From IMG/VR virus record IMGVR_UViG_3300010234_000012, positions 1-59,551 of that record: DNA of 59,551 nt; one strand, given 5' to 3'. Of the stretch, positions 1-59,551 are shown in pieces. The DNA comes from a virus. Taxonomy: Duplodnaviria > Caudoviricetes. The position numbers and the translations under genes are program-made. Below the pieces are notes generated by a model. The model searched no databases and was not told the DNA's origin. It saw only the letters and a program-made list of their open reading frames with translations. Within the stretch, counting starts at the first letter, position 1. Every line of letters starts with the position of its first letter.

Positions 1-55
1 TACCTGGACCAGATTCTGGCTACATCTTCGCATGGCTACCACAGCAGCAGTAGGA
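1..55. repeat. Terminal overlap identical to 59497-59551 (circular contig)
   Basis: Exact 55-nt identity with the window end; an ORF reads through the junction in frame. Confidence 0.97.
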
Positions 56-598
56 CTGGACACTACCCATGCCTTTGCCTCTGGTACTGGTTTCTATGTG
101 ATGCACAACGGAGTCCTTCGAGGTGAGAAGGCTGACAGTTATCCTTGTGACAGTATGCTGATACCTGATATGATCCGCGACCTAGGCATCAATGCAACAG
201 CACAGTATCTCATTGCCAAACAGGGTTACGCCAATTGTTTCCTTGTCAGCCCTGAGACTGGCATCTGGACGATGACACGATCAACCACCGGCACACTATA
301 TACGGACTACAAAGGCAACTACTCGTCTAATCCAACGGCCCGATGTGTGGTGCCAGTACCAGCCTATTCGGTTGAGCACCACGCTGAGCCAGTGCAATTC
401 CTTGAGCCAGGATATGGCAGCTACCTGTCCCCTGCCGAGACGAGCGGAGTTCCTTACACAGAGAGTACCACTAAAGCCTTCTCCCATAAAACCGATGCCT
501 GGGATGAGGTGGATGCCTCAAGGTTTGATGCCTTCGCCTCCAAGTATGATCCAGCAGAGGATGATGAGGAAGAAATCAAAGACAAATATGTGGGGTAA
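1..598 (+). CDS. Class II (Ntn) glutamine amidotransferase, C-terminal part; gene starts at 59303 and wraps (about 263 aa)
   Basis: HLRMATT...THAF...VMHNG...CDS motifs; N-terminus at 59303 is Met-Cys. Confidence 0.85.
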   Translation, partial: TWTRFWLHLRMATTAAVGLDTTHAFASGTGFYVMHNGVLRGEKADSYPCDSMLIPDMIRDLGINATAQYLIAKQGYANCFLVSPETGIWTMTRSTTGTLYTDYKGNYSSNPTARCVVPVPAYSVEHHAEPVQFLEPGYGSYLSPAETSGVPYTESTTKAFSHKTDAWDEVDASRFDAFASKYDPAEDDEEEIKDKYVG

Positions 599-601
599 TG
601 T

Positions 602-868
602 ATGACCTGGGATGACTTAACAGAGGATAATGCAGCAGGCTTACTCTATACAATTTGGGGAGAGTATCGCCTTATCTACACAAAGGAAGGAAAATTTGGA
701 GCTATACCTTTCCCTCAATGTAAATGCGGAGGGCTTTCGTTAAGAGACTTCGCTGAATTTAAGGATGATATGAATTATCTTATGAACGGCTGTATCATTG
801 GCTATGTAACTGAACTTAACTGGATTCTACCTATACCACAGGAGGAAACACATGAAGTCCCCTTTTAA
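602..868 (+). CDS. Hypothetical protein
   Basis: ORF in tightly packed + strand operon. Confidence 0.7.
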   Translation: MTWDDLTEDNAAGLLYTIWGEYRLIYTKEGKFGAIPFPQCKCGGLSLRDFAEFKDDMNYLMNGCIIGYVTELNWILPIPQEETHEVPF

Positions 869-1061
869 GGATGACATCTTAACATTTGACGGCAAGGAAT
901 TCTTTCAACTATGGCCACAGTTTCAATTCGTGGCTCCCTCTTTGGACGAACTGCTTGATAATATTAACCTAAATAACCCGCCGATTGTATGGTGGCTTGG
1001 CGACAATGAACAACCTAAGTACCGACTATGCCCGATGACTCACGGCTGGCTTAAGGCTTGA
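852..1061 (+). CDS. Hypothetical protein
   Basis: GGAGGA RBS, overlaps upstream stop. Confidence 0.7.
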   Translation: MKSPFKDDILTFDGKEFFQLWPQFQFVAPSLDELLDNINLNNPPIVWWLGDNEQPKYRLCPMTHGWLKA

Positions 1062-1086
1062 CACACAACAGGAGATATGATACTAT
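1058..1086 (+). promoter_or_regulatory. Putative sigma70 promoter
   Basis: TTGACA-17 nt-TACTAT with TG extension. Confidence 0.5.
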
Positions 1087-1330
1087 GGACAATGTGATTA
1101 AGGTTGACTTCAACCGAAAACCTTCGCCGATCGAGAGAATCGACAAGGCAATCAGCAACTTAAACAGGGATATGAAACGATGGGAACACACTATCGATCT
1201 ACAGCTAGACGAGCTACTCCGTTATGGTAGGCCAAGCTCTCCTGTGTGGGGTGGCTTTGATGGCGAAATTAAGTATACCCCACCACAATTTCGAGGCTAT
1301 GGAGACGACGGCGAGCCAAGGTTCGAGTGA
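1085..1330 (+). CDS. Hypothetical protein
   Basis: AGGAG RBS; MDNVIKVDF start typical of small phage proteins. Confidence 0.6.
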   Translation: MDNVIKVDFNRKPSPIERIDKAISNLNRDMKRWEHTIDLQLDELLRYGRPSSPVWGGFDGEIKYTPPQFRGYGDDGEPRFE

Positions 1331-1694
1331 CCTAATGATCGTCGCGGCAATCGAGAGCAACTTCAACACCTCCGCAGTATCATCTGCCGGTGCGATGGGA
1401 ACGATGCAGATCATGCCTAAGACGTTCAAATATATCCGCAGCCTATGCCCCAACAGCGTGACACCTGGCTCCAACCCCTTCAACGCCAACGACTCGGCAA
1501 TTGCAGGGCAGTGCTACTTGTCTTATCTTTTACGCAAGGCTGCCGGTGATTACCCAGCGGCACTAGCAGGTTACAATGCGGGACCGTGGGCCATCAAACG
1601 ATACAAGCAGTTAGGATCTCTCCCACATGAGACAGCGAATTATGTCCTGAAATATCTAAGACTTAAGCAGCAGGTTCCAGAATGCGGAAAGTGA
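1224..1694 (+). CDS. Lytic transglycosylase (SLT domain) with hydrophobic N-terminus
   Basis: IESNFN..AVSSAGAMGTMQIMP..T and ALAGYNAGP motifs. Confidence 0.9.
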   Translation: MVGQALLCGVALMAKLSIPHHNFEAMETTASQGSSDLMIVAAIESNFNTSAVSSAGAMGTMQIMPKTFKYIRSLCPNSVTPGSNPFNANDSAIAGQCYLSYLLRKAAGDYPAALAGYNAGPWAIKRYKQLGSLPHETANYVLKYLRLKQQVPECGK

Positions 1695-1915
1695 AACTAC
1701 TATACACATACACCACCATGCTCCATGGCCAGGAGGTCACAGTGAAACGCTACGATTACGTCCACCCCGACAAGGAGGATGAGCCACCCGAACACTACGG
1801 TGAGATACCCAAGCGCAGGAAACGACGCCGAAAAATTTTCGACACCTATGATGCTTTGACTAACCCAGAACTACTATTAGAAGAGGATGAATATGCCCAA
1901 GAAGAAACTGACTAG
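1682..1915 (+). CDS. Hypothetical protein
   Basis: Coupled ORF with basic KRRKRRRK patch. Confidence 0.6.
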   Translation: MRKVKLLYTYTTMLHGQEVTVKRYDYVHPDKEDEPPEHYGEIPKRRKRRRKIFDTYDALTNPELLLEEDEYAQEETD

Positions 1916-2174
1916 CTCAGAGAAACGTACCTTAGCCCAACTACGAAAGGGTAAGATTGCCCTTCGACTAGACCAAGAACACTCAGCTAAGCTGGCATTC
2001 ATTGCTAGGTACTTCGCTGGACACGTTGAAGGTAAGACTACAACCTATAAGGACGCTGCCAACGTAGCCATTGCCGCTATGTATGAGACTGTCCGAAGGC
2101 AGATGGAAGCTGAGGCCCAGAAACCAGCCGAGAATACGGAGTTCGTAGCAGAGGAGGCAAGCACTGATGAGTAA
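1887..2174 (+). CDS. Hypothetical protein, possibly DNA-binding
   Basis: GAGGA RBS, basic N-terminus. Confidence 0.65.
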   Translation: MNMPKKKLTSSEKRTLAQLRKGKIALRLDQEHSAKLAFIARYFAGHVEGKTTTYKDAANVAIAAMYETVRRQMEAEAQKPAENTEFVAEEASTDE

Positions 2175-2337
2175 ACCAGAAGTCGTATATAATAATCGGT
2201 ATAACACCGAGACAATAGAAAGACTACCAGTGCCCGGTGGTTATTTATATAAGTGGTTTATGTGTAATATAATGGAAGAAAATGGGAAACTAGCAATAGC
2301 ATTTGTTCCTGTTAATGGGGAGAGCACTGATGAGTAG
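2167..2337 (+). CDS. Hypothetical 56-aa AT-rich protein (not in ORF track)
   Basis: MSKPEVVYNNRYNTETIERLPVPGGYLY...GESTDE; flanked by 14-nt direct repeat. Confidence 0.7.
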   Translation: MSKPEVVYNNRYNTETIERLPVPGGYLYKWFMCNIMEENGKLAIAFVPVNGESTDE

Positions 2338-2764
2338 AGGTGGCAAAAAGTTTGACACAGGTAAGGCAGATCTGTCCATGGTTCCCCTCCCAGCTCTTGA
2401 GGCAGAGGCTAAGGCATTCATGCTTGGAGAAGAAAAGTATGGACGGTACAATTACCTGGAAGGTATGAGTGCGGTGAGACTATTGGCCGCTGCCCAACGG
2501 CACCTCAGTCAGTGGCTCTGGGAGAAGGATGACGATGATGAGTCGGGAGTTAGTCACCTCGGCCATGCCAGGGCTTGTCTCGGGATGGTGCTGCATCTGG
2601 AGTCCGAGGGCACACTGATTGATGACAGGTACAAACGAGAAATAACGGATGTTATGCATCCCCAGTATAATGTAGACGAGAGGAACGGATATGTCGAGGT
2701 TATTGACGGTGTTGATATCTGCCCTGACACTGGTGCAGTGCGGGGTAACTACTCAGCAAAATAG
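2330..2764 (+). CDS. DUF5664 / dATP-dGTP diphosphohydrolase N-terminal-domain protein
   Basis: GKKFDTGK..LSMVP...GEEKYGRYNY..G...AAQRH....DDESGVSHLGHA signature. Confidence 0.85.
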   Translation: MSRGGKKFDTGKADLSMVPLPALEAEAKAFMLGEEKYGRYNYLEGMSAVRLLAAAQRHLSQWLWEKDDDDESGVSHLGHARACLGMVLHLESEGTLIDDRYKREITDVMHPQYNVDERNGYVEVIDGVDICPDTGAVRGNYSAK

Positions 2765-2969
2765 ACAAGTTCCTGACGAGATCCTAACCTATACACCCAT
2801 CGCCCCAACAACTGATACTGATAGCTGCGAGGTAGAATATATCCCTTGCAGTGTGGAGCTGAGTGTGGTACGATGTATAAGGAAGGACGCAGAGTATGAT
2901 GTCCTCGGAGTGTGCGATGCTGAAGTGGAGGTACTGTATACAGTGTTCGAGAAAGGAGGATGCAAATGA
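2691..2969 (+). CDS. Putative Cys-rich lipoprotein
   Basis: Signal peptide MSRLLTVLISALTLVQC. Confidence 0.55.
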   Translation: MSRLLTVLISALTLVQCGVTTQQNRQVPDEILTYTPIAPTTDTDSCEVEYIPCSVELSVVRCIRKDAEYDVLGVCDAEVEVLYTVFEKGGCK

Positions 2970-3457
2970 ATGGATGGGAGGTAGTTAAGGAGAGAAGTGG
3001 CAACTGCAATATCGTCGTCTTCGATGGTAAGAGGGGTATTAGATTCTGCCAGGCATTAGACTCGAATGCTCATAGAGTGACTATCATGCACTCTATAGGA
3101 TATGACACTTACTGGGCTAGGCGATTTGTTACCCCTATGGGGAACTGTACTATATATATAGACGATGATGATATTGATCCAGCAAGAGTACAACTTTTAC
3201 TAAAGTTTATCCTACACCCAGAGAACTATACAATTATCGAACAGGACAAGTGGTTCAAGATACAAAACAAGATTGCTAACCTATCATATGTAAGGATACC
3301 AAATGACTGTGAATTTACGGAGCCTCTTACTCCAAGGGCACTCGAAGCTATCGGCGGAGAGGTTAGAATTAGAAAGGACGGAGAAACTGGGGAGATTCCG
3401 TGGAGGGAACACGGGAGTAGTTACTTCTACAGGACATATAGTTGGATGCTGCCCTAG
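2960..3457 (+). CDS. Hypothetical AT-rich protein
   Basis: GGAGG RBS; 3' end overlaps next gene by 155 nt. Confidence 0.6.
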   Translation: MQMNGWEVVKERSGNCNIVVFDGKRGIRFCQALDSNAHRVTIMHSIGYDTYWARRFVTPMGNCTIYIDDDDIDPARVQLLLKFILHPENYTIIEQDKWFKIQNKIANLSYVRIPNDCEFTEPLTPRALEAIGGEVRIRKDGETGEIPWREHGSSYFYRTYSWMLP

Positions 3458-4280
3458 GGAAGCACTGCTGAGGTACTATGGGATCTCATCTCCTAACCCA
3501 CTGATGACTCAGCTAATGTTCGAGGCTGGCGAAACCAACGAGGACTCCTTGGAACGTGTGCTCCGAGCCAGTTGGGGTGACAACATCATGACTCAAGAAG
3601 AGTGTGCCATTAAGTGGGAGGTATCCCATGGCGATGTGTCAGTGCCTGTTACCGGACGACCTGATATTGTATTAGCTGATGAGAACGGAGTACCTATCCA
3701 CGGCACCGAACAGAAACTAACATGCTCCTATTGGTCAGCCCGAGACACTGGACCCTTCTCCAAACGTGCTCCCAAGATGGCACACTTGGCCCAGGCAGCT
3801 CACTATATGTGGAAGCTAGGGGAAGCACACGGCAAGGAGTATATCCCATGGGACTTGCAGTATACCAGCCGCATGAACTGGGTGACGTTCGGCTACAAGG
3901 ACTACCCCGAGGAACACCCAGCCGTGACACGAAAGGCAGATGGCAAACCATACAGATTGACCCCATACTATTCGATCTATAATCTCAAGATGATCGGCGG
4001 CGTACTGTACTTCAAGCATGAGAACGACAGGGACTGGACAAGGACCAAGATATCAACACAAGGCATCGAGGATTTCTACACATTACTGGCTGAATGTATT
4101 GCCACTGAGACCCTGCCGCCACGGATGACAGAGCTGACAGTGACTGGGGAGATCAAAGACTTCCAGTACCAGCCGCAGTACAACCCATTCGCTGAGTTGC
4201 ATGATGCAGTGGACAGGGGGGAACTAGACTTCCGGGGATTTATTGAAGGAGCTAAGGCAATTGAGGATGGAGGAATTTAA
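3303..4280 (+). CDS. PD-(D/E)xK (Cas4/RecB-like) exonuclease
   Basis: CPR, GRPDIV, EQK, QAAHY motifs. Confidence 0.75.
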   Translation: MTVNLRSLLLQGHSKLSAERLELERTEKLGRFRGGNTGVVTSTGHIVGCCPREALLRYYGISSPNPLMTQLMFEAGETNEDSLERVLRASWGDNIMTQEECAIKWEVSHGDVSVPVTGRPDIVLADENGVPIHGTEQKLTCSYWSARDTGPFSKRAPKMAHLAQAAHYMWKLGEAHGKEYIPWDLQYTSRMNWVTFGYKDYPEEHPAVTRKADGKPYRLTPYYSIYNLKMIGGVLYFKHENDRDWTRTKISTQGIEDFYTLLAECIATETLPPRMTELTVTGEIKDFQYQPQYNPFAELHDAVDRGELDFRGFIEGAKAIEDGGI

Positions 4281-4282
4281 GA

Positions 4283-4684
4283 ATGATAACCGACTACAGA
4301 AAAGAGATTGCAGAGCTAAAGGATAAGATTGAGGACTTGGAAAAGCGCATCGCTGAGCCAGAGCCGTTTGAGAAGTGGGTGCCGGAGTTAGGGAAGGACT
4401 ACTATTATGTAGGGTGTGAAGGATGTATTAATTCTTATACGTATTGTGACGATCCCTACGACAAAAAAATGTCGGATATTAACAACTGCTTCCCTACCCG
4501 CGAGGCCGCCGAAGCATACCGCGACTTCATGAAGCTGGCGGGTAGGTTGTATCAGATGAGTGGTGGGGAGTATGAATGCGTCTATCCTAACGTAAACTCA
4601 ATAGGTTTACATTTTTGTTTTAGGGGTTGGATGGACAGAAATGCCGCCTACGATATACTCAAAAAAGAGGGGTTGGTGGAATGA
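4283..4684 (+). CDS. Hypothetical phage protein
   Basis: Coiled-coil N-terminus then W.P..G..YY...NCF.T.EAAE pattern. Confidence 0.75.
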   Translation: MITDYRKEIAELKDKIEDLEKRIAEPEPFEKWVPELGKDYYYVGCEGCINSYTYCDDPYDKKMSDINNCFPTREAAEAYRDFMKLAGRLYQMSGGEYECVYPNVNSIGLHFCFRGWMDRNAAYDILKKEGLVE

Positions 4685-4718
4685 TTGATCTTTTACTTGA
4701 TGCTATAGAATTTAATAG

Positions 4719-4747
4719 TTGACAAATAGATACACAGATGGTATAAT
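4719..4747 (+). promoter_or_regulatory. Consensus sigma70 promoter for replication/recombination genes
   Basis: TTGACA-17 nt-TATAAT with extended TG. Confidence 0.9.
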
Positions 4748-4776
4748 CAAATCGTAATTTGGATAGGAGGTTTATT

Positions 4777-5511
4777 GTGAGTGTTTTAGCTAGATTAAAG
4801 AGTTCAGTTGCCAAGCGGGGTGTGTTCGGTGTGGTTGCCGGAACGAGATTGAGTGGCAAGTCAACAGTTGCAGGTACATTACCAGGCAACACATTGTTAT
4901 TGCAGGCAAAGCTAATTGAGACTGGCAGCAGGTCAGCACAGAAGCTTGCCGATAAGCTAGGGAATTCCCTGGACATCGCGGAGTTCTCTACCCTTAAGGA
5001 TCTCTATGATGTGATCGAGGAACTGGGTGAGGATACCCATTACAAGAACATATACATTGACGGTATGTCTGCCATCACGGAGCTGAAGCATGATGAGCCA
5101 GAGATGAGAAAGATGATGAAGAAGAATGTATGGGATGCCTACCGTGAGATCGGAACCTCTGCTGCCACTATCCTATATGCAGCGAAGGGTTTGTCTGAGG
5201 AAACAGGCAAGAACGTATTCTTCACCTTAGCCCTGAAGGAGAAGTATGACAGCATGGGCAACCTAGTTAACCTAGACCCTGACATCAAAGGCAACATGAC
5301 ACTCGGCTCAATCAAGAAGATCTGCCCTGTTGTGGTGTGCCTTCGAGCTACCCTGGACGAGGACGGCAACACTGTGCGAGAGGTATTAACCGCAAGTGAA
5401 GGACCATTCTCGGCCCGAGTGGATGAGTTGATTGATGACGAGAACCCCGGAGTTTTGCCTGCTGACTTAGGCAAAGTCCTAAACCTACTCAACGGAGGAT
5501 CGAATGAGTAA
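4777..5511 (+). CDS. P-loop NTPase (AAA_24 / Sak4-like recombination ATPase)
   Basis: Walker A GTRLSGKST, Walker B IYIDG; GGAGG before GTG 4777; next to SSB-like gene and nuclease. Confidence 0.75.
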   Translation: MSVLARLKSSVAKRGVFGVVAGTRLSGKSTVAGTLPGNTLLLQAKLIETGSRSAQKLADKLGNSLDIAEFSTLKDLYDVIEELGEDTHYKNIYIDGMSAITELKHDEPEMRKMMKKNVWDAYREIGTSAATILYAAKGLSEETGKNVFFTLALKEKYDSMGNLVNLDPDIKGNMTLGSIKKICPVVVCLRATLDEDGNTVREVLTASEGPFSARVDELIDDENPGVLPADLGKVLNLLNGGSNE

Positions 5512-6193
5512 TGCATGGAACACATTGGCAGGTAAACTAGCTGCCGACAGCGACAACTTTAACACCCCAGTCAGTGGCGGCGCATACATGGGGATTGGCG
5601 AACACAGTGACGTATTCATCGAAGGCGTAGAGCGTGACGTGTCGCAGAAAGGCAACCCCTACATCAAGGTGATCTGGTCGGACGACGAGGGACGTAACCA
5701 CAACGACTTCGTGATGCTGTATGGCAAGACCAAAGAAGGTGGCCAAGGATTTCACTTCGCTATTCGCCGGCTGTTCAGCGGATTGATTGCAGATGAGACC
5801 TTACGCTTAGCCTACTTCAACAAGCTAGTCAACGACCCAAGCGGTGAAGGCTTCGACTCCCTCCGAGGATTGCGAGCATCACTTAAGATCGGCCAAGGTC
5901 GCAGTGGCTACACCGTCAAGGAAACACCGACCGGTGGCTACGTGATCTATGATGTCGAGGACAAAGAGAATGTGGTTGAGGATGTGTATGAGACCTACAC
6001 CGATGCAGTGGATGCTGCCAAGGAGATGGGCCTGAAGCGAGCCTATCCAGAAGTGAAGGCCATCAAGTTACCAAGCGAGGAGTATGTAAATGCAAACGAG
6101 GCCGCCGCTAGTTCTTTTGTCGAGGCAGGTAGTGCCGGTGCCAAAGGTGGAAACGTATCCAAACCCCACAATCTTACCCGTAGTTCTATCTAA
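5504..6193 (+). CDS. Putative single-stranded DNA-binding protein (DUF669-like)
   Basis: G.H.DVFIE.VE...SQKGNPYIKV.W pattern; position after AAA ATPase. Confidence 0.55.
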   Translation: MSNAWNTLAGKLAADSDNFNTPVSGGAYMGIGEHSDVFIEGVERDVSQKGNPYIKVIWSDDEGRNHNDFVMLYGKTKEGGQGFHFAIRRLFSGLIADETLRLAYFNKLVNDPSGEGFDSLRGLRASLKIGQGRSGYTVKETPTGGYVIYDVEDKENVVEDVYETYTDAVDAAKEMGLKRAYPEVKAIKLPSEEYVNANEAAASSFVEAGSAGAKGGNVSKPHNLTRSSI

Positions 6194-7298
6194 GCTAGGA
6201 CCAGGGCCGGTTGCCTTCGACCTGGAGACATCTGGCCTGGACCCATTAGCACCCGACGCAAGGATTCGCTCGATCGGTTTGGCCACGGAACGGCTGAGCT
6301 GTGCTATTGATCTTGAGGGGGCTGGGGATAATACCCTAGCTGTCCTCGGGCAATTCCTATCTAGCCGTCCAACGATCGCTCACAACTGGACGTTCGACAG
6401 TGGCTGGATTAAGCAGGTCACTGGGTATATGCCCAAGTATGGGATGTGTACCTATGCCGCCTACAAGCTGCTGGCTAACGAGGGTAACCTTGGACAGGTA
6501 TGGAACCTTAAGGATGCCATGACCAGGCTGCTAGGATGGCCCAACAGTAACGAGAAAGAGCTGTACGACTGGCTCAAGGCAAACAAGCTAAGTAAGGGTG
6601 ACATGCACCTCGCACCATGGGATGTCCTGGGTGAGTACTGTGCCCTGGATACTGCCGCAACATGGCAGCTACATAGGTACTTCGACAAGGAGCTGGACAA
6701 CTGGCCTCACCTCCGCTCATATATCAACGGCGAGGTGGCCACGATCTCACAGCTTGTAGTCGAGCAACAACTCCGAGGCATGAGCATCGACATAGAATAC
6801 CTGGAGGGATATGGTAGGGAGTTGGACGAGGAATGTCTCGCACTGAAGGCTAAGTTCTTTGAGCTGCCCGGTGTACTAGAGGCAGTCGATGCATTCAATT
6901 GTAGGGTGGCTGAGAAGATAGCCTCCAAGGAACCGAAGAGATTCAAGAAGGATAGCACGGAGACAGTAGCCTACATGAAGTGGGTGATCAAGTGTGCAGA
7001 GGCAGAGCATGTAAATCATTTCAACATAGATTCAACCCAGCAGTTGCAGTGGTTGTTCTTCGAGAGGCTTGGCATCACACCAAAACGATACACACCGAAG
7101 GGAGCACCAGCAGTGGATAAGAAATCTTTGCCCTACCTGGGAGCGCCGGGTAGGCTACTGAGTAAATACCGTAAGCTGAGGGATGAGAGGAAGTTCGTGA
7201 CAGCAACACTTAACGTACAGATGGACGGGGTACTGCATCCGATGCTGAAGGTTCCCGCAACAATAACCGGCAGGCTTGGAGGGGGTAGCAATGACTAA
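6090..7298 (+). CDS. polA: Family A DNA polymerase, N-terminal part (3'-5' exonuclease, thumb, start of palm)
   Basis: ExoI FDLETSG, ExoII AHNWTFD, ExoIII YCALD; FNIDSTQQL; ends TITGRLGGGSND*. Confidence 0.92.
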   Translation: MQTRPPLVLLSRQVVPVPKVETYPNPTILPVVLSKLGPGPVAFDLETSGLDPLAPDARIRSIGLATERLSCAIDLEGAGDNTLAVLGQFLSSRPTIAHNWTFDSGWIKQVTGYMPKYGMCTYAAYKLLANEGNLGQVWNLKDAMTRLLGWPNSNEKELYDWLKANKLSKGDMHLAPWDVLGEYCALDTAATWQLHRYFDKELDNWPHLRSYINGEVATISQLVVEQQLRGMSIDIEYLEGYGRELDEECLALKAKFFELPGVLEAVDAFNCRVAEKIASKEPKRFKKDSTETVAYMKWVIKCAEAEHVNHFNIDSTQQLQWLFFERLGITPKRYTPKGAPAVDKKSLPYLGAPGRLLSKYRKLRDERKFVTATLNVQMDGVLHPMLKVPATITGRLGGGSND

Positions 7299-7584
7299 CC
7301 TACTTCCCTGCGCTTGCGGGAGCGAGCCTAAACTTTTTAACCGTAACAGCCTAAACGTACACTATAGATGCCCTGAATGTAAACTAACACCTTGCACTTA
7401 TCACATCAAGGAAGAGTTTGCTAGGCAAGCCTGGAACCACGCCATGGAGCCAGTTGAGGATATGCGTAAGGTTGTTGAGGCGGCGGTAGAATATCGCAGG
7501 CGGTATCTTAAGTTTGGCGCTAAAGCCTCAATGATTGATTTAGTTAAGGCCCTCGCAGCTATGGAGGCAAGCAATGCTGAGTGA
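7291..7584 (+). CDS. Lar-like (restriction alleviation) zinc-finger protein
   Basis: LLPCACG...CPEC...A.QAWN pattern. Confidence 0.6.
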   Translation: MTNLLPCACGSEPKLFNRNSLNVHYRCPECKLTPCTYHIKEEFARQAWNHAMEPVEDMRKVVEAAVEYRRRYLKFGAKASMIDLVKALAAMEASNAE

Positions 7585-7921
7585 CGAGGAACTAGACAAA
7601 ATTCAGTCGAATTATGATGAGGGCTACTACGATAAACTTGCTATGTGGGCTGAGATTAGCCGCAAAGACACAACCAAGCTACTCATGGAAGTCAGGCGCC
7701 TACGCTCAAGGCTAGAGGCGGCGGATCGGTTGGCTGATGCATCGATGGAAATAGCATCCTGCCCGTATATATTAGAAGAGGCATCAATACCAAAGGCAGG
7801 TATTCAAGCAAACCCAGACCAAGTTGTCGGGATGATAAGTTGTGCCATGGTCAGACTAGATAAATTAGAAAAGTCAATCGAAGCATACCACAAGGCGAAG
7901 GAGGGGAGTGATGGAAATTGA
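7574..7921 (+). CDS. Mosaic hypothetical protein, paralogue of 55860-56240
   Basis: Shared MLSD / SRL.AADRLA.AS / EAY.KAKEGSD blocks. Confidence 0.8.
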   Translation: MLSDEELDKIQSNYDEGYYDKLAMWAEISRKDTTKLLMEVRRLRSRLEAADRLADASMEIASCPYILEEASIPKAGIQANPDQVVGMISCAMVRLDKLEKSIEAYHKAKEGSDGN

Positions 7922-8222
7922 AGACGTCTATGACAACTTGAGCGACAAGCCACAAGACTTTTTTGAACGTGTTGAAAAGGCGGGAGGATGGCCTATTGGG
8001 TATAAGTATGCATCTTTTTATCACTCCGTTAGTAACAATGGGCGCGATGTAATGTTCGGTAACGAAAGGTTACGAGAGCCTTATTGGACCACACGCTACG
8101 ATGCCGATGATTACTACTGGTGGAAAATTTCAGGAGCTAAAAAAGCTGTTATTGCCAGCAAGATAAGACGGCAGTTTGCAGATGAGATGCGTCAAAGGAG
8201 TGATGAGGGGAGTGATGAGTAA
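7911..8222 (+). CDS. Hypothetical protein
   Basis: Strong RBS; flanked by 13-nt direct repeat. Confidence 0.75.
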   Translation: MEIEDVYDNLSDKPQDFFERVEKAGGWPIGYKYASFYHSVSNNGRDVMFGNERLREPYWTTRYDADDYYWWKISGAKKAVIASKIRRQFADEMRQRSDEGSDE

Positions 8223-8352
8223 ATTCCTCCATCGACTTTCCTTGTGGGTAGAGATTGTTTCTGCCTTTGACGAGAAGGGTATACCTCTGTCATATATAGA
8301 CAGCCATTTCATATGGAACAAAACTAAGGATCTATGCGGGGATTGGCAGTAG
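8215..8352 (+). CDS. Hypothetical 45-aa protein
   Basis: GAGGGG RBS, ATG overlapping upstream stop. Confidence 0.55.
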   Translation: MSKFLHRLSLWVEIVSAFDEKGIPLSYIDSHFIWNKTKDLCGDWQ

Positions 8353-8411
8353 TGGGTAACTGCGATGGGTTTGATTCCAGCGTCCCTCAAACTTTTGGAT
8401 AGGAGCAGTAC

Positions 8412-8570
8412 ATGGACGAGCACAGAGCAGAGGCAATAGCCTACATAGCCGTCTTTACTTTCTTAACCATTGCAGTGCTGGCTTGGTCTAGGTGTGCAGG
8501 TAGGTCCATATGCTTAGATCATTGCAAGGATAACGTGGAATGTATCGCTGCTTGTATTGGCGATGAGTAA
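8412..8570 (+). CDS. Small membrane protein with Cys-rich C-terminus (52 aa)
   Basis: AGGAG RBS; TM segment AIAYIAVFTFLTIAVLAW. Confidence 0.65.
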   Translation: MDEHRAEAIAYIAVFTFLTIAVLAWSRCAGRSICLDHCKDNVECIAACIGDE

Positions 8571-8575
8571 CTTAC

Positions 8576-8701
8576 GACCGTAGCGCAGGCTGGGTAGCGT
8601 CGAGCAATCGGCTGCGTAGCCCTGGTAAGCGCACAGGACGCACTACAGGTTGTGTGGTCGGTTGCATGACGATGCAAGCCCCGTCGCTTGGGGCAACGGT
8701 C
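8576..8701 (+). ncRNA. Candidate multibranch structured RNA
   Basis: Intergenic; closing stem GACCGT/ACGGTC and four internal hairpins including a GCAA tetraloop. Confidence 0.55.
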
Positions 8702-8718
8702 ACCCTAATAGGAGATGA

Positions 8719-9015
8719 ATGATGGGCAAGATAAAAGACCAGTATGAGAAATGGCAGCGTGAGATGTGGGAGGATGAGATTCACTTTGAGGCTGCCCCCA
8801 TCTACACTATCAACCTCCCTGAGGGAGTCTACATCAGCACACCCGAAGAGGCCGAAGAAGAGATTCGCAAACTCGATGAGGCGATACTCCGTAACATCGA
8901 ACAGATGGGTGAGACCCGTTGGAACCTTCCCCTTACTTGTGAGCATGAGTGGGTAAGCGCTGGGTTCAGCACTAGTACATATTTCTGCAAACACTGTGAC
9001 GTGGATAAGCCATGA
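8719..9015 (+). CDS. Hypothetical protein with C-terminal CxH...CxxC motif
   Basis: AGGAG RBS; CEHEW...CKHC. Confidence 0.75.
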   Translation: MMGKIKDQYEKWQREMWEDEIHFEAAPIYTINLPEGVYISTPEEAEEEIRKLDEAILRNIEQMGETRWNLPLTCEHEWVSAGFSTSTYFCKHCDVDKP

Positions 9016-9839
9016 GTAAGATCAACATACAAAACTTACCATCCTCCCCTAGGTTCATGCGAGCCTTTGTTGCGAGACCGAACCACAAGATTGTATACAC
9101 AGACTTCGACGCCTTGGAGTTTAAGGTGGCAGCACACCTCACCCAGGACAAGAGCCTGATGTCCCTGTACGGACCGAATGCTAAACCTAATGATGCTCAC
9201 CTGTTCAATGCAGCTAACATGAGATTGTTTGCCGACGAGATCCAGAAGTACTATAACCCCTTGGACCCCACACCTGAGGGCATCAGGCTGGCCAAGGAGA
9301 ACTGTCACACCGTTCGACAGATCGTCAAGATGGCGGGATATGCAATGAGCTACGGGGCACAACCGCCCAAGATATACGACGAGCTACGGACAGCAGGATA
9401 CGATGTCACACTCCGGGACGCTCACCAGATATTTGATGACTACTGGAACACCTACTCTGGTATCGTGCGGTTCACTCAGAAGCTCCAGCAGATGTGGCAA
9501 GACAATGGCAGGTGGGTTTACAACGGTAGGGGGAGACCGCTGTGTGTACCAGGGAAGTATAAAAAAGACCTGTATAATCGGGTAGTTCAGGCTACCGGCC
9601 ATGACTGCTTGATGAGGTATGTGGAGATTCTCGACCAAAGGTTAACGGGTTTAGAGGCGTACCCATGGGACGTGGACAAGCATGATGCAACCGCCTGGGA
9701 GGTTCATGAGGACCAAGCCGAAGAGGTTAAGGAGATGATGCAGGGGGTGTACCCGGCACTCAACAGCGAACTACAGTGGACAGTTGACATCACAGGTGAC
9801 GTTAAGATAGCCGATAACCTAGGGGAGCTAGTAGGATGA
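9012..9839 (+). CDS. polA: Family A DNA polymerase, C-terminal catalytic part
   Basis: Starts MSKINIQNLP; motif A DFDALE, motif B RQIVKMAGYAMSYG (Tyr at the 762-equivalent position), motif C KHDA. Confidence 0.92.
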   Translation: MSKINIQNLPSSPRFMRAFVARPNHKIVYTDFDALEFKVAAHLTQDKSLMSLYGPNAKPNDAHLFNAANMRLFADEIQKYYNPLDPTPEGIRLAKENCHTVRQIVKMAGYAMSYGAQPPKIYDELRTAGYDVTLRDAHQIFDDYWNTYSGIVRFTQKLQQMWQDNGRWVYNGRGRPLCVPGKYKKDLYNRVVQATGHDCLMRYVEILDQRLTGLEAYPWDVDKHDATAWEVHEDQAEEVKEMMQGVYPALNSELQWTVDITGDVKIADNLGELVG

Positions 9840-9860
9840 TAGCGAAGTTTAACCAGGAGA

Positions 9861-10646
9861 TTGACATTGATTCTATATGAGATCCGAGCCACCAAACGCC
9901 GTGTATCCTACCCGATACGCCTCGTCACCAAGGACGCCCTCGCCGATGCACAGGGTTTCCGCAGTGTGTACGGCTACGATACCGAGGTTGCCGACATGGT
10001 ATTAAGCACCAATAGCACCCGAGGTTTGATGGGTATGTCCATGTTCTCCGACGAGCTACTGATCGACATTGACGATGATTGGTCAGGTGCCGAAGCCTTT
10101 GCCGAAGAGATAGGCAACTACTCCTACAGTATGTATGACACCGGGGGCAGATCCATTCACTTCCACATCCCCATCGACCCCATGTACGGTGCCCATGTGC
10201 CAGCCGTCCAGAAACAGTGGGCTCAGGAGTACTGCCCCTGTGCCGACATGTCTATCTACCGCACCTCTGGTGTGTACCGATTGCCTGGAACCTACCACGA
10301 AAAGAACCCCGGCAAGTTCAAGGAGTTGATTGAGGTCAACGAAGGCGAGACCCTGACAGTATCATTGCCGCAGGGTATTGACTCGCTCAACAACATCGTC
10401 GCTGGTATCGCCGAGGACATCGACGAGGAAACAGAAAAGGATAAACTGAACCACCTATTGCTTATGCCTGCTAGGGAAGGTGGGCGTAACAACCACTTAT
10501 ATCGTATTGTAGCTAAATGTGCCACGCTTGGTTTTGAGTTTGGCCGAACCATGGAGATCGCATCCGTATGGAATCAGATGATGTCAAGCCCACCACAGCC
10601 GGAGACAGCAGTGGAAGCGACAGTGAAATCAGCCTACCTGAGATAA
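9861..10646 (+). CDS. AEP-type primase-polymerase with PriCT-like C-terminal domain
   Basis: IDID, TGGRSIHFHI, RLPGT; EGGRNN...WN...PP....V.SAY. Confidence 0.8.
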   Translation: MTLILYEIRATKRRVSYPIRLVTKDALADAQGFRSVYGYDTEVADMVLSTNSTRGLMGMSMFSDELLIDIDDDWSGAEAFAEEIGNYSYSMYDTGGRSIHFHIPIDPMYGAHVPAVQKQWAQEYCPCADMSIYRTSGVYRLPGTYHEKNPGKFKELIEVNEGETLTVSLPQGIDSLNNIVAGIAEDIDEETEKDKLNHLLLMPAREGGRNNHLYRIVAKCATLGFEFGRTMEIASVWNQMMSSPPQPETAVEATVKSAYLR

Positions 10647-11134
10647 GGTGGCCGAAAGGAAAAGACAACCTAGAGCTGCGCCGACGCATAGGTAAGGACC
10701 TACCCAAGATCTTGAGGGGTAGGATGCTGGCCGTGGACCCAGGTAGTAAGACCGCAGGGTGGGCGCTGTTCGAGAAGGGTGTGCTCGTGGACAGCGGGCA
10801 GTTTAAAGCGAGTAGCAGCATGCCTATCCATCGAAGGTTGCAGGTACTCTACGACAAGTTCACGGAACACCAAGCCCCAGACGTGATCTCGATCGAAAGG
10901 CTGAGAGGTTCTATGAGCCACGCCTATCTCTTCTGGGCAGTAGGCATTGCAGTGACTGCGGTGAGAGCGCCCATTATGCTTGAGGTTCCTATCAACGTGT
11001 GGAAGGCTACGGTGCCTAAAGACTATGTAAAGACAGACCAGGCAGATGCAGAGTCTATCGGTGAAGCCGTGGTGATGATCGCTAGAGAGATTGAGTTAGA
11101 AAAGAAAAACGAAAAGAAACATAAGAGGTACTAA
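10568..11134 (+). CDS. RuvC-like Holliday junction resolvase
   Basis: LAVDPGS..GWA, ISIE, DQADA..I. Confidence 0.8.
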   Translation: MESDDVKPTTAGDSSGSDSEISLPEIRWPKGKDNLELRRRIGKDLPKILRGRMLAVDPGSKTAGWALFEKGVLVDSGQFKASSSMPIHRRLQVLYDKFTEHQAPDVISIERLRGSMSHAYLFWAVGIAVTAVRAPIMLEVPINVWKATVPKDYVKTDQADAESIGEAVVMIAREIELEKKNEKKHKRY

Positions 11135-11517
11135 TGAGTTACAAAGATCCATTCCATATACCAGCGAAAAGGCTAGTCGTTGAACACAACGGCGAAGAGG
11201 TGATGTTACTAAACAAACAATTACTAGACCAGCAGAACGCTTGGGAGAATCTTGAATTAATTAAGAAGCTGCACAATATCAGGTTGAACGTAGAAGATCT
11301 ACTAGGTGATACTTCTGGAGCTAATAAAAAGCTACTGCTGAATACATGGACAACAGTTCAGTTTGCTTTACAACGTGCTTGGGGATTTCCCGAGGATAAA
11401 AACTACCACCGCTTCTGGGACATACCCTCATGTGATTGCCCTGAGATGGACAATGACGATCGCTATCCTACAGGCTACTATGTAGTTAGTGGTAAGTGTG
11501 ACTTACATGGGAGCTAG
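11134..11517 (+). CDS. Hypothetical phage protein (Cys/His C-terminus)
   Basis: Coupled ORF; LQ.AWGF..D..YH.FW..P.C.CP.MDN. Confidence 0.75.
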   Translation: MSYKDPFHIPAKRLVVEHNGEEVMLLNKQLLDQQNAWENLELIKKLHNIRLNVEDLLGDTSGANKKLLLNTWTTVQFALQRAWGFPEDKNYHRFWDIPSCDCPEMDNDDRYPTGYYVVSGKCDLHGS

Positions 11518-11758
11518 TCTAGGCTGGCTCGGAGGTATATTACTCGCCCTATGTGCTTTGCCCCAGGCAGTTGCCAGCTATAAGCAAGGGCACTCAGCAG
11601 GTATCTCCATTACGTTCCTGTTCATGTGGGGGTTGGGCGAGCTACTTGTCCTCTTATATGTGTGGCCGTCCCAGGACTGGCCCTTGATTGTTAACTATGC
11701 AGTGAACCTAGTGCTCATTGCGATCATAGCGAGGTATCGACTGTGGCCAAGATCATAA
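11507..11758 (+). CDS. PQ-loop / SemiSWEET-like three-helix membrane protein
   Basis: LGWLGG....ALPQA...YK...SAGIS...W..G......Y.....PLIVN. Confidence 0.8.
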   Translation: MGASLGWLGGILLALCALPQAVASYKQGHSAGISITFLFMWGLGELLVLLYVWPSQDWPLIVNYAVNLVLIAIIARYRLWPRS

Positions 11759-12228
11759 TATTATTATCCCTGCTAACAGGCTGCGGCACAGCATCGGGTT
11801 GGATTTGGCCTACTACCCCCCTCGCCCGTGGAGACTTCGATCCTTTGTTGCAACCCTACATCCAAGAGTTCATCGACAAGTGTGGCAAGACATACGGGGC
11901 AGATATCAGTGCTCTGAGTACTCTGGAGTCGGCCAAGTTTGTTAAGGAGATCAAGGGGTTCCCGGACTACACAATTGGTGTGTGTCGTTGGAGAGGCATG
12001 CTTACTTACATTGAGGTTGCTGACAGCTATATGCATGATCCCCGGCTGAGGGAGTTAGTATTCCACGAACTAGGCCACTGCATTCTAGACCTAGGACACA
12101 CTCCCAATATTGAGGGAGGTATCATGACCCCTAATATGAGACACCAGGCGTTTAGTCCTGTGCAGTGGGAAACTGAAGTACATAAATTCTGCACCCTAAG
12201 ACCAGAGGATACATCATATGATTACTGA
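11743..12228 (+). CDS. Lipoprotein zinc metalloprotease (metzincin-like)
   Basis: Lipobox LTGC; HELGHCILDLGH and Met-turn GIMTP. Confidence 0.8.
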   Translation: MAKIIILLSLLTGCGTASGWIWPTTPLARGDFDPLLQPYIQEFIDKCGKTYGADISALSTLESAKFVKEIKGFPDYTIGVCRWRGMLTYIEVADSYMHDPRLRELVFHELGHCILDLGHTPNIEGGIMTPNMRHQAFSPVQWETEVHKFCTLRPEDTSYDY

Positions 12229-13750
12229 TTCAGTACTTGAAGGCTACACTCTGCGACCAGGACAAGAGTATGCCCTTGGCGAGCTAGAGACATATTGGAA
12301 TGATGCTGAGGTGTTTGCTATCCAGGCCCCGACAGGTGCTGGCAAGTCCCTCCTGGCTCGTACCCTTGCATCCTGGCGCGAGAAGCACGACGAGCAGACA
12401 GCCATCATCACACCTCAGGTGCAGCTTCAGGACCAGTACGCCGATGAGTTCCCCGATCTGCCAGTGGTCAAGGGCAAGCACCGGCACGAATGCTCCCACA
12501 AGGAGATCTCAACCTGTGACGTACACGACGAACTGCTTGGTCGCTACTGCATTGGTTGCCCATACGAGGCATCGAAGCGAGCAGCCAGGTCAGCGCCGAC
12601 AGCGATCTACAACTTCTACACCTACCTCCTGCACGAGGGGCAACGTGAGACCCTGATCGTGGACGAGGCTCATAACCTAATCGACTGCATCGCAGAGTTC
12701 AGCAGCCTTAAGCTGTGGCACCACAAAGACCCAGCCTTAGCCAACATTGAAACCTCGGGCGACCTGCTCGTGTGGTTGGAGAGGGAAGTCAACGGTATGG
12801 CAGGCGAGATCATGCAGCGACGGACCACCAAGAGCAACCTACAAGAGCTGCTCAAGATGGGCCAAGACATATCCATGACAGAGTTCGCGGCAAACAATGC
12901 GTCCCTCGGCAAGCTAGTATCCGCCGACCGCAAGTACCGTCAGCTCATGGCAGGCATCAAGGCATCCTCGGGTAACTTCTTTCTGGAGCAGACCACCGAC
13001 AGCTACCGAGGCGAGACCAAACCTCTGCTGAGGGTGAGGCCAGTGAACATCAAGTATGTACCCCATGCCCTGTGGCCGCAGAACAAGGTCAAACGAATCA
13101 TACTCATGAGTGCTACGATCTCCCGCAAGGACGTGGAGATGCTGGGGCTCGCTAACCGCAAGGTGCGCTACATCAACTGTCCATCGGCTATCCCTCCCGA
13201 GAACCGCCCGATCAAGGTTAAGCCGGTGGGCAGCATGTCGTATCGTACCCAGGACAAGACCTTGCCGAAGATGGCGAAACGTATACTAGAGCTGGCCGAA
13301 CAGCACAAAGGAGAGAAGGGTGTGGTCCATTGCACCTACGGAATTGCTTGGAAATTAAGGGAGCACTTGACAGATAGGAGGTTCCTGTGGCATAATAGGG
13401 AGTCGAAGCTGGAGGTATATGAGAAGTTTCGAGCCAGCGAAGGGGACGAGATACTGATAGCCAGCGGCATGAGTGAGGGTATTGACCTCGTGGAGGACGC
13501 AGGCAGATGGCAGGTGCTGACCAAGGTAATGTACCCATCCCTGGCGGACCCCCTGATCAAGCACAAGATGCAGGAGGATCAAGACTGGTACGACTGGATG
13601 ACTGCCCGTACTCTGATTCAGCAGCTAGGGAGGATCTGCCGTACCCCAAAGGACTATGGCATCACATATATACTGGACTCCAGCTTCGTGGGGTTCTACC
13701 GAAAAACCAGGCGACTGTGGCCTGACTATGTAGTGGAGGCGATGAAGTGA
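12218..13750 (+). CDS. DinG/XPD-like SF2 helicase
   Basis: LRPGQ, APTGAGKS, Cys cluster with CPY, DEAH, MSAT, EGID, QQLGRICR. Confidence 0.9.
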   Translation: MITDSVLEGYTLRPGQEYALGELETYWNDAEVFAIQAPTGAGKSLLARTLASWREKHDEQTAIITPQVQLQDQYADEFPDLPVVKGKHRHECSHKEISTCDVHDELLGRYCIGCPYEASKRAARSAPTAIYNFYTYLLHEGQRETLIVDEAHNLIDCIAEFSSLKLWHHKDPALANIETSGDLLVWLEREVNGMAGEIMQRRTTKSNLQELLKMGQDISMTEFAANNASLGKLVSADRKYRQLMAGIKASSGNFFLEQTTDSYRGETKPLLRVRPVNIKYVPHALWPQNKVKRIILMSATISRKDVEMLGLANRKVRYINCPSAIPPENRPIKVKPVGSMSYRTQDKTLPKMAKRILELAEQHKGEKGVVHCTYGIAWKLREHLTDRRFLWHNRESKLEVYEKFRASEGDEILIASGMSEGIDLVEDAGRWQVLTKVMYPSLADPLIKHKMQEDQDWYDWMTARTLIQQLGRICRTPKDYGITYILDSSFVGFYRKTRRLWPDYVVEAMK

Positions 13751-13950
13751 GTAATACTAAAGAACCCCCAAAGGGTGGACCGTGCAAGGTTCCTTGGTGG
13801 GAATACCAAATAAAAATGAAAGCAGCCTATGACACCCTACGAAATGCCATGGGAAGCTATACCTGGGATCACGACTTCGCCCACACGAAAGGTTTTATGG
13901 AAGGTTATATAGCAGGCATGGAGAAGGTAAAACGGGAGACAGATCTATGA
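13747..13950 (+). CDS. Hypothetical protein
   Basis: GTGA-coupled ORF. Confidence 0.6.
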   Translation: MSNTKEPPKGGPCKVPWWEYQIKMKAAYDTLRNAMGSYTWDHDFAHTKGFMEGYIAGMEKVKRETDL

Positions 13951-15128
13951 GTTATACTAAAGAACAACTAGAATTCTTACGGGAGCAACGAGCGCTGAGG
14001 AAGAAATGGCGCATCGTCACCCGTGAGTTCGAGGAGGAGTTCGGAGTCCCTAAGTCTGAGGATGCTCTCCGCAAAGCCTTCAAGAAATATGAGCTGATGT
14101 ATGAGCTGGACACCGACGAGTTCGAGATCCGTGAGCTACGATCCCTGAGGTCTGCGAGACGTACTGGCAGCAAGAATGCCCGCGAGAACCGTGTGATCTT
14201 GGACTACCTGGAGGACCGTGAGGAACTACTAGACGCTATCGAAGGCTACATCGAGGAGCTGGGCGAGATCAAGGTCCACAAGCCAGCCGTCAAACTATCT
14301 GCCCCATCGAAGGGCAAGCATCGGATGGTGATCGAGGCAATGATTTCTGATGTCCACTACGGCAAGCTGACGGATGAGTTCAACCTAGAGGTGTGCCGGG
14401 AGCGTATGAGGGAATTCACCAGCGTCCTGATCGAGGAGATCCGCAAGGAGTCCGAGCAGTACACTATTGAGAAGGTAGTGATTGCCTGCCTTGGTGACAT
14501 GATCGAGTCAGCTACCATGCATGGACTGGAGAGCGCGAAGGGTTGTGAATTCGGCAACAGTCGCCAGGTGGTAGAGGCAATTAATAGTATGTGGCACGAC
14601 GTATTGATGCCTGTAGGGCAGCTAGGTATCCCAGTGGAGTGTGTCGGAGTAGCCGGTAATCATGACCGCACCGAGGCCAAGCGTACCTACAACAATGTCG
14701 GCGAGGAGAACCTGACGTATGTGATCTACAACTCGCTCCAGATGCTGTGTGAACAAGCAGGCATGACACACGTTGAGTGGTACATCCCCAAGAACAGCTA
14801 CTACCTGTCCAATATATTCAGCGACACTGTGCTGTATGAGCACTATGACAACGCCAAGGCGAATACTGAGGTGGCTCTGAAGGCCCTACTAAACCGTAGG
14901 CAGGAGCAGCTTGGGATCATCGTCAACTATATGCGAGGTGGGCACTTTCACTCTCCCGTGACATGGGGCAGGGGGCATATCATCACCAACGGCTCAGTGC
15001 CCGGACCTGATGGATACTCCGATACCCTTGGGTTCAATAGCCACGCCAGTCAAACCATTAACTATTACATTGATACAGATGAACGTCCAACCACATTCTA
15101 CAAGAACTTTGTAGTCTACTTAAGATAG
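13947..15128 (+). CDS. Calcineurin-like metallophosphoesterase with N-terminal helical (HTH-like) domain
   Basis: SDVHYG, GDMIE, GNHDR, GHFH. Confidence 0.88.
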   Translation: MSYTKEQLEFLREQRALRKKWRIVTREFEEEFGVPKSEDALRKAFKKYELMYELDTDEFEIRELRSLRSARRTGSKNARENRVILDYLEDREELLDAIEGYIEELGEIKVHKPAVKLSAPSKGKHRMVIEAMISDVHYGKLTDEFNLEVCRERMREFTSVLIEEIRKESEQYTIEKVVIACLGDMIESATMHGLESAKGCEFGNSRQVVEAINSMWHDVLMPVGQLGIPVECVGVAGNHDRTEAKRTYNNVGEENLTYVIYNSLQMLCEQAGMTHVEWYIPKNSYYLSNIFSDTVLYEHYDNAKANTEVALKALLNRRQEQLGIIVNYMRGGHFHSPVTWGRGHIITNGSVPGPDGYSDTLGFNSHASQTINYYIDTDERPTTFYKNFVVYLR

Positions 15129-15136
15129 GAGCGAGT

Positions 15137-15319
15137 ATGAAGAAGTATGCATTAGTTACGCTGATGTCAATTGGTATTACTACCGCAGGGTTATTCCTCG
15201 GCAGTATATATTTTAACCTGGGGGTCCATGGAGCTATCTCTATGATCCTTGGTGGAGCCTCTGTGGGTGTTGGGCTCAGCCTGATCGACAGCATATCCAA
15301 GTATGTAGTAGGGAGGTAA
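15137..15319 (+). CDS. Small two-TM membrane protein
   Basis: Two hydrophobic Gly-rich helices; AGGAG RBS. Confidence 0.65.
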   Translation: MKKYALVTLMSIGITTAGLFLGSIYFNLGVHGAISMILGGASVGVGLSLIDSISKYVVGR

Positions 15320-15321
15320 GT

Positions 15322-15597
15322 ATGAATATATTTAATAGTAAAGTTTGGAATGAGACTACGTGGAGGTATAAGCTAGCACAACTGTCCGATGCGAAGGTTG
15401 CATTACTTAATAATCCCCCTAGGGCTACGGTAGGCTCAATTACGGTGCAGATGGAGTCAGCTGATTTAGTTAAAATTACTCACTCCTCAGATGAGGGAAT
15501 AGGTGGTAGGTTTTATGCCTATGATATTAATATACTGCTTATAGCCTTAAATAAACTAAAGAAAAAATTGGACCCACCATCTAAGGAGGACTCTTAA
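15322..15597 (+). CDS. Hypothetical AT-rich protein
   Basis: GGAGG RBS. Confidence 0.65.
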   Translation: MNIFNSKVWNETTWRYKLAQLSDAKVALLNNPPRATVGSITVQMESADLVKITHSSDEGIGGRFYAYDINILLIALNKLKKKLDPPSKEDS

Positions 15598-15806
15598 TGC
15601 CCTTGTACCCCTGGAGACTAAAGGAAGATCACGAGGTTATCGTGGAGATCCAGCGCACCTTCGACGAGTATGACATACCCCCAACAGCCGAAGAGATCGC
15701 CTACTGTGGGCACGATCCAGAGCTGGAGTCGGAGGACTGGGAGAGATTCATAGGCAAGGATATCAAAGTAACCTATGCCCAAGGCTCACTAAAAGGTAGG
15801 ATGTAA
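15597..15806 (+). CDS. Degenerate FmdB-like small protein
   Basis: MPLY.W...E.....E start without Cys. Confidence 0.5.
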   Translation: MPLYPWRLKEDHEVIVEIQRTFDEYDIPPTAEEIAYCGHDPELESEDWERFIGKDIKVTYAQGSLKGRM

Positions 15807-16099
15807 TGAGATTCCTGATACCCATACTAGCTGTCCTGTGCTTAGGAGCACGATCAGTACCAGAGCCTACCCCTGATGAGGAGCGCAACAGGTACGTGAT
15901 GTACTCGTTTATCTTCACCCAGGAGGTATTTAACTGCATGATGATGGCAGCTATCTGTGAGTTGGATATGAAGCAGGATATGCAGCCGACTGTCCGCTGT
16001 GATGAGATGGGCAACCTATGTGTATTGATGTCCCACAAGCGCTGGCAGAAGGTAGTTAAGGAGAATGGCTGGGAGAAATGGGAGGCCGAACGTGAGTAA
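15806..16099 (+). CDS. Secreted Cys-containing protein
   Basis: Signal peptide MRFLIPILAVLCLGA. Confidence 0.65.
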   Translation: MRFLIPILAVLCLGARSVPEPTPDEERNRYVMYSFIFTQEVFNCMMMAAICELDMKQDMQPTVRCDEMGNLCVLMSHKRWQKVVKENGWEKWEAERE

Positions 16100-16409
16100 G
16101 TTAGCGGTTACTCTTCACATATTCCCAAACGTAGGTGCCGTTCAATCCTGGTGGGACCAAAACTATTTAAGTTATGCTAAGGACCTGCAAGAGGGCAAGA
16201 TAAAAATTCAGTACAGGCGAAAATACTTGCCCGAGAGAATTGAGACCCCCACAGAGTTAATAATACTAGTTATTCCTAGGCATCCGAAACACCTACAAGG
16301 ATATGCACCCGACAAGGTAATAGTACACAGGAGCGAATTATATGCAGATGATGTTTGGTTTGAGATTATGCGCTTTAAGTTTATTGGTACTGACTGGGTG
16401 TGCGAGTGA
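16092..16409 (+). CDS. Hypothetical AT-rich protein
   Basis: GGAGG then GTG at 16092. Confidence 0.6.
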   Translation: MSKLAVTLHIFPNVGAVQSWWDQNYLSYAKDLQEGKIKIQYRRKYLPERIETPTELIILVIPRHPKHLQGYAPDKVIVHRSELYADDVWFEIMRFKFIGTDWVCE

Positions 16410-17250
16410 GGGAGAGCCACCGAGAGATCCATTGCCCGGTGCCCTTCGCGCTCAGTTAGAGGAGGTCCGTGCTGATGTCCTATCCTGGGCACCCACCTGC
16501 CGTACTGGAGAGTATGAGTACATCTGCGACGACCGTGGATCTGCTGGGGATATGGTCCTATTCAGCGGACTCTTAGGTTACTGTGAGCCTGTCCTGGCCT
16601 CCGTGGATACCAGTGGCAGGCCCTACCGTACTCCCGCCCGAGCTGATGGACCGCAGAAACACTTCTCCAGGGACATGACCCTCGGCCTGATACGATGCCT
16701 ACACCGCACTAAGGATGTGGCCACGGCAGCTAGGTTCGTGGAGTATGTCCGTGAGAATGACTACCGTTTGTGCCCCCCCGAGGATGATCCTGATGGCAGA
16801 TGTAAGCTCTCTCCCGTCCAGCACCGCACGATATGGGCCATCCTAGGGCAGTTATACAAGCGTCTCGGCCTCACCCGTACCTGGGAGATGATCCAGGCAG
16901 GGGGTGGTGATGACACAATCCTGGAGTATGAGTCCAATTGGACCCCTGTAGGGTATCAGTTGCACCTCGTAGCCATTAAGTGGATGATAAGAAAAGAGCT
17001 GGGAGATCCGGCACCTAGCGTGATCATGAAGAATATCCTTGACAGACAGCCAGAAAACCTGTATTATAAGTGGTTGAGGGGTAGTAGTCGCAAGGAGATA
17101 GCGGAAGATATCCTGAGAGTTGTCCCTCGGTTCGAGCCTGATCGCAGGCACCAGTGGTCCTGGCAGCGGGACACAGCAGAGATGGCCTGGTTGGATAGCA
17201 TGGGTTGGGATATGATCTTCCTGATAGATGAGGTACTACATGGCAGATGA
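16342..17250 (+). CDS. Lipoprotein of unknown function (about 300 aa)
   Basis: Lipobox LTGC; long ORF with phage-like codon use. Confidence 0.75.
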   Translation: MQMMFGLRLCALSLLVLTGCASEGEPPRDPLPGALRAQLEEVRADVLSWAPTCRTGEYEYICDDRGSAGDMVLFSGLLGYCEPVLASVDTSGRPYRTPARADGPQKHFSRDMTLGLIRCLHRTKDVATAARFVEYVRENDYRLCPPEDDPDGRCKLSPVQHRTIWAILGQLYKRLGLTRTWEMIQAGGGDDTILEYESNWTPVGYQLHLVAIKWMIRKELGDPAPSVIMKNILDRQPENLYYKWLRGSSRKEIAEDILRVVPRFEPDRRHQWSWQRDTAEMAWLDSMGWDMIFLIDEVLHGR

Positions 17251-17377
17251 GATCAAATATAAGAAAGAATATTACGACTACCTACACAATCACATCCTCG
17301 CCGTGAAGAAGGCTCTAGTAGCTGCCCTTCGGCGGGGTGAGAACCCAAGTGTGGTAGAGAGCTCAGGAGGTAACTGA
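17240..17377 (+). CDS. Hypothetical 45-aa protein
   Basis: GAGG RBS; fills gap, stop overlaps next ATG. Confidence 0.55.
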   Translation: MADEIKYKKEYYDYLHNHILAVKKALVAALRRGENPSVVESSGGN

Positions 17378-17715
17378 TGCTACGGGTGGACAATTTATCC
17401 GATATACTCACCCAGATTCTAACTGCACACAAAATTGATGTGTACCAAAGACATGATGATGATAGTTATAGCATGGTGGTTGAGTGGAGACTTGAAACAA
17501 AGGAGTTTATTTTAGGTGAACAACACACAATGGAGCAACTTGCTAGTATGTTCCGTGAGTTCCAAGCTAGTGTTAAGTTCTTTAATGAACCGCGTATTAA
17601 AGAGTTGGAGGGTGAGGCAGCTGTACTAGAAACTAAATTAGAGGCGGCTCTGGAGAAGGTAAACGAGCTAGAGAAGTTTAAGCAGGGTTTCCAGATAGCT
17701 AAGGAGTTGAAGTAA
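17377..17715 (+). CDS. Hypothetical protein with C-terminal coiled coil
   Basis: GGAGG RBS. Confidence 0.7.
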   Translation: MLRVDNLSDILTQILTAHKIDVYQRHDDDSYSMVVEWRLETKEFILGEQHTMEQLASMFREFQASVKFFNEPRIKELEGEAAVLETKLEAALEKVNELEKFKQGFQIAKELK

Positions 17716-18005
17716 TGCCTACCTATGTCTACACCTGCGAAGATTGTGAGGTCAGTATCGAGCTAGTGAGAAAGATCTCCGAACGTGATGACCCCATACC
17801 CGACTCCTGCATGTGTGCTGTACCTGCCTGGAAGAAGGAGATGTTTGCCCCCATGGTGATGAGAGAGTCCTACCCCGATGGCAAGAAGAGGTTCGGCCAC
17901 CTCAAGGAGAACCTGGAGATCAAGAAGGCAGTTGCATCAGCAAGGGAGACTGGTGATCGGAAAGAAGAGAAGTACCTTAAAGGTAAATTACGAAAGGATA
18001 AATAA
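17715..18005 (+). CDS. FmdB-family zinc-ribbon protein
   Basis: MPTYVYTCEDC...E......E......CMC. Confidence 0.8.
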   Translation: MPTYVYTCEDCEVSIELVRKISERDDPIPDSCMCAVPAWKKEMFAPMVMRESYPDGKKRFGHLKENLEIKKAVASARETGDRKEEKYLKGKLRKDK

Positions 18006-18388
18006 TGTTTGCAGTCAAAGGTAAGTTACGAGGAACAATAAACCGTAAGATGGATATCGAGGGGGAGTCCCGGATCGACTACCATAAGACCTGTGTAGTT
18101 CTGGATGAATTCACTGCGGTGAGTACAGAGACAGGGCGTGAGGTCAAGAACTTCAAGGCGGGTAAGACCTACGTACTCAGTAGTGACACTAAAGTAGCCG
18201 TCAAGGATGGTAGGTTAGTGATTGCTAAGTTCAACTCTGGTCTCTATGCCAGTGGTGTCGTCAGTGCCCCACCCGTACTGGACCCAAGCGATGGCTTGGT
18301 TAGGATGACTGCTACCTACACACCTTATGCAGATATACCAGCCAGCGAGTTTGAGGTAGACTTTGTTAAACTATATGTGACGGCATAG
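18005..18388 (+). CDS. Hypothetical protein
   Basis: Coupled ORF. Confidence 0.7.
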   Translation: MFAVKGKLRGTINRKMDIEGESRIDYHKTCVVLDEFTAVSTETGREVKNFKAGKTYVLSSDTKVAVKDGRLVIAKFNSGLYASGVVSAPPVLDPSDGLVRMTATYTPYADIPASEFEVDFVKLYVTA

Positions 18389-18390
18389 AT

Positions 18391-18690
18391 ATGAATTTTA
18401 TTGAAGCTATAAAGAGAGGCAAGCCAATCTTACGAAAGGGCGAAAGTTTCGTGTATGGTCCAATTGATACTGATACGATTGGCTATTTTACGATTAGCCG
18501 AGAAGATCTACTTTCAACAGATTGGGAAGTTGAAGAGAAACCTAAGGAGATTACTTTCACACAATTCTGGGAAGCTGTACAGGAGGCTTACAGAAAGTCT
18601 GATTCAGACCGTGGTATTAATTGGAGTAGAAGTAAAGTAATAGATGTCCTAGCACAGGAACTTGGTTTTAAGGATAAGGAGGAATCATGA
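18391..18690 (+). CDS. DUF2829/Tad2-like protein (tentative)
   Basis: MNFIEAIKRGKPILRKG...EDLLSTDWEV signature. Confidence 0.5.
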   Translation: MNFIEAIKRGKPILRKGESFVYGPIDTDTIGYFTISREDLLSTDWEVEEKPKEITFTQFWEAVQEAYRKSDSDRGINWSRSKVIDVLAQELGFKDKEES

Positions 18691-18905
18691 AAGAATTAAA
18701 CGATCTAATGGAACGCCTAAGCAAGCGCCTGGAGCAGATCAAGTCCACTATTGATGAGAATACTGAGAAGGTGGAGAGAGCTAACAATGAGCTAAGAGGC
18801 GAGTATGTAGGCCACGAGATGACAATGAACACAATCAAGGAAGTATTGGAAGGGAAAGCTGATGACAAAGAAGAAGGCAGTGATACGGAGTCTGAGGATA
18901 GCTAG
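18687..18905 (+). CDS. Coiled-coil hypothetical protein
   Basis: GGAGG RBS. Confidence 0.65.
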   Translation: MKELNDLMERLSKRLEQIKSTIDENTEKVERANNELRGEYVGHEMTMNTIKEVLEGKADDKEEGSDTESEDS

Positions 18906-19047
18906 AGATGATAACAAAGATGAGTCGATCTCTACTGATCGTAAGTTAAATATGCTTGTATCTAAGGTCCGGGACATGGACACTGAGATCAAGTCTCTTC
19001 GTCGGACGGTAATGAAGTTGCTTCGTCTCCTGAAGCATGACTCTTGA
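18862..19047 (+). CDS. Basic hypothetical protein, last gene of + arm
   Basis: ORF track. Confidence 0.5.
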   Translation: MTKKKAVIRSLRIARDDNKDESISTDRKLNMLVSKVRDMDTEIKSLRRTVMKLLRLLKHDS

Positions 19048-19228
19048 TATCTGGCGGGGCTCTCATCGGGAGCCTCGTCACCCCATTCCTGTCATTATCT
19101 GACACATACACCCTCGCCTCTCCCCTCACATGACTATACCCACATGCAGGACACTTACACCAATCATCCCTCTCGGGATGTGTAAGGGTATAAGCAACAT
19201 GGCACTCAGGACATATCAACTCAACCAC
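18989..19228 (-). CDS. Small zinc-finger protein
   Basis: CPEC...CPACG. Confidence 0.55.
   Translation of the reverse strand: MVELICPECHVAYTLTHPERDDWCKCPACGYSHVRGEARVYVSDNDRNGVTRLPMRAPPDIKSHASGDEATSLPSDEET
19052..19080 (+). terminator. Hairpin at the convergence of the two arms
   Basis: TGGCGGGGCTCTC-ATC-GGGAGCCTCGTCA, 13-bp stem with G-U pairs; no U tract. Confidence 0.45.
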
Positions 19229-19431
19229 TCAGACGGCGCTGGCTTACGCTTAGGCATTGCAGTAGGTACTGGTTCTTCTACACTGTAGTCCTCAGGTTCC
19301 TGCTTCTTCTTCTTTTTCTTCTTCGGCTTTTTATCCGAGTCCTCTTTATCCTTCTCATCCTCTGGGAGATCCTCCCGCAGATAATCAAGAATCTCCAAGG
19401 TCCGTGCCGAGTTATCTTTCTTACTCTTCAT
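19216..19431 (-). CDS. Highly charged small protein
   Basis: AGGAG RBS; poly-Lys and acidic tracts. Confidence 0.6.
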   Translation of the reverse strand: MKSKKDNSARTLEILDYLREDLPEDEKDKEDSDKKPKKKKKKKQEPEDYSVEEPVPTAMPKRKPAPSEWLS

Positions 19432-19615
19432 TGGCAGGTCTCTCCTGGATTGTCTCTTTGATTTTGTTAAACCACTCATCATCCTTGGTAGTCTTAGTAG
19501 ACTTCACAGCCTGCTCAGCTGCCCAAAGCAATGCCCACTCAACGAACTCTTCACTCGCCAAGCGTAGCGCCCAGCTACCTAGTGTGCTTAGTAAAGCTTT
19601 TAATACTAATTGCAT
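19421..19615 (-). CDS. Hypothetical protein (possible lysis accessory)
   Basis: Coupled to ejection protein gene; amphipathic, KTTKDD motif. Confidence 0.6.
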   Translation of the reverse strand: MQLVLKALLSTLGSWALRLASEEFVEWALLWAAEQAVKSTKTTKDDEWFNKIKETIQERPANEE

Positions 19616-22600
19616 TATTCTTCTCCTGTTGCCTTTTCAATTTCCCTGTATATACGAGCTGCTCCACCAATGCCCGGTGCAAATGGTGACGCTGTTTTCA
19701 TTAGTTGCTTCGCCGCTCTCTTACCTTCCCTGTCCTTGGCCAAACTCATTGCCCTAGTCACATCAAATGGTATCTTCGCCAGTGGTGGTATGCTCAGGTC
19801 TGTTACGGCAGATAGTGGTGAGTACTTCGTCAAGCTACTAGCCATCGTCAGCTTAGCCAGCGGAGAGTCCATTGCATCCACATCCTCAAGCATCTCATCC
19901 CCTAACATAAGCAATGCCATAGGAGCTATGTACTTCAGTGCTGGAGCCTTAATCTTATCAAACCCCTGCCTGTATTTCACGAGATCAGTGATATCTCCCA
20001 TGACCATCATAGGCCACTTGGTAAACATCGAGACCAACCTGCCATAATCCTGCCCGAATTGGCTCAACCCCGACTTACCATAGTTGAACTGTGTCTTGCG
20101 GACCAGCCATTTCGCCAGCTCATCCTTTGCCCGTTGCTCCTGCCCATTGGCAACTAGGTAGTCAAACATCTCACGCTTGCCCTTCGGCAGTCTCTTCATG
20201 AATGTCTGAGCCCCCTTCACGGACCCTTTGATTATATCATCTCCCAGGTCTTGGGCAATATGCCAGGTGAGGTATCTGTTCACGGAGTCTGAGTTGGCAT
20301 ACAGCTTCATCCCGAACTCGCTAAAGTTATCTATCATTTCTGTTAGCTTGCCGAGCCCCGGCACAGATCTCATGCCCTCAGCCACTGATTTCCTCACAGC
20401 CTCGCCATGGAATTGATCTCCCACCAATCCTCGATCCTGGAGGAACCTCTGTATATCCTTGCCTTTAGATAACCTAGCTTTGATTGCCTTACTCCATCCC
20501 CGCGCTGTTACTGTGCGACCGTAACCACCACCTATCTCTGGTGCGGTCAGGAAGATCGTCTGGGTAAGGTTACGCAATGGAGCTGCCACATTCCAACCTA
20601 ACAGATTCGGGTAGATCTGTGATGTCGTCCAACCCAAGAAGTCAGGAGCTGCAACCATCGCCCTGGTGCCCCAGTCAGCTACTGGCCCTAAGCCACCCTG
20701 ATCCAGCTTCCTACCCCACTTGGCCTTCCAACGAGTACCCATGGCATGTAGGTAGGCATTAGCGTTCGACTGCTGGCCTGACATGCGCTGAAGGAAATGA
20801 TCCAGGACATCTGCCCCTTTGTTCGCTCCAAGCCCACGGAGGACTCGCTGCTGGCTGTGTAAGGCTCTAAAAGCATCCTGGTAGTATACAGCCTTTAGGT
20901 TACTATTCAAGTACCTGAGAGCGGCCTTCTCGACATTCGTTTCTCTTAGTAGTTCTGGTATCTTATCCCCACGGCGAAACAATGCCCCCGCCTCTTGACC
21001 GAGCCTGCGTTTGGTAGCCCCAGACTGGGTAATACTATCTATTGCCTTAACCACCTCAAGTTTACTCTTCGGCGTGTGGCCTAGGATGTCCTCGATCGCC
21101 TCATCGAACTGTGCAAACCTGGCCTTACCTGGTACATACTCCTTGGCAATACGATCCCACTTCTTCAGCATGGTTCTTTGGGCTACATCCAGCTCCACTC
21201 TTTGGTGAGGGAAGTACCCCTCTAACTTGTTCGGAGTATATCCCTGGTCGATCATATGCTCTCTAGCGTCGGCAAACCACTTCTTCCAATCATTAACTAA
21301 AGCCTTCTGGTCGTCACTCAGCCCCGAAAGCATTTTGTTGTATTGTCGCCCTTTACCTGTATCAGCTCCATATGCCTCAAGTTCCATTAATTGCTTGATA
21401 CGATGTACTTTATTTTTAGGAAACAGTTTAGTATTTCTTGACTGTAGTTTCTTAAGCTGCTGAAGAAAGGGGGCAGCGGCAACGGATACCCTGTTGTTAG
21501 ATTCGGCAAATTGAGCTAGCGCATCTTCTACACCTGTACCAAATACCCTGTCGTACTCAGTAAATCTCATTAGAGGGTCTTTCAAGTACCCCAAAAATTC
21601 CCTCTCTAAGGGATCTCCTGTCTTAGCCAACTGTGCGGCAAATTCATCTACAAACTCATTGGTCGCCTTAACTTGTTCCTTACTGAATATATACTGCTCC
21701 CAGTGTTTCTGCTGTAACTCGGGAGAGGTCTTAGTCCAGGTAGATTTGAATGCCTTAAGATCCTGCTTGGTGAGCTTCTCCATTGCTGGCTTAAGTTGTG
21801 AATATTTAATAAACTCCTGCGGCAAGGTCTCCGGCATAGTCTTATCTGCTGTCTCAAATGCTGTGACTGCGCGGATATGAACACCTTCTCCGTACTCCTC
21901 AGCGAATTCAGCTGCCTGCTTTGCCGCCGCTTTGCTCATAGGCCTGCCTGATTTAGCTGATTGTCCAGCAGCATGTCCCAACCAAGCCTTCGCAAAGGGC
22001 TTGAGTTTACTTCCTGCCTTAGCTACCAACTTGAATGCACCGGCTGTTACAGCAGCGCCTGCGGAATAAGTCGCGGCCTCTAGTGGGATATCCTTAAGCT
22101 TATCTGCCTTACCTGCACCAAACATAGCGCCACCTATAGCAGCACCCTTAACTCCGTAGTTGGCCCACCCCATACCCGGAACAAAGGCAGCGGCTACACC
22201 ACCTACAACCTCCCCGGCTAAATAGGATTTAGGGTTCGCCTTCTCAGCATCCTGGTATCTTTGCCGCACTTCCGACAAAACCTGATCATATTCCTGACCA
22301 GTGACAGCCGACTTCAAACGAGCCTCAAACTCATCTGCCCAAGAATAGGTAAGGGATTGTATTGCCCCTAAGGCAGCGGACTCTGGCTCTGTAACCTTAC
22401 TGCCCTGTAGTGAATCAAGGCTAATCTTTTTGGGTTTCTCGGCTAGGGAGCTTAGGCTAATTTGTTTTGGTTTCTCTGGAACTAATCCCTGAAGATAGGT
22501 ATCAACTGGCTGATTATGCTCTGCTAAAGGAACCTCTTTCATCTGCCCACTAAGTTGTTTAGTGGCTCCACCCTCCCCTAAATAGTGGACTAAGGTGGCT

Positions 22601-22968
22601 AACTCTTGCCTTGACTTATCTGGAAATTTCTTTTCTAGTCTCTTGACGGAAGGTATGACACGATTTTTAAAATACCATCCAAACAGTTTATTTTGATCTT
22701 CTCTTGACCTACTTAACTCTTCTGGGCTTTTATCCTTAGGGAGGAATGCATCAAGCCCCTTACCAAATGCCTTTTTAACATCCTCTTCCCACCAACTAGG
22801 GACAAACTGGTATAAACCCTTAGCACTTGTCTTGGGGTTGATGGCGGCTGGATCACCTGTTGATTCTCGTTGAGCTAGGTTATCCCTCCAGGATTGGTAA
22901 TCATTACCCATATCCATAAAGGGATCAGTCATAGGCTCGTTTAATGCAGATAAATCAATATCAGGCAT
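19615..22968 (-). CDS. Large internal virion/ejection protein with N-terminal lysozyme-like transglycosylase domain
   Basis: RESTGD..A.N...SAKGLYQF motif; size and position like T7 gp16. Confidence 0.8.
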   Translation of the reverse strand: MPDIDLSALNEPMTDPFMDMGNDYQSWRDNLAQRESTGDPAAINPKTSAKGLYQFVPSWWEEDVKKAFGKGLDAFLPKDKSPEELSRSREDQNKLFGWYFKNRVIPSVKRLEKKFPDKSRQELATLVHYLGEGGATKQLSGQMKEVPLAEHNQPVDTYLQGLVPEKPKQISLSSLAEKPKKISLDSLQGSKVTEPESAALGAIQSLTYSWADEFEARLKSAVTGQEYDQVLSEVRQRYQDAEKANPKSYLAGEVVGGVAAAFVPGMGWANYGVKGAAIGGAMFGAGKADKLKDIPLEAATYSAGAAVTAGAFKLVAKAGSKLKPFAKAWLGHAAGQSAKSGRPMSKAAAKQAAEFAEEYGEGVHIRAVTAFETADKTMPETLPQEFIKYSQLKPAMEKLTKQDLKAFKSTWTKTSPELQQKHWEQYIFSKEQVKATNEFVDEFAAQLAKTGDPLEREFLGYLKDPLMRFTEYDRVFGTGVEDALAQFAESNNRVSVAAAPFLQQLKKLQSRNTKLFPKNKVHRIKQLMELEAYGADTGKGRQYNKMLSGLSDDQKALVNDWKKWFADAREHMIDQGYTPNKLEGYFPHQRVELDVAQRTMLKKWDRIAKEYVPGKARFAQFDEAIEDILGHTPKSKLEVVKAIDSITQSGATKRRLGQEAGALFRRGDKIPELLRETNVEKAALRYLNSNLKAVYYQDAFRALHSQQRVLRGLGANKGADVLDHFLQRMSGQQSNANAYLHAMGTRWKAKWGRKLDQGGLGPVADWGTRAMVAAPDFLGWTTSQIYPNLLGWNVAAPLRNLTQTIFLTAPEIGGGYGRTVTARGWSKAIKARLSKGKDIQRFLQDRGLVGDQFHGEAVRKSVAEGMRSVPGLGKLTEMIDNFSEFGMKLYANSDSVNRYLTWHIAQDLGDDIIKGSVKGAQTFMKRLPKGKREMFDYLVANGQEQRAKDELAKWLVRKTQFNYGKSGLSQFGQDYGRLVSMFTKWPMMVMGDITDLVKYRQGFDKIKAPALKYIAPMALLMLGDEMLEDVDAMDSPLAKLTMASSLTKYSPLSAVTDLSIPPLAKIPFDVTRAMSLAKDREGKRAAKQLMKTASPFAPGIGGAARIYREIEKATGEE

Positions 22969-22970
22969 TA

Positions 22971-24239
22971 TTAATAATCCTTAGGAATTTGGTTATTATC
23001 TTTAAGTGCTTGAATAACATCAGCACGACTTGCCCCTCGATTCTTAGGATCTGCAAGTACCTTGTTGATCATAGATTCATACTCAGAATTAGTATCCATT
23101 GCTGGCTGAGTAGCGGGTGTGGGTGCAGACGTAGTGGCGGGTCCTAAGAAATACTTCTCCATTAGAGGCAATACCCTTTGATATACTTCATCCATATCTG
23201 CTGGATCTGGATCATCTATTAAAGAGAACATAACCTCATCGAAGGCTGCTGCTTGAGCCTCTTCTTTAGGGACTCCGGCAGCTACTAAGTAACCTTTGAT
23301 TGCCTCTGCCTTAGCTTCCTTATCTGAATTATCTTGAGTGGAAGTAACCCTAATCTTATCTAAAACCTTCATAGCCTTCTCTCTTTGATCCTTGGAGAGA
23401 CTGGCTAGGGCTTTTTGGTTAGCCCCCTTAGCTTTAGCTCCCGCCAATTCGCGCTGGAGATCTCTATCTTTTTGGGATTCCTTACTTCTCTGCTCCATAC
23501 CAGCTACAGTCATCACGTCACGACCAGCAGCCGCCTCCTGAGATTTAGCCTCCCGTCGTTGAGCAGCGATATCAGCTACCTTGTCTCGGAACCTTTTGAG
23601 TACCCTATCTCGCTCTTTGTCAAAATCCTTCTTAGTGAACTCCAATCCTGACATATCTGTGCCAGTCTTAAGCCCATGCATTGCGGCTCCTATCTGGGCT
23701 ACGGCATGGGATAGCTCTTGGATTAGCTCCTTCTTGTCTATGGCAGCTTCACGCTTCTCCATATTAGATTCAGCCTGATCTATCTTCTTCTCAAGTTGCG
23801 TATAAAGAGGTTTGAACTCTGCTTGTACTTTTTTTCGGGCCTCATTAAGACGACCGGCTAGGCTGCTATCCTTCTTTTCTTTGCTATCCTTGGACTCATC
23901 CGTAGAGGGAGCATTCTTTGGAGCAGGTTGTTTGCCGGGTTCTCTACCTACTATTGTAGATTGAGTTAAGGTTTGAGGTGTATACTCAGGATCGGGCGTA
24001 GTTTCCTCTTTGCTTGACGGCTTATAGTTAGCTCTCATCCTACTAGGAGAGTCAACTTGCTTAACTTCTATATCCCCGTTATCGCCAGCAGGCTCACTAA
24101 TAGAAGACCAAATACGCTGGAAAATACCCTCTTCCTCGTCGTCCTCTGCCTTCTTAGTCATCTCTTCTTGAGAGCTACTTGGACTGAATCCGGTCGAATC
24201 CATCCTTGACATTAATGTAGTATTTGGAACCTTAGCCAC
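22971..24239 (-). CDS. Internal virion protein
   Basis: Helical/coiled-coil protein in ejection cluster. Confidence 0.6.
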   Translation of the reverse strand: MAKVPNTTLMSRMDSTGFSPSSSQEEMTKKAEDDEEEGIFQRIWSSISEPAGDNGDIEVKQVDSPSRMRANYKPSSKEETTPDPEYTPQTLTQSTIVGREPGKQPAPKNAPSTDESKDSKEKKDSSLAGRLNEARKKVQAEFKPLYTQLEKKIDQAESNMEKREAAIDKKELIQELSHAVAQIGAAMHGLKTGTDMSGLEFTKKDFDKERDRVLKRFRDKVADIAAQRREAKSQEAAAGRDVMTVAGMEQRSKESQKDRDLQRELAGAKAKGANQKALASLSKDQREKAMKVLDKIRVTSTQDNSDKEAKAEAIKGYLVAAGVPKEEAQAAAFDEVMFSLIDDPDPADMDEVYQRVLPLMEKYFLGPATTSAPTPATQPAMDTNSEYESMINKVLADPKNRGASRADVIQALKDNNQIPKDY

Positions 24240-24251
24240 CTTGTTCTCCTA

Positions 24252-25220
24252 TTAACTTTCTACCTGTGAACCAACCGCCGAACCTACAGCACCACCAATC
24301 ATTGCTCCACCAGCCGCTCCGACACCTGTTGGGGCAAAGACTGCTGCGCCTACAATCGTACCAGCTGCTCTCCACATGGCTGCGTTATTCTTAGCCTTAG
24401 CTTTCTCTTTACGTGCCTTTTCCTGTATCTTCTTCTTGTATAATAGTAGTTTCTTTTCGTGCTCGAAGTCTCGCTGAGCCTCTTCCTTCATCTGGGATTG
24501 CTCTAGCTCCTGGGCCAGCTTCTTATACATAGTGTCGAGCAATTGGATCTTACGGCTGTAATCTTGCTTAGCCTGCTGTGCCTCCATCTCGAACTCTTGC
24601 TCGTTCTTGAAGTTCATGATCTTCCAGTCGGCAAGCTGCCTCTCATTGGAGAACTTCCTACCCATCTCATCTCTCTGGAATATCAGGCGTTGGTCAAATA
24701 TCTTCTGCTTAACATCCCGTCCTAACTTATCCAGATCACTGCGCTGCTTGATGGTAAGCATTTGTAGCCTATTATCTTTCTCAATGCCGTGTGCCTGCAA
24801 CGATTGCGCTGACTGGATCTCTCGTCGAGTGATTCTCTTGCGGGACTCCAACTCTGCTGTCTCCAGGCGTACCCGTTGGGCCATTGACTTCTCTGCTTCA
24901 TCCTTTTCCAGGGCCTGTCCTCTACGTGCGAGATCTCCCTGCTGCTTGATAGCCTGCTGCCGAATACCCATCTGCCCTATTTGCTTCAGTCTCTGTTGAG
25001 CTCGCTGCTGCATCTGACTCTGCTGGCCCACCATCTGCTGTGTCGCCTGTGTACCTACCTGTTGAGCTGCTTGGTTTGAGGGCATACCACGAGGTACTCC
25101 CGCCATCTGCTGCTGGAATTGAATATCAGATGCTGCCTGAGAACGCTTCTGGCTCTCGGCGTCTAGTCCTGGGATAGCTCCCACTAAACCTTTAAGTGTA
25201 TCTGCCATTAAGGTGTCCAC
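24252..25220 (-). CDS. Internal virion/DNA ejection protein with C-terminal glycine zipper
   Basis: Gln-rich coil; GTIVGAAVFAPTGVGAAGGAMIGGAVG. Confidence 0.65.
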   Translation of the reverse strand: MDTLMADTLKGLVGAIPGLDAESQKRSQAASDIQFQQQMAGVPRGMPSNQAAQQVGTQATQQMVGQQSQMQQRAQQRLKQIGQMGIRQQAIKQQGDLARRGQALEKDEAEKSMAQRVRLETAELESRKRITRREIQSAQSLQAHGIEKDNRLQMLTIKQRSDLDKLGRDVKQKIFDQRLIFQRDEMGRKFSNERQLADWKIMNFKNEQEFEMEAQQAKQDYSRKIQLLDTMYKKLAQELEQSQMKEEAQRDFEHEKKLLLYKKKIQEKARKEKAKAKNNAAMWRAAGTIVGAAVFAPTGVGAAGGAMIGGAVGSAVGSQVES

Positions 25221-26182
25221 TCCCCGCCTGAGTTGTCGTCATACGCAGCTGTACGGTCGCTACCTACAGAGATCTCACTGGTATCTGTAGCCTCGGAACT
25301 AAAATCAAAGTCCCCATATTTCGCTGCGGCGGCTCCAGCTTCGCCAATCCCGGTCCAAAGCATTCTATTGTTCTCGTCCTCGATCGCTGCCATTGCTAGA
25401 TCCAGGGCGGCATTGATGTCTATCTTAGATAGCTCCTCTTCCCACTCTCTGCGGTCTGCATTAAAGGACTCACGAAAGGCTAACTCATCCATAACTTGAG
25501 AGAAGTTGTCGCCAAGCCTCATTAGCTCCATCTCTTCTCGCCACTGGATATCATCCTTCAGCATACGCCTACGCCCCATACGATCCACTGTAGCTGTGTA
25601 CTGCTGGTCCTGTAGGGATAGGTTAAATCCTAGTTGCTCAAGGGCAGAGGCGTCTCGTCTGAATTCTAGCTCTTTCTGACTCTGCTGGAAGGTAGCGAAT
25701 ACGTCCTCCATAGTAGACTCTCGATCGGCTGCTAGTGCCCTGAGCGTTTGCCTAGACTTCGCATTAACTGACTCCATCTTCATTCGCTCACTGGAGGTTA
25801 GCTTAGCTGTGGCTAGATCCTCTGCTCCACGAATACCCTGCTGTGCAAGGATGTCACGAGTGAATCTCTCCTGTTGCTGCAGGTCAGCCGCTAGATCCTG
25901 CTGTGATTTGGTCTGCTGCTCTTGTTGCTGGAGTTGCTGCTCTTGAGTCTTAAGTTCCTCGGCTTGAAGGGCTCCAGTGATCTTCTGCTCTTTTTTCAGC
26001 TCCTTCGCCTGGTCCAGCACAGATTGCTGACCTAGTGAGGATGCCTTGAATGTCTGCGGCCCGCCTGCTTTACCTGTCTTAGCTTGCAGTATTTTCTGTG
26101 CCTGCTCCTGACGATTAGGCTCAACCGTAGGGGCGGGAGTGTCCTGTAACCTTTGACTAACTTGTTCAAATAAAGTTGGCAT
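25208..26182 (-). CDS. Internal virion protein
   Basis: Gln-rich helical protein in ejection cluster. Confidence 0.6.
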   Translation of the reverse strand: MPTLFEQVSQRLQDTPAPTVEPNRQEQAQKILQAKTGKAGGPQTFKASSLGQQSVLDQAKELKKEQKITGALQAEELKTQEQQLQQQEQQTKSQQDLAADLQQQERFTRDILAQQGIRGAEDLATAKLTSSERMKMESVNAKSRQTLRALAADRESTMEDVFATFQQSQKELEFRRDASALEQLGFNLSLQDQQYTATVDRMGRRRMLKDDIQWREEMELMRLGDNFSQVMDELAFRESFNADRREWEEELSKIDINAALDLAMAAIEDENNRMLWTGIGEAGAAAAKYGDFDFSSEATDTSEISVGSDRTAAYDDNSGGEWTP

Positions 26183-28845
26183 TAGTACTTAACTCCCGGT
26201 ATCTTAATATCTAACGCATCCTCTTGAAACCCAGTAACCCAATCGTTATACTGATTCAGTAACTCGGTTAGTTGCTGCTGTTGATTACTTAGTCTGGCTA
26301 TCCACTTCTTCTGCTCAGCTTTTTGATACTTATTATCAGTAGGCAATACTTTGATACCATCCCTAATGTCCTCTATATGGGATGCCAACTGCCTTAAATC
26401 AAAGTCCGCTGTAAAAGAGAAATCTCCTTTTTCAGCCATTGCCGAGAAATCATCTAGTTGCTTTAGAGCAGGTACGCCATCATGGGTGAACTGGTCCGAT
26501 AGTAAATTATATGTATCAAATTCTCCAGCATCTTTAAACTCCGCAACACTGTTGGCTTTAAGTTGCTTTGTGTAAAAAGACTTATCTCGAATAGCAGTTG
26601 GATCATTACCAGGGGCACCATAGGTATCTGTCAGTTGCTGCCAATATTCTTCAGGCCACTCATCCATATGGTCAATAAGCTGAGCCTGCTTGCCGAGATC
26701 TAGTTCCCTAAAATCTGTGATATCCATCAATCCGTCATCTTGGACATAATTCTGTACCTCGATAAATAACTCACTGCTAGGACTATTATAGGCAGCTGTC
26801 TCAAGCCCTGACTCGTTTAGGTCCCCAATCAGGTCAAATAACGATCTGTTCTCCAGGGTGCCATCAATCACACTATTGACATCGGTGCTCTCTAGTTCAG
26901 AGGTTAGCTTGGTTCTTAGCTTCTCGGCATCCGTCTCATCCAATACCCCATCGGTATCTCCCAGAAGGTTCTGGATCTTATCCACCAGGGTCTGTGCATC
27001 GGGATCACCGAATGCTGCCATCTGCTGTGCGGTACTGTAACTGGCCTGAAGTGTCTCGATCGGCTGTGCGAACGGCTCGCCCATTGCGGCGGACAGAACC
27101 TCTTCAAGAGTAGCATCATCCCCTAAGCGGTCCAGATCATCCTGTACTTGATGGTATTCTTGGAACTCATCATAACGATCTGGGTTCTCGGCAAGTGCTT
27201 CCTTATCGTCCACATCCAACTGCATGAAATTCTGGTCCTCTAACCAGAGGGTATTATTGCCAGACTGTAGGGTTTCCCATACGCCCTCAGCAACATCCAA
27301 GGTAGTTTGCATCTGCGAGTTTGTTACGAACGCACTAGATGCCTCTACTCCGGCTAGATCTGCCAGCATCTGATCCTGGGTAAGGTCACCATACTCACTG
27401 GCAGTCTTGATCTGCTCTGGAGTCAATTCCAGTTGCTTGATCTCCTCGACGTTCTGCGGGGTCAACTTACCAGCCAGGGCAATGCGGTCAGGGTCTGCCT
27501 CGTCAAAGAGTATCTGCCCGATGCCTGTTCCCTGTAGCTCCGATTTAATGGATGTTAAGGTAGCTGAGGTCACTGATTGCTCTGGGTTCCAGCCGGGGGC
27601 CAATGCCTGTAGTACGTCTGGTGGCAATGAGATGTCCTCTCCTATACGTCCTAGGTCCTTCCACTCCTGCTGCACGGTCTCGAATTCTTGTGTGGTCTTG
27701 CCGATCGTGGTGCTCAAGTCAGCTAAGGCCAACTGGTTCTCATCCACCCAGGCTCGCAATCCAGCGAAATCCTCAGGCGGGAATATCTTATCTCGTTCTT
27801 TGTCGTCGGCGGCAAGGTAATCTACAATCAAGTTTGTTAGGTTCTCATCGTCGAGCAACTCATTGATATCATATTCTTCCTCGCCAACCATAACCATCTG
27901 CGATTGGTCAATGTCCTCTACGGTCTCGGCTACCTCAGTCTCGGCACCGATCACACCAACTTGGCCTAGGTCGCGCAACTGCTCCATGATCAGCTTACGT
28001 TGGACACTACCACGAGGCAATGAGGCTAGTCTTGCTCGTAGATCCTTAGCCCGGTCGAATTCAGCCTGCTGCACTTGGGTTACACGGTCCTGGAGATCCT
28101 TGAGTGACATATTAGGCAGCTCGGCGGGGGTTACTCCGATAAGCTGTGCTACGTCTGCGGCAGATCCCATACCCAGGCTGCTGATATCCAGTTCACCTAA
28201 GGTTACATTATCAATCACGGATGTAGCGACTGCCTCACCTGTGGCGGCAAGGGTTGTGTCTATCATATTCTGTGCGACATCCCGGCTCACTCCAGGCAGA
28301 GCATCCAGTTGCACTAGTATCTGTTCTGCGGCATCCCCTGTCGGATTGTCGGCAAGTTGCTGTAGTAGGCTACGGACCTGAGATGCCTCGGAGTTGGGGT
28401 CTTCCAGATCTCGCGTCAACTGCTCCTGGTTGATACCTAGAGTGGTGGCGATATTCTCATCTGATAGTATTGGGGTCTGCTGTGCCTGCCCCGCCTGCTC
28501 CATCTGCTGCTGCACTAAGGTCTCAACACGAGAGCCTAAACTGCCGAATGCCTTGAGACGATCTGCCTTCTGTGCTGCGGCCTGCTCCGGTGGCAATGCC
28601 TGCATCCGACCTTCATCTAGCCGTTGGGCACCGCTAAGGGTCTCTTCTTTGGCAACACGCTCCTGCAATACGGGCTCTTTCTGGGCTTTGGTGCCGATCA
28701 TCTTGGTACTATCCGGCGATGCCCCTAGAGCCTGTGCAGTATATTGGGTTGTGGGTGTGCTATCGAGGTCGAGCTGCTGCATTCTATCCTGAAGAGTCTC
28801 TTCCGACTCCTCGAATAACTGCCCCCCTCTTCTAATAGTAGCCAC
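26182..28845 (-). CDS. Large acidic internal virion protein
   Basis: 887 aa, follows tail nozzle. Confidence 0.6.
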   Translation of the reverse strand: MATIRRGGQLFEESEETLQDRMQQLDLDSTPTTQYTAQALGASPDSTKMIGTKAQKEPVLQERVAKEETLSGAQRLDEGRMQALPPEQAAAQKADRLKAFGSLGSRVETLVQQQMEQAGQAQQTPILSDENIATTLGINQEQLTRDLEDPNSEASQVRSLLQQLADNPTGDAAEQILVQLDALPGVSRDVAQNMIDTTLAATGEAVATSVIDNVTLGELDISSLGMGSAADVAQLIGVTPAELPNMSLKDLQDRVTQVQQAEFDRAKDLRARLASLPRGSVQRKLIMEQLRDLGQVGVIGAETEVAETVEDIDQSQMVMVGEEEYDINELLDDENLTNLIVDYLAADDKERDKIFPPEDFAGLRAWVDENQLALADLSTTIGKTTQEFETVQQEWKDLGRIGEDISLPPDVLQALAPGWNPEQSVTSATLTSIKSELQGTGIGQILFDEADPDRIALAGKLTPQNVEEIKQLELTPEQIKTASEYGDLTQDQMLADLAGVEASSAFVTNSQMQTTLDVAEGVWETLQSGNNTLWLEDQNFMQLDVDDKEALAENPDRYDEFQEYHQVQDDLDRLGDDATLEEVLSAAMGEPFAQPIETLQASYSTAQQMAAFGDPDAQTLVDKIQNLLGDTDGVLDETDAEKLRTKLTSELESTDVNSVIDGTLENRSLFDLIGDLNESGLETAAYNSPSSELFIEVQNYVQDDGLMDITDFRELDLGKQAQLIDHMDEWPEEYWQQLTDTYGAPGNDPTAIRDKSFYTKQLKANSVAEFKDAGEFDTYNLLSDQFTHDGVPALKQLDDFSAMAEKGDFSFTADFDLRQLASHIEDIRDGIKVLPTDNKYQKAEQKKWIARLSNQQQQLTELLNQYNDWVTGFQEDALDIKIPGVKY

Positions 28846-28870
28846 TAATCTCCCCCTAGGTGTTTGATTT

Positions 28871-28899
28871 ATTATACCAAATTCTATGTACTATGTCAA
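28871..28899 (-). promoter_or_regulatory. Consensus sigma70 promoter for ejection-protein genes
   Basis: TTGACA-17-TATAAT with TG on minus strand. Confidence 0.85.
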
Positions 28900-28910
28900 G
28901 TACTAATTTC

Positions 28911-31900
28911 TTAAGTTTTATCAGGGCCTTCTGGAATTCCAGCCTCTCTGAGTAACGCAACATTGTAGTCTACCCCGGCAAGTGTTAGATCCTCGTCCTT
29001 TGTGGAGTTGGTATACTTAGTTTGCAGATATATCAATCGTCGTCGAGGTGGCGTCAGGCTTACAGTTTCGACCTTGGCCACACCATCTCGCGTGATATTA
29101 AAGCTATCGGCAGATGCGAATGTACCGTCGAGATCGGGGCTCGTGAGTACGCTAGTCCCTGTCATAGAGCTTCGACGCATCTGGAAGTGACTGACAATAT
29201 TGGATATGATCTTCCTGGCCCCCGACACACCGAAGTCATCTGCCCTCAGCAGGATCACAGCTTCAGCCACAGCCGAGGCATCATCCCTGTAGTCGGTGGA
29301 GTCCCCAGCGTTGCGTATCTTGTAGACCTGCCCATCCGTAGTGGAGAAGAAGGCATCAGATGCTAGGTTGGCCCATCCAGTCGAGTTATGGTTAGTATAC
29401 CGTGTCCATGCCCCGAACTCCTGGTCTCTGCCCTCACGTTGGTGATCATAGACGAATACCTGGTTGTTCGTTGCCTGGGAGTCCCCATAGGGCACGGATA
29501 GCTTATACTTGCGGCCCACTCCATAGTGATGCCCTGTTGCCTTGGCGAGGTAGGTCTTGTCAACACTGTCCTCCCACAGGCGCTCAACGTGCTTACCTAC
29601 ATAGGAGATACTCTGGTCTCGGTTTAGCCTGTAGATCCCAGACTCATTGGCAAACATAATACCGTCGCGAGTACTGGCAATAGAGAACGGTGCCGAGCAA
29701 CCCAATCCGCGAGACTGGATCTTCGAGATCTGCTTCGAGGCGATGTCTACTAGATACACAGAGTTAGTTTTGAATACAACGATAAGACTCTCTACCTGCC
29801 CCTGGCCGAATACTGATTCACCAAAGAAGGGTATGATGCCTGTGATTTCCTGGCCATCTGAGCTGTTTACGTCGATTGCGCTATCCCCTGCCCCTGCCTG
29901 ACCGTATGGATCGTCGAACAATTCTGGGTAGTTAGAATAGCTGGCCACAACCCTACTCGGAAAGAGTGGAGTCGAGGCACCCACCGTCGCACTGGCTGTA
30001 CGCAAGAGGCTCTGAACAAAGATCTGGGCGGTGCTAATAGAAGCTGGGAGTACGACCTCCATTGTATCGCTGAACACCTTATCTTGACGTACAACCAGGC
30101 GACCCACACCAACCTCTGCCCCAGCAGCTGCGGTCATCCAGGGTATAAATGTTGACATACCAGACACAGCTAGATCTACAACCCTCATTGAGGCATTGAT
30201 AGCATCGGCAAGTCTCTGCATTGCAGTAGCTTCGTTGATAGTATTAGCACCCCGTAGGTTCCTATTACCGTCTGTTCCCATCCATACGGGGATATCTGTA
30301 GTAGTGGTGGCTGTGACAAACGTATCTACATCCTCAGTGCTTACAGTTGCGCTGTTAGTAAAGTTGACTGTAAAACTATGAGTTGTAACACTACCTATCT
30401 GCCACCAACCCGCGAATTGTAGATCATTATCTGTACCTACTGCTGAGTGATACATATAGATCCAGTCGCCAGCCGTTAACCCATGAGAGGGAGATTCAAC
30501 CACAAAGGTGCTGGATGTCCGTGTAATATTGTGTTGAGGGGTTACTGTGTGTATCCCAGAGCCGTCGTCGGTCCACGAGATCGCAGTACCAGCTACGGCA
30601 TTAGTTATATTAGTAGCAAATTTATAGTTATCATCATCAACCTTGATAATATAATAATCAGTAGAGGCAGATAATCCAGTAGGTAGAGTACCGGCAGATG
30701 ATACCTGAACCTTTGTTCCAGTGATAAACCCGTGTGCTGTATCATTAAATTGGATACCTGAGTTATCAGTAACATCCCCAGCTACAGCAGCATCGACTGT
30801 ACTCGCAGTGGCTGTTGGGAGGATGGTGGTAGTCCCGCCGTCCACAAACTCATACTTGACTCTATTCACCATGTCGGTGCTAGTGCCACTATCTGTGTCA
30901 TCCTTACGGAATAAGAAGGTTTTTTGATCCACATCAGAGGCAGATACACTGGCAGCTCCTGGGGCTCGTCTCATAGTGATGTCGAGTTCCGGGTAACCTT
31001 TAACATTACCTAAGATCAGTTGATTGTTGGCCGAGGTTAGATACTTGGCTCGCGGAGCAGATGTCCAGGATGTCCCTAGTTCGGCTCCCTTGAGGGCAGA
31101 AGTAACAAAGTCAAACTCCTGAAGAAATTCATCGTCCAAGGCATCAGTAATGTCTAAGTATCCCTGATAGTTATTGAAGTCTAAATCTACTACCTTAACC
31201 TTGTAATAAGGAGCCTCGGTGTTACTCTTAGTTCTGTATACTTCAACCTCTAACTTATCGTAGTCATATACGTCCCAAACAGGTAGTCCAACAAGACGGA
31301 TTTTGATCTGTCCAGAGGCTGTTAGTTCGACTGTAAAATCTTCAGATCCTGTTGCCGCCGAAGCGATAACATTATCATTATTATCCACAGCATTGAGCCG
31401 GAAGTAGTAGTTAAACTGTCTAGTCTTGGTTAAATTCCCAGTAGAATTAACGGCTGAAACATCCTCAACAAAATGGATAATCTTATTGTCTGCATCTATA
31501 CTCTGAATAGTGTAGATTGCACTTGATCCAGTAACACTAGACCAGACTCTATCACCGACATCAAAAGCCGCAGTTGAATTAGTCATAACTATACTATTCT
31601 CCGCTTGGGCAGCATGGGCAGAGGATATCTGGCTCTTGGGGATAGATCCGGTAGTCGTATCAATCTGAGCAAATAACTGCGGTTGCCACCTCACTAACCC
31701 CGAGCGATATAGATTCGTGCCATCGTACTTATACACTTCATCATCGTTGTTTGTGAAGTACATATTATCTGTTACAATAGTGGATCGCAGAATCGGTTGA
31801 GTAGTATATGTGTTAGAGTTGAAATGATAGGTATAGGTACTATCCACCAGGTTGTCACTGGAGGTAGGTGCTTCTGCTGGTATCCAACGCCCAACGGCAG

Positions 31901-34226
31901 ATACTGTAGTTGTGGAGGCTGTGGAGTCAGACCACTCGAAGCTCTCGTCCAGCTCTAGGGCAGTGCCTATCATGGTGGCATTGACGGTCGAGGTGGTAGT
32001 AGCTGTCGTAGTATTGAACTTCAGTTTGGTCGAGGTAGTAATGGAGGTTACAGTATGCGTACCATCCAACAAGGCGTCCCCGGTCTTAATCAGGGTGAAT
32101 GAGTCCCCAGCTACTAGGCCATGATTGCCAGATAAGGTGATCTCGTGCTCGGTGCCGTCGATTGTATCTGCGGAGATTGTCAGGTTCCCGGTATTGCGAA
32201 CCCGGTTGACTCTCATCTCCCGATCATATCCAGTAACCGTACACATATCCCCACGCACAAAGTTCGTAGTCGCGGCCATCGGCAGGACCTTGCTAGTACG
32301 TGTGCCTAATACGCGCAAACCAGCAGGCAGATCTACCTCAGAGGTTACTCCGTCGATCATGATCTCTTCGGCAGCGGAGGTGTTGTCCTTAACTGTTGCA
32401 GTCAGGGCATTCAGTACCTCGCCCGTTAGTTCATCTCCAAGGGCAAAGTTCGCGGTGTTTGTGAGGGTTAATTTATCTGTGTATACTGCGGCATACCCAC
32501 TAGAGCCTGCCTCATCGAAGTCATCCAGGGTTGCAGCGGAGTTCTCTACCGTGATGGTGTTGCTGGAGTTATCGACCGAATAGATCTTGAACGTCCCATT
32601 GTGCAAACTATGAGCCATGCCCGTAACTGTCAGCCAATCGGCAACATTATCAGACGAGGACACCTGGAGTGCGGTGGATAGATCCCCGGATTTGTTAGTT
32701 AACTGTAATGTGTAGGTTACTCGCCCACTCACAGATAAAGCTGCGGCGGTTACAATAGCTTGACCAGCACTAGTTACATCATCGGCATCCACAGTTCCTC
32801 TAGTGCGGGAAGATGATCCGCCAGTGGTTTGGAATGCAGGGGCTAGGATTGTATTGCCAGATACTCGGTTCTCTAATGAGACTTCCTGGCTTGGTATCAG
32901 ATAGTCAGACCCAACCTCAGTCCGTGTACGTGCGGTGAATACGTTACCACCTAGACCGGCTACCATACGTTCCTCACCAGATCGCTTGTAAGCGTCGATG
33001 TGGGTGGTGTGACCTTCTTGATTGCTGGTTGAGTTGTATGCACCAGCATGAGGCAATCCCCACACTGTGAGCTGGGGGTCTGTATCTGTGTAGGAGCTCG
33101 TTGTTGCATTCGGGGTAACAACTAGGGCATTAGATGTCAGAGTTGTGAACTCATAGAAGAACTCGTAAGTCTCGGAGGTTCCGCCAGAGTTGGTGATAGT
33201 GGCTGTGAGGGTGGAGTTATCGTCGTCTTTGGTCATGCTGTCGGGTATGAACATGGCCCCAGAGGTAGTGGCATATGCAGCTGTAAAGAAGAAATCGTCG
33301 GAGATGCTTGTAGCCTGGACGGTACCAGAGGATGCTGCCCCTACACTACCAGACTTAACATTAGCGGCTGGAGCTGCGGATAATACAGTACGCACATCCA
33401 TATCTGTGCCGCCAGAGTTAGTTACGTCAATGTCAACCTGTCCGGTACTGCGGTTTACAGTTACAGTATCTGGCAGGAATTGCACCCACTCCGTACTATC
33501 TAGATAGTAGAATTGCGGGATGACGTTGAAGTTACTAAGCTGATGAGTTGCCGCTGTGATAGTAATAGTGGCCGAGCTGGATGCGCTAACCGTGTCTGTC
33601 TGTGCCCAGGAGTTACCGTCACCGTTTCCGTTCTTTGCGGTCACTAGGAGGAATACTGTAGTGTTGGCTCCTAAGGTGTAACCAAATTCGATATCATATG
33701 GATCAGAGTTCTCAATATCAATCCGATCAACGGGCATATAAGTCCCATCTCGGTTGTTGGCATCGGTGGACTCAATCACAGATATGAAGGCGTCGGAGGT
33801 ATCTACTTGGTGCCTTGCCTCAAGCATAGAGTATGGGCTAGATCCAGTTGCGAATGTGTCGGGTATCTCGGACGAGAATGAGGTATAGTATTGGGCACCG
33901 TCAGTGGTTGTGAAGTCCCCTGTGGCACCACTATCAGACAGCTTGCCGTAAACTACAATAGGGCTGTCGTCGAAGTTAAACGTATTGATCGCCCCGTTCA
34001 GGGCCAAGGTGATGTCCGTACCATCAGAGGTAATAGACTCCACACGCATGGGCACCCAGCCGTAGTACCCCTGATAACCAGGGCGCTTGCTGAGGTATCC
34101 ATTAGAGTTGGTATCAATGTTCTGGAGATCTTCTGCGTATCCCGGAGCAATGGCGCTCTCGGCGGATCTGGCGTCAATTCCTCGGCCAATATCCTTACGC
34201 GAGATCTTCGTATATTGGTATGCCAT
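28911..34226 (-). CDS. Tail nozzle / tubular protein B-like protein with inserted beta domains
   Basis: N-terminal N.D....G.LSKRPG, C-terminal beta-propeller-like repeats, HGL.AGD inserts; position after adaptor. Confidence 0.75.
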   Translation of the reverse strand: MAYQYTKISRKDIGRGIDARSAESAIAPGYAEDLQNIDTNSNGYLSKRPGYQGYYGWVPMRVESITSDGTDITLALNGAINTFNFDDSPIVVYGKLSDSGATGDFTTTDGAQYYTSFSSEIPDTFATGSSPYSMLEARHQVDTSDAFISVIESTDANNRDGTYMPVDRIDIENSDPYDIEFGYTLGANTTVFLLVTAKNGNGDGNSWAQTDTVSASSSATITITAATHQLSNFNVIPQFYYLDSTEWVQFLPDTVTVNRSTGQVDIDVTNSGGTDMDVRTVLSAAPAANVKSGSVGAASSGTVQATSISDDFFFTAAYATTSGAMFIPDSMTKDDDNSTLTATITNSGGTSETYEFFYEFTTLTSNALVVTPNATTSSYTDTDPQLTVWGLPHAGAYNSTSNQEGHTTHIDAYKRSGEERMVAGLGGNVFTARTRTEVGSDYLIPSQEVSLENRVSGNTILAPAFQTTGGSSSRTRGTVDADDVTSAGQAIVTAAALSVSGRVTYTLQLTNKSGDLSTALQVSSSDNVADWLTVTGMAHSLHNGTFKIYSVDNSSNTITVENSAATLDDFDEAGSSGYAAVYTDKLTLTNTANFALGDELTGEVLNALTATVKDNTSAAEEIMIDGVTSEVDLPAGLRVLGTRTSKVLPMAATTNFVRGDMCTVTGYDREMRVNRVRNTGNLTISADTIDGTEHEITLSGNHGLVAGDSFTLIKTGDALLDGTHTVTSITTSTKLKFNTTTATTTSTVNATMIGTALELDESFEWSDSTASTTTVSAVGRWIPAEAPTSSDNLVDSTYTYHFNSNTYTTQPILRSTIVTDNMYFTNNDDEVYKYDGTNLYRSGLVRWQPQLFAQIDTTTGSIPKSQISSAHAAQAENSIVMTNSTAAFDVGDRVWSSVTGSSAIYTIQSIDADNKIIHFVEDVSAVNSTGNLTKTRQFNYYFRLNAVDNNDNVIASAATGSEDFTVELTASGQIKIRLVGLPVWDVYDYDKLEVEVYRTKSNTEAPYYKVKVVDLDFNNYQGYLDITDALDDEFLQEFDFVTSALKGAELGTSWTSAPRAKYLTSANNQLILGNVKGYPELDITMRRAPGAASVSASDVDQKTFLFRKDDTDSGTSTDMVNRVKYEFVDGGTTTILPTATASTVDAAVAGDVTDNSGIQFNDTAHGFITGTKVQVSSAGTLPTGLSASTDYYIIKVDDDNYKFATNITNAVAGTAISWTDDGSGIHTVTPQHNITRTSSTFVVESPSHGLTAGDWIYMYHSAVGTDNDLQFAGWWQIGSVTTHSFTVNFTNSATVSTEDVDTFVTATTTTDIPVWMGTDGNRNLRGANTINEATAMQRLADAINASMRVVDLAVSGMSTFIPWMTAAAGAEVGVGRLVVRQDKVFSDTMEVVLPASISTAQIFVQSLLRTASATVGASTPLFPSRVVASYSNYPELFDDPYGQAGAGDSAIDVNSSDGQEITGIIPFFGESVFGQGQVESLIVVFKTNSVYLVDIASKQISKIQSRGLGCSAPFSIASTRDGIMFANESGIYRLNRDQSISYVGKHVERLWEDSVDKTYLAKATGHHYGVGRKYKLSVPYGDSQATNNQVFVYDHQREGRDQEFGAWTRYTNHNSTGWANLASDAFFSTTDGQVYKIRNAGDSTDYRDDASAVAEAVILLRADDFGVSGARKIISNIVSHFQMRRSSMTGTSVLTSPDLDGTFASADSFNITRDGVAKVETVSLTPPRRRLIYLQTKYTNSTKDEDLTLAGVDYNVALLREAGIPEGPDKT

Positions 34227-35227
34227 TAAGTTAAGAGTCTCCTGAGGTTCCCAGGTCGTGAGCTAAAGTGAGGATTCGATTTACGGATACGGTGTGATTG
34301 CTCGCGCCCTGCCCATGCACTTACTAGCTCCTCCTTAAGTTCTTTCAGGGCAATGAGTTCGTCTTGGATGGGTTCGCCAAATCGTCGGCGAATTTCTACC
34401 ACGGCGTACTGCACTAGGTAGTCGGCGTATGCTTCATCTAGTTCAGGCACACACGTCCCGGTCACTAGGCACACATAGTCATCAACTTGCAGATCACCAT
34501 CCTCTACACCATCGGCAAGGGATACATCATCGAGGTCATCCCCGACTGTGTGGCCCAATACTGTTGCCCGTGTCAGGCTGGAGGTCTTGAAGGATATCTG
34601 CCCTGTGTCACTGTCAGTAGACAACACCTGCAATGTACGCTTGATATGTCCTGTCTGATAGTCAATTACATTCAACCAGGCTCCGTAGCCAGAGGTCGTG
34701 TCGGTAGTGACTGAGCTGCCAATGGTGTCCACTAGGACATATACACTGGAGGTATCAATACTCGTGATTCGTCCCTGCTGAAGCACTAACTTCTCGGGCC
34801 TTCGCGTAAAGTGAATACGCAATACCAGCCCACCCGTAGGCTCTGGGAATAGCTGGATCTTGTTCTTCTTGAGGGCATAATGTGTCGGGCGCTGGGTCTG
34901 AGTAGTTGTAATGAAGGGGGTACGCTTGTGGTTGTGAATACGACGTACCTCACTCGCAGGTGCTGTGGAGCTGGTCTGGACCTCGATCTTCTCTACTCTG
35001 CGTCCGAAGGCTTCTGGAGGCAGTTCATAATCCCGCTGCCCAGCTACAGTCGTAACAGTCTTAGAGTCCCAGAACATCTCGTCATATTTACGCGCAAGGA
35101 TATTAGTTGCCTTACGCTGACCACGATTGAGTGCGGCCACGAGTTGGGCATCTGTCACATTAGCTGTGTTATTCTCGTCTAACTGGTCCCTGACCTCTTC
35201 AACGAGCTCGTCAGTGGTTCGGGACAT
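34226..35227 (-). CDS. Head-tail adaptor / tubular protein A-like protein
   Basis: T..ELVEEVR....E......D..L...LN; TVAGQRDYELP; P.HY....IQLFP.P. Confidence 0.75.
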   Translation of the reverse strand: MSRTTDELVEEVRDQLDENNTANVTDAQLVAALNRGQRKATNILARKYDEMFWDSKTVTTVAGQRDYELPPEAFGRRVEKIEVQTSSTAPASEVRRIHNHKRTPFITTTQTQRPTHYALKKNKIQLFPEPTGGLVLRIHFTRRPEKLVLQQGRITSIDTSSVYVLVDTIGSSVTTDTTSGYGAWLNVIDYQTGHIKRTLQVLSTDSDTGQISFKTSSLTRATVLGHTVGDDLDDVSLADGVEDGDLQVDDYVCLVTGTCVPELDEAYADYLVQYAVVEIRRRFGEPIQDELIALKELKEELVSAWAGREQSHRIRKSNPHFSSRPGNLRRLLT

Positions 35228-35228
35228 A

Positions 35229-35471
35229 TTAGAATAACTCCTCGTCCTCTTCTTCGTCCATTAGGTCGGCAGGTAGTTCTGGCAATGCGCCTTCTTCATC
35301 TTCGAGGTCGAAGTCCTCTTCGTCGTCCATCATTGGTTCTTCAGCTTCTGGGTCCATCTCGGCCATCTTACCGGCAAGGGCCATTGCTTCCTCTTCCAAC
35401 TCAGGATACTCACTAGCTAGTTCATCTAGCATTCGCTCGTATTTCTGCATCTCCATTGGATTCTCTGGCAT
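35229..35471 (-). CDS. Very acidic small protein
   Basis: AGGAG RBS; Asp/Glu rich. Confidence 0.65.
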   Translation of the reverse strand: MPENPMEMQKYERMLDELASEYPELEEEAMALAGKMAEMDPEAEEPMMDDEEDFDLEDEEGALPELPADLMDEEEDEELF

Positions 35472-35480
35472 TATAATCTC

Positions 35481-36011
35481 CTAGATAAAAAATGTTACTA
35501 TACAATAGCGCACACCTGATTCAACAGGCAATGCAGCATGGGCGTACACGTAGTTCGAGGGGAATAATACTAGATCCCCCGCCACGGGTTGGTATGTCCA
35601 GTCGAGGTATGGGTAAGTCAGTCCACCGCCCTCGAAGTCGTCGTTCATATAGATCAAACCGGATACCACTCTCGGCTTGTCGGGGGCATAGTCCGCATGT
35701 ACTCTGTATTCCTGCCCTGGTGTGTATCGTAGCATGTCACACATATCAGCGCCGCGCACATATACATGATCGTACTTCTCGCGGTATTGAGTAAGCGCCT
35801 CGCGGAACTCTCTCTGCACCTCCTTCATCGACTCGCCGATCTCAGGGAAATGCTTGGCAAGGGAGATGAGGTTGGCTCCTGCACTGGTCCTCTTGCCGGT
35901 TCCTCCGATGGTCTTACTCTCAATCCAGGCATTACCCACTTGGTTAACCTGTCTTATTAGCTGATCCCTGTCGAAGGTTGTCTTGTATACCTCTATCCCT
36001 GGAGGTGTCAT
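35481..36011 (-). CDS. 2OG-Fe(II) oxygenase (prolyl-4-hydroxylase-like)
   Basis: RY..GQ.Y..HAD, YMNDDFEGG.L, LFPS, H...PV.SG.RY. Confidence 0.9.
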   Translation of the reverse strand: MTPPGIEVYKTTFDRDQLIRQVNQVGNAWIESKTIGGTGKRTSAGANLISLAKHFPEIGESMKEVQREFREALTQYREKYDHVYVRGADMCDMLRYTPGQEYRVHADYAPDKPRVVSGLIYMNDDFEGGGLTYPYLDWTYQPVAGDLVLFPSNYVYAHAALPVESGVRYCIVTFFI

Positions 36012-36268
36012 CCCATAAGCCTCATAGCAAATGTGTATAATCCGCTACCAATACCGGCAAGTAGGGCAAAGATACCAACAGCTTTGACCACACCCTCGAT
36101 ACGGTGGATATGCCGTTCGACAGGCTCCATACGCAGCTTCAGTTCCTGCCTAGTAATTTGGAGGCCCTTCTCGGCAAGTTCAGTGCGATAGATGTGGTGT
36201 GCTAAGTCCTTGCGGATCTCGGCGATGTCCACACGCATATCGGTTAATATTTGTTCATACTTTTCCAT
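36008..36268 (-). CDS. Coiled-coil protein with C-terminal TM (XhlA-like, possible holin)
   Basis: Coil plus VGIFALLAGIGSGLY helix. Confidence 0.55.
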   Translation of the reverse strand: MEKYEQILTDMRVDIAEIRKDLAHHIYRTELAEKGLQITRQELKLRMEPVERHIHRIEGVVKAVGIFALLAGIGSGLYTFAMRLMG

Positions 36269-36269
36269 G

Positions 36270-39200
36270 TTAAGGTGCTATCCTAGTGCAGGTAAAGTAA
36301 GTATAGTTTTGCCCAGATAGGGCACTCCATGTACCTGTTGTTACCGCAGCGTGACCAAAAATTTCAAAATAGGAGGACCCGTCTGTATCCACTACCCATG
36401 ATGCTTGCATTATGGGTGCGTCAACTACGTTTGTCTCTGTGCTAAAGTTCGCCCCATACTTAAACACGGAACCGTCTTTCTTGAGTCTCAATTGAATAGA
36501 CTCAATATCATCTGTTGCGGAGGAATTAAAGCGAACTTGTGTAGTTATTAAATATTTACCGGCTGGGGGAGTAAACCGATAATTCGTAGTGTTGTCATAA
36601 AGGCTATTCTCGTCCCATTCAACCGTATCAAATTCAATCTTCTGTTCAGAGTTAGATGCAACGCCTGTAATATTACCGCTCAGATAGGCAGCGCAAGTTT
36701 GCACGGATTGGCTTAATCCTGGAGTTGAATCGGTCGCCAGTTGAACCCCAGCCGGGGCGTGAGGCGAGGATTTTCTAACCCTCCACTTATCGCCGAAACC
36801 GTTTAAGTCAGTCCATGGGTCGCCATTACCGGCATAGGTTGCATTAGTAGCCCGGTAGCCCTCTGCGCTGAAAGTAAGTCTAACAGTGTAATCGTCAATT
36901 ATCGTAAGTAGAATCCCGTACCTGCTTGAACTTTGCGATATGTAGCTTCCCCAACGCGCCTCGTGAGGAATCCACACTTGTGAGCTTTGACTTACATCTA
37001 AAGACTCAATTACAATCATATCCGTAGGCTGAATCGCAGTTTGAAATTTTACGTTTTTAACCACATTTGTACCTACAGCCCGGTTAGGGTAAACAACTCC
37101 ACCTGGCCCGTAGCCGAATGAAGCGGTGTCGTCCGTTCCAGTAGTGTCAGTATTATAAGCATACTCGACCCGCGCCGCTGCGAGGTGGGTTACGTCGCCT
37201 GCATACTCCGCTATAGGAATAGGGCCTATAAAGACACTCACACGCTCAGTACTTCCGAATAAGGTACTACCGTTAGCCTCAGTTAATGGATTAGCAGACC
37301 CCCCAGAATTGTCCTGACCTGCTGCTACAAACGTGTCTCCGGCTGTAGCCAAAGCTACTTGAGCAACATTGGACGCTATAGAGGCATCTCTCTCGAATCT
37401 GCCTACCTCTACTGTGGAGGTAGCAGTGCCCCCCACCGTTAAACTATTAGGTAACTCTAGTTGAGCTTCAGAGCCCGTTACCGTACCTGTTGTAAATTCA
37501 CCTCTTACATATATACTTTCGCCTACCCGGCACCACTCCAAAGCAGGGCTGGTAATCGTACCAAAACCTTGCGTATTGCTGGGAGTGTAACTCTCCCACT
37601 CACTAACGCTAGGGCCGAATACGGATTGCTCAGGCCCGACCACGATGTTGTCAATGTATACATCCCATGCCTGGTCTACGGAATCAGCTACATGGAAGCA
37701 GAGCCTCCAGTCGGTCTGACTATCTGTCACAAACGTAGCCTCAAACTTACCTGTACCGGCTGGCACACTCGTCTGGGATGGGGTGATCAGGGCCGGTGTT
37801 CCGCCAGTATCACTGATCAGATAAACAGCTAGATCCCCAGCAGAGTATGCTGCGCTAGTTGCATCAAAATCGAAGCTGACTGTGAGTATTCTATTGGTAT
37901 CCGCCGAATCGAGCGTAATGTCATACGACACACCCTCACCCTGGTAGTTAGCTCCACTGGGTTTGGCCAGCTTGAAGGAGTTATTGCCCCTCAACACTGT
38001 ACTTGTCTGTGTAGTCCAGGCTACAGTAGGAGAACCTCCAGTACCATCTGCCGGAGTAGTCGCGGCGGCGTCGTCATATGTTGACCAACCTGATGTGCCA
38101 GCCTCGGCATCACCGCCTGTGACGTAGTTAATACCAGAGCTACCACCAGCTCCTGTGCCCCCAACGACATCCCAATACCCTGCGTCTCCGTCATAGGTCA
38201 ACAGCAAGGAGGCATCATCGTCCAGGGTTATGTCCGCGCCTGTGCCGGTATTGAAACCACCTGAGGCGCTCTGATGGGCAACGGTTACGCTGGCTCCTGT
38301 CTCGTTCTTGATAACCAGCATGTCAGTGTCAGCTGCCCCGGAGATTGTATTAAGGGGTCCAGTACCACTCGTGATTCTCGCAATGACCGCACTCGGCTTG
38401 GCGAACGTATTCGTGGAGATCGTCACGTCAGCGGTTGCCAGCTTGGTGTCAGTGGAGAGGGTCTTGGCGGTTAGGGTCTGTGTAGTATCTGTGCCAACCA
38501 ACGTGGTACTTGCATCAGGCAGCGTGAATGCCCTCGTGGTTGTCAGCGAGTCGGCCACAAAGGTAGCGTTCGCAGTTGCCCCTTCGAGCGTGAAGCCAGA
38601 GTCGGTAAGGGATACAGTGCTAGTATTGTCTAGGGTCTTATTGGTTAGTGTTTGTGCAGTACTAATATCCGCGATCTCGACCTCAGATCCTGAGTCACCC
38701 AGCTTGAATCGGGTAGCGGCAGATGAGTCGTATATGATCTTAGTATCTGTGGCATCGGACATCTCAACTGTCAGTCCAGCAGTACCCTCTGCGGAGGCTT
38801 GGTTGCCACCGTCGTTAACCGTGATATTGGCATCAGCAACATCTAGCGTGGTGGAGTTGACCGTAGTGGTCGTACCATCTACCTGGAGGTTACCTGCAAC
38901 GACTACCGTGGATGTAGCTCCACCGATAGTGATATTGTTTGCCCCGGCACTGGCAGCGATTGTCAGAGTACCTGCCCCTGTGACATCAATGCTGCCCCCT
39001 GTAGTGATCAATGGGGTAGTGAGGGTCTTGTTCGTGAGTGTCTGAGAATCCGTTGTGCCGACTACACTGCCTGTTACACCGTGAACACCTGAGCTGGGGT
39101 TGTCCACTTCCGCGCCGTGGGCCAGGTTACTGATAGTATTGTTATCGGCATCAATTGTCTTATTAGTTAGAGTTTCCGCACCAGCAAGTGTGGACAGCGT

Positions 39201-39641
39201 ACCTGTAGTAGGCAATGTGACATTGGTGCTGGCGGTGGTCGTGAGTGTGAGGGAGTATGCCCCAGAGGTAACGAGAGCCCCGGCAAGAGTGACGTTGCCA
39301 GCTAGGTCTACCGTGCGGTCGGCGTCATTGAGGTCAAAGTTCAGTGTGCGGTCGGCAGAGAATGCTCCATCAGACGAGGCAAAGATTAGGTCGTTCGAGC
39401 CGTTATCATTAACAGATAAGGTCGAGGCACCAGTGATAGTTGGCGTCGTGAGTACCGGGCTTGTGAGTGTCTTATTAGTGAGTGTGTCGGTTGTGTCCCT
39501 ACCAACAAGGGTATCAGTAGTCGCTGGCAGGGTCAGTGTGATGTCCCCGGCTGGCGTATTAGATGTAATAGTAGTTTTATTGCCGCCCTGGTCTAAGGCG
39601 ATCGTAGATTTGTCTAGCTCAAGCGAGCCTGCAATACGCAA
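36270..39641 (-). CDS. Tail fibre with TLTNKT repeats and C-terminal C1q/TNF-like domain
   Basis: Five TLT(N/A)KT repeats; IEFDT...D....YD....RFTP.AGKYLI; GGAGG before TTG. Confidence 0.8.
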
Positions 39642-39666
39642 GGGAGCCTCCTATCCTAGAGCGAAT

Positions 39667-39682
39667 GGGGGCCGAAGCCCCC
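39667..39682 (-). terminator. C(UUCG)G hairpin between 271-aa gene and tail fibre
   Basis: GGGGGC-TTCG-GCCCCC on minus strand; weak U tract. Confidence 0.55.
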
Positions 39683-39689
39683 GAGTAGA

Positions 39690-40505
39690 TTACTTAATAC
39701 CACATTCCCACGAAGCGAGAGTTGTAACATTACTTCCTGTTTCGCCGTCTAGGGCAACAAACGGGATAATAGTATCTCCACTATCGAAGGTGAATGGGGC
39801 GCTGGATAGGTACTCAGTCCCGCCAACATAGAATCTAGTGGCACCATTATTATCGACTTCTACTCGAAGTACGAAGTTATCACCGTCAGTCCAGTTAAGG
39901 GTTGTGTCGGTGTCTACTGAAGTACCATCTGCGTTCAGGTCGTGGCTTGTGTAAATGTCGTCAGAACCATCCTTGTATAAGGTGGCATAGTCACTATAGG
40001 AAGCTGGAGCAGTGTAAGTCTCTACCTTGCGCCATCCTGCCCATAGACCAGTAAGGTTTGCTACAGTTACAACATCAACATCTGTCTCGAAGTAGATAGT
40101 CTTGGCACCAGGGAAAGAGCCGACAACATATGCTGACCGCGCCTCTGCTGTGTTACCATTGGTTACTTCAATATCAGTGTGGTTGTTAGCCGCAGCGGTA
40201 GTAAGAGCAAGTCCACTTGCCGTTTGGTAAGGACCAAGTACAGTGGGAGTGCCATTGACTGCTTCGATATGCATCTCGTAGGACGCTTTGCCGGTACTGA
40301 AACCAAGGGTCTCATCTCCAGCTAGTCCAGTATAAGCTGTACCGTCTGTGTTGTCCAGAGCGGAGCACACAGGGGCCTGTTGAAAATCATCCTCAATATT
40401 CTGGTTTTCGCGAATCGCTTCGGCTAGTTTCTTTTCTCGGTTGTTTAAGGCTCGGTTATAACTGCCTGGATTGTCCGATTCAATCCCTAGAGGTATACGT
40501 GACAT
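39690..40505 (-). CDS. Putative capsid accessory/decoration protein (beta-rich)
   Basis: Immediately after capsid gene; lectin-like beta-rich sequence. Confidence 0.55.
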   Translation of the reverse strand: MSRIPLGIESDNPGSYNRALNNREKKLAEAIRENQNIEDDFQQAPVCSALDNTDGTAYTGLAGDETLGFSTGKASYEMHIEAVNGTPTVLGPYQTASGLALTTAAANNHTDIEVTNGNTAEARSAYVVGSFPGAKTIYFETDVDVVTVANLTGLWAGWRKVETYTAPASYSDYATLYKDGSDDIYTSHDLNADGTSVDTDTTLNWTDGDNFVLRVEVDNNGATRFYVGGTEYLSSAPFTFDSGDTIIPFVALDGETGSNVTTLASWECGIK

Positions 40506-40606
40506 TTAAATCTCCTTGTTAGCGCCAGCCCCACATCGACCAAGGTTCATCGGTGAGGTCTGCTGTGAATTACCCAGGAGAGACAACCTCCCCCAGGTTT
40601 TAGTTA

Positions 40607-40635
40607 ATTGTACCAGATAGCCCCCGAAGTGTCAA
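40607..40635 (-). promoter_or_regulatory. sigma70 promoter overlapping a 14-bp hairpin downstream of the capsid gene
   Basis: TTGACA-17-TACAAT with TG. Confidence 0.75.
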
Positions 40636-40656
40636 GGACTATCTGTAAGTGGTTGA

Positions 40657-42000
40657 TTATACAGTAAAATTATGGATAGTACCAATTGCGGCTGCGTGAA
40701 CAGCCTTAAGGGCACCATCACCTTCCATGTACGCGCGGATACGTCTTTCGTGTCCACCGTTAGAACTTGGATTCAAGTGAAACTTGGCTCCACCTTCAGG
40801 CTTAACGAACTCGAAGTCTCCACCAGAGTACTGAAGAACATCGCCTTCAGGCACAACGATAATGCGGTCTTTTCGGCAGAATTCGTCTGCTTCAAAAACA
40901 ACATCATTCTTACCATGGCGGTATCCTAGAGAATCCGTACCACGTCGGTTGTCTTTAACACTGTGGAAGCGTCGATCGACTTCACGGCTTTCAATAAGGG
41001 CATCAAGAGTTTCCCAAGCCATCATCGCCTGAGAGTACTTATATCGTCCCTGACCAACGGCGATCATGATCTTAGACATCAACTGTTGGAAGTCCTGAGA
41101 ATCAATCGGATTACCACCGGCATCACGACGAGTACCAGCCAAAGCACCACTCATAGTTAGGCCATGTACGGTACGTCCATCATCCTCACCCAAAGACTCA
41201 AGACCTACTAGATCTTCAGACGCGGTATTGTATTCTGAGATAGAACTCAAGTTAGGAATAGTGGTTTGGATGTCTCGGTAAACGCGAGAATCACTATCAA
41301 CAGTACCCACAGTAGCAACAGCGATTTTTACATCAGAGCTATCAAAGGCGCGAAGAGTAACGGTGTTAGCATCACGATCCTTAGATTGTACTGTGTAGTA
41401 ATCTGGAGTCGCCGCTGGAGAGTTAACAGTCTCCGCAGTACCAGCACTATTGTGCAAGGCAACCTTATCACCAAGCTCAATCCAACCGATGAAACCGCGA
41501 GCAGTATCGGCGGAAGATAGAGTTAGAACAAGATCGTCAGTTCCACCTAATGCAGCACTAGCAACCTGGCCGATACAGCCAGTACCGTCACCATATGCAG
41601 CACGAGAAAGTTGACGACTTAGGGCGATAGTCTTGCAGCGAAGTTCTTCGGCAAGAGGCTCACCATAGCGAGAGAAGTCACTCATCGCCTTAGAAATCAA
41701 GGTACGCTCAACGTCTACAGTCAACGCGAAGTCTTTGTAGTTCATTGTACCTTCGTTGATAGTCGCCTGAGATGCTGAAGGATACGCACCACCAGTTACA
41801 GGAACGAAACCTACAGCCGCAGCACCATATGCACTACGAACCAAGAATCGTTGTTCCCGACCTTCGGCTGGACCCTTCTTCTTCTTTTTAATCATTTCCC
41901 AAATTGGGGAATCTTCGGACAAGTTGTTGTATACACCGTTTTGTGATACAATTTTTAGATAGTTACCTAGGGTTAAGTCCCCAGCTACACCAGCTGCCAT
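40657..42000 (-). CDS. Major capsid protein
   Basis: Portal-scaffold-capsid order, 447 aa, strong RBS, highly-expressed codon bias. Confidence 0.85.
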   Translation of the reverse strand: MAAGVAGDLTLGNYLKIVSQNGVYNNLSEDSPIWEMIKKKKKGPAEGREQRFLVRSAYGAAAVGFVPVTGGAYPSASQATINEGTMNYKDFALTVDVERTLISKAMSDFSRYGEPLAEELRCKTIALSRQLSRAAYGDGTGCIGQVASAALGGTDDLVLTLSSADTARGFIGWIELGDKVALHNSAGTAETVNSPAATPDYYTVQSKDRDANTVTLRAFDSSDVKIAVATVGTVDSDSRVYRDIQTTIPNLSSISEYNTASEDLVGLESLGEDDGRTVHGLTMSGALAGTRRDAGGNPIDSQDFQQLMSKIMIAVGQGRYKYSQAMMAWETLDALIESREVDRRFHSVKDNRRGTDSLGYRHGKNDVVFEADEFCRKDRIIVVPEGDVLQYSGGDFEFVKPEGGAKFHLNPSSNGGHERRIRAYMEGDGALKAVHAAAIGTIHNFTV

Positions 42001-42032
42001 AATATTAGTCTCCTGTTAGTTTTAATAAACGG

Positions 42033-43142
42033 CTATTTACTCTTAAAGCCTCTGACTGCTCGGTTGAACAACGTGAGGGGGTCCAATTTGGTGAGTTCGC
42101 GTTCTACCTTACCGTCGTAGTTTCTAGTAGCAGCAGCCTGTGCCCGTTTAGTCGCGCTCTCACGCTTCTGGGTTGAGACTTCTTCTACCTTCTTATCTAC
42201 TGCGGTATTGTAGGCAGACTTCAGTGCAGATGCGTTCTCTTTGAAAGCCTTCTCGATCATCTTCTGGGTCAACTTGCCGTAGCGTTGTTGATACGCCTTA
42301 ATATCATCGACTGAACTTTGCCAGAGCATCTTTTTGATCCGAGAGGTAGTTGCTGGGTTGTCTGATACTGGGACTTCATACTTCTCGTACTCACGTCTCA
42401 GCTTAGACTGCATATCTGCCTTCTCGGTCTGATACATCCGATCTTCAATCTGCTTGGCCTGTGCCTCCCGCTTCTGTCGTTCCTTCTCGTGCAGACTCTT
42501 CACTCTTGCGAGTTCATTTTCGTAGTCTAACACGCGACGTTCTTCTTCAGATGCGTTGCGGTACTGGTCTCGCTTCTCCACCTCGGCTGCAATGAATTCC
42601 TCATAGTTTTTACCTGTGATGATTTCAAACGCCTTAGCATGGTCATCCCGAATTGCTTCCAACTTATCCCAATTTGCTTTGTATGGTTTATACTCTTCCA
42701 GTTCTGCCTGGGCTTGTTTAAACTTACGCTGCACTTTGGCTTTGTCAGAGAACGCTTTTCGAGCGCCGTCAAGTAATGGTAGTTTTTGTTTAAGTTCCTC
42801 GATACCTTGCTCGTCGAGCTTGAATTCTACTTCTTCGCCGTTGGCTTTGTAGGTGAAGGTCGTGGGTGCGCCTACCTCGGATACTTCATCTTCGCTAACT
42901 AGCTCGTCAGTTGATTCTTCGACCTCATCGGTCTGCTCTTGCTCGATATCTTCCTTTGTAACACCGAATGGCTCATCTGTGTCCCAAAAATCGCTCTCGA
43001 CTTCGATATCTCCGTCGTCCAGAGTAGATGCTGGTTCCTCGATTGCCAATTCACTTTCCAACTGCTTTGAATCCGCTAATGCCGCCTGTCCTGCCTGCTG
43101 TAATTCACTGGGGTCTAATGTCAGTTCATCCTTAACTGCCAT
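42033..43142 (-). CDS. Capsid scaffolding protein
   Basis: Acidic N-terminus, YKANGEE motif, coiled coil; between portal and capsid. Confidence 0.8.
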   Translation of the reverse strand: MAVKDELTLDPSELQQAGQAALADSKQLESELAIEEPASTLDDGDIEVESDFWDTDEPFGVTKEDIEQEQTDEVEESTDELVSEDEVSEVGAPTTFTYKANGEEVEFKLDEQGIEELKQKLPLLDGARKAFSDKAKVQRKFKQAQAELEEYKPYKANWDKLEAIRDDHAKAFEIITGKNYEEFIAAEVEKRDQYRNASEEERRVLDYENELARVKSLHEKERQKREAQAKQIEDRMYQTEKADMQSKLRREYEKYEVPVSDNPATTSRIKKMLWQSSVDDIKAYQQRYGKLTQKMIEKAFKENASALKSAYNTAVDKKVEEVSTQKRESATKRAQAAATRNYDGKVERELTKLDPLTLFNRAVRGFKSK

Positions 43143-43254
43143 GTTTCCTCCTCGGCATCCCAATAGGGGTAGCCCTAAAATATAATTAAACCGCTGATCT
43201 CAGCCCTACGCTGGGGTACAGGGTATCCTGGGTATAAAAAGAGTATATAGGTAT

Positions 43255-43283
43255 ATTATATCAAATCTTTAACTGTTTGTCAA
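43255..43283 (-). promoter_or_regulatory. Consensus sigma70 promoter for scaffold/capsid
   Basis: TTGACA-17-TATAAT. Confidence 0.85.
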
Positions 43284-43291
43284 GGAAAAAA

Positions 43292-45226
43292 TTAACCTAG
43301 AGGCATCATAGGCGTTGCTCCACCCATTTCTGGTGGCATAGCCCCGCTAACCCCTGGAGATCCTGGGAGTTCTGCTGATCCTCCGGCTGGAGCCTGCTGT
43401 GTAGCAGACAATTCCTCGCGCTCCTTAACGTGCTGGCGGATTAAGGTCTTCAGATCTTCCTCTAAATCCCGAAATTCGGCAGATTCAAGGTAGTCATAGG
43501 CATAATCCAGTCTGCCCTGGTGTTCTTCCATCTCGTGAGGCGGAATATACTCCTCGATGCCCTCACGATACTTGGCAACCATCTCCTCAAACACCTCTCG
43601 CTGGCGATCCCTGGACATTTGTATGCGATCATACACGCCCTCAAGGTCATTTAACTTCATGTGGTGGAGGATCTGCTTAGGACTCATGCCTGCTTCCTGG
43701 AGCAAGGGTTTGAGCAGCATCAGGGCCTCTCGTTTCATGTTTGGATCAAGCGGCAATGAGGCACCATACTCCACAATTACGTCGGTATTGCCTGCGATAT
43801 CTGCGCCCTTGATCTTCACGGCGTCCAGGGCGTGTTCTTTGCCCGTTACCCGGATGATCCTTGGCTCTGTCCAGTTCTCGCGAACCAATCCTAGGAAGTC
43901 CCTGTAGAATGATTGCACGGCCATGGAGTATTTCTTGAATAGTCGGCGATGGATCATAGTACCAGCTTCGATGGCTGTCTGCTGCGATACGGCAGATTGC
44001 TCTCGTCGTTGGATACCCATCATACTATCGTTGATGCCATACAGCTCCTGGATTGCCAGTACCAACTGGTCCCTGAAGCGCCAGATATCCTGCATAAGGG
44101 TGGGGGCATTGATGAACTTGGGCTCTCGATCCCCACTGTACTTGATGTAGTCCCAGGTGGAGTCAGAGATGGCCTCGTCCTCAATGTCGGCGGTCTCGTG
44201 GATTGCCATGCGAATAACACCGTGCGCTTGGATGTTGTCCAAGATCGAGGAGTCTAGGCGGTTAAGCATATCCTGCAAGCGAGCCACGTACTCGACGATT
44301 GACTTGCCGTATACATGCTCGTCCTGGTCGATGTAGGTGAATATGTGGTAGGGTAGGTTCTTCTGGTAGTGGGGATTTGACTCAGGTTCTCCGATGACCT
44401 CGCCAGTCTCCAGGAAGAACGCATGACGACCAGCCATACCATTCACTGGCAGGGCCTTCTCGTAGTACTCATAGATAACTACTGAATCATCCCAGTCCTC
44501 GTGAGGTTTATCCTCCATTAAGGATGAGCTATCGGAGGTGGATTGGTTCTCGACCGCCTTTTTGATCTGCTCCTCTTGGTCTGGAAATCTGAACATCGCC
44601 TCTTCAATAGGCATCTGCAAGCGCTCAAACATAAAGCGCACTTCCTTGGCTCGGCGAGCGTCGGGGTCTAGCCAGATATCCTCAGTCGCGGGGCTGTATG
44701 CGTAAATATCCCCATTCAGGATAATATCATTAGTCTCTTCATTGAAGTCATGGACATCGCCACGATCGGCATCCCATACCTGCTTGAGGTATCCTGTACC
44801 ATACTTCAGGGTCTTGAGGCTCATCTGGTCCACAAGGTCTTCCATGTCCAGGTCGATACGTCCATAACGTACCAGCCGGTCGGCCATGTCTGCTCGTTTC
44901 TTGTCGATGGCGTCTGTTGAGGCAGGTCGGGCAATCACACTAGGGGGGTTCGCCGAGAGCTGCGAGTGCAGGAAGCGGAGATACTTAAAGGCAAAGTTGA
45001 TCCCGATCTCGGAGTCACCTGAATCTACCTGCCCACCTTCTAGCTCCACACTGTCCGTGAAGGTGATATTAACTTGGTCGGTGTCCCTGGCGGTGGCGTT
45101 GTCCACGATATATTTGTTTCGCATCCACTGCCCCTCGAACTGCTGCCTATACCGGCGAGCTGCATCGAAGCGCTTCTTCAGGTTATTCGACCAATCTTCT
45201 GGTGTCCACGACTGTACTCGGGCCAC
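43292..45226 (-). CDS. Portal protein (podovirus type)
   Basis: 644 aa after TerL; LKYGTGYLK.W, IWLDPDA, YGKSIV...LQ..LN. Confidence 0.88.
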   Translation of the reverse strand: MARVQSWTPEDWSNNLKKRFDAARRYRQQFEGQWMRNKYIVDNATARDTDQVNITFTDSVELEGGQVDSGDSEIGINFAFKYLRFLHSQLSANPPSVIARPASTDAIDKKRADMADRLVRYGRIDLDMEDLVDQMSLKTLKYGTGYLKQVWDADRGDVHDFNEETNDIILNGDIYAYSPATEDIWLDPDARRAKEVRFMFERLQMPIEEAMFRFPDQEEQIKKAVENQSTSDSSSLMEDKPHEDWDDSVVIYEYYEKALPVNGMAGRHAFFLETGEVIGEPESNPHYQKNLPYHIFTYIDQDEHVYGKSIVEYVARLQDMLNRLDSSILDNIQAHGVIRMAIHETADIEDEAISDSTWDYIKYSGDREPKFINAPTLMQDIWRFRDQLVLAIQELYGINDSMMGIQRREQSAVSQQTAIEAGTMIHRRLFKKYSMAVQSFYRDFLGLVRENWTEPRIIRVTGKEHALDAVKIKGADIAGNTDVIVEYGASLPLDPNMKREALMLLKPLLQEAGMSPKQILHHMKLNDLEGVYDRIQMSRDRQREVFEEMVAKYREGIEEYIPPHEMEEHQGRLDYAYDYLESAEFRDLEEDLKTLIRQHVKEREELSATQQAPAGGSAELPGSPGVSGAMPPEMGGATPMMPLG

Positions 45227-45384
45227 TATTTCCTCCTCAGCTTATTGCGCATAAGTAGTTTATAAATTCTCTTCTCGTAGGCTTTTAGGTTATGCCGCTC
45301 TTGCCTCAGTCCCATCCACTGTATCCCATTGAGAGCGAATAGGAATAGCCCTAGGTAGTATAGTAGCAGTGGGTCTCGCAACAT
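45226..45384 (-). CDS. 52-aa membrane protein overlapping TerL 3' end (not in ORF track)
   Basis: GGAGG RBS; MLRDPLLLYYLGLFLFALNGIQW...; stop abuts portal start. Confidence 0.55.
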   Translation of the reverse strand: MLRDPLLLYYLGLFLFALNGIQWMGLRQERHNLKAYEKRIYKLLMRNKLRRK

Positions 45385-46810
45385 TACGCCTCCATCGGTT
45401 ATTCTTGCGCTTCATCCGTTTCATCTGAATCTTATTCTCTTTGATTTTGCGCTGTTTATTCGCCATCTTTAACGCCTCGTGATATGTTTTCGGAGGCGGA
45501 TTCTTTGGGGGCTTAGGCAAATTATCTAGGGCATACTGTAGGCAATCCAGCAGGTGGAATCTACTCGCCCCGACGATCTTATCATTACCAGTCTCAGACC
45601 ACTGGCAGGTCACAAACTCTTCAATCAGCAGTCGGCACCAAGGAGAGATCTGGATACGACCCTCATACAACGACTCCTGAACATTCTTAATCAATTCTTT
45701 CTTACGATCGTTCTTCTTATAAACGCCCATGTAGACTCGACCACGCTTGGCCGCTTCCTTGATGAACCACGCCTCATGGGGGTCAGATACCCGTCGAACG
45801 ATATTATAAGGTGAGGTGATCTTCTCCAAGTCTTTCAATAAATCTGACGCCGCGGCACCGTTGATGTACCTCTCAAGCACTACCCACCAACGCCCTGGCA
45901 GATGGGGGTCCTCGGCGAGCAGAAGTAACCCAGCCTTGCCACTTGCCGCTGGATCTATAACCTCAATATGCCTCCACCCCGGAGAGTGTCCGTTAGGCTT
46001 AGATACATCACGACTCTCCGTGAAATCATAGACCGCGAACTCACCTGCAAACCACTCGCCGAACAAGCGACATCGGCGCTCAGCCTCGGGTAAGTTAGAA
46101 TACCGGGCCAAGATCTCATCCTCGCGCCCCTTGTAAATCGGATTGTCCAGCATAAAGAGGACAAACTTTTTACCTACTGTTGGGTCCATACTCTCTACCC
46201 AACGCTTGACATCTGGGTTTCGGAGCAGCGGAGTAAAAGTCACGAGCATACGCCCATTGTTTGCCTGCACCCTAGTCTGCAATTCTGATAGCAGTGATAC
46301 CGAGTCAGGCATTTCGTCTACCCACACAAAGTCTGCAACATAACCCTGAGCCTTCTCACGGGCAGAGTTAACATCGTGGTGAGACATGAAGATGATTACT
46401 ACATCGTCATCCACAGCCTCCACTCGTCGAAGGGAGTTACCCGAGCGGATCTCTTTGTATGAGCCGGAAGGCAGAAAGGGTTTAATCTTCGAGCGCCAAA
46501 GTTCCGACTCAACCTGCTCTCCAACTCGCCCAATAACGAGGATCTTAAGTGATCTCTTCTGAGGGTTAAAGGTAGGGTGTTTTCTTTGAAACAGCCAGGA
46601 AACTTCTCGTCCACCGAGCTGAGATTTTCCTGTTTGGTTTGCTGCGACAACGCATCGTGTGTAGGTGTCGATCGCGGCATCAATGATCTCCTGCTGCTTA
46701 GCATAGGGACGTGACGTAGGGTCTTCTGGATTGATACAATCATCCATCTCCAGAGCCTGCAACTTTCGCATAGCTGCGGCAAGTCTACGTTTACGTTCTT
46801 CTGTACTCAC
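45290..46810 (-). CDS. terL: Terminase large subunit
   Basis: AANQTGKS, WVDE, TFTPL, IDPA, HLLDCLQY. Confidence 0.92.
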   Translation of the reverse strand: MSTEERKRRLAAAMRKLQALEMDDCINPEDPTSRPYAKQQEIIDAAIDTYTRCVVAANQTGKSQLGGREVSWLFQRKHPTFNPQKRSLKILVIGRVGEQVESELWRSKIKPFLPSGSYKEIRSGNSLRRVEAVDDDVVIIFMSHHDVNSAREKAQGYVADFVWVDEMPDSVSLLSELQTRVQANNGRMLVTFTPLLRNPDVKRWVESMDPTVGKKFVLFMLDNPIYKGREDEILARYSNLPEAERRCRLFGEWFAGEFAVYDFTESRDVSKPNGHSPGWRHIEVIDPAASGKAGLLLLAEDPHLPGRWWVVLERYINGAAASDLLKDLEKITSPYNIVRRVSDPHEAWFIKEAAKRGRVYMGVYKKNDRKKELIKNVQESLYEGRIQISPWCRLLIEEFVTCQWSETGNDKIVGASRFHLLDCLQYALDNLPKPPKNPPPKTYHEALKMANKQRKIKENKIQMKRMKRKNNRWRRNVARPTATILPRAIPIRSQWDTVDGTEARAA

Positions 46811-47130
46811 TACTTGCGTTTGCCTTTTACCTTGGCGACTCGTTTTAAAAGTGATTCTTCAGGCTGCTCTGCTTTAAACGTACTAAGACCATCATCATCC
46901 AAGGCTTTTTGAAATCGGTCAAAGAATGCCGTCTCTCCACACTCGCCCATGTCCATAACTTCAACACCAGGCAGCTGGATCTCTACTCGCCACTGAGGAC
47001 CAAGCTTCGAGTCCATTTCGCGCATGGCCTCTTTCTTGCGTCCCTTGTGATCCTTCAGGTGATTAGCCCGAGCTAGGGCCTTCTCATATAATTGTTTGAG
47101 CTTCTCAGCTCTTTCCATTTCCTCTTGCAT
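46810..47130 (-). CDS. Hypothetical protein
   Basis: Coupled to TerL. Confidence 0.65.
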   Translation of the reverse strand: MQEEMERAEKLKQLYEKALARANHLKDHKGRKKEAMREMDSKLGPQWRVEIQLPGVEVMDMGECGETAFFDRFQKALDDDGLSTFKAEQPEESLLKRVAKVKGKRK

Positions 47131-47912
47131 TAGAGACGCCTTGATACATACACATTCGAGACTGTAGCAGTATCACCAGCCCCAGTGATGCAAACAACAC
47201 GAGCAAGTGGCCAAGTAGCCGTATCAGTACCATCATACACGTTATTCTCAAGTTCGTAAACTAAAGTTGAAGCTCCGGGAGTAGAGTTGGCTGCGGTAAT
47301 AGTCCCTGCTGTACCATCATCCTCATCCTTTGGTACTACATCCTCAACAACACCACCTACAAGTTGGGTCATTGTCATTGTTCCGTCAGCCGCAGTATCA
47401 TCACTAGTGATCACCAAGGTAAATCCAGAGATACCATCAAAGGCAGCTTCAAAGGCAGCGGCAACATCAGCAGCGGTAGTATCACCTGAGATATCAGCTT
47501 GCGCCTTATTAGCAGACGGGATTGCAGCCCAGATAGCTCCGGTAGGTTCAGCCGAGGAACCAGTCTTATCGGCGGCAACAGCCCACTGAGTGCCTGAGGT
47601 GTCCTCAAGAACAACGTAATCTCCATCGCCTGTGTTAGCTTGGGTATCGAACGTCAAAGTCTGAACTGCGGCAGTGGTAGATAGATTAGCTGTCTGAACT
47701 GTAGCCCAAGTAGTCCCGCCGTCATAGCTATCCTGTAATGCTACACTCATACCAGTCGTCTCTTCGATCAAAGAAAAAGTCACCTGTACTAGAGTATTCA
47801 AGGAATCAGCTGCACTCATAGCAAATTTACCTGTTAGATCATTCGTAGAAGCTGCTGAAACACTGGCTCCTCCACTTTGTAGTAAGTCTCTTACTGAATA
47901 GCCATTAGCCAT
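47130..47912 (-). CDS. Putative virion structural protein
   Basis: Thr/Ala/Asp-rich beta protein, LQDSYDGGTTW motif, strong RBS. Confidence 0.55.
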   Translation of the reverse strand: MANGYSVRDLLQSGGASVSAASTNDLTGKFAMSAADSLNTLVQVTFSLIEETTGMSVALQDSYDGGTTWATVQTANLSTTAAVQTLTFDTQANTGDGDYVVLEDTSGTQWAVAADKTGSSAEPTGAIWAAIPSANKAQADISGDTTAADVAAAFEAAFDGISGFTLVITSDDTAADGTMTMTQLVGGVVEDVVPKDEDDGTAGTITAANSTPGASTLVYELENNVYDGTDTATWPLARVVCITGAGDTATVSNVYVSRRL

Positions 47913-47929
47913 TTATTTATTCTCCTGCT

Positions 47930-48958
47930 TTAAGGTGTATCAGAGGTATAAGCCTCTATCTCCATATTAGTTAAAGTTCCATTAATACTATTTACTAGGT
48001 CACTCTCTATGGGAAAATTACTACTATCATTTAAGCCCCACCAAGATAAGAGATTACTTGATGCACTATGGTTTGTAGGATCTGCTGGATCACCTGAATT
48101 ATATAGTTCTGACACTTCCGAGCTAGACAGTTCCTTATCCCATACAGTTACCTGGTTCAATTCGCCAGAAATCTCGAATGCCGTCCCTCGACTACCTATA
48201 GTTAGTGGATCGGTTACTGTCCAGTTATTCAAACTAGATGAGGTTGGAGCCGGTTCTGCGCTACTATTGATATAAGCTGTAAGTCCATTCATGTTAGACC
48301 CACCAGCATAGGTTAAACAAATGTGATACCATGTAGCAGAGCTAAGTGTAGTAGTGAAAGTATGGGTGCGTAAAGTACCTGAGGCTCGAACTTGTGTAAA
48401 TAATTTACCACTTGCGGTGTGCTGTAAACTATACCCGTATACATTAGCATCCTGGGAAGTCTTGGCGATCAACGCTCTTTGGGCTGCTAAGTTATTGGCC
48501 TTAAACCAAAAAGACCAACTAAATGCAGTAGCAGCTCCGAAGGTGTAATTATCCCCTAAATTAATATACTCATCAATACCATTAAAGGACAGCGAATTTA
48601 AATTCACAAAATCCCCAGGAGTACTAGATACCTCATTAGATAATGTGGCTTCTCCCGCGCCTCCTAAAGTAGTGATACTATAATAATAAGTAGTGCCGTT
48701 GGTCAATCCTGTATGTGTATAAGAGGACTCACCTGAGTCGACTTCAATCTTCGTATCCGCCGTAGTTACAGAACCAGCTACATTAAAATAAATATGGTAG
48801 CGTATAGCATTAGGTTTTTGCTCCCAGCTTAAAACAACCTGCTCATTGCCTGGAACTGAGCTTAAGTTAGTAATAGCCGTTGGTAAACTTCCTACCGCCC
48901 CTCTATTAAACTCTTCATTTGAGTTGATAGGTAACACAATTGTTTTTGTATTACTCAT
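47930..48958 (-). CDS. FN3 + LamG/concanavalin-like virion protein
   Basis: VLSW...Y.IY...Y.HTGL.NGTTYYY; SLSFNG.DEYI...FS.SFW...WYHI..TY...YIN...L...EV..LYN. Confidence 0.8.
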   Translation of the reverse strand: MSNTKTIVLPINSNEEFNRGAVGSLPTAITNLSSVPGNEQVVLSWEQKPNAIRYHIYFNVAGSVTTADTKIEVDSGESSYTHTGLTNGTTYYYSITTLGGAGEATLSNEVSSTPGDFVNLNSLSFNGIDEYINLGDNYTFGAATAFSWSFWFKANNLAAQRALIAKTSQDANVYGYSLQHTASGKLFTQVRASGTLRTHTFTTTLSSATWYHICLTYAGGSNMNGLTAYINSSAEPAPTSSSLNNWTVTDPLTIGSRGTAFEISGELNQVTVWDKELSSSEVSELYNSGDPADPTNHSASSNLLSWWGLNDSSNFPIESDLVNSINGTLTNMEIEAYTSDTP

Positions 48959-49305
48959 CCACGATGCCCCTCAAAAAGCAGGGAAGCCGACCCTGTACTA
49001 ACATTATTTGAAGTGAAATCTAATCGTATATAGCGAGTAGTAAATTTTGTAAATTCCCAAATTTGGGCAGAAGTTGCTCGTGTTATAGTGATACCCCCAT
49101 CCGCGCCACCGAAGTCACTCCAGTCGATTGAATTATTACTACCTTGAATAATTACCCTCGCGTTAAAGGCATCTAGGTCAGCCCAATCAAACTGTATAGA
49201 ACCTTGAGTTAAGTACCTGACATCAATCCCCTCAGATTGGAAATCATTACCATCCAGTATATAATCTTCAGTATATACAAAAACTTTGGGGCTGTCTGTA
49301 CCCAT
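48955..49305 (-). CDS. Small beta-sandwich protein
   Basis: IQGSNN..DW...RYIRL pattern. Confidence 0.6.
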   Translation of the reverse strand: MGTDSPKVFVYTEDYILDGNDFQSEGIDVRYLTQGSIQFDWADLDAFNARVIIQGSNNSIDWSDFGGADGGITITRATSAQIWEFTKFTTRYIRLDFTSNNVSTGSASLLFEGHRG

Positions 49306-49586
49306 TATAGTAACTTCACTGTTTTGTGTAAAGCGTGTTCAAGGGCTACAACAATACCCTCTTCATCCTCTTCACCTAGCTTACTACTCCAACCAGTAAC
49401 ATGGAGTGCTGCATGTATGATTTCGTGTAGTAAGACTCGTTCTCGATCTTCACCCTTTGTGCTAGAGTGAACTTTAATTAAAAATTTATAACCCTCTGTT
49501 GTTCCGAGGGTATCGTTGGGCAGATCGTCGGTGTAGTCTATCTTGAATGGGTATCCCAGTATGGTAACTTCTTTCTTGTTCTTCAT
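49305..49586 (-). CDS. HExxH metallopeptidase-like protein
   Basis: VLLHEIIHA...EE..V. Confidence 0.65.
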   Translation of the reverse strand: MKNKKEVTILGYPFKIDYTDDLPNDTLGTTEGYKFLIKVHSSTKGEDRERVLLHEIIHAALHVTGWSSKLGEEDEEGIVVALEHALHKTVKLL

Positions 49587-49695
49587 TTGGTTGCTCCTGT
49601 GCTAACTCGTCGAGTATCCGACTAACCATATCCGCTCCTGCACCCTCTGGCACACCAAACGATTTACGGGTCTTCTGCACTGCCTTACTCGCCAT
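49486..49695 (-). CDS. Hypothetical protein
   Basis: GAGG RBS; long overlap with downstream gene. Confidence 0.4.
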   Translation of the reverse strand: MASKAVQKTRKSFGVPEGAGADMVSRILDELAQEQPNEEQERSYHTGIPIQDRLHRRSAQRYPRNNRGL

Positions 49696-50170
49696 CTGCC
49701 GCCTCTAATAGTTTAGGAGCTTCAGTCTGGATATATTCTCGTAGCTCATCCTCATTCATCTCGGCAACATCCTTATCCTTATACTCCACAATCTTGTGCT
49801 TGGCAGGCTGGTAGCCCGAGTACTCTAGGATAGTCTTTGCTGCGCTGATTTGGTCGGAGGCTCTAACCTCTTTGGATGGACCCACTTCTGGGGCTTCAAT
49901 AATTTCGATAAGACGTGAGATGGCGGCTTCCGCGCCCGATTCAAGGAGTTCCCGATTCGAGTCACGGTTAGCCAGCCAATCTCGAAAATTTGGATCTTGC
50001 ATCCATGCCCTGACCGTGCGGCTACCTGTGAGGTTCGCGATACGCTCGGGGGTGAGGTTCTCAATTTTAATCATAGGGTTATTGGCCAATAGCTTATGCA
50101 GCTTGGCCTTAATCTTCCGCTGCGGTGCAGAAGGTCTCCAGTTGTCATCCAACGGGATCAGTTTACTCAT
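49685..50170 (-). CDS. Putative terminase small subunit / HTH protein
   Basis: HTH-like IA.LTG..TV..W..DP.F..W then A...L..I...I.AAKTILE..G. Confidence 0.55.
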   Translation of the reverse strand: MSKLIPLDDNWRPSAPQRKIKAKLHKLLANNPMIKIENLTPERIANLTGSRTVRAWMQDPNFRDWLANRDSNRELLESGAEAAISRLIEIIEAPEVGPSKEVRASDQISAAKTILEYSGYQPAKHKIVEYKDKDVAEMNEDELREYIQTEAPKLLEAADGE

Positions 50171-50405
50171 CTTCATCCCATTCAAATTCGATTGTATATG
50201 AGTCATCCAGCAGAGTCTCGGCATGGTGCCTGTATACCAATACGTGATACGTGCCCTCATCGGTCTCAATTGGGCAGACTAGGCACGGGAATTCATCGGG
50301 AAAGGAATCTGGATCATCACTCACAGCACCCTCCCACTCGTCCTGACTCTCCATGAGGGTCCATTGGTTGGGCAACAGTAGCCGGATCACATCACTCATC
50401 CTCAA
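50163..50405 (-). CDS. Hypothetical acidic protein
   Basis: Coupled ORF. Confidence 0.6.
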   Translation of the reverse strand: MRMSDVIRLLLPNQWTLMESQDEWEGAVSDDPDSFPDEFPCLVCPIETDEGTYHVLVYRHHAETLLDDSYTIEFEWDEDE

Positions 50406-50604
50406 TATCCTCTCGTAAGACCTTGGCCGAGTCAGTTCGGCTCAGTTCTATGACGCCATATTCAATAATATCAATACGTTCTGTCGGATCAAGGCGCTCG
50501 TTGTGCAGTTCCAGCTTCAACTGCCTCCTGTTTCGGTAGAGGCGGCTCCGGCGGCCCTGGTCAATGTAGTGTATCTGGTATGCTCTCACGCAGACTCCTG
50601 CCAT
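50392..50604 (-). CDS. Hypothetical protein, paralogue of 50891-51091
   Basis: Shared II.Y.V.E..RT..AKVL. Confidence 0.6.
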   Translation of the reverse strand: MAGVCVRAYQIHYIDQGRRSRLYRNRRQLKLELHNERLDPTERIDIIEYGVIELSRTDSAKVLREDIEDE

Positions 50605-50616
50605 TATATACTATAT

Positions 50617-50645
50617 ATTATACCATAATCTGACACTGTTGTCAA
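50617..50645 (-). promoter_or_regulatory. Consensus sigma70 promoter upstream of packaging module
   Basis: TTGACA-17-TATAAT with TG. Confidence 0.85.
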
Positions 50646-50648
50646 GCC

Positions 50649-50891
50649 CTAAATATTCAATGGTTTCGCTAGCTTAATTCTGGCGATCCCACGAGTGAGG
50701 TGTAATTCGTCAATCATAAGCAATCTTTCAGCATCTCGGAGGTATTCTCGTAGCCTCGACGGGGGGATATTGTTAGCCTTGCAGCAGGCAGCAGTATCCA
50801 GCACAAAGTACCCCGGTGCCAGCTTGTCGATGTAGGGCAGATCCCCGTACAGCATATAGCATACGAGGCGGTATGACCAAAACTTATCCAC
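50649..50891 (-). CDS. Putative winged-helix DNA-binding protein
   Basis: C...NI..SRLREYL..AE...MI pattern. Confidence 0.45.
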   Translation of the reverse strand: MDKFWSYRLVCYMLYGDLPYIDKLAPGYFVLDTAACCKANNIPPSRLREYLRDAERLLMIDELHLTRGIARIKLAKPLNI

Positions 50892-51091
50892 TACTTCTGC
50901 CTCCTGAGCCCCAGCAGTACCTTGGCCGGTGTCCGTCCACCCTCACGCACCTCATAGCGGATAATCATCGTATCTGACAGCTCCGGGTGCCGGGAGATAT
51001 GAGCTCGTAGCGAGTTGAGACTCTCCCAGAATTTATCCTGCCCGGATATACGGTACAGTACCTCAATCTTAGATCTCTTCTTTCCGAACAT
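50891..51091 (-). CDS. Hypothetical protein
   Basis: AGGAG RBS before ATG 51091. Confidence 0.6.
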   Translation of the reverse strand: MFGKKRSKIEVLYRISGQDKFWESLNSLRAHISRHPELSDTMIIRYEVREGGRTPAKVLLGLRRQK

Positions 51092-51341
51092 CAATAAACT
51101 CCTTGTCACTCTTAAGCAGGAAACACACACGGGCGGCGATTGGTATCTCATATGACCAGTAATTGTGGGTTCTTCGATCCGTACACCAGTAGGTTCCTGG
51201 GGCATTCTGATCCTCCAGGATATACATATCACGCTCTAGGCACTTGACCAGCCCCACACAGGCTTGGGTTGCCTCCTCCTCGGTGGGGTGGTAGGTAGTG
51301 GCACATGAGGCCAGCAGTAGGGGTATTAGAAACTTACCCAT
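51069..51341 (-). CDS. Small Cys-rich lipoprotein
   Basis: MGKFLIPLLLASC lipobox; GGAGG RBS. Confidence 0.65.
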   Translation of the reverse strand: MGKFLIPLLLASCATTYHPTEEEATQACVGLVKCLERDMYILEDQNAPGTYWCTDRRTHNYWSYEIPIAARVCFLLKSDKEFIDVRKEEI

Positions 51342-51555
51342 GATGATTCCTCCACTTATGCTCAACATAGGTGGGAGCCTTGTCCATGACTCGGGACATA
51401 TCGCCATACAAATGCTTGTATAGTTGCTGCCACTTAAAAGCCTCCTGTTGGGCTCGTGCGATGTTCTCAGCCATTTCCACTAACTCTTGCTCCTTAGCAG
51501 CCACCTTTCGCCTAGCCTCAGCTAACTTAGACTTATAATAATCTATATCATCCAT
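51334..51555 (-). CDS. Coiled-coil hypothetical protein
   Basis: Coupled ORF. Confidence 0.65.
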   Translation of the reverse strand: MDDIDYYKSKLAEARRKVAAKEQELVEMAENIARAQQEAFKWQQLYKHLYGDMSRVMDKAPTYVEHKWRNHHG

Positions 51556-51784
51556 CCCATACCTCCATTAGCTTGGGGATCACGACCTCAGGATCGGCGC
51601 AGCTGCCGGTGTATATGGTATCTCCGCTCTCGATGTCACGTATTGCGAGGTATTCCAGGTGCGGTTTCCAGTCCATGTGCAAGCTATGCCTCTCGCAGAA
51701 GGCTCCTAGTCGTGCTGCCAGGAGCTCCTCGTGAGCTAGTACCTCGTCGCGGGTACGTTGCTGTGAGAAAAAGTTCCTACTCAT
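51548..51784 (-). CDS. Hypothetical protein
   Basis: Coupled ORF, GGAGG RBS. Confidence 0.65.
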   Translation of the reverse strand: MSRNFFSQQRTRDEVLAHEELLAARLGAFCERHSLHMDWKPHLEYLAIRDIESGDTIYTGSCADPEVVIPKLMEVWDG

Positions 51785-51950
51785 TATAGCCTCCCCTCAA
51801 AACCTCTTTCACTTCTTTCCAAGCCCTCTCCTCTTCATCCGACAGAGACCATAGAACTCCCTCATAGGTATTATGCTCCACATGCTCCATAATGAGATTA
51901 AGCACCACCCAAAGAGAATTTAGGGGTATTGTCGTTGGTTGATTACTCAT
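51777..51950 (-). CDS. Hypothetical protein (start revised to ATG 51950)
   Basis: GGAG RBS downstream of promoter 52039-52067. Confidence 0.55.
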   Translation of the reverse strand: MSNQPTTIPLNSLWVVLNLIMEHVEHNTYEGVLWSLSDEEERAWKEVKEVLRGGYNE

Positions 51951-52038
51951 CGTTTCGACTCCGTTAATATAATATAAGAAATAAGGCCCCAAATGGTGAT
52001 TTAAGTACTCGAAAACTCGCAAGCACCCCAGCAATATA

Positions 52039-52067
52039 ACTATACCACACACTCCGATACCTGTCAA
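52039..52067 (-). promoter_or_regulatory. sigma70 promoter with overlapping palindromic operator
   Basis: TTGACA-17-TATAGT; ACCTGT-N12-ACAGGT at 52059-52082. Confidence 0.75.
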
Positions 52068-52137
52068 GGAAAAGATACAGGTTAGCCACATCACAGCGCA
52101 GCGAGGATAAGGATATCAGAGGGTTAGCAGAAAGTAC

Positions 52138-52166
52138 TTGACAACAGAAAAAATAGATGGTATAAT
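52138..52166 (+). promoter_or_regulatory. Consensus sigma70 promoter firing antisense into the minus-strand genes
   Basis: TTGACA-17-TATAAT with TG on + strand. Confidence 0.8.
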
Positions 52167-52187
52167 AGTATTAAGAGAAAAAGATAA

Positions 52188-52454
52188 TTATAAGCTTCTA
52201 TCCTTCCTCATCTCTCTGATCATCTCCATAAACTTACATCTCCTACATTCTCCATACCACCGAGGCATCCTCCAGTCAGGATCAATTGCGAGACCTATCA
52301 TATACTCACACCCGAAACACTTAAGCAGGTAATTATATTTAATATAGTCATATCCATCAAATTCCGGGATATCGGCAATACTATAATGAGGTTCGTCACA
52401 CTCCGGGCATGATAAGGGCACATATCGTCGTTTGCCGTAGAATACCTTAGTCAT
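52188..52454 (-). CDS. Cys-rich zinc-finger protein
   Basis: CPEC, CFGC, CRRC. Confidence 0.6.
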   Translation of the reverse strand: MTKVFYGKRRYVPLSCPECDEPHYSIADIPEFDGYDYIKYNYLLKCFGCEYMIGLAIDPDWRMPRWYGECRRCKFMEMIREMRKDRSL

Positions 52455-52690
52455 CCCCAAGCCCTCCAGACCACCCATCCCAACAAAATCAGAGACCCAA
52501 CCAAGAGACCTAAGAGTATCCGACCTGTCCGTATCTGAGACTGGAGGAATGCAGCTTCATCCTGGGTGAGTTGAGTGGATTTGAAGATATCAGAGGATAA
52601 GATGCCGTGAGAAGCTGGGTGCCTAGACGATAACTCACCATAACTCTTATTGATAATGATTCTCAATTTGGGAGGCTTCTGGTCACTCAT
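52451..52690 (-). CDS. Membrane protein (C-terminal TM)
   Basis: ILLGLLVGSLILLGWVVW. Confidence 0.65.
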   Translation of the reverse strand: MSDQKPPKLRIIINKSYGELSSRHPASHGILSSDIFKSTQLTQDEAAFLQSQIRTGRILLGLLVGSLILLGWVVWRAWG

Positions 52691-52868
52691 GGTCTAGTTC
52701 TCCCGTATACCACTCAGTTGCCCATTTGGCTGCCACAAGTACAATCCCCATAATCAACCAGAACAGACAGACCCCTAAAAATATCTGGCTAACAGGGCTA
52801 AATAAGAGACCTGCCACTAACCCTCCTGCCACCAACCCCACCATAAGCTTCTTAAGTCGATTGATCAT
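52683..52868 (-). CDS. Two-TM membrane protein
   Basis: Hydrophobic helices. Confidence 0.65.
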   Translation of the reverse strand: MINRLKKLMVGLVAGGLVAGLLFSPVSQIFLGVCLFWLIMGIVLVAAKWATEWYTGELDHE

Positions 52869-52995
52869 TTGAATCCCTCAGCCTGCTCTTAGTATATTGA
52901 TATTGTTTCTTTATTCCCAGGTGTTCGCCAATCAAATACCCGCTGATGAACCCACTGATGAATCCTAGAATCAACCCGACAAAATATATAGTCAT
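52852..52995 (-). CDS. Small membrane protein
   Basis: GGAGGAG RBS before ATG 52995; glycine-zipper TM. Confidence 0.6.
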   Translation of the reverse strand: MTIYFVGLILGFISGFISGYLIGEHLGIKKQYQYTKSRLRDSNDQST

Positions 52996-53020
52996 CTCTC
53001 TCCTCCGTCTTTGTCTTATT

Positions 53021-53049
53021 AGTATATCATCTGCCATATAACCTGTCAA
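53021..53049 (-). promoter_or_regulatory. sigma70 promoter with overlapping palindromic operator
   Basis: TTGACA-17-TATACT; ACCTGT-N12-ACAGGT at 53041-53064. Confidence 0.75.
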
Positions 53050-53421
53050 GGATAAAATACAGGTAGCACCCCCCTCCGTGGACCGCTACCTCACCCTAAC
53101 CTACTGGAATTATTGGACAATCAGGAGAGCCCACATCCAAAAAAAGTGACATACGGAGGATCCAAAAAAATGTGGAGGAGTAAATCATTAAAACCGGATG
53201 GGGGTATGGTCCCACTTACCCATGTCAGCTTTCTAACAGGGGTGAGATTACCCAATTTGAGGAGATTTGAGAGTGGGTGGGAGGGATATATACGTGAGGA
53301 AGTAACTAAGTTTACCCATTACCATACCATACATTCTGCCATACATGCACATAACGCATAACGAGGACGCCACTACAGCGCCCCCGATCGACTATCTTTA
53401 CATCACCCTCACTGGGTATAT

Positions 53422-53631
53422 TTACTCATGATACACCTCCTCTGTCATTTCTACCCAATGGTCATTTTCCAGTCTATCTATTATATTCTCTGCTGCTGCT
53501 GCTGCGTCTCCTATATTACTTTGTTCTTCTGTCACCTTATAGGCATTTCCCCAGTCATTTACATACCTTATCACACCTCGATATCTATCCCTATACTCAT
53601 TGTATTCGATCGTGTAGGTATATCTACTCAT
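53422..53631 (-). CDS. Hypothetical early protein
   Basis: GGAGG RBS before ATG 53631. Confidence 0.6.
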   Translation of the reverse strand: MSRYTYTIEYNEYRDRYRGVIRYVNDWGNAYKVTEEQSNIGDAAAAAENIIDRLENDHWVEMTEEVYHE

Positions 53632-53729
53632 CCCATCACCCTCCACGCGCCTATCATCATGCACAAGACGCATATGTATACCACCGATACCATCACCATG
53701 CAACCTACCGTCATTGCTACCTTACCCAT
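53628..53729 (-). CDS. 33-aa hydrophobic peptide
   Basis: GGAGG RBS; ATGA coupling to next gene. Confidence 0.45.
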   Translation of the reverse strand: MGKVAMTVGCMVMVSVVYICVLCMMIGAWRVMG

Positions 53730-53940
53730 GTTTCACCTCCTTCGCGTCTGCCACATGCCCCCAGTCACGCATGATACAATCTCTGAATTCCAGAATGATC
53801 TCAGCAGCATTACCTTTATGTTGTTCGTGTTGGCGTATCCACTCACAGGCATAGTCTATTGCCCTAAGATCACCATATATCTTTGCCATATCATTTGCCA
53901 ACTCATATGCCTGATTGATTACCCACTCATAGTGTGTCAT
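53722..53940 (-). CDS. Hypothetical early protein, first gene of - arm
   Basis: AAGGA RBS before ATG 53940. Confidence 0.6.
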   Translation of the reverse strand: MTHYEWVINQAYELANDMAKIYGDLRAIDYACEWIRQHEQHKGNAAEIILEFRDCIMRDWGHVADAKEVKHG

Positions 53941-53988
53941 AATGTATTTCCTTTCGTGTCGGCTGCATTGCCGAGTTGCCTTACACAT

Positions 53989-54004
53989 TGCAGCTACCTT
54001 GCCA
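53989..54004 (-). promoter_or_regulatory. sigma54-type -24/-12 box
   Basis: TGGCAAGGTAGCTGCA. Confidence 0.55.
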
Positions 54005-54050
54005 ACCTTGACTCTCTCCCCTAACTCCCTGATATTCCAGCTCTTTCTTT

Positions 54051-54066
54051 TGGCATAGCTCTTGCT
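54051..54066 (+). promoter_or_regulatory. sigma54-type -24/-12 box
   Basis: TGGCATAGCTCTTGCT. Confidence 0.65.
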
Positions 54067-54081
54067 TCCCTGTCAGCCAGC

Positions 54082-54110
54082 TTGACACTCTCCCCATTTT
54101 TCCCTGTAAT
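54082..54110 (+). promoter_or_regulatory. Putative sigma70 promoter
   Basis: TTGACA-17-TGTAAT. Confidence 0.4.
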
Positions 54111-54316
54111 TCCGCTTGACACCCTGTCCAATCCTTGTGCGGTTGGGTATATCTGCCCATGCCCTCACGCGCGTACTCTAACATAAGTAGCCCATAACAC
54201 TCGAGAATCACAGGGCTTTTTAGGTCTAGTGTCGAGACTTTGGGCACTGTCAAGGAACCTAACAGCCCGGAATCACAGGGTTTGGGTACATTTACCGATA
54301 GTTTTCCTTGACAGTA

Positions 54317-54332
54317 TGCAACATTCGTGCCA
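54317..54332 (-). promoter_or_regulatory. sigma54-type -24/-12 box (full consensus)
   Basis: TGGCACGAATGTTGCA. Confidence 0.75.
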
Positions 54333-54368
54333 CAGCTAACTCCGCGAAATGACAGGGAAACGGGAACT

Positions 54369-54384
54369 TGGCACGGCGCTGGCA
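54369..54384 (+). promoter_or_regulatory. sigma54-type -24/-12 box upstream of first + arm gene
   Basis: TGGCACGGCGCTGGCA. Confidence 0.6.
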
Positions 54385-54431
54385 ATAAAAACGGCGACCC
54401 CGACAAACGGGACAACATAATGGAGTGTGAC

Positions 54432-54707
54432 ATGCAGACCAAAGAGCGCATGCACCAAAGGGAACAGCTTGACTATGACATACCCGATCGGCGGTACGAG
54501 TTATGTGCCGAATCTAACAGGGGACGTTCAAGGAAAGGTGAAACCGTAAGGTGCAAGGAACATAGCCCGACAAGGCGATCAACACAAAGAGCAAAGGCCC
54601 AAGCGCGACATGGACAGCTCTGTGAGTGGGTAGATCGTAGGGAACAACGAAGGCAAGACAGACGAGAGCGGCGCATGGCAATGCGACAGCGACGGAGGGT
54701 TGCCTAA
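54432..54707 (+). CDS. Arg-rich first early protein
   Basis: GGAG RBS; RREQRRQDRRERRMAMRQRRR. Confidence 0.55.
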   Translation: MQTKERMHQREQLDYDIPDRRYELCAESNRGRSRKGETVRCKEHSPTRRSTQRAKAQARHGQLCEWVDRREQRRQDRRERRMAMRQRRRVA

Positions 54708-54708
54708 C

Positions 54709-54909
54709 ATGAAATACAGGATCTTAGTACATCCAAGTACCGGATGGTACAGGGCACAGTACAAAGACGAGGGGGTGGGAAGTTGGTACGATTGTTATCA
54801 ACATGCCTTATACAAACAAGAAGAAATTGCTCATAAGGCAATTGAGGAACATAAGGAAAAACTGATCTCGGTATCGGAACCTTGGGTTATAACATGGAGA
54901 AATTACTGA
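54709..54909 (+). CDS. Hypothetical protein
   Basis: GGAGG RBS; MKYRI...YRAQYK. Confidence 0.65.
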   Translation: MKYRILVHPSTGWYRAQYKDEGVGSWYDCYQHALYKQEEIAHKAIEEHKEKLISVSEPWVITWRNY

Positions 54910-54924
54910 CATAAAGGAACAGCG

Positions 54925-55107
54925 ATGGGTAAATACCAGAAGGTTGTTACTATCACTAACCGAAATGGAGCTTACTATAATTTCTGGAATACTCCTGGAT
55001 CACAGGGCTCTATGCAACAAATGGTGAATGATGGATGGAGAGTAGTACATGTTAAAGATGACTCTAAAAGGAGAGAAGCAGTAGTAATCTTTGAACGATA
55101 CGACTAA
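54925..55107 (+). CDS. Hypothetical protein (DUF4177-like)
   Basis: AAGGA RBS; DGWRVV...VIFER. Confidence 0.6.
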   Translation: MGKYQKVVTITNRNGAYYNFWNTPGSQGSMQQMVNDGWRVVHVKDDSKRREAVVIFERYD

Positions 55108-55115
55108 CATATAAC

Positions 55116-55261
55116 AGCCCTACCCGGCGACGCTGCGGATTATACAGCGGGGGCAGTACCAAGGTATACGTGCCATTCCTATCTCAAGGAACCAGCATGT
55201 GATCTTGCCTTATAACCGCACAGGAACCTACCACCTTGCGTGTGTCTTGGTACTGCGGGCT
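55116..55261 (+). ncRNA. Candidate structured RNA (three-way junction with 18-bp stem)
   Basis: Intergenic; GCAGTACCAAGGTATACG pairs with CGTGTGTCTTGGTACTGC; AGCCC/GGGCT closing stem. Confidence 0.65.
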
Positions 55262-55290
55262 CCTTTAACTATTAAACCTAGGAGACTAAC

Positions 55291-55503
55291 ATGAAGCTAC
55301 GATTTGCAGGGAAATGTGATGATTTGTTCGATGCCTCTATTATCAATGAAGAGGGAAAGGAAGTTAGTTTTTATGAAGGTTACCCCTTAGATTGCCTCGG
55401 TGATTGGGGTATGCTAAGTTTAACCATTGATATTAAAACAGGCAAGGTTGTTGGGTGGGAAGGTTTATCCACAGCAGATCTAAAGAGATTCTTAGGAGAC
55501 TAA
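55291..55503 (+). CDS. Hypothetical phage protein
   Basis: AGGAG RBS; flanked by 16-nt direct repeat. Confidence 0.75.
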   Translation: MKLRFAGKCDDLFDASIINEEGKEVSFYEGYPLDCLGDWGMLSLTIDIKTGKVVGWEGLSTADLKRFLGD

Positions 55504-55504
55504 C

Positions 55505-55849
55505 ATGATCGACTTAACTAATATGAGTATGCAGGAAATGTTCGACCGTATGTGCTACGGCCTGAAGTCACAGGACTGGGAGCCTTGTATGACAACTACT
55601 GGTATATGTGTATATGATGGTCCGAATAATACACACTGCGCAATTGGTTGGTTAGCACCAGGGCAATTAGGAGAAACTCGTAAAAGCTTTCATACCTTAG
55701 ACTTTGAAGGGGAGATTAGCACTAACCCTGATTTTAGGGATTTTTTGATGGAGGCTCAAAATAATCATGATATTAACTATGACTTCATGAGAAAGAACTT
55801 TAAACACCTTGCCACAAAGTATGATCTCAAGTGGCCCTTTAACGACTAG
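55505..55849 (+). CDS. Hypothetical phage protein
   Basis: C.Y......CAIG.L ...Q..HD pattern. Confidence 0.75.
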   Translation: MIDLTNMSMQEMFDRMCYGLKSQDWEPCMTTTGICVYDGPNNTHCAIGWLAPGQLGETRKSFHTLDFEGEISTNPDFRDFLMEAQNNHDINYDFMRKNFKHLATKYDLKWPFND

Positions 55850-55859
55850 GAGGCAAGCG

Positions 55860-56240
55860 ATGCTGAGTGATAAGGGATTAGAAAGATGTCCTAACTGTAA
55901 TACAACAGAGCCTCCAGAGTACAAGCATTTAGCTGGCGACCTTAAATTAGTATGCCTTTGTGGCTTTAGTACTCCTTGGTACCCTGTTACATGGAACAAC
56001 AAAAACGATGGCTTTGAATTGTGTGAAGAATGGTGGAATAAGCAATTTAATAAAGAGGCCGAAATAGCTCTGCTGTGCTCAAGGCTAAAGGCGGCGGATC
56101 GGTTGGCTGAAGCTTCTCGTTCCTACTTAAAAAGCAGAGAGCTACTGAGTGATCAAAAAGAAGTAGACTGGGATTTATTTGACGATTGGTGTGTGGCCCT
56201 CGAAGCATACCGCAAGGCGAAGGAGGGGAGTGATGCTTAA
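55860..56240 (+). CDS. Mosaic protein with Lar-like zinc finger, paralogue of 7574-7921
   Basis: CPNC...CLCG...WN plus shared constant blocks. Confidence 0.75.
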   Translation: MLSDKGLERCPNCNTTEPPEYKHLAGDLKLVCLCGFSTPWYPVTWNNKNDGFELCEEWWNKQFNKEAEIALLCSRLKAADRLAEASRSYLKSRELLSDQKEVDWDLFDDWCVALEAYRKAKEGSDA

Positions 56241-56682
56241 ACCTGGAGATGTATTCCGGCATGAGGATGAGAACGAAACCCTTGTGGTAGTATCAATGGG
56301 TGATGAGTTAAGGTATATGTGGTTGGAAGGTGGCGAAACAGGTTGGTTTTTCCGAGTAGCCGCAGCTGCTGCATTTGATCCTGACAATACTACAGTATTC
56401 GAGGATTACAATTATCTCGGCAACCTAAAGGATCTCAACCTTACCATCAACCCAACTCCGAGAGAGTATCAACCTGGAGATCGTGTTGTATTGAGAGATG
56501 ATTTAGTTCGAGGTGAGAATTATTCTCATACAGAAGGAGGGAGAGACGGCTATGTAACAGGAATGGCCTTCCCTGGGAGCACCGTGACACTAAGGAGTAA
56601 TGATTCGGTGGGATGGCGTATTGTAGGAGAGGGTTACCATTACCCAGATTCAATGTTCCTTAAACTAGCTGAAGGAGACTAA
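56233..56682 (+). CDS. Hypothetical protein (GD...YLGNL family)
   Basis: Strong RBS; PGDVF...YLGNLKDL. Confidence 0.7.
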   Translation: MLKPGDVFRHEDENETLVVVSMGDELRYMWLEGGETGWFFRVAAAAAFDPDNTTVFEDYNYLGNLKDLNLTINPTPREYQPGDRVVLRDDLVRGENYSHTEGGRDGYVTGMAFPGSTVTLRSNDSVGWRIVGEGYHYPDSMFLKLAEGD

Positions 56683-56683
56683 C

Positions 56684-56878
56684 ATGGATCAACAGTATAT
56701 GGCTCTGCGAATCATTCAAATGCGTAAGTGGCGGAATGCTCGACTACAGGATCTCGTTGCTGTTTGCCTAGCCGGTGAACTACACCTCAAATGGAGTGAA
56801 GTAACTAACCTAAATATCAACCAATGGCGTGAACTTCAACAGGAGGCCAACAATGATCAACTTATTACAACTCGGTAG
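56684..56878 (+). CDS. Hypothetical protein
   Basis: AGGAG RBS. Confidence 0.65.
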   Translation: MDQQYMALRIIQMRKWRNARLQDLVAVCLAGELHLKWSEVTNLNINQWRELQQEANNDQLITTR

Positions 56879-57239
56879 CTGCCTAATTGTATCAGCCGAA
56901 CTTCGCAGTGAGTTTGCCAAAGATAACCGGCACCGTACAGTGCTGATGGCGAACCGCTTGACAGAACTGGGTGTACCATTTATGATGGTGGTCGGTGCTT
57001 ATCAAGAAGTTGAAGAAACCAGCTTTGTTGTGCCTTTATCGGCTACTAAGACAGTGGCAACATTAGCCAAGAGCTTCGGACAAGAGAGTTATTTGGAGAT
57101 CTCCAATGGCAAAGGTATACTATTCTTCGGAGAGGGTCGGACAGAACCATTAGGGCAGTTAACTTGCGGCAACTCTTATGTTTATAACTCCAACTATACC
57201 TATGATGTGACCAACGGTGTATACTATACATTCAGTTAG
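56853..57239 (+). CDS. S-adenosylmethionine lyase (T3 SAMase-like)
   Basis: IVSA......N..R...M...L; GAYQE.EE.SFVV; LA..FGQESYL resemble T3 gp0.3 motifs as I recall them. Confidence 0.7.
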   Translation: MINLLQLGSCLIVSAELRSEFAKDNRHRTVLMANRLTELGVPFMMVVGAYQEVEETSFVVPLSATKTVATLAKSFGQESYLEISNGKGILFFGEGRTEPLGQLTCGNSYVYNSNYTYDVTNGVYYTFS

Positions 57240-57321
57240 GAGTATCTAATGCTTGAGATTAATTTATTCCTTATCTTTGCCATATGCTGTGGCATATCAC
57301 TAGTCATAATGGAGGGTTAGT

Positions 57322-57558
57322 ATGGAAGCTGGAGATATTTATAAGGCACAGGGCATGTATGTTATGATGTCTAAAGGATTTGATTCAGATAAATGGGTTA
57401 TTACTATAATAGCTGGAGAACACGCTGGTAAGCTTGATGCTTATGGAGGTAACTACCTGATTGAAGGAGCTGACCACGTTCATATCCTACGCTACTTAGA
57501 AACCGCAACCTACATCGGTCACATCTCAGAACTGGAGTTCGATCATGTCACATCATAA
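57322..57558 (+). CDS. Hypothetical protein (GD...YLGNL family)
   Basis: MEAGDIYK...YIGHISELE. Confidence 0.7.
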   Translation: MEAGDIYKAQGMYVMMSKGFDSDKWVITIIAGEHAGKLDAYGGNYLIEGADHVHILRYLETATYIGHISELEFDHVTS

Positions 57559-57862
57559 CTACCGAGTCCTTAACCAGAGGCTCGACGGTAACCAACTGCA
57601 ATTCCTTGACATTGAGGTAGAGCTGGGTGAATTCCTCTGCCAATACCAACTGCTGCCCGGTGGCTTCAAATACTATGGAGCGCACAAACCAAAGGACTCT
57701 GGCGTAGAAGGCAACAGACTGTACCAAGCCTTATCAGGACTACCTTTGGATGACCCTAACCGACCAGACCATATACCATATGATCACATCCCGGTATTGA
57801 TGGACATATGGAACGAACAGGTCGAGATCTTCCAACGAGCTACAAAGGAGCGCAAGCAATGA
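57545..57862 (+). CDS. Hypothetical protein
   Basis: GGAG RBS, coupled. Confidence 0.7.
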   Translation: MSHHNYRVLNQRLDGNQLQFLDIEVELGEFLCQYQLLPGGFKYYGAHKPKDSGVEGNRLYQALSGLPLDDPNRPDHIPYDHIPVLMDIWNEQVEIFQRATKERKQ

Positions 57863-58080
57863 GAGCTGGAGATATATGGAAAAGTCGCTATGGCACTAAA
57901 TGGTTAGTTATAATGAGAATGGAGGGTGACTTTGGTATTGTAACATTAAGTGGTAGCTCTTTTTGTACTTTGGACGTATGGCAAAACGAATGGGACACAG
58001 CAGAAGTCCTTCGGCCTTTTCTACAAAGAAACGCAATCTATCTAGGTAACCTATCAGAATTGGAGATACAATATGCCTGA
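57859..58080 (+). CDS. Hypothetical protein (GD...YLGNL family)
   Basis: MRAGDIWK...YLGNLSELE. Confidence 0.7.
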   Translation: MRAGDIWKSRYGTKWLVIMRMEGDFGIVTLSGSSFCTLDVWQNEWDTAEVLRPFLQRNAIYLGNLSELEIQYA

Positions 58081-59299
58081 TATATTTACGGTACTCGAAC
58101 AAATGGCAGGACGAGCACCATCTCAAGCGACCACTGCCGAACAGGAAACCGGCGAACTGGTCAAGCCCCTTCGCCTTAACATGGAGAGGATTGCTAACGC
58201 CACAAACCCTTATGAACACTTCACTTATGGTTTTGAGCTGGAGACTCAAGCTACTGAAGGTATCACCGAGAGTTCCTTAGCTGACCATCACCACGATGCT
58301 ATGGAAGGTAGAGAGTTTGACGAGGAAGCCTACGAGGAAGCCCTTGCCTCCAAGATAGCGTCCCTTGATGTCGAGGATGCAAAGGAGTATTTCCGAGAAG
58401 CAGAGATAAACGAGGCCCTACTCTCTATGAGCCTCAATTTACCTGAAAGGCTTTGGCTAGTAATCCAATCTGGTATATCTAATTCAATAAAAGGAAGAGA
58501 CGCTGCCGTATCTCTGATACTATCTCAACCAGAACTGCCTGATTGCATTGACATTGATCGAGCCAAGAGACTTAAAGCCAATGAGACTATCGACAAGGAG
58601 AATTACTATAACGAACGCTATTACGACAGTGATTGGGATTGGCTTGCGAGCAAAACCTCCGCTCTCACTGAGGCTGTGGATGACTGTAGTATTGATGGCT
58701 TCGAGTGGCGTACCAATGGTGGCCTCGACCTGCCAACCTTTACCGAGGCAGCGAAAGAGGTGTTTGCCTTAGAACACGACATCGACGAGAGGTGCTCATT
58801 CCATATCCACTGCAAGGGCAACGACATTCGGTCAGCCTACGGCGAACGCTTCCAACTATCCTTGTATGAGTATCTGCTAGATAACATTGACCGAGTACCC
58901 GACTCAGTATTGAGACGATGGCGATACTCTGAAGATGCAGGAGACGAGTGCCGAGACTGTGGCACAGCCTATGAGAATTGTGGATGTGAACCTGCCGAGT
59001 GGGCTCATTTCTTTCCGCCAAGCTTAACCCCAGGCAAGTATTCATTTGTTCATCGACATGACCAAGGCACATGGGAGTTTCGCTGCTTTGGTAACGTCCA
59101 TAACACAGAGGATGCCGTAACCTGTGCTAAACTTGCCGCCGAAGCGATGCAATATGCCTACCAGATTCGACTGGGGCAGCGAGAGCCATTGGTAGCAGTG
59201 GACCAGTGGTCCAAGAGTAAAGCATTCAAGTGTATTACACAGAACATTAAACTATCAGAATACCTAAACCCAACACAGCAACAAGCTCAAGGAGAGTAA
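58073..59299 (+). CDS. Putative amidoligase (COOH-NH2 ligase, Amidoligase_2-like)
   Basis: TYGFELE, D.SI.GFEW, CSFHIH, KY, TWEFRCF; directly upstream of GATase. Confidence 0.8.
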   Translation: MPDIFTVLEQMAGRAPSQATTAEQETGELVKPLRLNMERIANATNPYEHFTYGFELETQATEGITESSLADHHHDAMEGREFDEEAYEEALASKIASLDVEDAKEYFREAEINEALLSMSLNLPERLWLVIQSGISNSIKGRDAAVSLILSQPELPDCIDIDRAKRLKANETIDKENYYNERYYDSDWDWLASKTSALTEAVDDCSIDGFEWRTNGGLDLPTFTEAAKEVFALEHDIDERCSFHIHCKGNDIRSAYGERFQLSLYEYLLDNIDRVPDSVLRRWRYSEDAGDECRDCGTAYENCGCEPAEWAHFFPPSLTPGKYSFVHRHDQGTWEFRCFGNVHNTEDAVTCAKLAAEAMQYAYQIRLGQREPLVAVDQWSKSKAFKCITQNIKLSEYLNPTQQQAQGE

Positions 59300-59302
59300 C
59301 TT

Positions 59303-59551
59303 ATGTGTACTATTTACAGCTTCGATCGTAAGTCCTTTGAGGACAATTGGCAAGAAATTCAAACCACTATTCGAGAGGATGCCCTATACAATTCCGATGG
59401 ATTCTCCCTCATTACAGCCGGCGATACATCCCTCGATGCCACGGTGCTGCGAACCATGAACCTTGAGGCTATCCTCACTCAACTCAACAACGATGATACC
59501 TGGACCAGATTCTGGCTACATCTTCGCATGGCTACCACAGCAGCAGTAGGA
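59303..59551 (+). CDS. Class II glutamine amidotransferase, N-terminal part (continues at 1-598)
   Basis: MCTIY...YNSDGFS...HLRMAT; in frame with ORF 32-598. Confidence 0.85.
   Translation, partial: MCTIYSFDRKSFEDNWQEIQTTIREDALYNSDGFSLITAGDTSLDATVLRTMNLEAILTQLNNDDTWTRFWLHLRMATTAAVG
59497..59551. repeat. Terminal overlap identical to 1-55
   Basis: Exact identity. Confidence 0.97.

Follow-up and report, generated by a model that had tools for sequence, protein, structure and literature searches.

The question raised by this locus is how a phage would obtain a working DNA polymerase from a gene that lies in two pieces. The window, meaning the whole stretch of 59,551 nucleotides analysed, is the genome (about 60 kb) of an uncultured virus; according to the record data, it has direct terminal repeats and an estimated completeness of 100%. 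A family A DNA polymerase (PolA) is encoded there by two ORFs on the + strand, polA_N (6090–7298, 402 aa) and polA_C (9012–9839, 275 aa), with a gap of 1713 nt between them that holds six coupled ORFs. No PolA was found in the whole record beyond these two pieces. Our analysis suggests that this PolA is very probably a two-subunit "genes-in-pieces" enzyme, the junction of which serves as a slot for accessory genes.

polA_N consists of a 3′–5′ exonuclease domain, matched in Pfam by DNA_pol_A_exo1 (PF01612; residues 39–203, E 4.1e-15), an N-terminal polymerase region, and the TGRL strand. It ends with GGGSND (...TITGRLGGGSND*) and its own TAA stop at 7296–7298. polA_C starts as MSKINIQNLP from its own ATG at 9012 and carries motifs A, B, and C. 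The two ORFs matched successive parts of the DNA_pol_A profile (PF00476), positions 23–121 in polA_N (E 5.1e-8) and 124–380 in polA_C (E 1.1e-17). The score of the former, 32.7 bits, is under the Pfam cut-off of 34.3, as expected since polA_N holds only a fragment. These profile positions indicate that the two pieces abut and that nothing was lost at the break. This confirmed the original prediction, which had placed the split inside the TGRL/NxQN motif. The alignment to the Klenow chain stops at 347 (TGRLS) and picks up again at 352 (NLQNIP), with polA_N residues 393–397 (TGRLG) on Klenow positions 343–347 and polA_C on positions 352–573. The ORF listing showed no frameshift or internal stop in either half.

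A2, D44, E46, N99, Y183, D187, and R395 do not vary in a polA_N alignment of 25 rows, and D103 hardly does; we take D44, E46, D103, Y183, and D187 to be residues of Exo I/II/III. The polA_C residues of motif A (D31/E36), motif B (K106/Y114), and motif C (H224/D225) are invariant columns and match the Klenow motifs. The features of a family A polymerase, namely a 3′–5′ exonuclease domain and a complete polymerase domain with motifs A, B, and C, are present across both halves. Motif C of polA_C reads HDA versus HDE in Klenow, with Ala replacing Glu after the Asp, and HDA is typical of most relatives, fused and split alike.

A hypothetical join of 7286 to 9015 leaves seven residues between TGR and NxQ. 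The same spacing was found in 13 of 42 fused relatives, and 27 of the 42 have six residues, so the earlier claim that such a join has normal spacing and loses nothing was borne out. Loops of 6, 7, 12, or 23 residues occur in the fused forms, and the TGRL–NxQ loop appears to be permissive of length change. The gene is contiguous in the 42 relatives, and here it is two ORFs with their own stop and start and no residues lost.

The array between the halves has stops in all frames in the ORF listing. Its six ORFs, all on the + strand, likely start at the ATGs at 7291, 7574, 7911, 8215, 8412, and 8719; for three of these, the automatic ORF listing had the start farther upstream, at a TTG or GTG. A GGAG-type site precedes each of the six, and their codon log-odds are positive in frame (0.10–0.26) and negative in the other two frames, which agrees with the six small coupled ORFs that had been noted in the gap. 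Cargo gene 1 (7291–7584, 97 aa, coding score +0.164) starts 5 nt ahead of the stop of polA_N, with a ribosome-binding site, GGAGGGGG, that is formed by Gly codons of the polymerase. Its product is a Lar-like zinc-ribbon protein, matched by PHROG 599 (Lar-like restriction alleviation, E 1.5e-5) and, under the Pfam cut-off, by Lar_restr_allev (E 1.4e-3). The other five gave no family. Gene 2 (7574–7921, 115 aa) overlaps the end of gene 1, and a pattern scan found no relative of it in IMG/VR. Gene 3 (7911–8222) encodes 103 aa from ATG 7911, and its stop overlaps gene 4 in ATGAGTAA. Gene 4 (8215–8352, 45 aa from ATG 8215) is the shortest of the six and the least certain. Gene 5 (8412–8570, 52 aa) has a hydrophobic N-terminal stretch and a Cys-rich tail, and gene 6 (8719–9015, 98 aa) has Cys pairs near its C-terminus.

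The TGA stop of gene 6 overlaps the polA_C start (ATGA). There is no Shine-Dalgarno site of its own upstream of polA_C in this phage, so its translation would depend on coupling through the six genes. Searches of Pfam, PHROGs, and NCBIfam revealed no homing endonuclease or intein family in the six cargo ORFs, as had been predicted, and no other nuclease or recombinase.

Two structured RNAs had been proposed in the array, and only one of them held. The GC-rich non-coding spacer between genes 5 and 6 (8571–8718, + strand; GC 0.60 vs 0.486 for the window) folds into a long hairpin with an MFE of −63.2 kcal/mol (z −2.77; 2 of 200 shuffles equally good). The hairpin contains G-U pairs and is therefore specific to the + strand RNA; no inverted repeat was found in the spacer at the DNA level, and no further copy of it in the window or the related loci. 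Its Rfam match was sub-threshold only. The second candidate, 8350–8415, folds no better than shuffles (z +1.14). The hairpin noticed at the first junction is present and lies within the shuffle range (z −1.79; 13/200). The 12-mers at the two ends of the array are indeed similar (10 of 12 identical; 28 of 2000 shuffles get as far), but they are not special to the break: both are cases of an ATGASTAA start/stop overlap motif with 13 occurrences in the window vs 4.3 expected. These similar ends, the hairpin, and a putative insert that follows a U and ends in G had been read as clues to rejoining; ordinary explanations suffice for all of them.

We then surveyed 71 related loci in which the C part covers 200 aa or more, not de-duplicated and with the window counted in addition. 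The polymerase is fused in 42 and split at the same loop in 14; one contains an intein and 14 are undecidable. All 11 homologues of 277–324 aa begin at the same site as polA_C. For 1.84 billion proteins, the 150 best cluster representatives include 19 C halves that stand alone. These begin 2–10 residues ahead of (N/S)xQ, with M in 18 cases and L in one. A twentieth case is ambiguous, and another short protein represents part of a fused form. The nearest homologues, P0002 and P0004, have 49–51% identity. The N halves of the split relatives have tails of 1–7 residues and the C halves have heads of 2–10 residues. Most of these relatives have a Shine-Dalgarno site ahead of the C half, as judged by eye. 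In two of them the split has no insert, with a TAATG overlap in L009 and a TAG directly followed by ATG in L006.

A tree of 72 rows, of which 65 are distinct, has a branch (SH-aLRT 90) that sets 14 split rows, with the window among them, apart from all the others. L006 nests within the fused forms as sister to L025 (support 96). The minimum number of changes on the tree is two, and the constraint to one clade gave a p-AU of 0.035, for a group chosen with the tree already at hand. The quick tree and this post hoc AU test suggest that L006 was split separately, giving two origins. The split clade is deep, with 31–50% identity between its members, and the catalytic columns of the alignments are invariant. 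Between L021 and L022 of the split lineage, dN/dS was 0.052 for the N half (292 codons) and 0.065 for the C half (278 codons). Both pieces are thus under purifying selection, as measured in this related lineage, the window itself having no close relative.

The gap varies in length and content: its lengths are 0, 0, 231, about 300, 1055, 1057, 1357, 1672, 1713 (the window), and over 2 kb. Relatives carry, among others, a dUTPase (E 4e-12) and a ClpP-like protein (E 4e-6). When 15 cargo pieces were compared, genes were shared among near relatives only (L021/L022, L033/L073, and L062/L063), and no cargo gene was common to the window and any other piece. L021 and L022 have polA halves that are about 93–94% identical, but two genes set their slots apart, one of 463 bp at the left end and an HNH-like one of 458 bp at the right end. 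The only HNH match in a relative is in L022 (HNH_3, E 3.8e-5, under the Pfam cut-off). The cargo is thus unrelated between lineages, and small genes turn over in the slot.

A complex model of polA_N with polA_C gave an ipSAE of 0.84 (median of three runs) vs 0.00 for the best control; 58 of 80 solved complexes attain the mark used for ipSAE, as do 2 of 110 mismatched pairs. At least 80% of the contacts agreed between runs, and the partner pLDDT was at least 89. The structure prediction that had been suggested for the two halves together thus favours a predicted heterodimer, with a score that possibly reflects the memory of the model for single-chain PolA structures.

Could the halves instead be rejoined, as the original prediction offered as one of two readings? 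If the array were an intron (group I, group II, or an unknown ribozyme) spliced from the mRNA, one fused PolA would result, and the joined frame would be seamless with a normal loop spacing. Introns are known in phage polymerase genes, the authors of the MEP401 study raise this option for their own phage in the accessible part of their paper (PMC10580990), and one structured spacer does lie inside the array. However, no Rfam intron model matched 6000–10000 even at E up to 10, in keeping with the earlier remark that no group I core was to be seen, and none reached the gathering score in 10 related loci. The array is filled by coupled, coding-like ORFs, each half has its own stop or start, the C half has a ribosome-binding site in most relatives, and the relatives with the same break have either zero insert or unrelated inserts without a common RNA core. 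We regard splicing of this kind as very improbable. Protein trans-splicing by a split intein is next to impossible: only SND follows GGG and only M-S-K precedes INIQN, the tails and heads of the relatives are equally short of room, and Pfam detected no intein family at the locus. Metagenomic "fractured genes" do combine split inteins with endonuclease genes in the gap, as far as the available text describes them (PMC2677866), and inteins occur in this very PolA family, after NLQQ in L043, at motif A in L068–70 and L074, and as an intein-like start in P0004.

A decaying polA, broken by inserted DNA in a phage that uses another polymerase, is very unlikely as well. Split genes are frequently annotated in this way, the N half is just under the Pfam cut-off, and polA_C lacks its own ribosome-binding site, but the intact frames, the invariant catalytic residues, the dN/dS of 0.05–0.07 in the split lineage, the persistence of the split over a deep clade, and the lack of any other PolA in the genome all speak against decay. 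The direct repeat on both sides of the array might point to an assembly artefact or to a DNA element excised before the polymerase is expressed. This we hold to be extremely unlikely: the same architecture occurs in many independent assemblies, the genome record is closed and carries terminal repeats, the cargo searches gave no recombinase, and the repeat is the genome-wide overlap motif described above. The other reading of the original prediction, a heterodimeric PolA whose break became a cassette hotspot, is the one that agrees with the same break throughout the clade, its unrelated cargo, and the selection on both halves; the homologue survey proposed to check it gave the expected result.

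In the two-subunit enzyme, polA_N would account for proofreading, through its exonuclease, and for the thumb and the first strand of the palm as far as TGRL; the remainder of motif 2 (NxQNLP) would come from polA_C, along with the fingers and the catalytic carboxylates. We infer that the subunits join non-covalently into one polymerase fold and that this fold is enzymatically active. The cut in the length-variable loop is inherited and common to the whole clade of related phages of about 60 kb. Since it lies between two genes of an essential replication operon, it would tolerate insertions, and in this way small accessory genes would have come to enter, leave, and replace one another in the slot. 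Here the slot holds six genes, probably coupled in translation and with the Lar-like one in first place, and polA_C would probably be translated by termination-reinitiation after the last one. A mobile element aiming at the conserved motif, for example a homing endonuclease gene, probably introduced the original cut; this origin is conjecture, since the window cargo has no homing endonuclease and the HNH match of a relative is sub-threshold.

Split phage polymerases are already known (MEP401, LUZ24, and the T4-like gp43A/B), and no description of the cut site seen here was found. A split PolB, gp43A/gp43B, was reportedly described in Aeromonas phages 25 and 44RR by Petrov, Ratnayaka and Karam in 2010, and the split nrdA of phage Aeh1 reportedly by Friedrich et al. 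in 2007. The comparisons that follow rest on the accessible parts of the papers cited. In the T4-related phages 25 and 44RR, as here, a replicative polymerase is divided over two cistrons and the DNA between them varies, being an untranslated spacer (44RR) or a seg-like homing endonuclease gene; the two halves are active and purify together (PMC2988022). The spacer of 44RR indicates that a homing endonuclease in the gap is not universal for this class. The enzyme is of family B, with another fold and cut site and smaller cargo, and it sets the functional precedent for non-covalent reassembly. In Aeromonas phage Aeh1, the "genes-in-pieces" ribonucleotide reductase is encoded as nrdA-a/mobE/nrdA-b, in which a homing endonuclease gene in a conserved critical region splits an essential enzyme and the two polypeptides are still active (PMC2988022, PMC5418858). 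That enzyme is a different one, and no homing endonuclease gene is recognisable in the cargo of the window.

Among family A polymerases, the T7-like cyanophage clade B (S-TIP37-like) has two ORFs of which the exonuclease domain is simply one, unlike here (PMC12695635). Cyanophage Mic1 has a pol-gamma-like enzyme on ORF86/ORF85, with a 298-bp spacer that its authors call an intron and a cut within motif A, again unlike here (PMC7156551). The cultured Pseudomonas phage LUZ24 (Bruynoghevirus) has its PolA in pieces gp25, gp34, and gp36, with the annotations "exonuclease subunit" and "part II" for two of them and a third that is short (NC_010325; PMC3890496). The first two pieces are separated by eight genes and the last two by an endonuclease VII gene. 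The annotation places the cuts at the boundary of the exonuclease and polymerase domains and close to the C-terminus, whereas the cut here is in motif 2. It had been stated that phage PolA is usually split between those two domains, which is incomplete, as LUZ24 and the OM43 phages MEP401 and MEP402 are also split inside the polymerase domain. In the latter two, PolA is encoded as ORF13/ORF14/ORF15 (PMC10580990; OP830906). MEP401 resembles the present phage in that a tailed-phage family A polymerase is cut inside the polymerase domain, with the exonuclease and the N-terminal polymerase part in gene one, the C-terminal part in gene two, and small ORF(s) of no known function between them, and its split is common to most related metagenomic genomes. 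Its lineage is Zobellviridae-like with genomes of 43 kb rather than about 60 kb, and its gap has one ORF of 77 aa compared with six ORFs in 1.7 kb here. The MEP401 cut lies after NxQNxP, just ahead of motif A (Pfam 48–132, then 154–380), whereas that of the present phage lies at 121/124, between TGRL and NxQ.

The virus record is complete by its own measures (59,551 bp, direct terminal repeats, estimated completeness 100%), and only two PolA-like stretches were found in it. Its other gene products include a portal protein, the large terminase, the major head protein, a helicase, an exonuclease, a Sak4-like annealing protein and a RuvC-like resolvase. The upstream polymerase ORF, polA_N (6090-7298, 402 aa), ends in ...TITGRLGGGSND*, and the downstream ORF, polA_C (9012-9839, 275 aa), starts with MSKINIQNLP. 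The predicted split of PolA within the TGRL...NxQN motif is therefore real. Pfam searches assigned to polA_N a 3'-5' exonuclease domain (E 4.1e-15) followed by positions 23-121 of the DNA_pol_A profile, and to polA_C positions 124-380 (E 1.1e-17), which confirms the further claim that no coding sequence has been lost at the break. Upon alignment with the chain of the Klenow fragment, TGRLG of polA_N fell on chain positions 343-347 and the first N of NIQNLP in polA_C on position 352. With residue 324 of Pol I taken as the first Klenow residue, this places the cut at about S670 to N675, with the equivalent of R668 on the N subunit and those of D705 and D882 on the C subunit; TGRL...NLQNIP is the element named 'motif 2'.

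Motif C (9681-9686, H224-D225) reads H-D-A(T) in the window and in most fused and split relatives, compared with H-D-E in Klenow, and a further Asp two residues upstream, D222, is invariant in the 35-row C-half alignment A3. H-D-A(T) is a trait of this PolA family, unrelated to the split. The gene directly after polA_C (9861-10646, 261 aa) weakly matches a primase-polymerase-like family (PHROG 695, E 9.5e-7). Its homologues adjoin polA_C in 14 loci: nine are split there, five lie on contigs that lack the start of the C half, and fused loci are not among them.

The region between the two halves (7299-9011) is filled by six ORFs, whose likeliest starts are the ATG codons at 7291, 7574, 7911, 8215, 8412 and 8719. 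All six have a GGAG/GAGG site 6-12 nt upstream of the start. Per-codon coding scores, obtained with a codon table trained on the large genes of the phage, both polA halves among them, were positive in the proper frame of each ORF (+0.10 to +0.26) and negative in the other two frames. Start/stop overlaps were found at four of the five cargo-cargo junctions and at both polA-cargo junctions. These results bear out the six small coupled ORFs of the original prediction. The ribosome-binding site of gene 1 consists of the polymerase Gly codons GGAGGGGGT; polA_C is the sole gene of the eight without a GGAG/GAGG-type site, and its start codon (ATG) shares bases with the TGA stop of gene 6. The product of gene 1 is a Lar-like zinc-ribbon protein by PHROG 599 (E 1.5e-5), with a Pfam match that falls short of the cut-off (E 1.4e-3); genes 2-6 had no matches in Pfam, PHROGs or NCBIfam. 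No nuclease or recombinase was recognisable among the six genes in these databases, as expected from a gap said to be free of homing endonuclease motifs. Midway along the array the GC content drops to 0.43, compared with about 0.52 in the flanks. No IMG/VR relatives of genes 2, 3 and 6 were found by a pattern scan that reaches close relatives only, and an Atlas look-up for gene 6 gave nothing above lead level. Promoter and terminator consensus matches between 5400 and 10800 were fewer than in shuffled sequences, with none at the junctions.

Of two structured RNA candidates proposed for the gap, one was upheld. The non-coding spacer between genes 5 and 6 (8571-8718; GC 60% compared with 48.6% for the window) folds into a long hairpin (z −2.77 against shuffles) that requires G-U pairs and so forms in plus-strand RNA only, while the other candidate (8350-8415) did not stand out (z +1.14). 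The spacer has no second copy in the window or related loci, no Rfam family match, and no tRNA upon a search for one. Its role may be that of a small RNA or of a site for RNase III-type processing. The hairpin proposed across the first junction exists, but shuffled sequences match it (z −1.79, 13/200), and it was rejected as a signal. The ends of the gap are alike at 10 of 12 positions, a mildly unusual flanking repeat (28 of 2,000 shuffles), but both are instances of the motif ATGASTAA. The window has 13 such sites (for example at 2167, 5504, 7291, 8215, 8563, 9012 and 48951) against 4.3 expected, a threefold excess with 13 copies attained in none of 100 shuffles. It sets a start codon 5 nt before the TAA of the upstream gene, is found at several gene junctions, and looks like the preferred translational-coupling form of this phage. 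Since ATGASTAA is a genome-wide gene-junction motif, a target-site duplication, with the 10-of-12 repeat as an insertion scar, was rejected.

No close DNA relatives were found among cultured phages, and the cultured-phage protein matches checked (4 of 44 records) all lay within single-ORF polymerases, those of DrManhattan, AD45-P1, 11895-B1 and phiMiGM15. Among 5.8 billion proteins the C half had 11 homologues (277-324 aa, 31-51% identity), all beginning at the same point. After an hmmsearch against 1.84 billion cluster representatives, the best 150 were assessed; 19 of them (about 13%) were stand-alone C halves starting 2-10 residues before (N/S)xQ, another was ambiguous, and a single short protein was a piece of a fused PolA. 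IMG/VR and the JGI metagenomes yielded 79 loci when scanned, and in 71 of them 200 aa or more of the C part were present. PolA was continuous in 42 of these 71 (for example TGRLAGAGGVNIQQMPK), split at the TGRL/NxQ loop in 14, interrupted by an intein in one and undecidable in 14; the locus rows include duplicates, 65 of the 72 tree rows being distinct. In six of the split loci the contig has only the C half, preceded by non-PolA sequence. Two split loci have zero insert: L009, which carries the neighbouring genes of the window on both sides and a TAATG stop/start overlap, and L006, where TAG is directly followed by ATG. In the remaining split loci the gap measures 231 nt (L017), about 300 nt (L048), 1055 nt (L021), 1057 nt (L022), 1357 nt (L033), 1672 nt (L063) and over 2 kb (L074).

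The homologue survey suggested with the original prediction thus found the same break with different cargo in relatives. The slot of L063 (949-2000) contains a dUTPase (Pfam E 4e-12), a ClpP-like protein (E 4e-6) and then two ORFs without assignment, and that of L022 has an HNH_3 match below the cut-off (E 3.8e-5). In an all-against-all tblastx of 15 cargo pieces, genes were common to near relatives only, and none were in common with the window. L021 and L022, whose polA halves are 93-94% identical, have two middle ORFs in common (84% nucleotide identity). L021 has in addition a 463-bp gene just after polA_N (953-1415; 155-aa ORF without family match), and L022 a 458-bp HNH-like gene just before polA_C (6783-7240; 186-aa ORF). 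These differences indicate turnover exactly at both edges of the slot.

Comparison of L021 with L022 gave dN/dS values of 0.052 (N half) and 0.065 (C half), and no catalytic column varied among the 25 rows of the N alignment or the 35 of the C alignment. A quick maximum-likelihood tree restricted to the C part had 14 split rows, the window included, on one side of a branch (SH-aLRT 90), and L006 among fused forms with L025 as its sister (support 96). The fused and split states need a minimum of two changes on this tree. Forcing all split rows together cost 49 log-likelihood units (p-AU 0.035), which suggests two origins of the split but does not prove them, because the group for the test was chosen with the tree already in view. 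The TGR-to-NxQ loop of the fused forms has 6 residues in 27 loci, 7 in 13, 12 in one and 23 in one, showing that it tolerates length changes.

The original prediction offered either a natural heterodimeric PolA whose break became a cassette hotspot or a rejoining at the RNA or DNA level, and the former proved right. The two halves would be translated from one operon and reassembled non-covalently into a two-subunit polymerase, with the cut reused as an accessory-gene slot. The complex was also modelled as a multimer, each half being input as an alignment, in three runs with three controls. The median ipSAE was 0.84 compared with 0.00 for the best control, a mark attained by 58 of 80 solved complexes and 2 of 110 mismatched pairs, although this pass may only mirror likeness to single-chain PolA, since those structures are solved. 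Contact agreement between runs was at least 80% and partner pLDDT at least 89.

Four other explanations, even taken jointly, appear improbable to us. RNA splicing would join the halves in the transcript, but the ribozyme core is absent: the predicted lack of a group I core held, with no Rfam intron family in this region even at E up to 10 and no Rfam family at gathering score in 10 related loci. The cargo is moreover coding, and some relatives have no insert to remove. Joining at the protein level by split inteins is opposed by the lack of space for intein halves, and decay to a pseudogene by the strong purifying selection on what is the sole PolA of the genome. Misassembly or DNA excision is hard to reconcile with the same layout in many independent assemblies and with a cargo in which no recombinase is recognisable.

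Other insertions were found in the PolA genes of these relatives. L043 has an intein-like insert of roughly 315 aa after NLQQ (9030-10000, starting CFAPDTEALT), and L068, L069, L070 and L074 carry, upstream of their C-half match, an in-frame insert of roughly 398 aa with ...TGN|C as its end at motif A; L065 (445-1383) has an insert at the same site. In L006 a second interruption of about 945 bp (10570-11515), containing a 222-aa ORF without family match, breaks the C half at VQ|STGHD, so that PolA is in three pieces. P0004, one of the nearest protein homologues of the C half, diverges at this site into the intein-like CLAADTLV.... Mobile elements of several kinds have a hotspot in the PolA gene of this family. 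From the weak HNH match of L022, the L043 intein 8-9 residues away and the other mobile insertions, we infer that the split originated from a homing endonuclease or similar element. It is conceivable, though rather unlikely, that the junction is an integron-like exchange platform beyond a passively tolerated gap. The conserved polymerase halves would then act as homology arms, and visiting homing endonuclease genes would cleave the DNA of co-infecting relatives. Whole accessory-gene cassettes, with anti-restriction genes like the Lar-like gene 1 as one example, could thereby be exchanged among phages through co-conversion. Read-through to polA_C, being obligatory, would ensure that the cargo is expressed early.

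The split PolA offers a cut in a family A polymerase palm that is natural and has been tested by evolution. It separates the TGR arginine from the NxQ and motif A residues, and probably arose at least twice. Such a cut is useful for split-polymerase engineering and for the question of an active site shared by two chains. The slot is a predictable home of fast-changing accessory genes in uncultured phages, and a cheap place to search for anti-defence genes. PolA is also a common viral marker gene, and unless the halves are joined, stand-alone C halves will be mis-called as truncated or as pseudogenes and PolA phylogenies will be distorted.

Full-text searches of open-access papers and preprints brought up no description of a break at the TGRL/NxQ position, but one may exist elsewhere. 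Split phage enzymes as such are known. According to PMC10580990, PolA of MEP401/402 consists of ORF13 and ORF15 around the small ORF14; in our mapping the MEP401 cut falls at profile positions 132/154, shortly before motif A, near the site in the window but not at it. The LUZ24 annotation has three polymerase pieces with genes between them. Further two-ORF polymerases are described for T7-like cyanophage clade B (PMC12695635) and cyanophage Mic1 (PMC7156551). In the T4-related phages 25 and 44RR the gp43A/B halves co-purify and are active, and NrdA of Aeh1 is the 'genes-in-pieces' precedent, according to the review PMC2988022. The feature described here belongs to this known kind of split phage enzyme, with a new cut site and an unusually long cargo of six genes.

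Follow-up and report, generated by a model that had tools for sequence, protein, structure and literature searches.

Sub-genic mosaicism between two small early genes of a 59.5-kb phage genome

The phage genome and the setting of the two genes

The window, that is, the whole stretch of DNA analysed (59,551 nt), is a complete phage record of 59.5 kb with a 55-nt terminal direct repeat. It contains two small genes, here called gene A and gene B, which the first-pass annotation had described as lying at distant loci. The two sites are indeed separate, but on the circular map they are only 11,210 nt apart, start to start, and both are inside one + strand early-gene block. The DNA-polymerase gene is split by a variable insert of 1.7 kb, and gene A is located in this insert, after the N-terminal half of the enzyme. 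The nearest relative of this polymerase is 39% identical, and by this measure the phage lineage is almost unsampled, so that the absence of relatives means little.

The surrounding genes include those for putative recombination proteins. The Sak4-like, exonuclease, and RuvC-like assignments come from PHROG profiles only, with Pfam scores below the cut-off or absent; the Sak4-like ORF, for instance, matched AAA_24 with E=3.2e-5 and 24.3 bits, just under the cut-off of 27. The Sak4-like protein is a candidate for catalysing exchange at short homologies. PHROGs scans of 89 of the window's ORFs revealed no reverse transcriptase, integrase, or invertase; the earlier statement that no dedicated recombinase is involved has to be qualified, however, in that general recombination proteins are encoded by the phage. 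The positions of all features are listed in Table 1.

Table 1 Genes, shared blocks, and intervening segments of the A and B loci and related features of the window.
Feature	Position	Strand	Description
Block A, looser third copy	2153..2174	+	3 mismatches; junction of genes 1887-2174 / 2167-2337
Sak4-like single-strand annealing protein	4759..5511	+	phrog_124, E=1.3e-13
Split family-A DNA polymerase, N-terminal half	6090..7298	+	phrog_17 positions 669-975, E=6e-36
Lar-like zinc-ribbon gene	7291..7584	+	immediately precedes gene A; its end overlaps the start of A
Block A, copy 1	7563..7584	+	Shine-Dalgarno GGAGG and start codon of gene A, with codons 2-4
Gene A	7574..7921	+	115 aa; unnamed phage family with core CPY..DEA..PKAGI..QVVG
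Block B, copy 1	7704..7743	+	encodes SRLEAADRLADAS, a helix ahead of the family core
Family core of gene A, in "variable insert 2"	7760..7873	+	aa 63-100, CPYILEEASIPKAGIQANPDQVVGMISCAMVRLDKL
Block C, copy 1	7878..7913	+	C-terminal tail EAYHKAKEGSD of gene A, with AAGGAGG and ATG (7911) of the next gene
Split DNA polymerase, C-terminal half	9012..9839	+	begins MSKINIQNLP; phrog_17 positions 978-1234, E=3.6e-34
RuvC-like Holliday-junction resolvase	10568..11134	+	phrog_159, E=8.2e-6; no Pfam match
Exonuclease, metallophosphatase type	13947..15128	+	phrog_284, E=7.5e-50
Block A, copy 2	55849..55870	+	Shine-Dalgarno and start of gene B, immediately following the preceding gene's stop codon
Gene B	55860..56240	+	126 aa; ORF with GGAGG 6 nt before ATG
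"Variable insert 1" of gene B	55871..56076	+	four-cysteine zinc ribbon (CPNC...CLC) and WWN helix; GC 39.8%
Block B, copy 2	56077..56116	+	encodes SRLKAADRLAEAS; 93% over 40 nt
"Variable insert 2" of gene B	56117..56199	+	27-28 codons
Block C, copy 2	56200..56235	+	tail of gene B, Shine-Dalgarno and ATG (56233) of the next gene; 97%

Three shared blocks and the segments between them

The three near-identical blocks that the first-pass annotation had reported in genes A and B were all recovered at its positions. The copies of block A have one mismatch (21 of 22 nt identical), and copy 1 shares its sequence with the final codons and stop codon of the Lar-like gene upstream. Block B shows 2 mismatches in 37 nt between 7704-7740 and 56077-56113 and can be extended to 37 identities in 40 nt, the longest perfect run being 22 nt. 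Block C again has a single mismatch (35/36 nt identical), with a longest perfect run of 23 nt. Within-genome BLAST gave E-values of 2.1e-5, 2.3e-11, and 6.7e-12 for blocks A, B, and C, respectively, and in 100 shuffled versions of the window with dinucleotide content preserved, the expected count of each block pattern was 0.00. The blocks follow in the same order in genes A and B and share one reading frame, and all copies are direct repeats on one strand. Their GC content (55–62%) is high compared with the AT-rich flanks (40–46%). A third copy of block B was not found in the window, and no donor cassettes or extra copies of blocks B and C were found in the genome. An assembly artefact was rejected, as the blocks measure 22–40 nt, less than the terminal overlap of 55 nt, and lie in frame within two intact ORFs.

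We then compared codon use in the blocks. Of the 24 degenerate residues that both genes encode alike, 21 have the same codon in A and B (P=5.2e-9 with the codon usage of this genome); the counts were 2/3 in block A, 9/11 in block B, and 10/10 in block C. These results indicate that the blocks share a recent DNA ancestry, which is more than the conservation of peptides.

The identity between A and B starts at the Shine-Dalgarno sequence of both genes, and its end coincides with the start codon (ATG) of the gene that follows. Blocks A and C, each with a ribosome-binding site and a start codon, are gene-junction elements of a type that recurs in this genome. Stereotyped sequences of at least 12 nt were common to 11 of 3321 junction pairs, compared with 0–3 in 20 controls at random positions, where overlapping windows had raised some of the counts. 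Additionally, GGAGGCAAGC is present 3 times in the window against 0.06 expected. The recurrent junction motifs elsewhere in the genome are 13–17 nt long and thus shorter than block C (36 nt).

The segments between the blocks had been called unrelated, and our alignments bear this out. Their lengths are 119 versus 206 nt and 134–137 versus 83–86 nt, and they could not be aligned. Local and global nucleotide alignments gave z-scores of -1.34, -0.63, 0.26, and -0.59 against dinucleotide shuffles, and the z-scores of the protein alignments were -1.11, -0.99, and -1.21. MAFFT suggested that A corresponds to B minus the zinc ribbon; this was unsupported by the shuffle tests. The pair is a sub-genic mosaic of the order constant–unrelated–constant–unrelated–constant, entirely in frame, as had been proposed. 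Near-identical sequence switches abruptly to non-homologous sequence, with identity at synonymous sites, which is the pattern by which phage mosaic genes formed at short homologies are recognised.

The family of gene A and the composition of gene B

A profile search of 1.84 billion representative proteins yielded 21 matches at E<=1e-3, which were A, B, and 19 others. Eighteen of these 19 were fetched; the one left out (P0004, 1094 aa) matched via repeated coiled-coil stretches. Another protein with two cores (P0014) was excluded from the alignments and the HMM. All 18 fetched homologues contain the core found in "variable insert 2" of gene A, and no diversity of inserts between blocks was seen for this segment, contrary to what the name implies; by the terms of the first-pass annotation itself, this refutes its reading of the segment. 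In the 18 homologues, conservation is highest in the interval between blocks B and C, and the counterparts of the blocks are weakly conserved. The N-terminal regions of the homologues are highly variable and include cysteine-rich ribbons, helices, and long extensions. In order, a family member comprises a helix, the core CPY..DEA..PKAGI..QVVG, another helix, and a tail.

The family HMM, for which 21 homologues were used and both A and B left out, scored gene A with E=8e-28 (92.9 bits), and the match covered aa ca. 27–110, across block B, the core, and block C. No Pfam model matched the CPY-core family, and one member matches phrog_1273. The family profile search found no solved structural relative at E<=1. 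The AF2 single-sequence model of gene A consisted of helices only and had low confidence (pLDDT 67.3), and a Foldseek search of this model against the PDB gave nothing at E<=0.001 and generic helical hairpins only. Judging from the profile matches, gene A is an ordinary member of a widespread, uncharacterised family of small phage proteins. A possible third paralogue at 10538-11131 (family HMM E=0.47) proved to be the C-terminus of the RuvC-like resolvase.

Gene B was not reported by the family HMM at E<=10, even with all filters off. In the alignment, its family core is replaced by 27 unrelated residues, and its insert 2 showed no detectable similarity, either to that core or elsewhere in the genome. 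Gene B can be described as a chimera, in which an N-terminal Lar-like zinc ribbon is followed by only the edges of gene A's domain. The Lar resemblance of this N-terminus is a lead only: residues 4–67 of the ESM Atlas structure match Lar-family clusters with TM scores of 0.72–0.75 by target and 0.39–0.42 by query, and PF14354 gave no match to gene B at E<=1, nor was there a sequence-profile match to the Lar family. The AF2 single-sequence model of gene B (pLDDT 45.5) was too poor for use.

The gene directly upstream of gene A matched phrog_599, "Lar-like restriction alleviation protein" (E=9.9e-6), and PF14354 (E=1.4e-3, 19.3 bits, below the cut-off of 28.6). Like the Lar-family zinc ribbons (PF14354, phrog_599), this upstream gene and the N-terminus of gene B have a ribbon of two cysteine pairs followed by a W-N helix; however, the score of the upstream gene is under Pfam's curated cut-off, and restriction alleviation is putative here. 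Gene B was also considered as a paralogue or fusion of this Lar-like gene, and the similarity was non-significant (z=1.55; 8% of shuffles were as good). Judging from their location among replication genes and from the Lar-like fold, proteins A and B may have early host-takeover or replication-accessory roles.

Relatives carrying the blocks were sought in several collections. IMG/VR contained no close relatives of A, B, or the polymerase, and exact 22-nt block cores gave 0 and 0 matches there. Block peptides gave 573 pattern matches in JGI metagenome contigs, with 0 confirmed relatives, and a narrower family alignment gave 103 pattern matches in prokaryotic genome contigs, with 0 relatives. Against GenBank phages, blastn with both neighbourhoods returned a single 129-nt match only, and tblastn returned nothing for A and, for B, one match at E=0.4. 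When 5.8 billion proteins were searched by a word index, A and B each recovered only the query itself, and there were no other block carriers among the 1.84 billion representative proteins.

Origin of the A/B pair

We consider that A and B are probably a chimeric pair of paralogues that arose by recombination within the phage lineage, not a purpose-built diversification device. An A-like cassette, extending from the Shine-Dalgarno sequence to the next start codon, would have entered the early-gene array at 55.8 kb by copying or recombination. Gene B would have kept A's edges, namely the ribosome-binding site with the first four codons, the pre-core helix, and the C-terminal tail with the next ribosome-binding site and ATG; a Lar-like zinc ribbon would have taken the place of the N-terminal helical segment, and ca. 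27 unrelated codons that of the family core. The internal segments would then have been exchanged in frame by template switching, illegitimate joins, or annealing at short homologies, the last of which could be catalysed by the phage's Sak4-like annealase, exonuclease, and RuvC-like resolvase, and selection would have retained the in-frame products only. Against a chimera, two in-frame non-homologous replacements in one small gene make an unparsimonious history, and the comparison is limited to two copies in a single genome.

The closest parallel is the annealase-driven mosaicism of phages described by De Paepe et al. (2014, PMC3945230). In that study, as here, transitions between near-identity and non-homology are sharp, segments of ~100 bp are exchanged inside genes, frequently so in phages, and a single-strand annealing protein is encoded by the phage. 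However, the study describes phage genomes as usually lacking internal repeats, whereas here a single genome contains both partners at a distance of 11 kb; the patches of identity do not exceed 22–40 nt; and Sak4 belongs to an annealase family other than that of the Rad52-like proteins examined in the study. The minimal pairing segments given there are 23–27 bp for Red-beta and 31–34 bp for RecA. As the perfect runs of 22 and 23 nt are at the lower limit thus reported for annealase exchange, further exchange between A and B would be possible but inefficient.

Among the alternatives, A and B may have been independent acquisitions from a pool of mosaic alleles present across the population, the blocks being conserved linkers for exchange among co-infecting relatives. 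This would amount to passive module shuffling by homologous recombination, a modest form of the diversification idea. The highly variable N-terminal regions of the 18 homologues and the recurrence in this genome of junction elements such as blocks A and C fit this reading, and in a lineage almost unsampled the missing relatives mean little. On the other hand, neither the 22-nt cores in IMG/VR nor the peptides in JGI metagenomes led to another block carrier, and the homologues conserve the B–C segment most and the blocks weakly, which is the opposite of a design with conserved linkers and variable inserts. We regard a population-wide pool as unlikely.

The blocks could also be kept identical as nucleic acid, with A and C serving translation initiation or coupling and B serving as a site for a regulator, a small RNA, or a nuclease; the genes around the blocks would then be otherwise unrelated. 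The differences inside the blocks are 5 non-synonymous versus 3 synonymous, and this non-synonymous excess and the GC-rich islands formed by the blocks would equally fit constraint at the nucleotide level. Consistent with this are the conserved synonymous sites and the strong Shine-Dalgarno sequences and start codons in A and C, with the same initiation sequences at other genes. However, three collinear in-frame blocks are hard to obtain by independent acquisition of cis-elements. Additionally, six 48–60-nt windows showed no stable or shared RNA fold (z -0.16 to +1.23), scans for promoters and terminators found no such site in the blocks, Rfam had 0 matches in the window, and block B is without a third copy. 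Constraint on the nucleic acid is quite improbable as the explanation.

It is still less probable that the GC-rich blocks are maintained homology arms, between which the Sak4-like annealase swaps modules from locus to locus or with co-infecting relatives. The zinc ribbon and the CPY core would be examples of such modules. If so, early host-takeover proteins would be diversified by a recombineering-like exchange of cassettes without a dedicated enzyme.

The first-pass annotation had read the arrangement as a scaffold that swaps modules, that is, a protein diversification system. In its active, dedicated form, the blocks would be homology arms for repeated swaps between the loci or with donor cassettes. 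The arm–insert–arm geometry with arms of 36–40 nt resembles a recombineering substrate, and the phage encodes an annealase. However, there are two loci only, with no other block carrier in the collections searched and no donor cassettes or further block copies in the genome; one "variable" module is the invariant family core; the perfect identity runs are only 22–23 nt; and the PHROGs scans of 89 ORFs gave no reverse transcriptase, invertase, or integrase. These results make a dedicated scaffold very unlikely. The reading that A and B are two old paralogues that simply diverged, the blocks being held by protein-level selection alone, is hardly credible: the C-terminal halves align by BLASTP (27/76 identities, E=2e-6), but the same codon at 21/24 sites (P about 5e-9) is incompatible with saturated divergence, the remaining sequence has no residual similarity, and the family core is absent from gene B.

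Conserved "linker" sequences at gene boundaries are part of the modular theory of phage evolution, and T4-type phages have promoter/stem-loop cassettes. Blocks A and C likewise lie exactly at gene junctions, with similar sequences at other genes of this genome; in contrast, block B is intragenic. Diversity-generating retroelements and invertase shufflons share with A and B a constant scaffold with differing internal segments. However, the PHROGs scans of 89 of the window's ORFs revealed no reverse transcriptase, which the former need along with a template/variable repeat pair differing at adenines, and no integrase or invertase, which the latter need along with inverted crossover sites. There is no template repeat, the block copies are all direct repeats, and the segments are unrelated sequences of unequal length that are neither mutagenised nor inverted versions of one another. 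Ea22/Ead-like mosaic genes of lambdoid phages (PF13935) had been named as the nearest analogy. They are likewise small early-region genes of unassigned function and mosaic make-up, so that the comparison with mosaic phage genes was right in general, but neither A nor B matched PF13935 at E<=1, and the sole link is a language-model neighbour cluster (score 0.82, below the lead threshold) in which 44% of members have PF13935.

If A and B are a chimeric pair formed by recombination, as we favour, they would represent clean, statistically well-supported sub-genic mosaicism within a single phage genome, the breakpoints coinciding with gene junctions and with the limits of a conserved protein core. 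New small early proteins would then arise by in-frame replacement of modules, as with a zinc ribbon on a borrowed helical scaffold. The A/B pair alone reveals no new mechanism. The analysis also brings to light CPY..DEA..PKAGI..QVVG, an unannotated domain (without a Pfam model or solved structure) that is widespread in phages and lies among replication genes.

Gene cassettes sharing three blocks of DNA

Two small genes of the window, genes A and B, share three near-identical DNA blocks: block A (7563-7584 and 55849-55870; 1 mismatch), block B (7704-7740 and 56077-56113; 2 mismatches; 40 nt at 93% when extended), and block C (7878-7913 and 56200-56235; 1 mismatch). When the window was shuffled 100 times with its dinucleotides preserved, the expectation for each was 0.00, and within-genome BLAST gave E values of 2.1e-5, 2.3e-11, and 6.7e-12 for blocks A, B, and C, respectively. 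Their longest perfect runs are 11, 22, and 23 nt, respectively. Aside from the 55-nt terminal repeat, no other repeat within the window is stronger. As DNA, the inserts between the blocks scored at or below dinucleotide shuffles (local z, −1.34 and −0.63; global z, 0.26 and −0.59), and as protein they showed no relation (z, −1.11, −0.99, and −1.21). BLASTP of A against B aligned the two C-terminal blocks alone, separated by a gap of 17 residues (27/76 identities, E = 2e-6). No third paralogue was found in six frames of the window. The blocks, the unrelated segments between them, and the constant/unrelated/constant mosaic of both genes, as described in the first-pass annotation, were thus all confirmed.

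Identity between A and B begins at the ribosome-binding-site GGAGG and ends at the ATG with which the following gene starts, and the genes upstream and downstream of A and B are mutually unrelated. Therefore, the homologous unit is one gene cassette, which extends from its own ribosome-binding site as far as the start codon that follows. Stereotyped gene junctions are a recurring, general feature of this genome. GGAGGCAAGC is present in 3 copies (0.06 expected), the third at the junction 2153-2174; AGGAGACTAACATG, a translation-initiation sequence, heads four genes, including that of the putative major head protein; and GCACTGATGAGTAR lies at the junctions of two neighboring gene pairs. At least 12 nt were common to 11 of 3321 junction pairs, compared with 0–3 in 20 random-position controls, some inflated by overlapping windows. 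Block C (36 nt) is far longer than the other shared junctions (13–17 nt).

Positions of the genes and junction sequences discussed in the text
Feature	Position	Strand	Remarks
Gene A	7574-7921	+	115 aa ORF
Gene B	55860-56240	+	126 aa ORF; start is the ATG 6 nt past GGAGG
Sak4-like annealase	4759-5511		phrog_124, E = 1.3e-13
Exonuclease	13947-15128		phrog_284, E = 7.5e-50
RuvC-like Holliday-junction resolvase	10568-11134		188 aa; phrog_159, E = 8.2e-6
DNA polymerase (family-A) N-half	6090-7298	+	phrog_17 positions 669-975
DNA polymerase (family-A) C-half	9012-9839	+	phrog_17 positions 978-1234
Lar-like zinc-ribbon gene	7291-7584	+	directly before gene A
AGGAGACTAACATG copies	55277-55293, 55491-55507, 56670-56686, start of − strand gene ending at 42000		
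GCACTGATGAGTAR copies	2160-2174, 2323-2337		stop overlapping start

The domain family of gene A and the composition of gene B

Genes A and B were combined into a profile to search 1.84 billion representative proteins (threshold, E ≤ 1e-3), and 21 proteins were obtained, namely A, B, and 19 others. Of these others, 18 were examined; the one omitted, P0004 (1094 aa), was matched via repeated coiled-coil stretches. The motif CPY..DEA..PKAGI.A.P.QVVG..S.A..R.RKA was present in all 18 and coincides exactly with "variable insert 2" of gene A (aa 63-100; 7760-7873). The segment taken in the first-pass annotation for a swappable module is the invariant core of a family. An HMM of 21 homologues, built without A and B, detected gene A at E = 8e-28, aligned over block B, the core, and block C; gene B was not reported by the same HMM at E ≤ 10 with filters off. 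In every family member, the best-conserved segment is the one flanked by the regions corresponding to blocks B and C, and the N-terminal parts vary widely (cysteine-rich ribbons, helices, and long extensions). Given the poor sampling of this phage lineage, some weight remains for the separate acquisition of A and B out of a shared stock of mosaic alleles joined by conserved linkers. However, it predicts the reverse of the conserved middle and weakly conserved flanks shown by the family, and we regard it as unlikely.

The CPY..DEA..PKAGI..QVVG core brought out here represents a widespread, unannotated phage domain family. The 18 proteins gave no relevant hits to a family model in the Pfam copy searched, one member matched phrog_1273 (unknown function), and a search for a solved structure of a family relative found none. 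The family was present in four IMG/VR contigs and was not found in prokaryotic genome contigs. On viral contigs, its gene usually adjoins replication genes, following a DNA polymerase and an HNH-like ORF (L008) or a helicase (L007), or preceding an SNF2-type helicase (L005). One member, P0014, carries two copies of the core.

Gene B consists of a four-cysteine ribbon (CPNC...CLC), a WWN helix, block B, 27 residues, and block C. It was a singleton in all protein searches, and the 27 residues between blocks B and C had no detectable relative. With an ESM Atlas model of residues 4-67, the closest matches were clusters of the restriction-alleviation zinc-ribbon family Lar (TM by target, 0.72–0.75); as a lead, this predicted structure suggests that the N-terminus may be Lar-like. 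Gene B had no Pfam Lar match, and its single-sequence structure model (pLDDT 45.5) was too poor for use. Kinship of gene B with the Lar-like gene upstream of A was rejected, as the similarity was not significant (z = 1.55).

Conservation of the blocks as DNA and the origin of gene B

At 24 residues identical in A and B with degenerate codons, we compared codons using 31 long ORFs of the window as the codon usage reference. The same codon was used at 21 sites (2/3 in block A, 9/11 in block B, and 10/10 in block C; Poisson-binomial probability, 5.2e-9). By this codon count, the blocks are conserved as DNA, beyond the peptide level. Differences within the blocks were 5 non-synonymous and 3 synonymous. 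The GC content was 55–62% in the blocks and 40–46% in the variable parts (genome, 48.6%). This contrast and the silent-site conservation would fit blocks acting as nucleotide-level cis elements. However, their RNA folds were no better than those of shuffles (z, −0.16 to +1.23), no promoter or terminator was found inside them, Rfam gave no match, and three collinear in-frame blocks are hard to account for in this way. We consider cis elements quite improbable.

PHROGs scans of 89 window ORFs (6 + 44 + 3 + 36) gave no match to a reverse transcriptase, integrase, or invertase. The general recombination functions assigned to the genome are a Sak4-like annealase, an exonuclease, and a RuvC-like resolvase, for which Pfam support was weak or absent; the resolvase ORF overlaps the end of a primase-like gene (9861-10646; PriCT_1, E = 4.9e-5). 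Since just two loci exist, donor cassettes are lacking, and the invariant family core makes up one "variable" module, the diversification system proposed earlier was not supported, and a dedicated or active scaffold of this kind is very improbable. The codon test excludes that A and B are old paralogues that simply diverged while selection acted on the proteins, and we give this reading almost no weight.

Gene B is probably a chimera formed by cassette copying and two in-frame replacements; its direction of transfer, donors, and count of events are inferred. An A-like cassette would have been copied or recombined into the early-gene array, and template switching, illegitimate joins, or short-homology annealing would afterwards have exchanged two internal segments without loss of frame, leaving a gene B that retains only the edges of gene A. 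De Paepe et al. 2014 (PMC3945230) describe phage annealases as driving mosaic formation where homologies are short and diverged, give minimal efficient pairing segments of 23–27 bp for Red-beta and 31–34 bp for RecA, and report that intragenic segments of ~100 bp are often exchanged. Against these pairing segments, the perfect A/B runs (11, 22, and 23 nt) lie at the lower edge. Sak4 is described in PMC5928155 and PMC5499656 as a single-strand annealing protein, and such proteins are linked there to phage mosaicism. The A/B pair adds a further case to a known kind of process, in which phage genes become mosaic below the gene level through short homologies. What sets it apart is that the mosaic lies within one genome, with patches sharply bounded and identical at silent sites.

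The split DNA polymerase and the genome context

The two polymerase halves are separated by a 1.7-kb insert of five small genes, gene A among them, and the interruption comes after the TGRL motif and before N(I/L)QN(L/I)P. On the metagenome contig L009 (188-1405), a polymerase N-half only 39% identical ends at the same point (…TGRCAGGQG*) and is followed by a different small ORF; therefore, the split is old. Small genes appear to turn over with particular frequency in this gap. The insert had no recognizable homing endonuclease, intein, or intron (Rfam, 0 matches). The Lar-like gene directly before gene A scored 19.3 bits with Pfam PF14354, under the 28.6 cut-off, and matched phrog_599 (E = 9.9e-6).

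No close relative of the phage was found in any collection searched: blastn against GenBank phages gave a single 129-nt match, and the polymerase was ~25% identical to SPO1-like and Gordonia phage polymerases and 39% identical to that on one 1.6-kb metagenome contig. The complete IMG/VR record (59,551 nt; unique length, 59,496 nt) has an exact 55-nt direct terminal repeat (1-55 and 59497-59551). This repeat may reflect overlapping assembly ends of a genome that is circular or circularly permuted, or the genome may truly carry a short repeat at its termini. Mapped as a circle, the gene A and B loci are 11,210 nt apart, and both lie in a single + strand early/replication gene block from ~53.1 kb through the end to ~19 kb. 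The − strand encodes the portal, terminase, head, and large virion proteins. Among these structural genes is one resembling 2OG-Fe(II) oxygenases (35481-36011, − strand; phrog_61, E = 3.8e-26). Near-consensus sigma-70-type promoters (TTGACA, 17 nt, TATAAT) with the extended stretch AGATGGTATAAT in common are located at 4716-4747, preceding the Sak4-like gene, and at 52135-52166, in the divergent switch region. The 24-nt sequence ACCTGTCAAGGAWAARATACAGGT, whose ends are inverted (ACCTGT...ACAGGT), is repeated at 52059-52082 and 53041-53064. These two copies, 982 nt apart, flank the region in which the − and + strand transcription units diverge, and the repeat looks like an operator or hairpin site.
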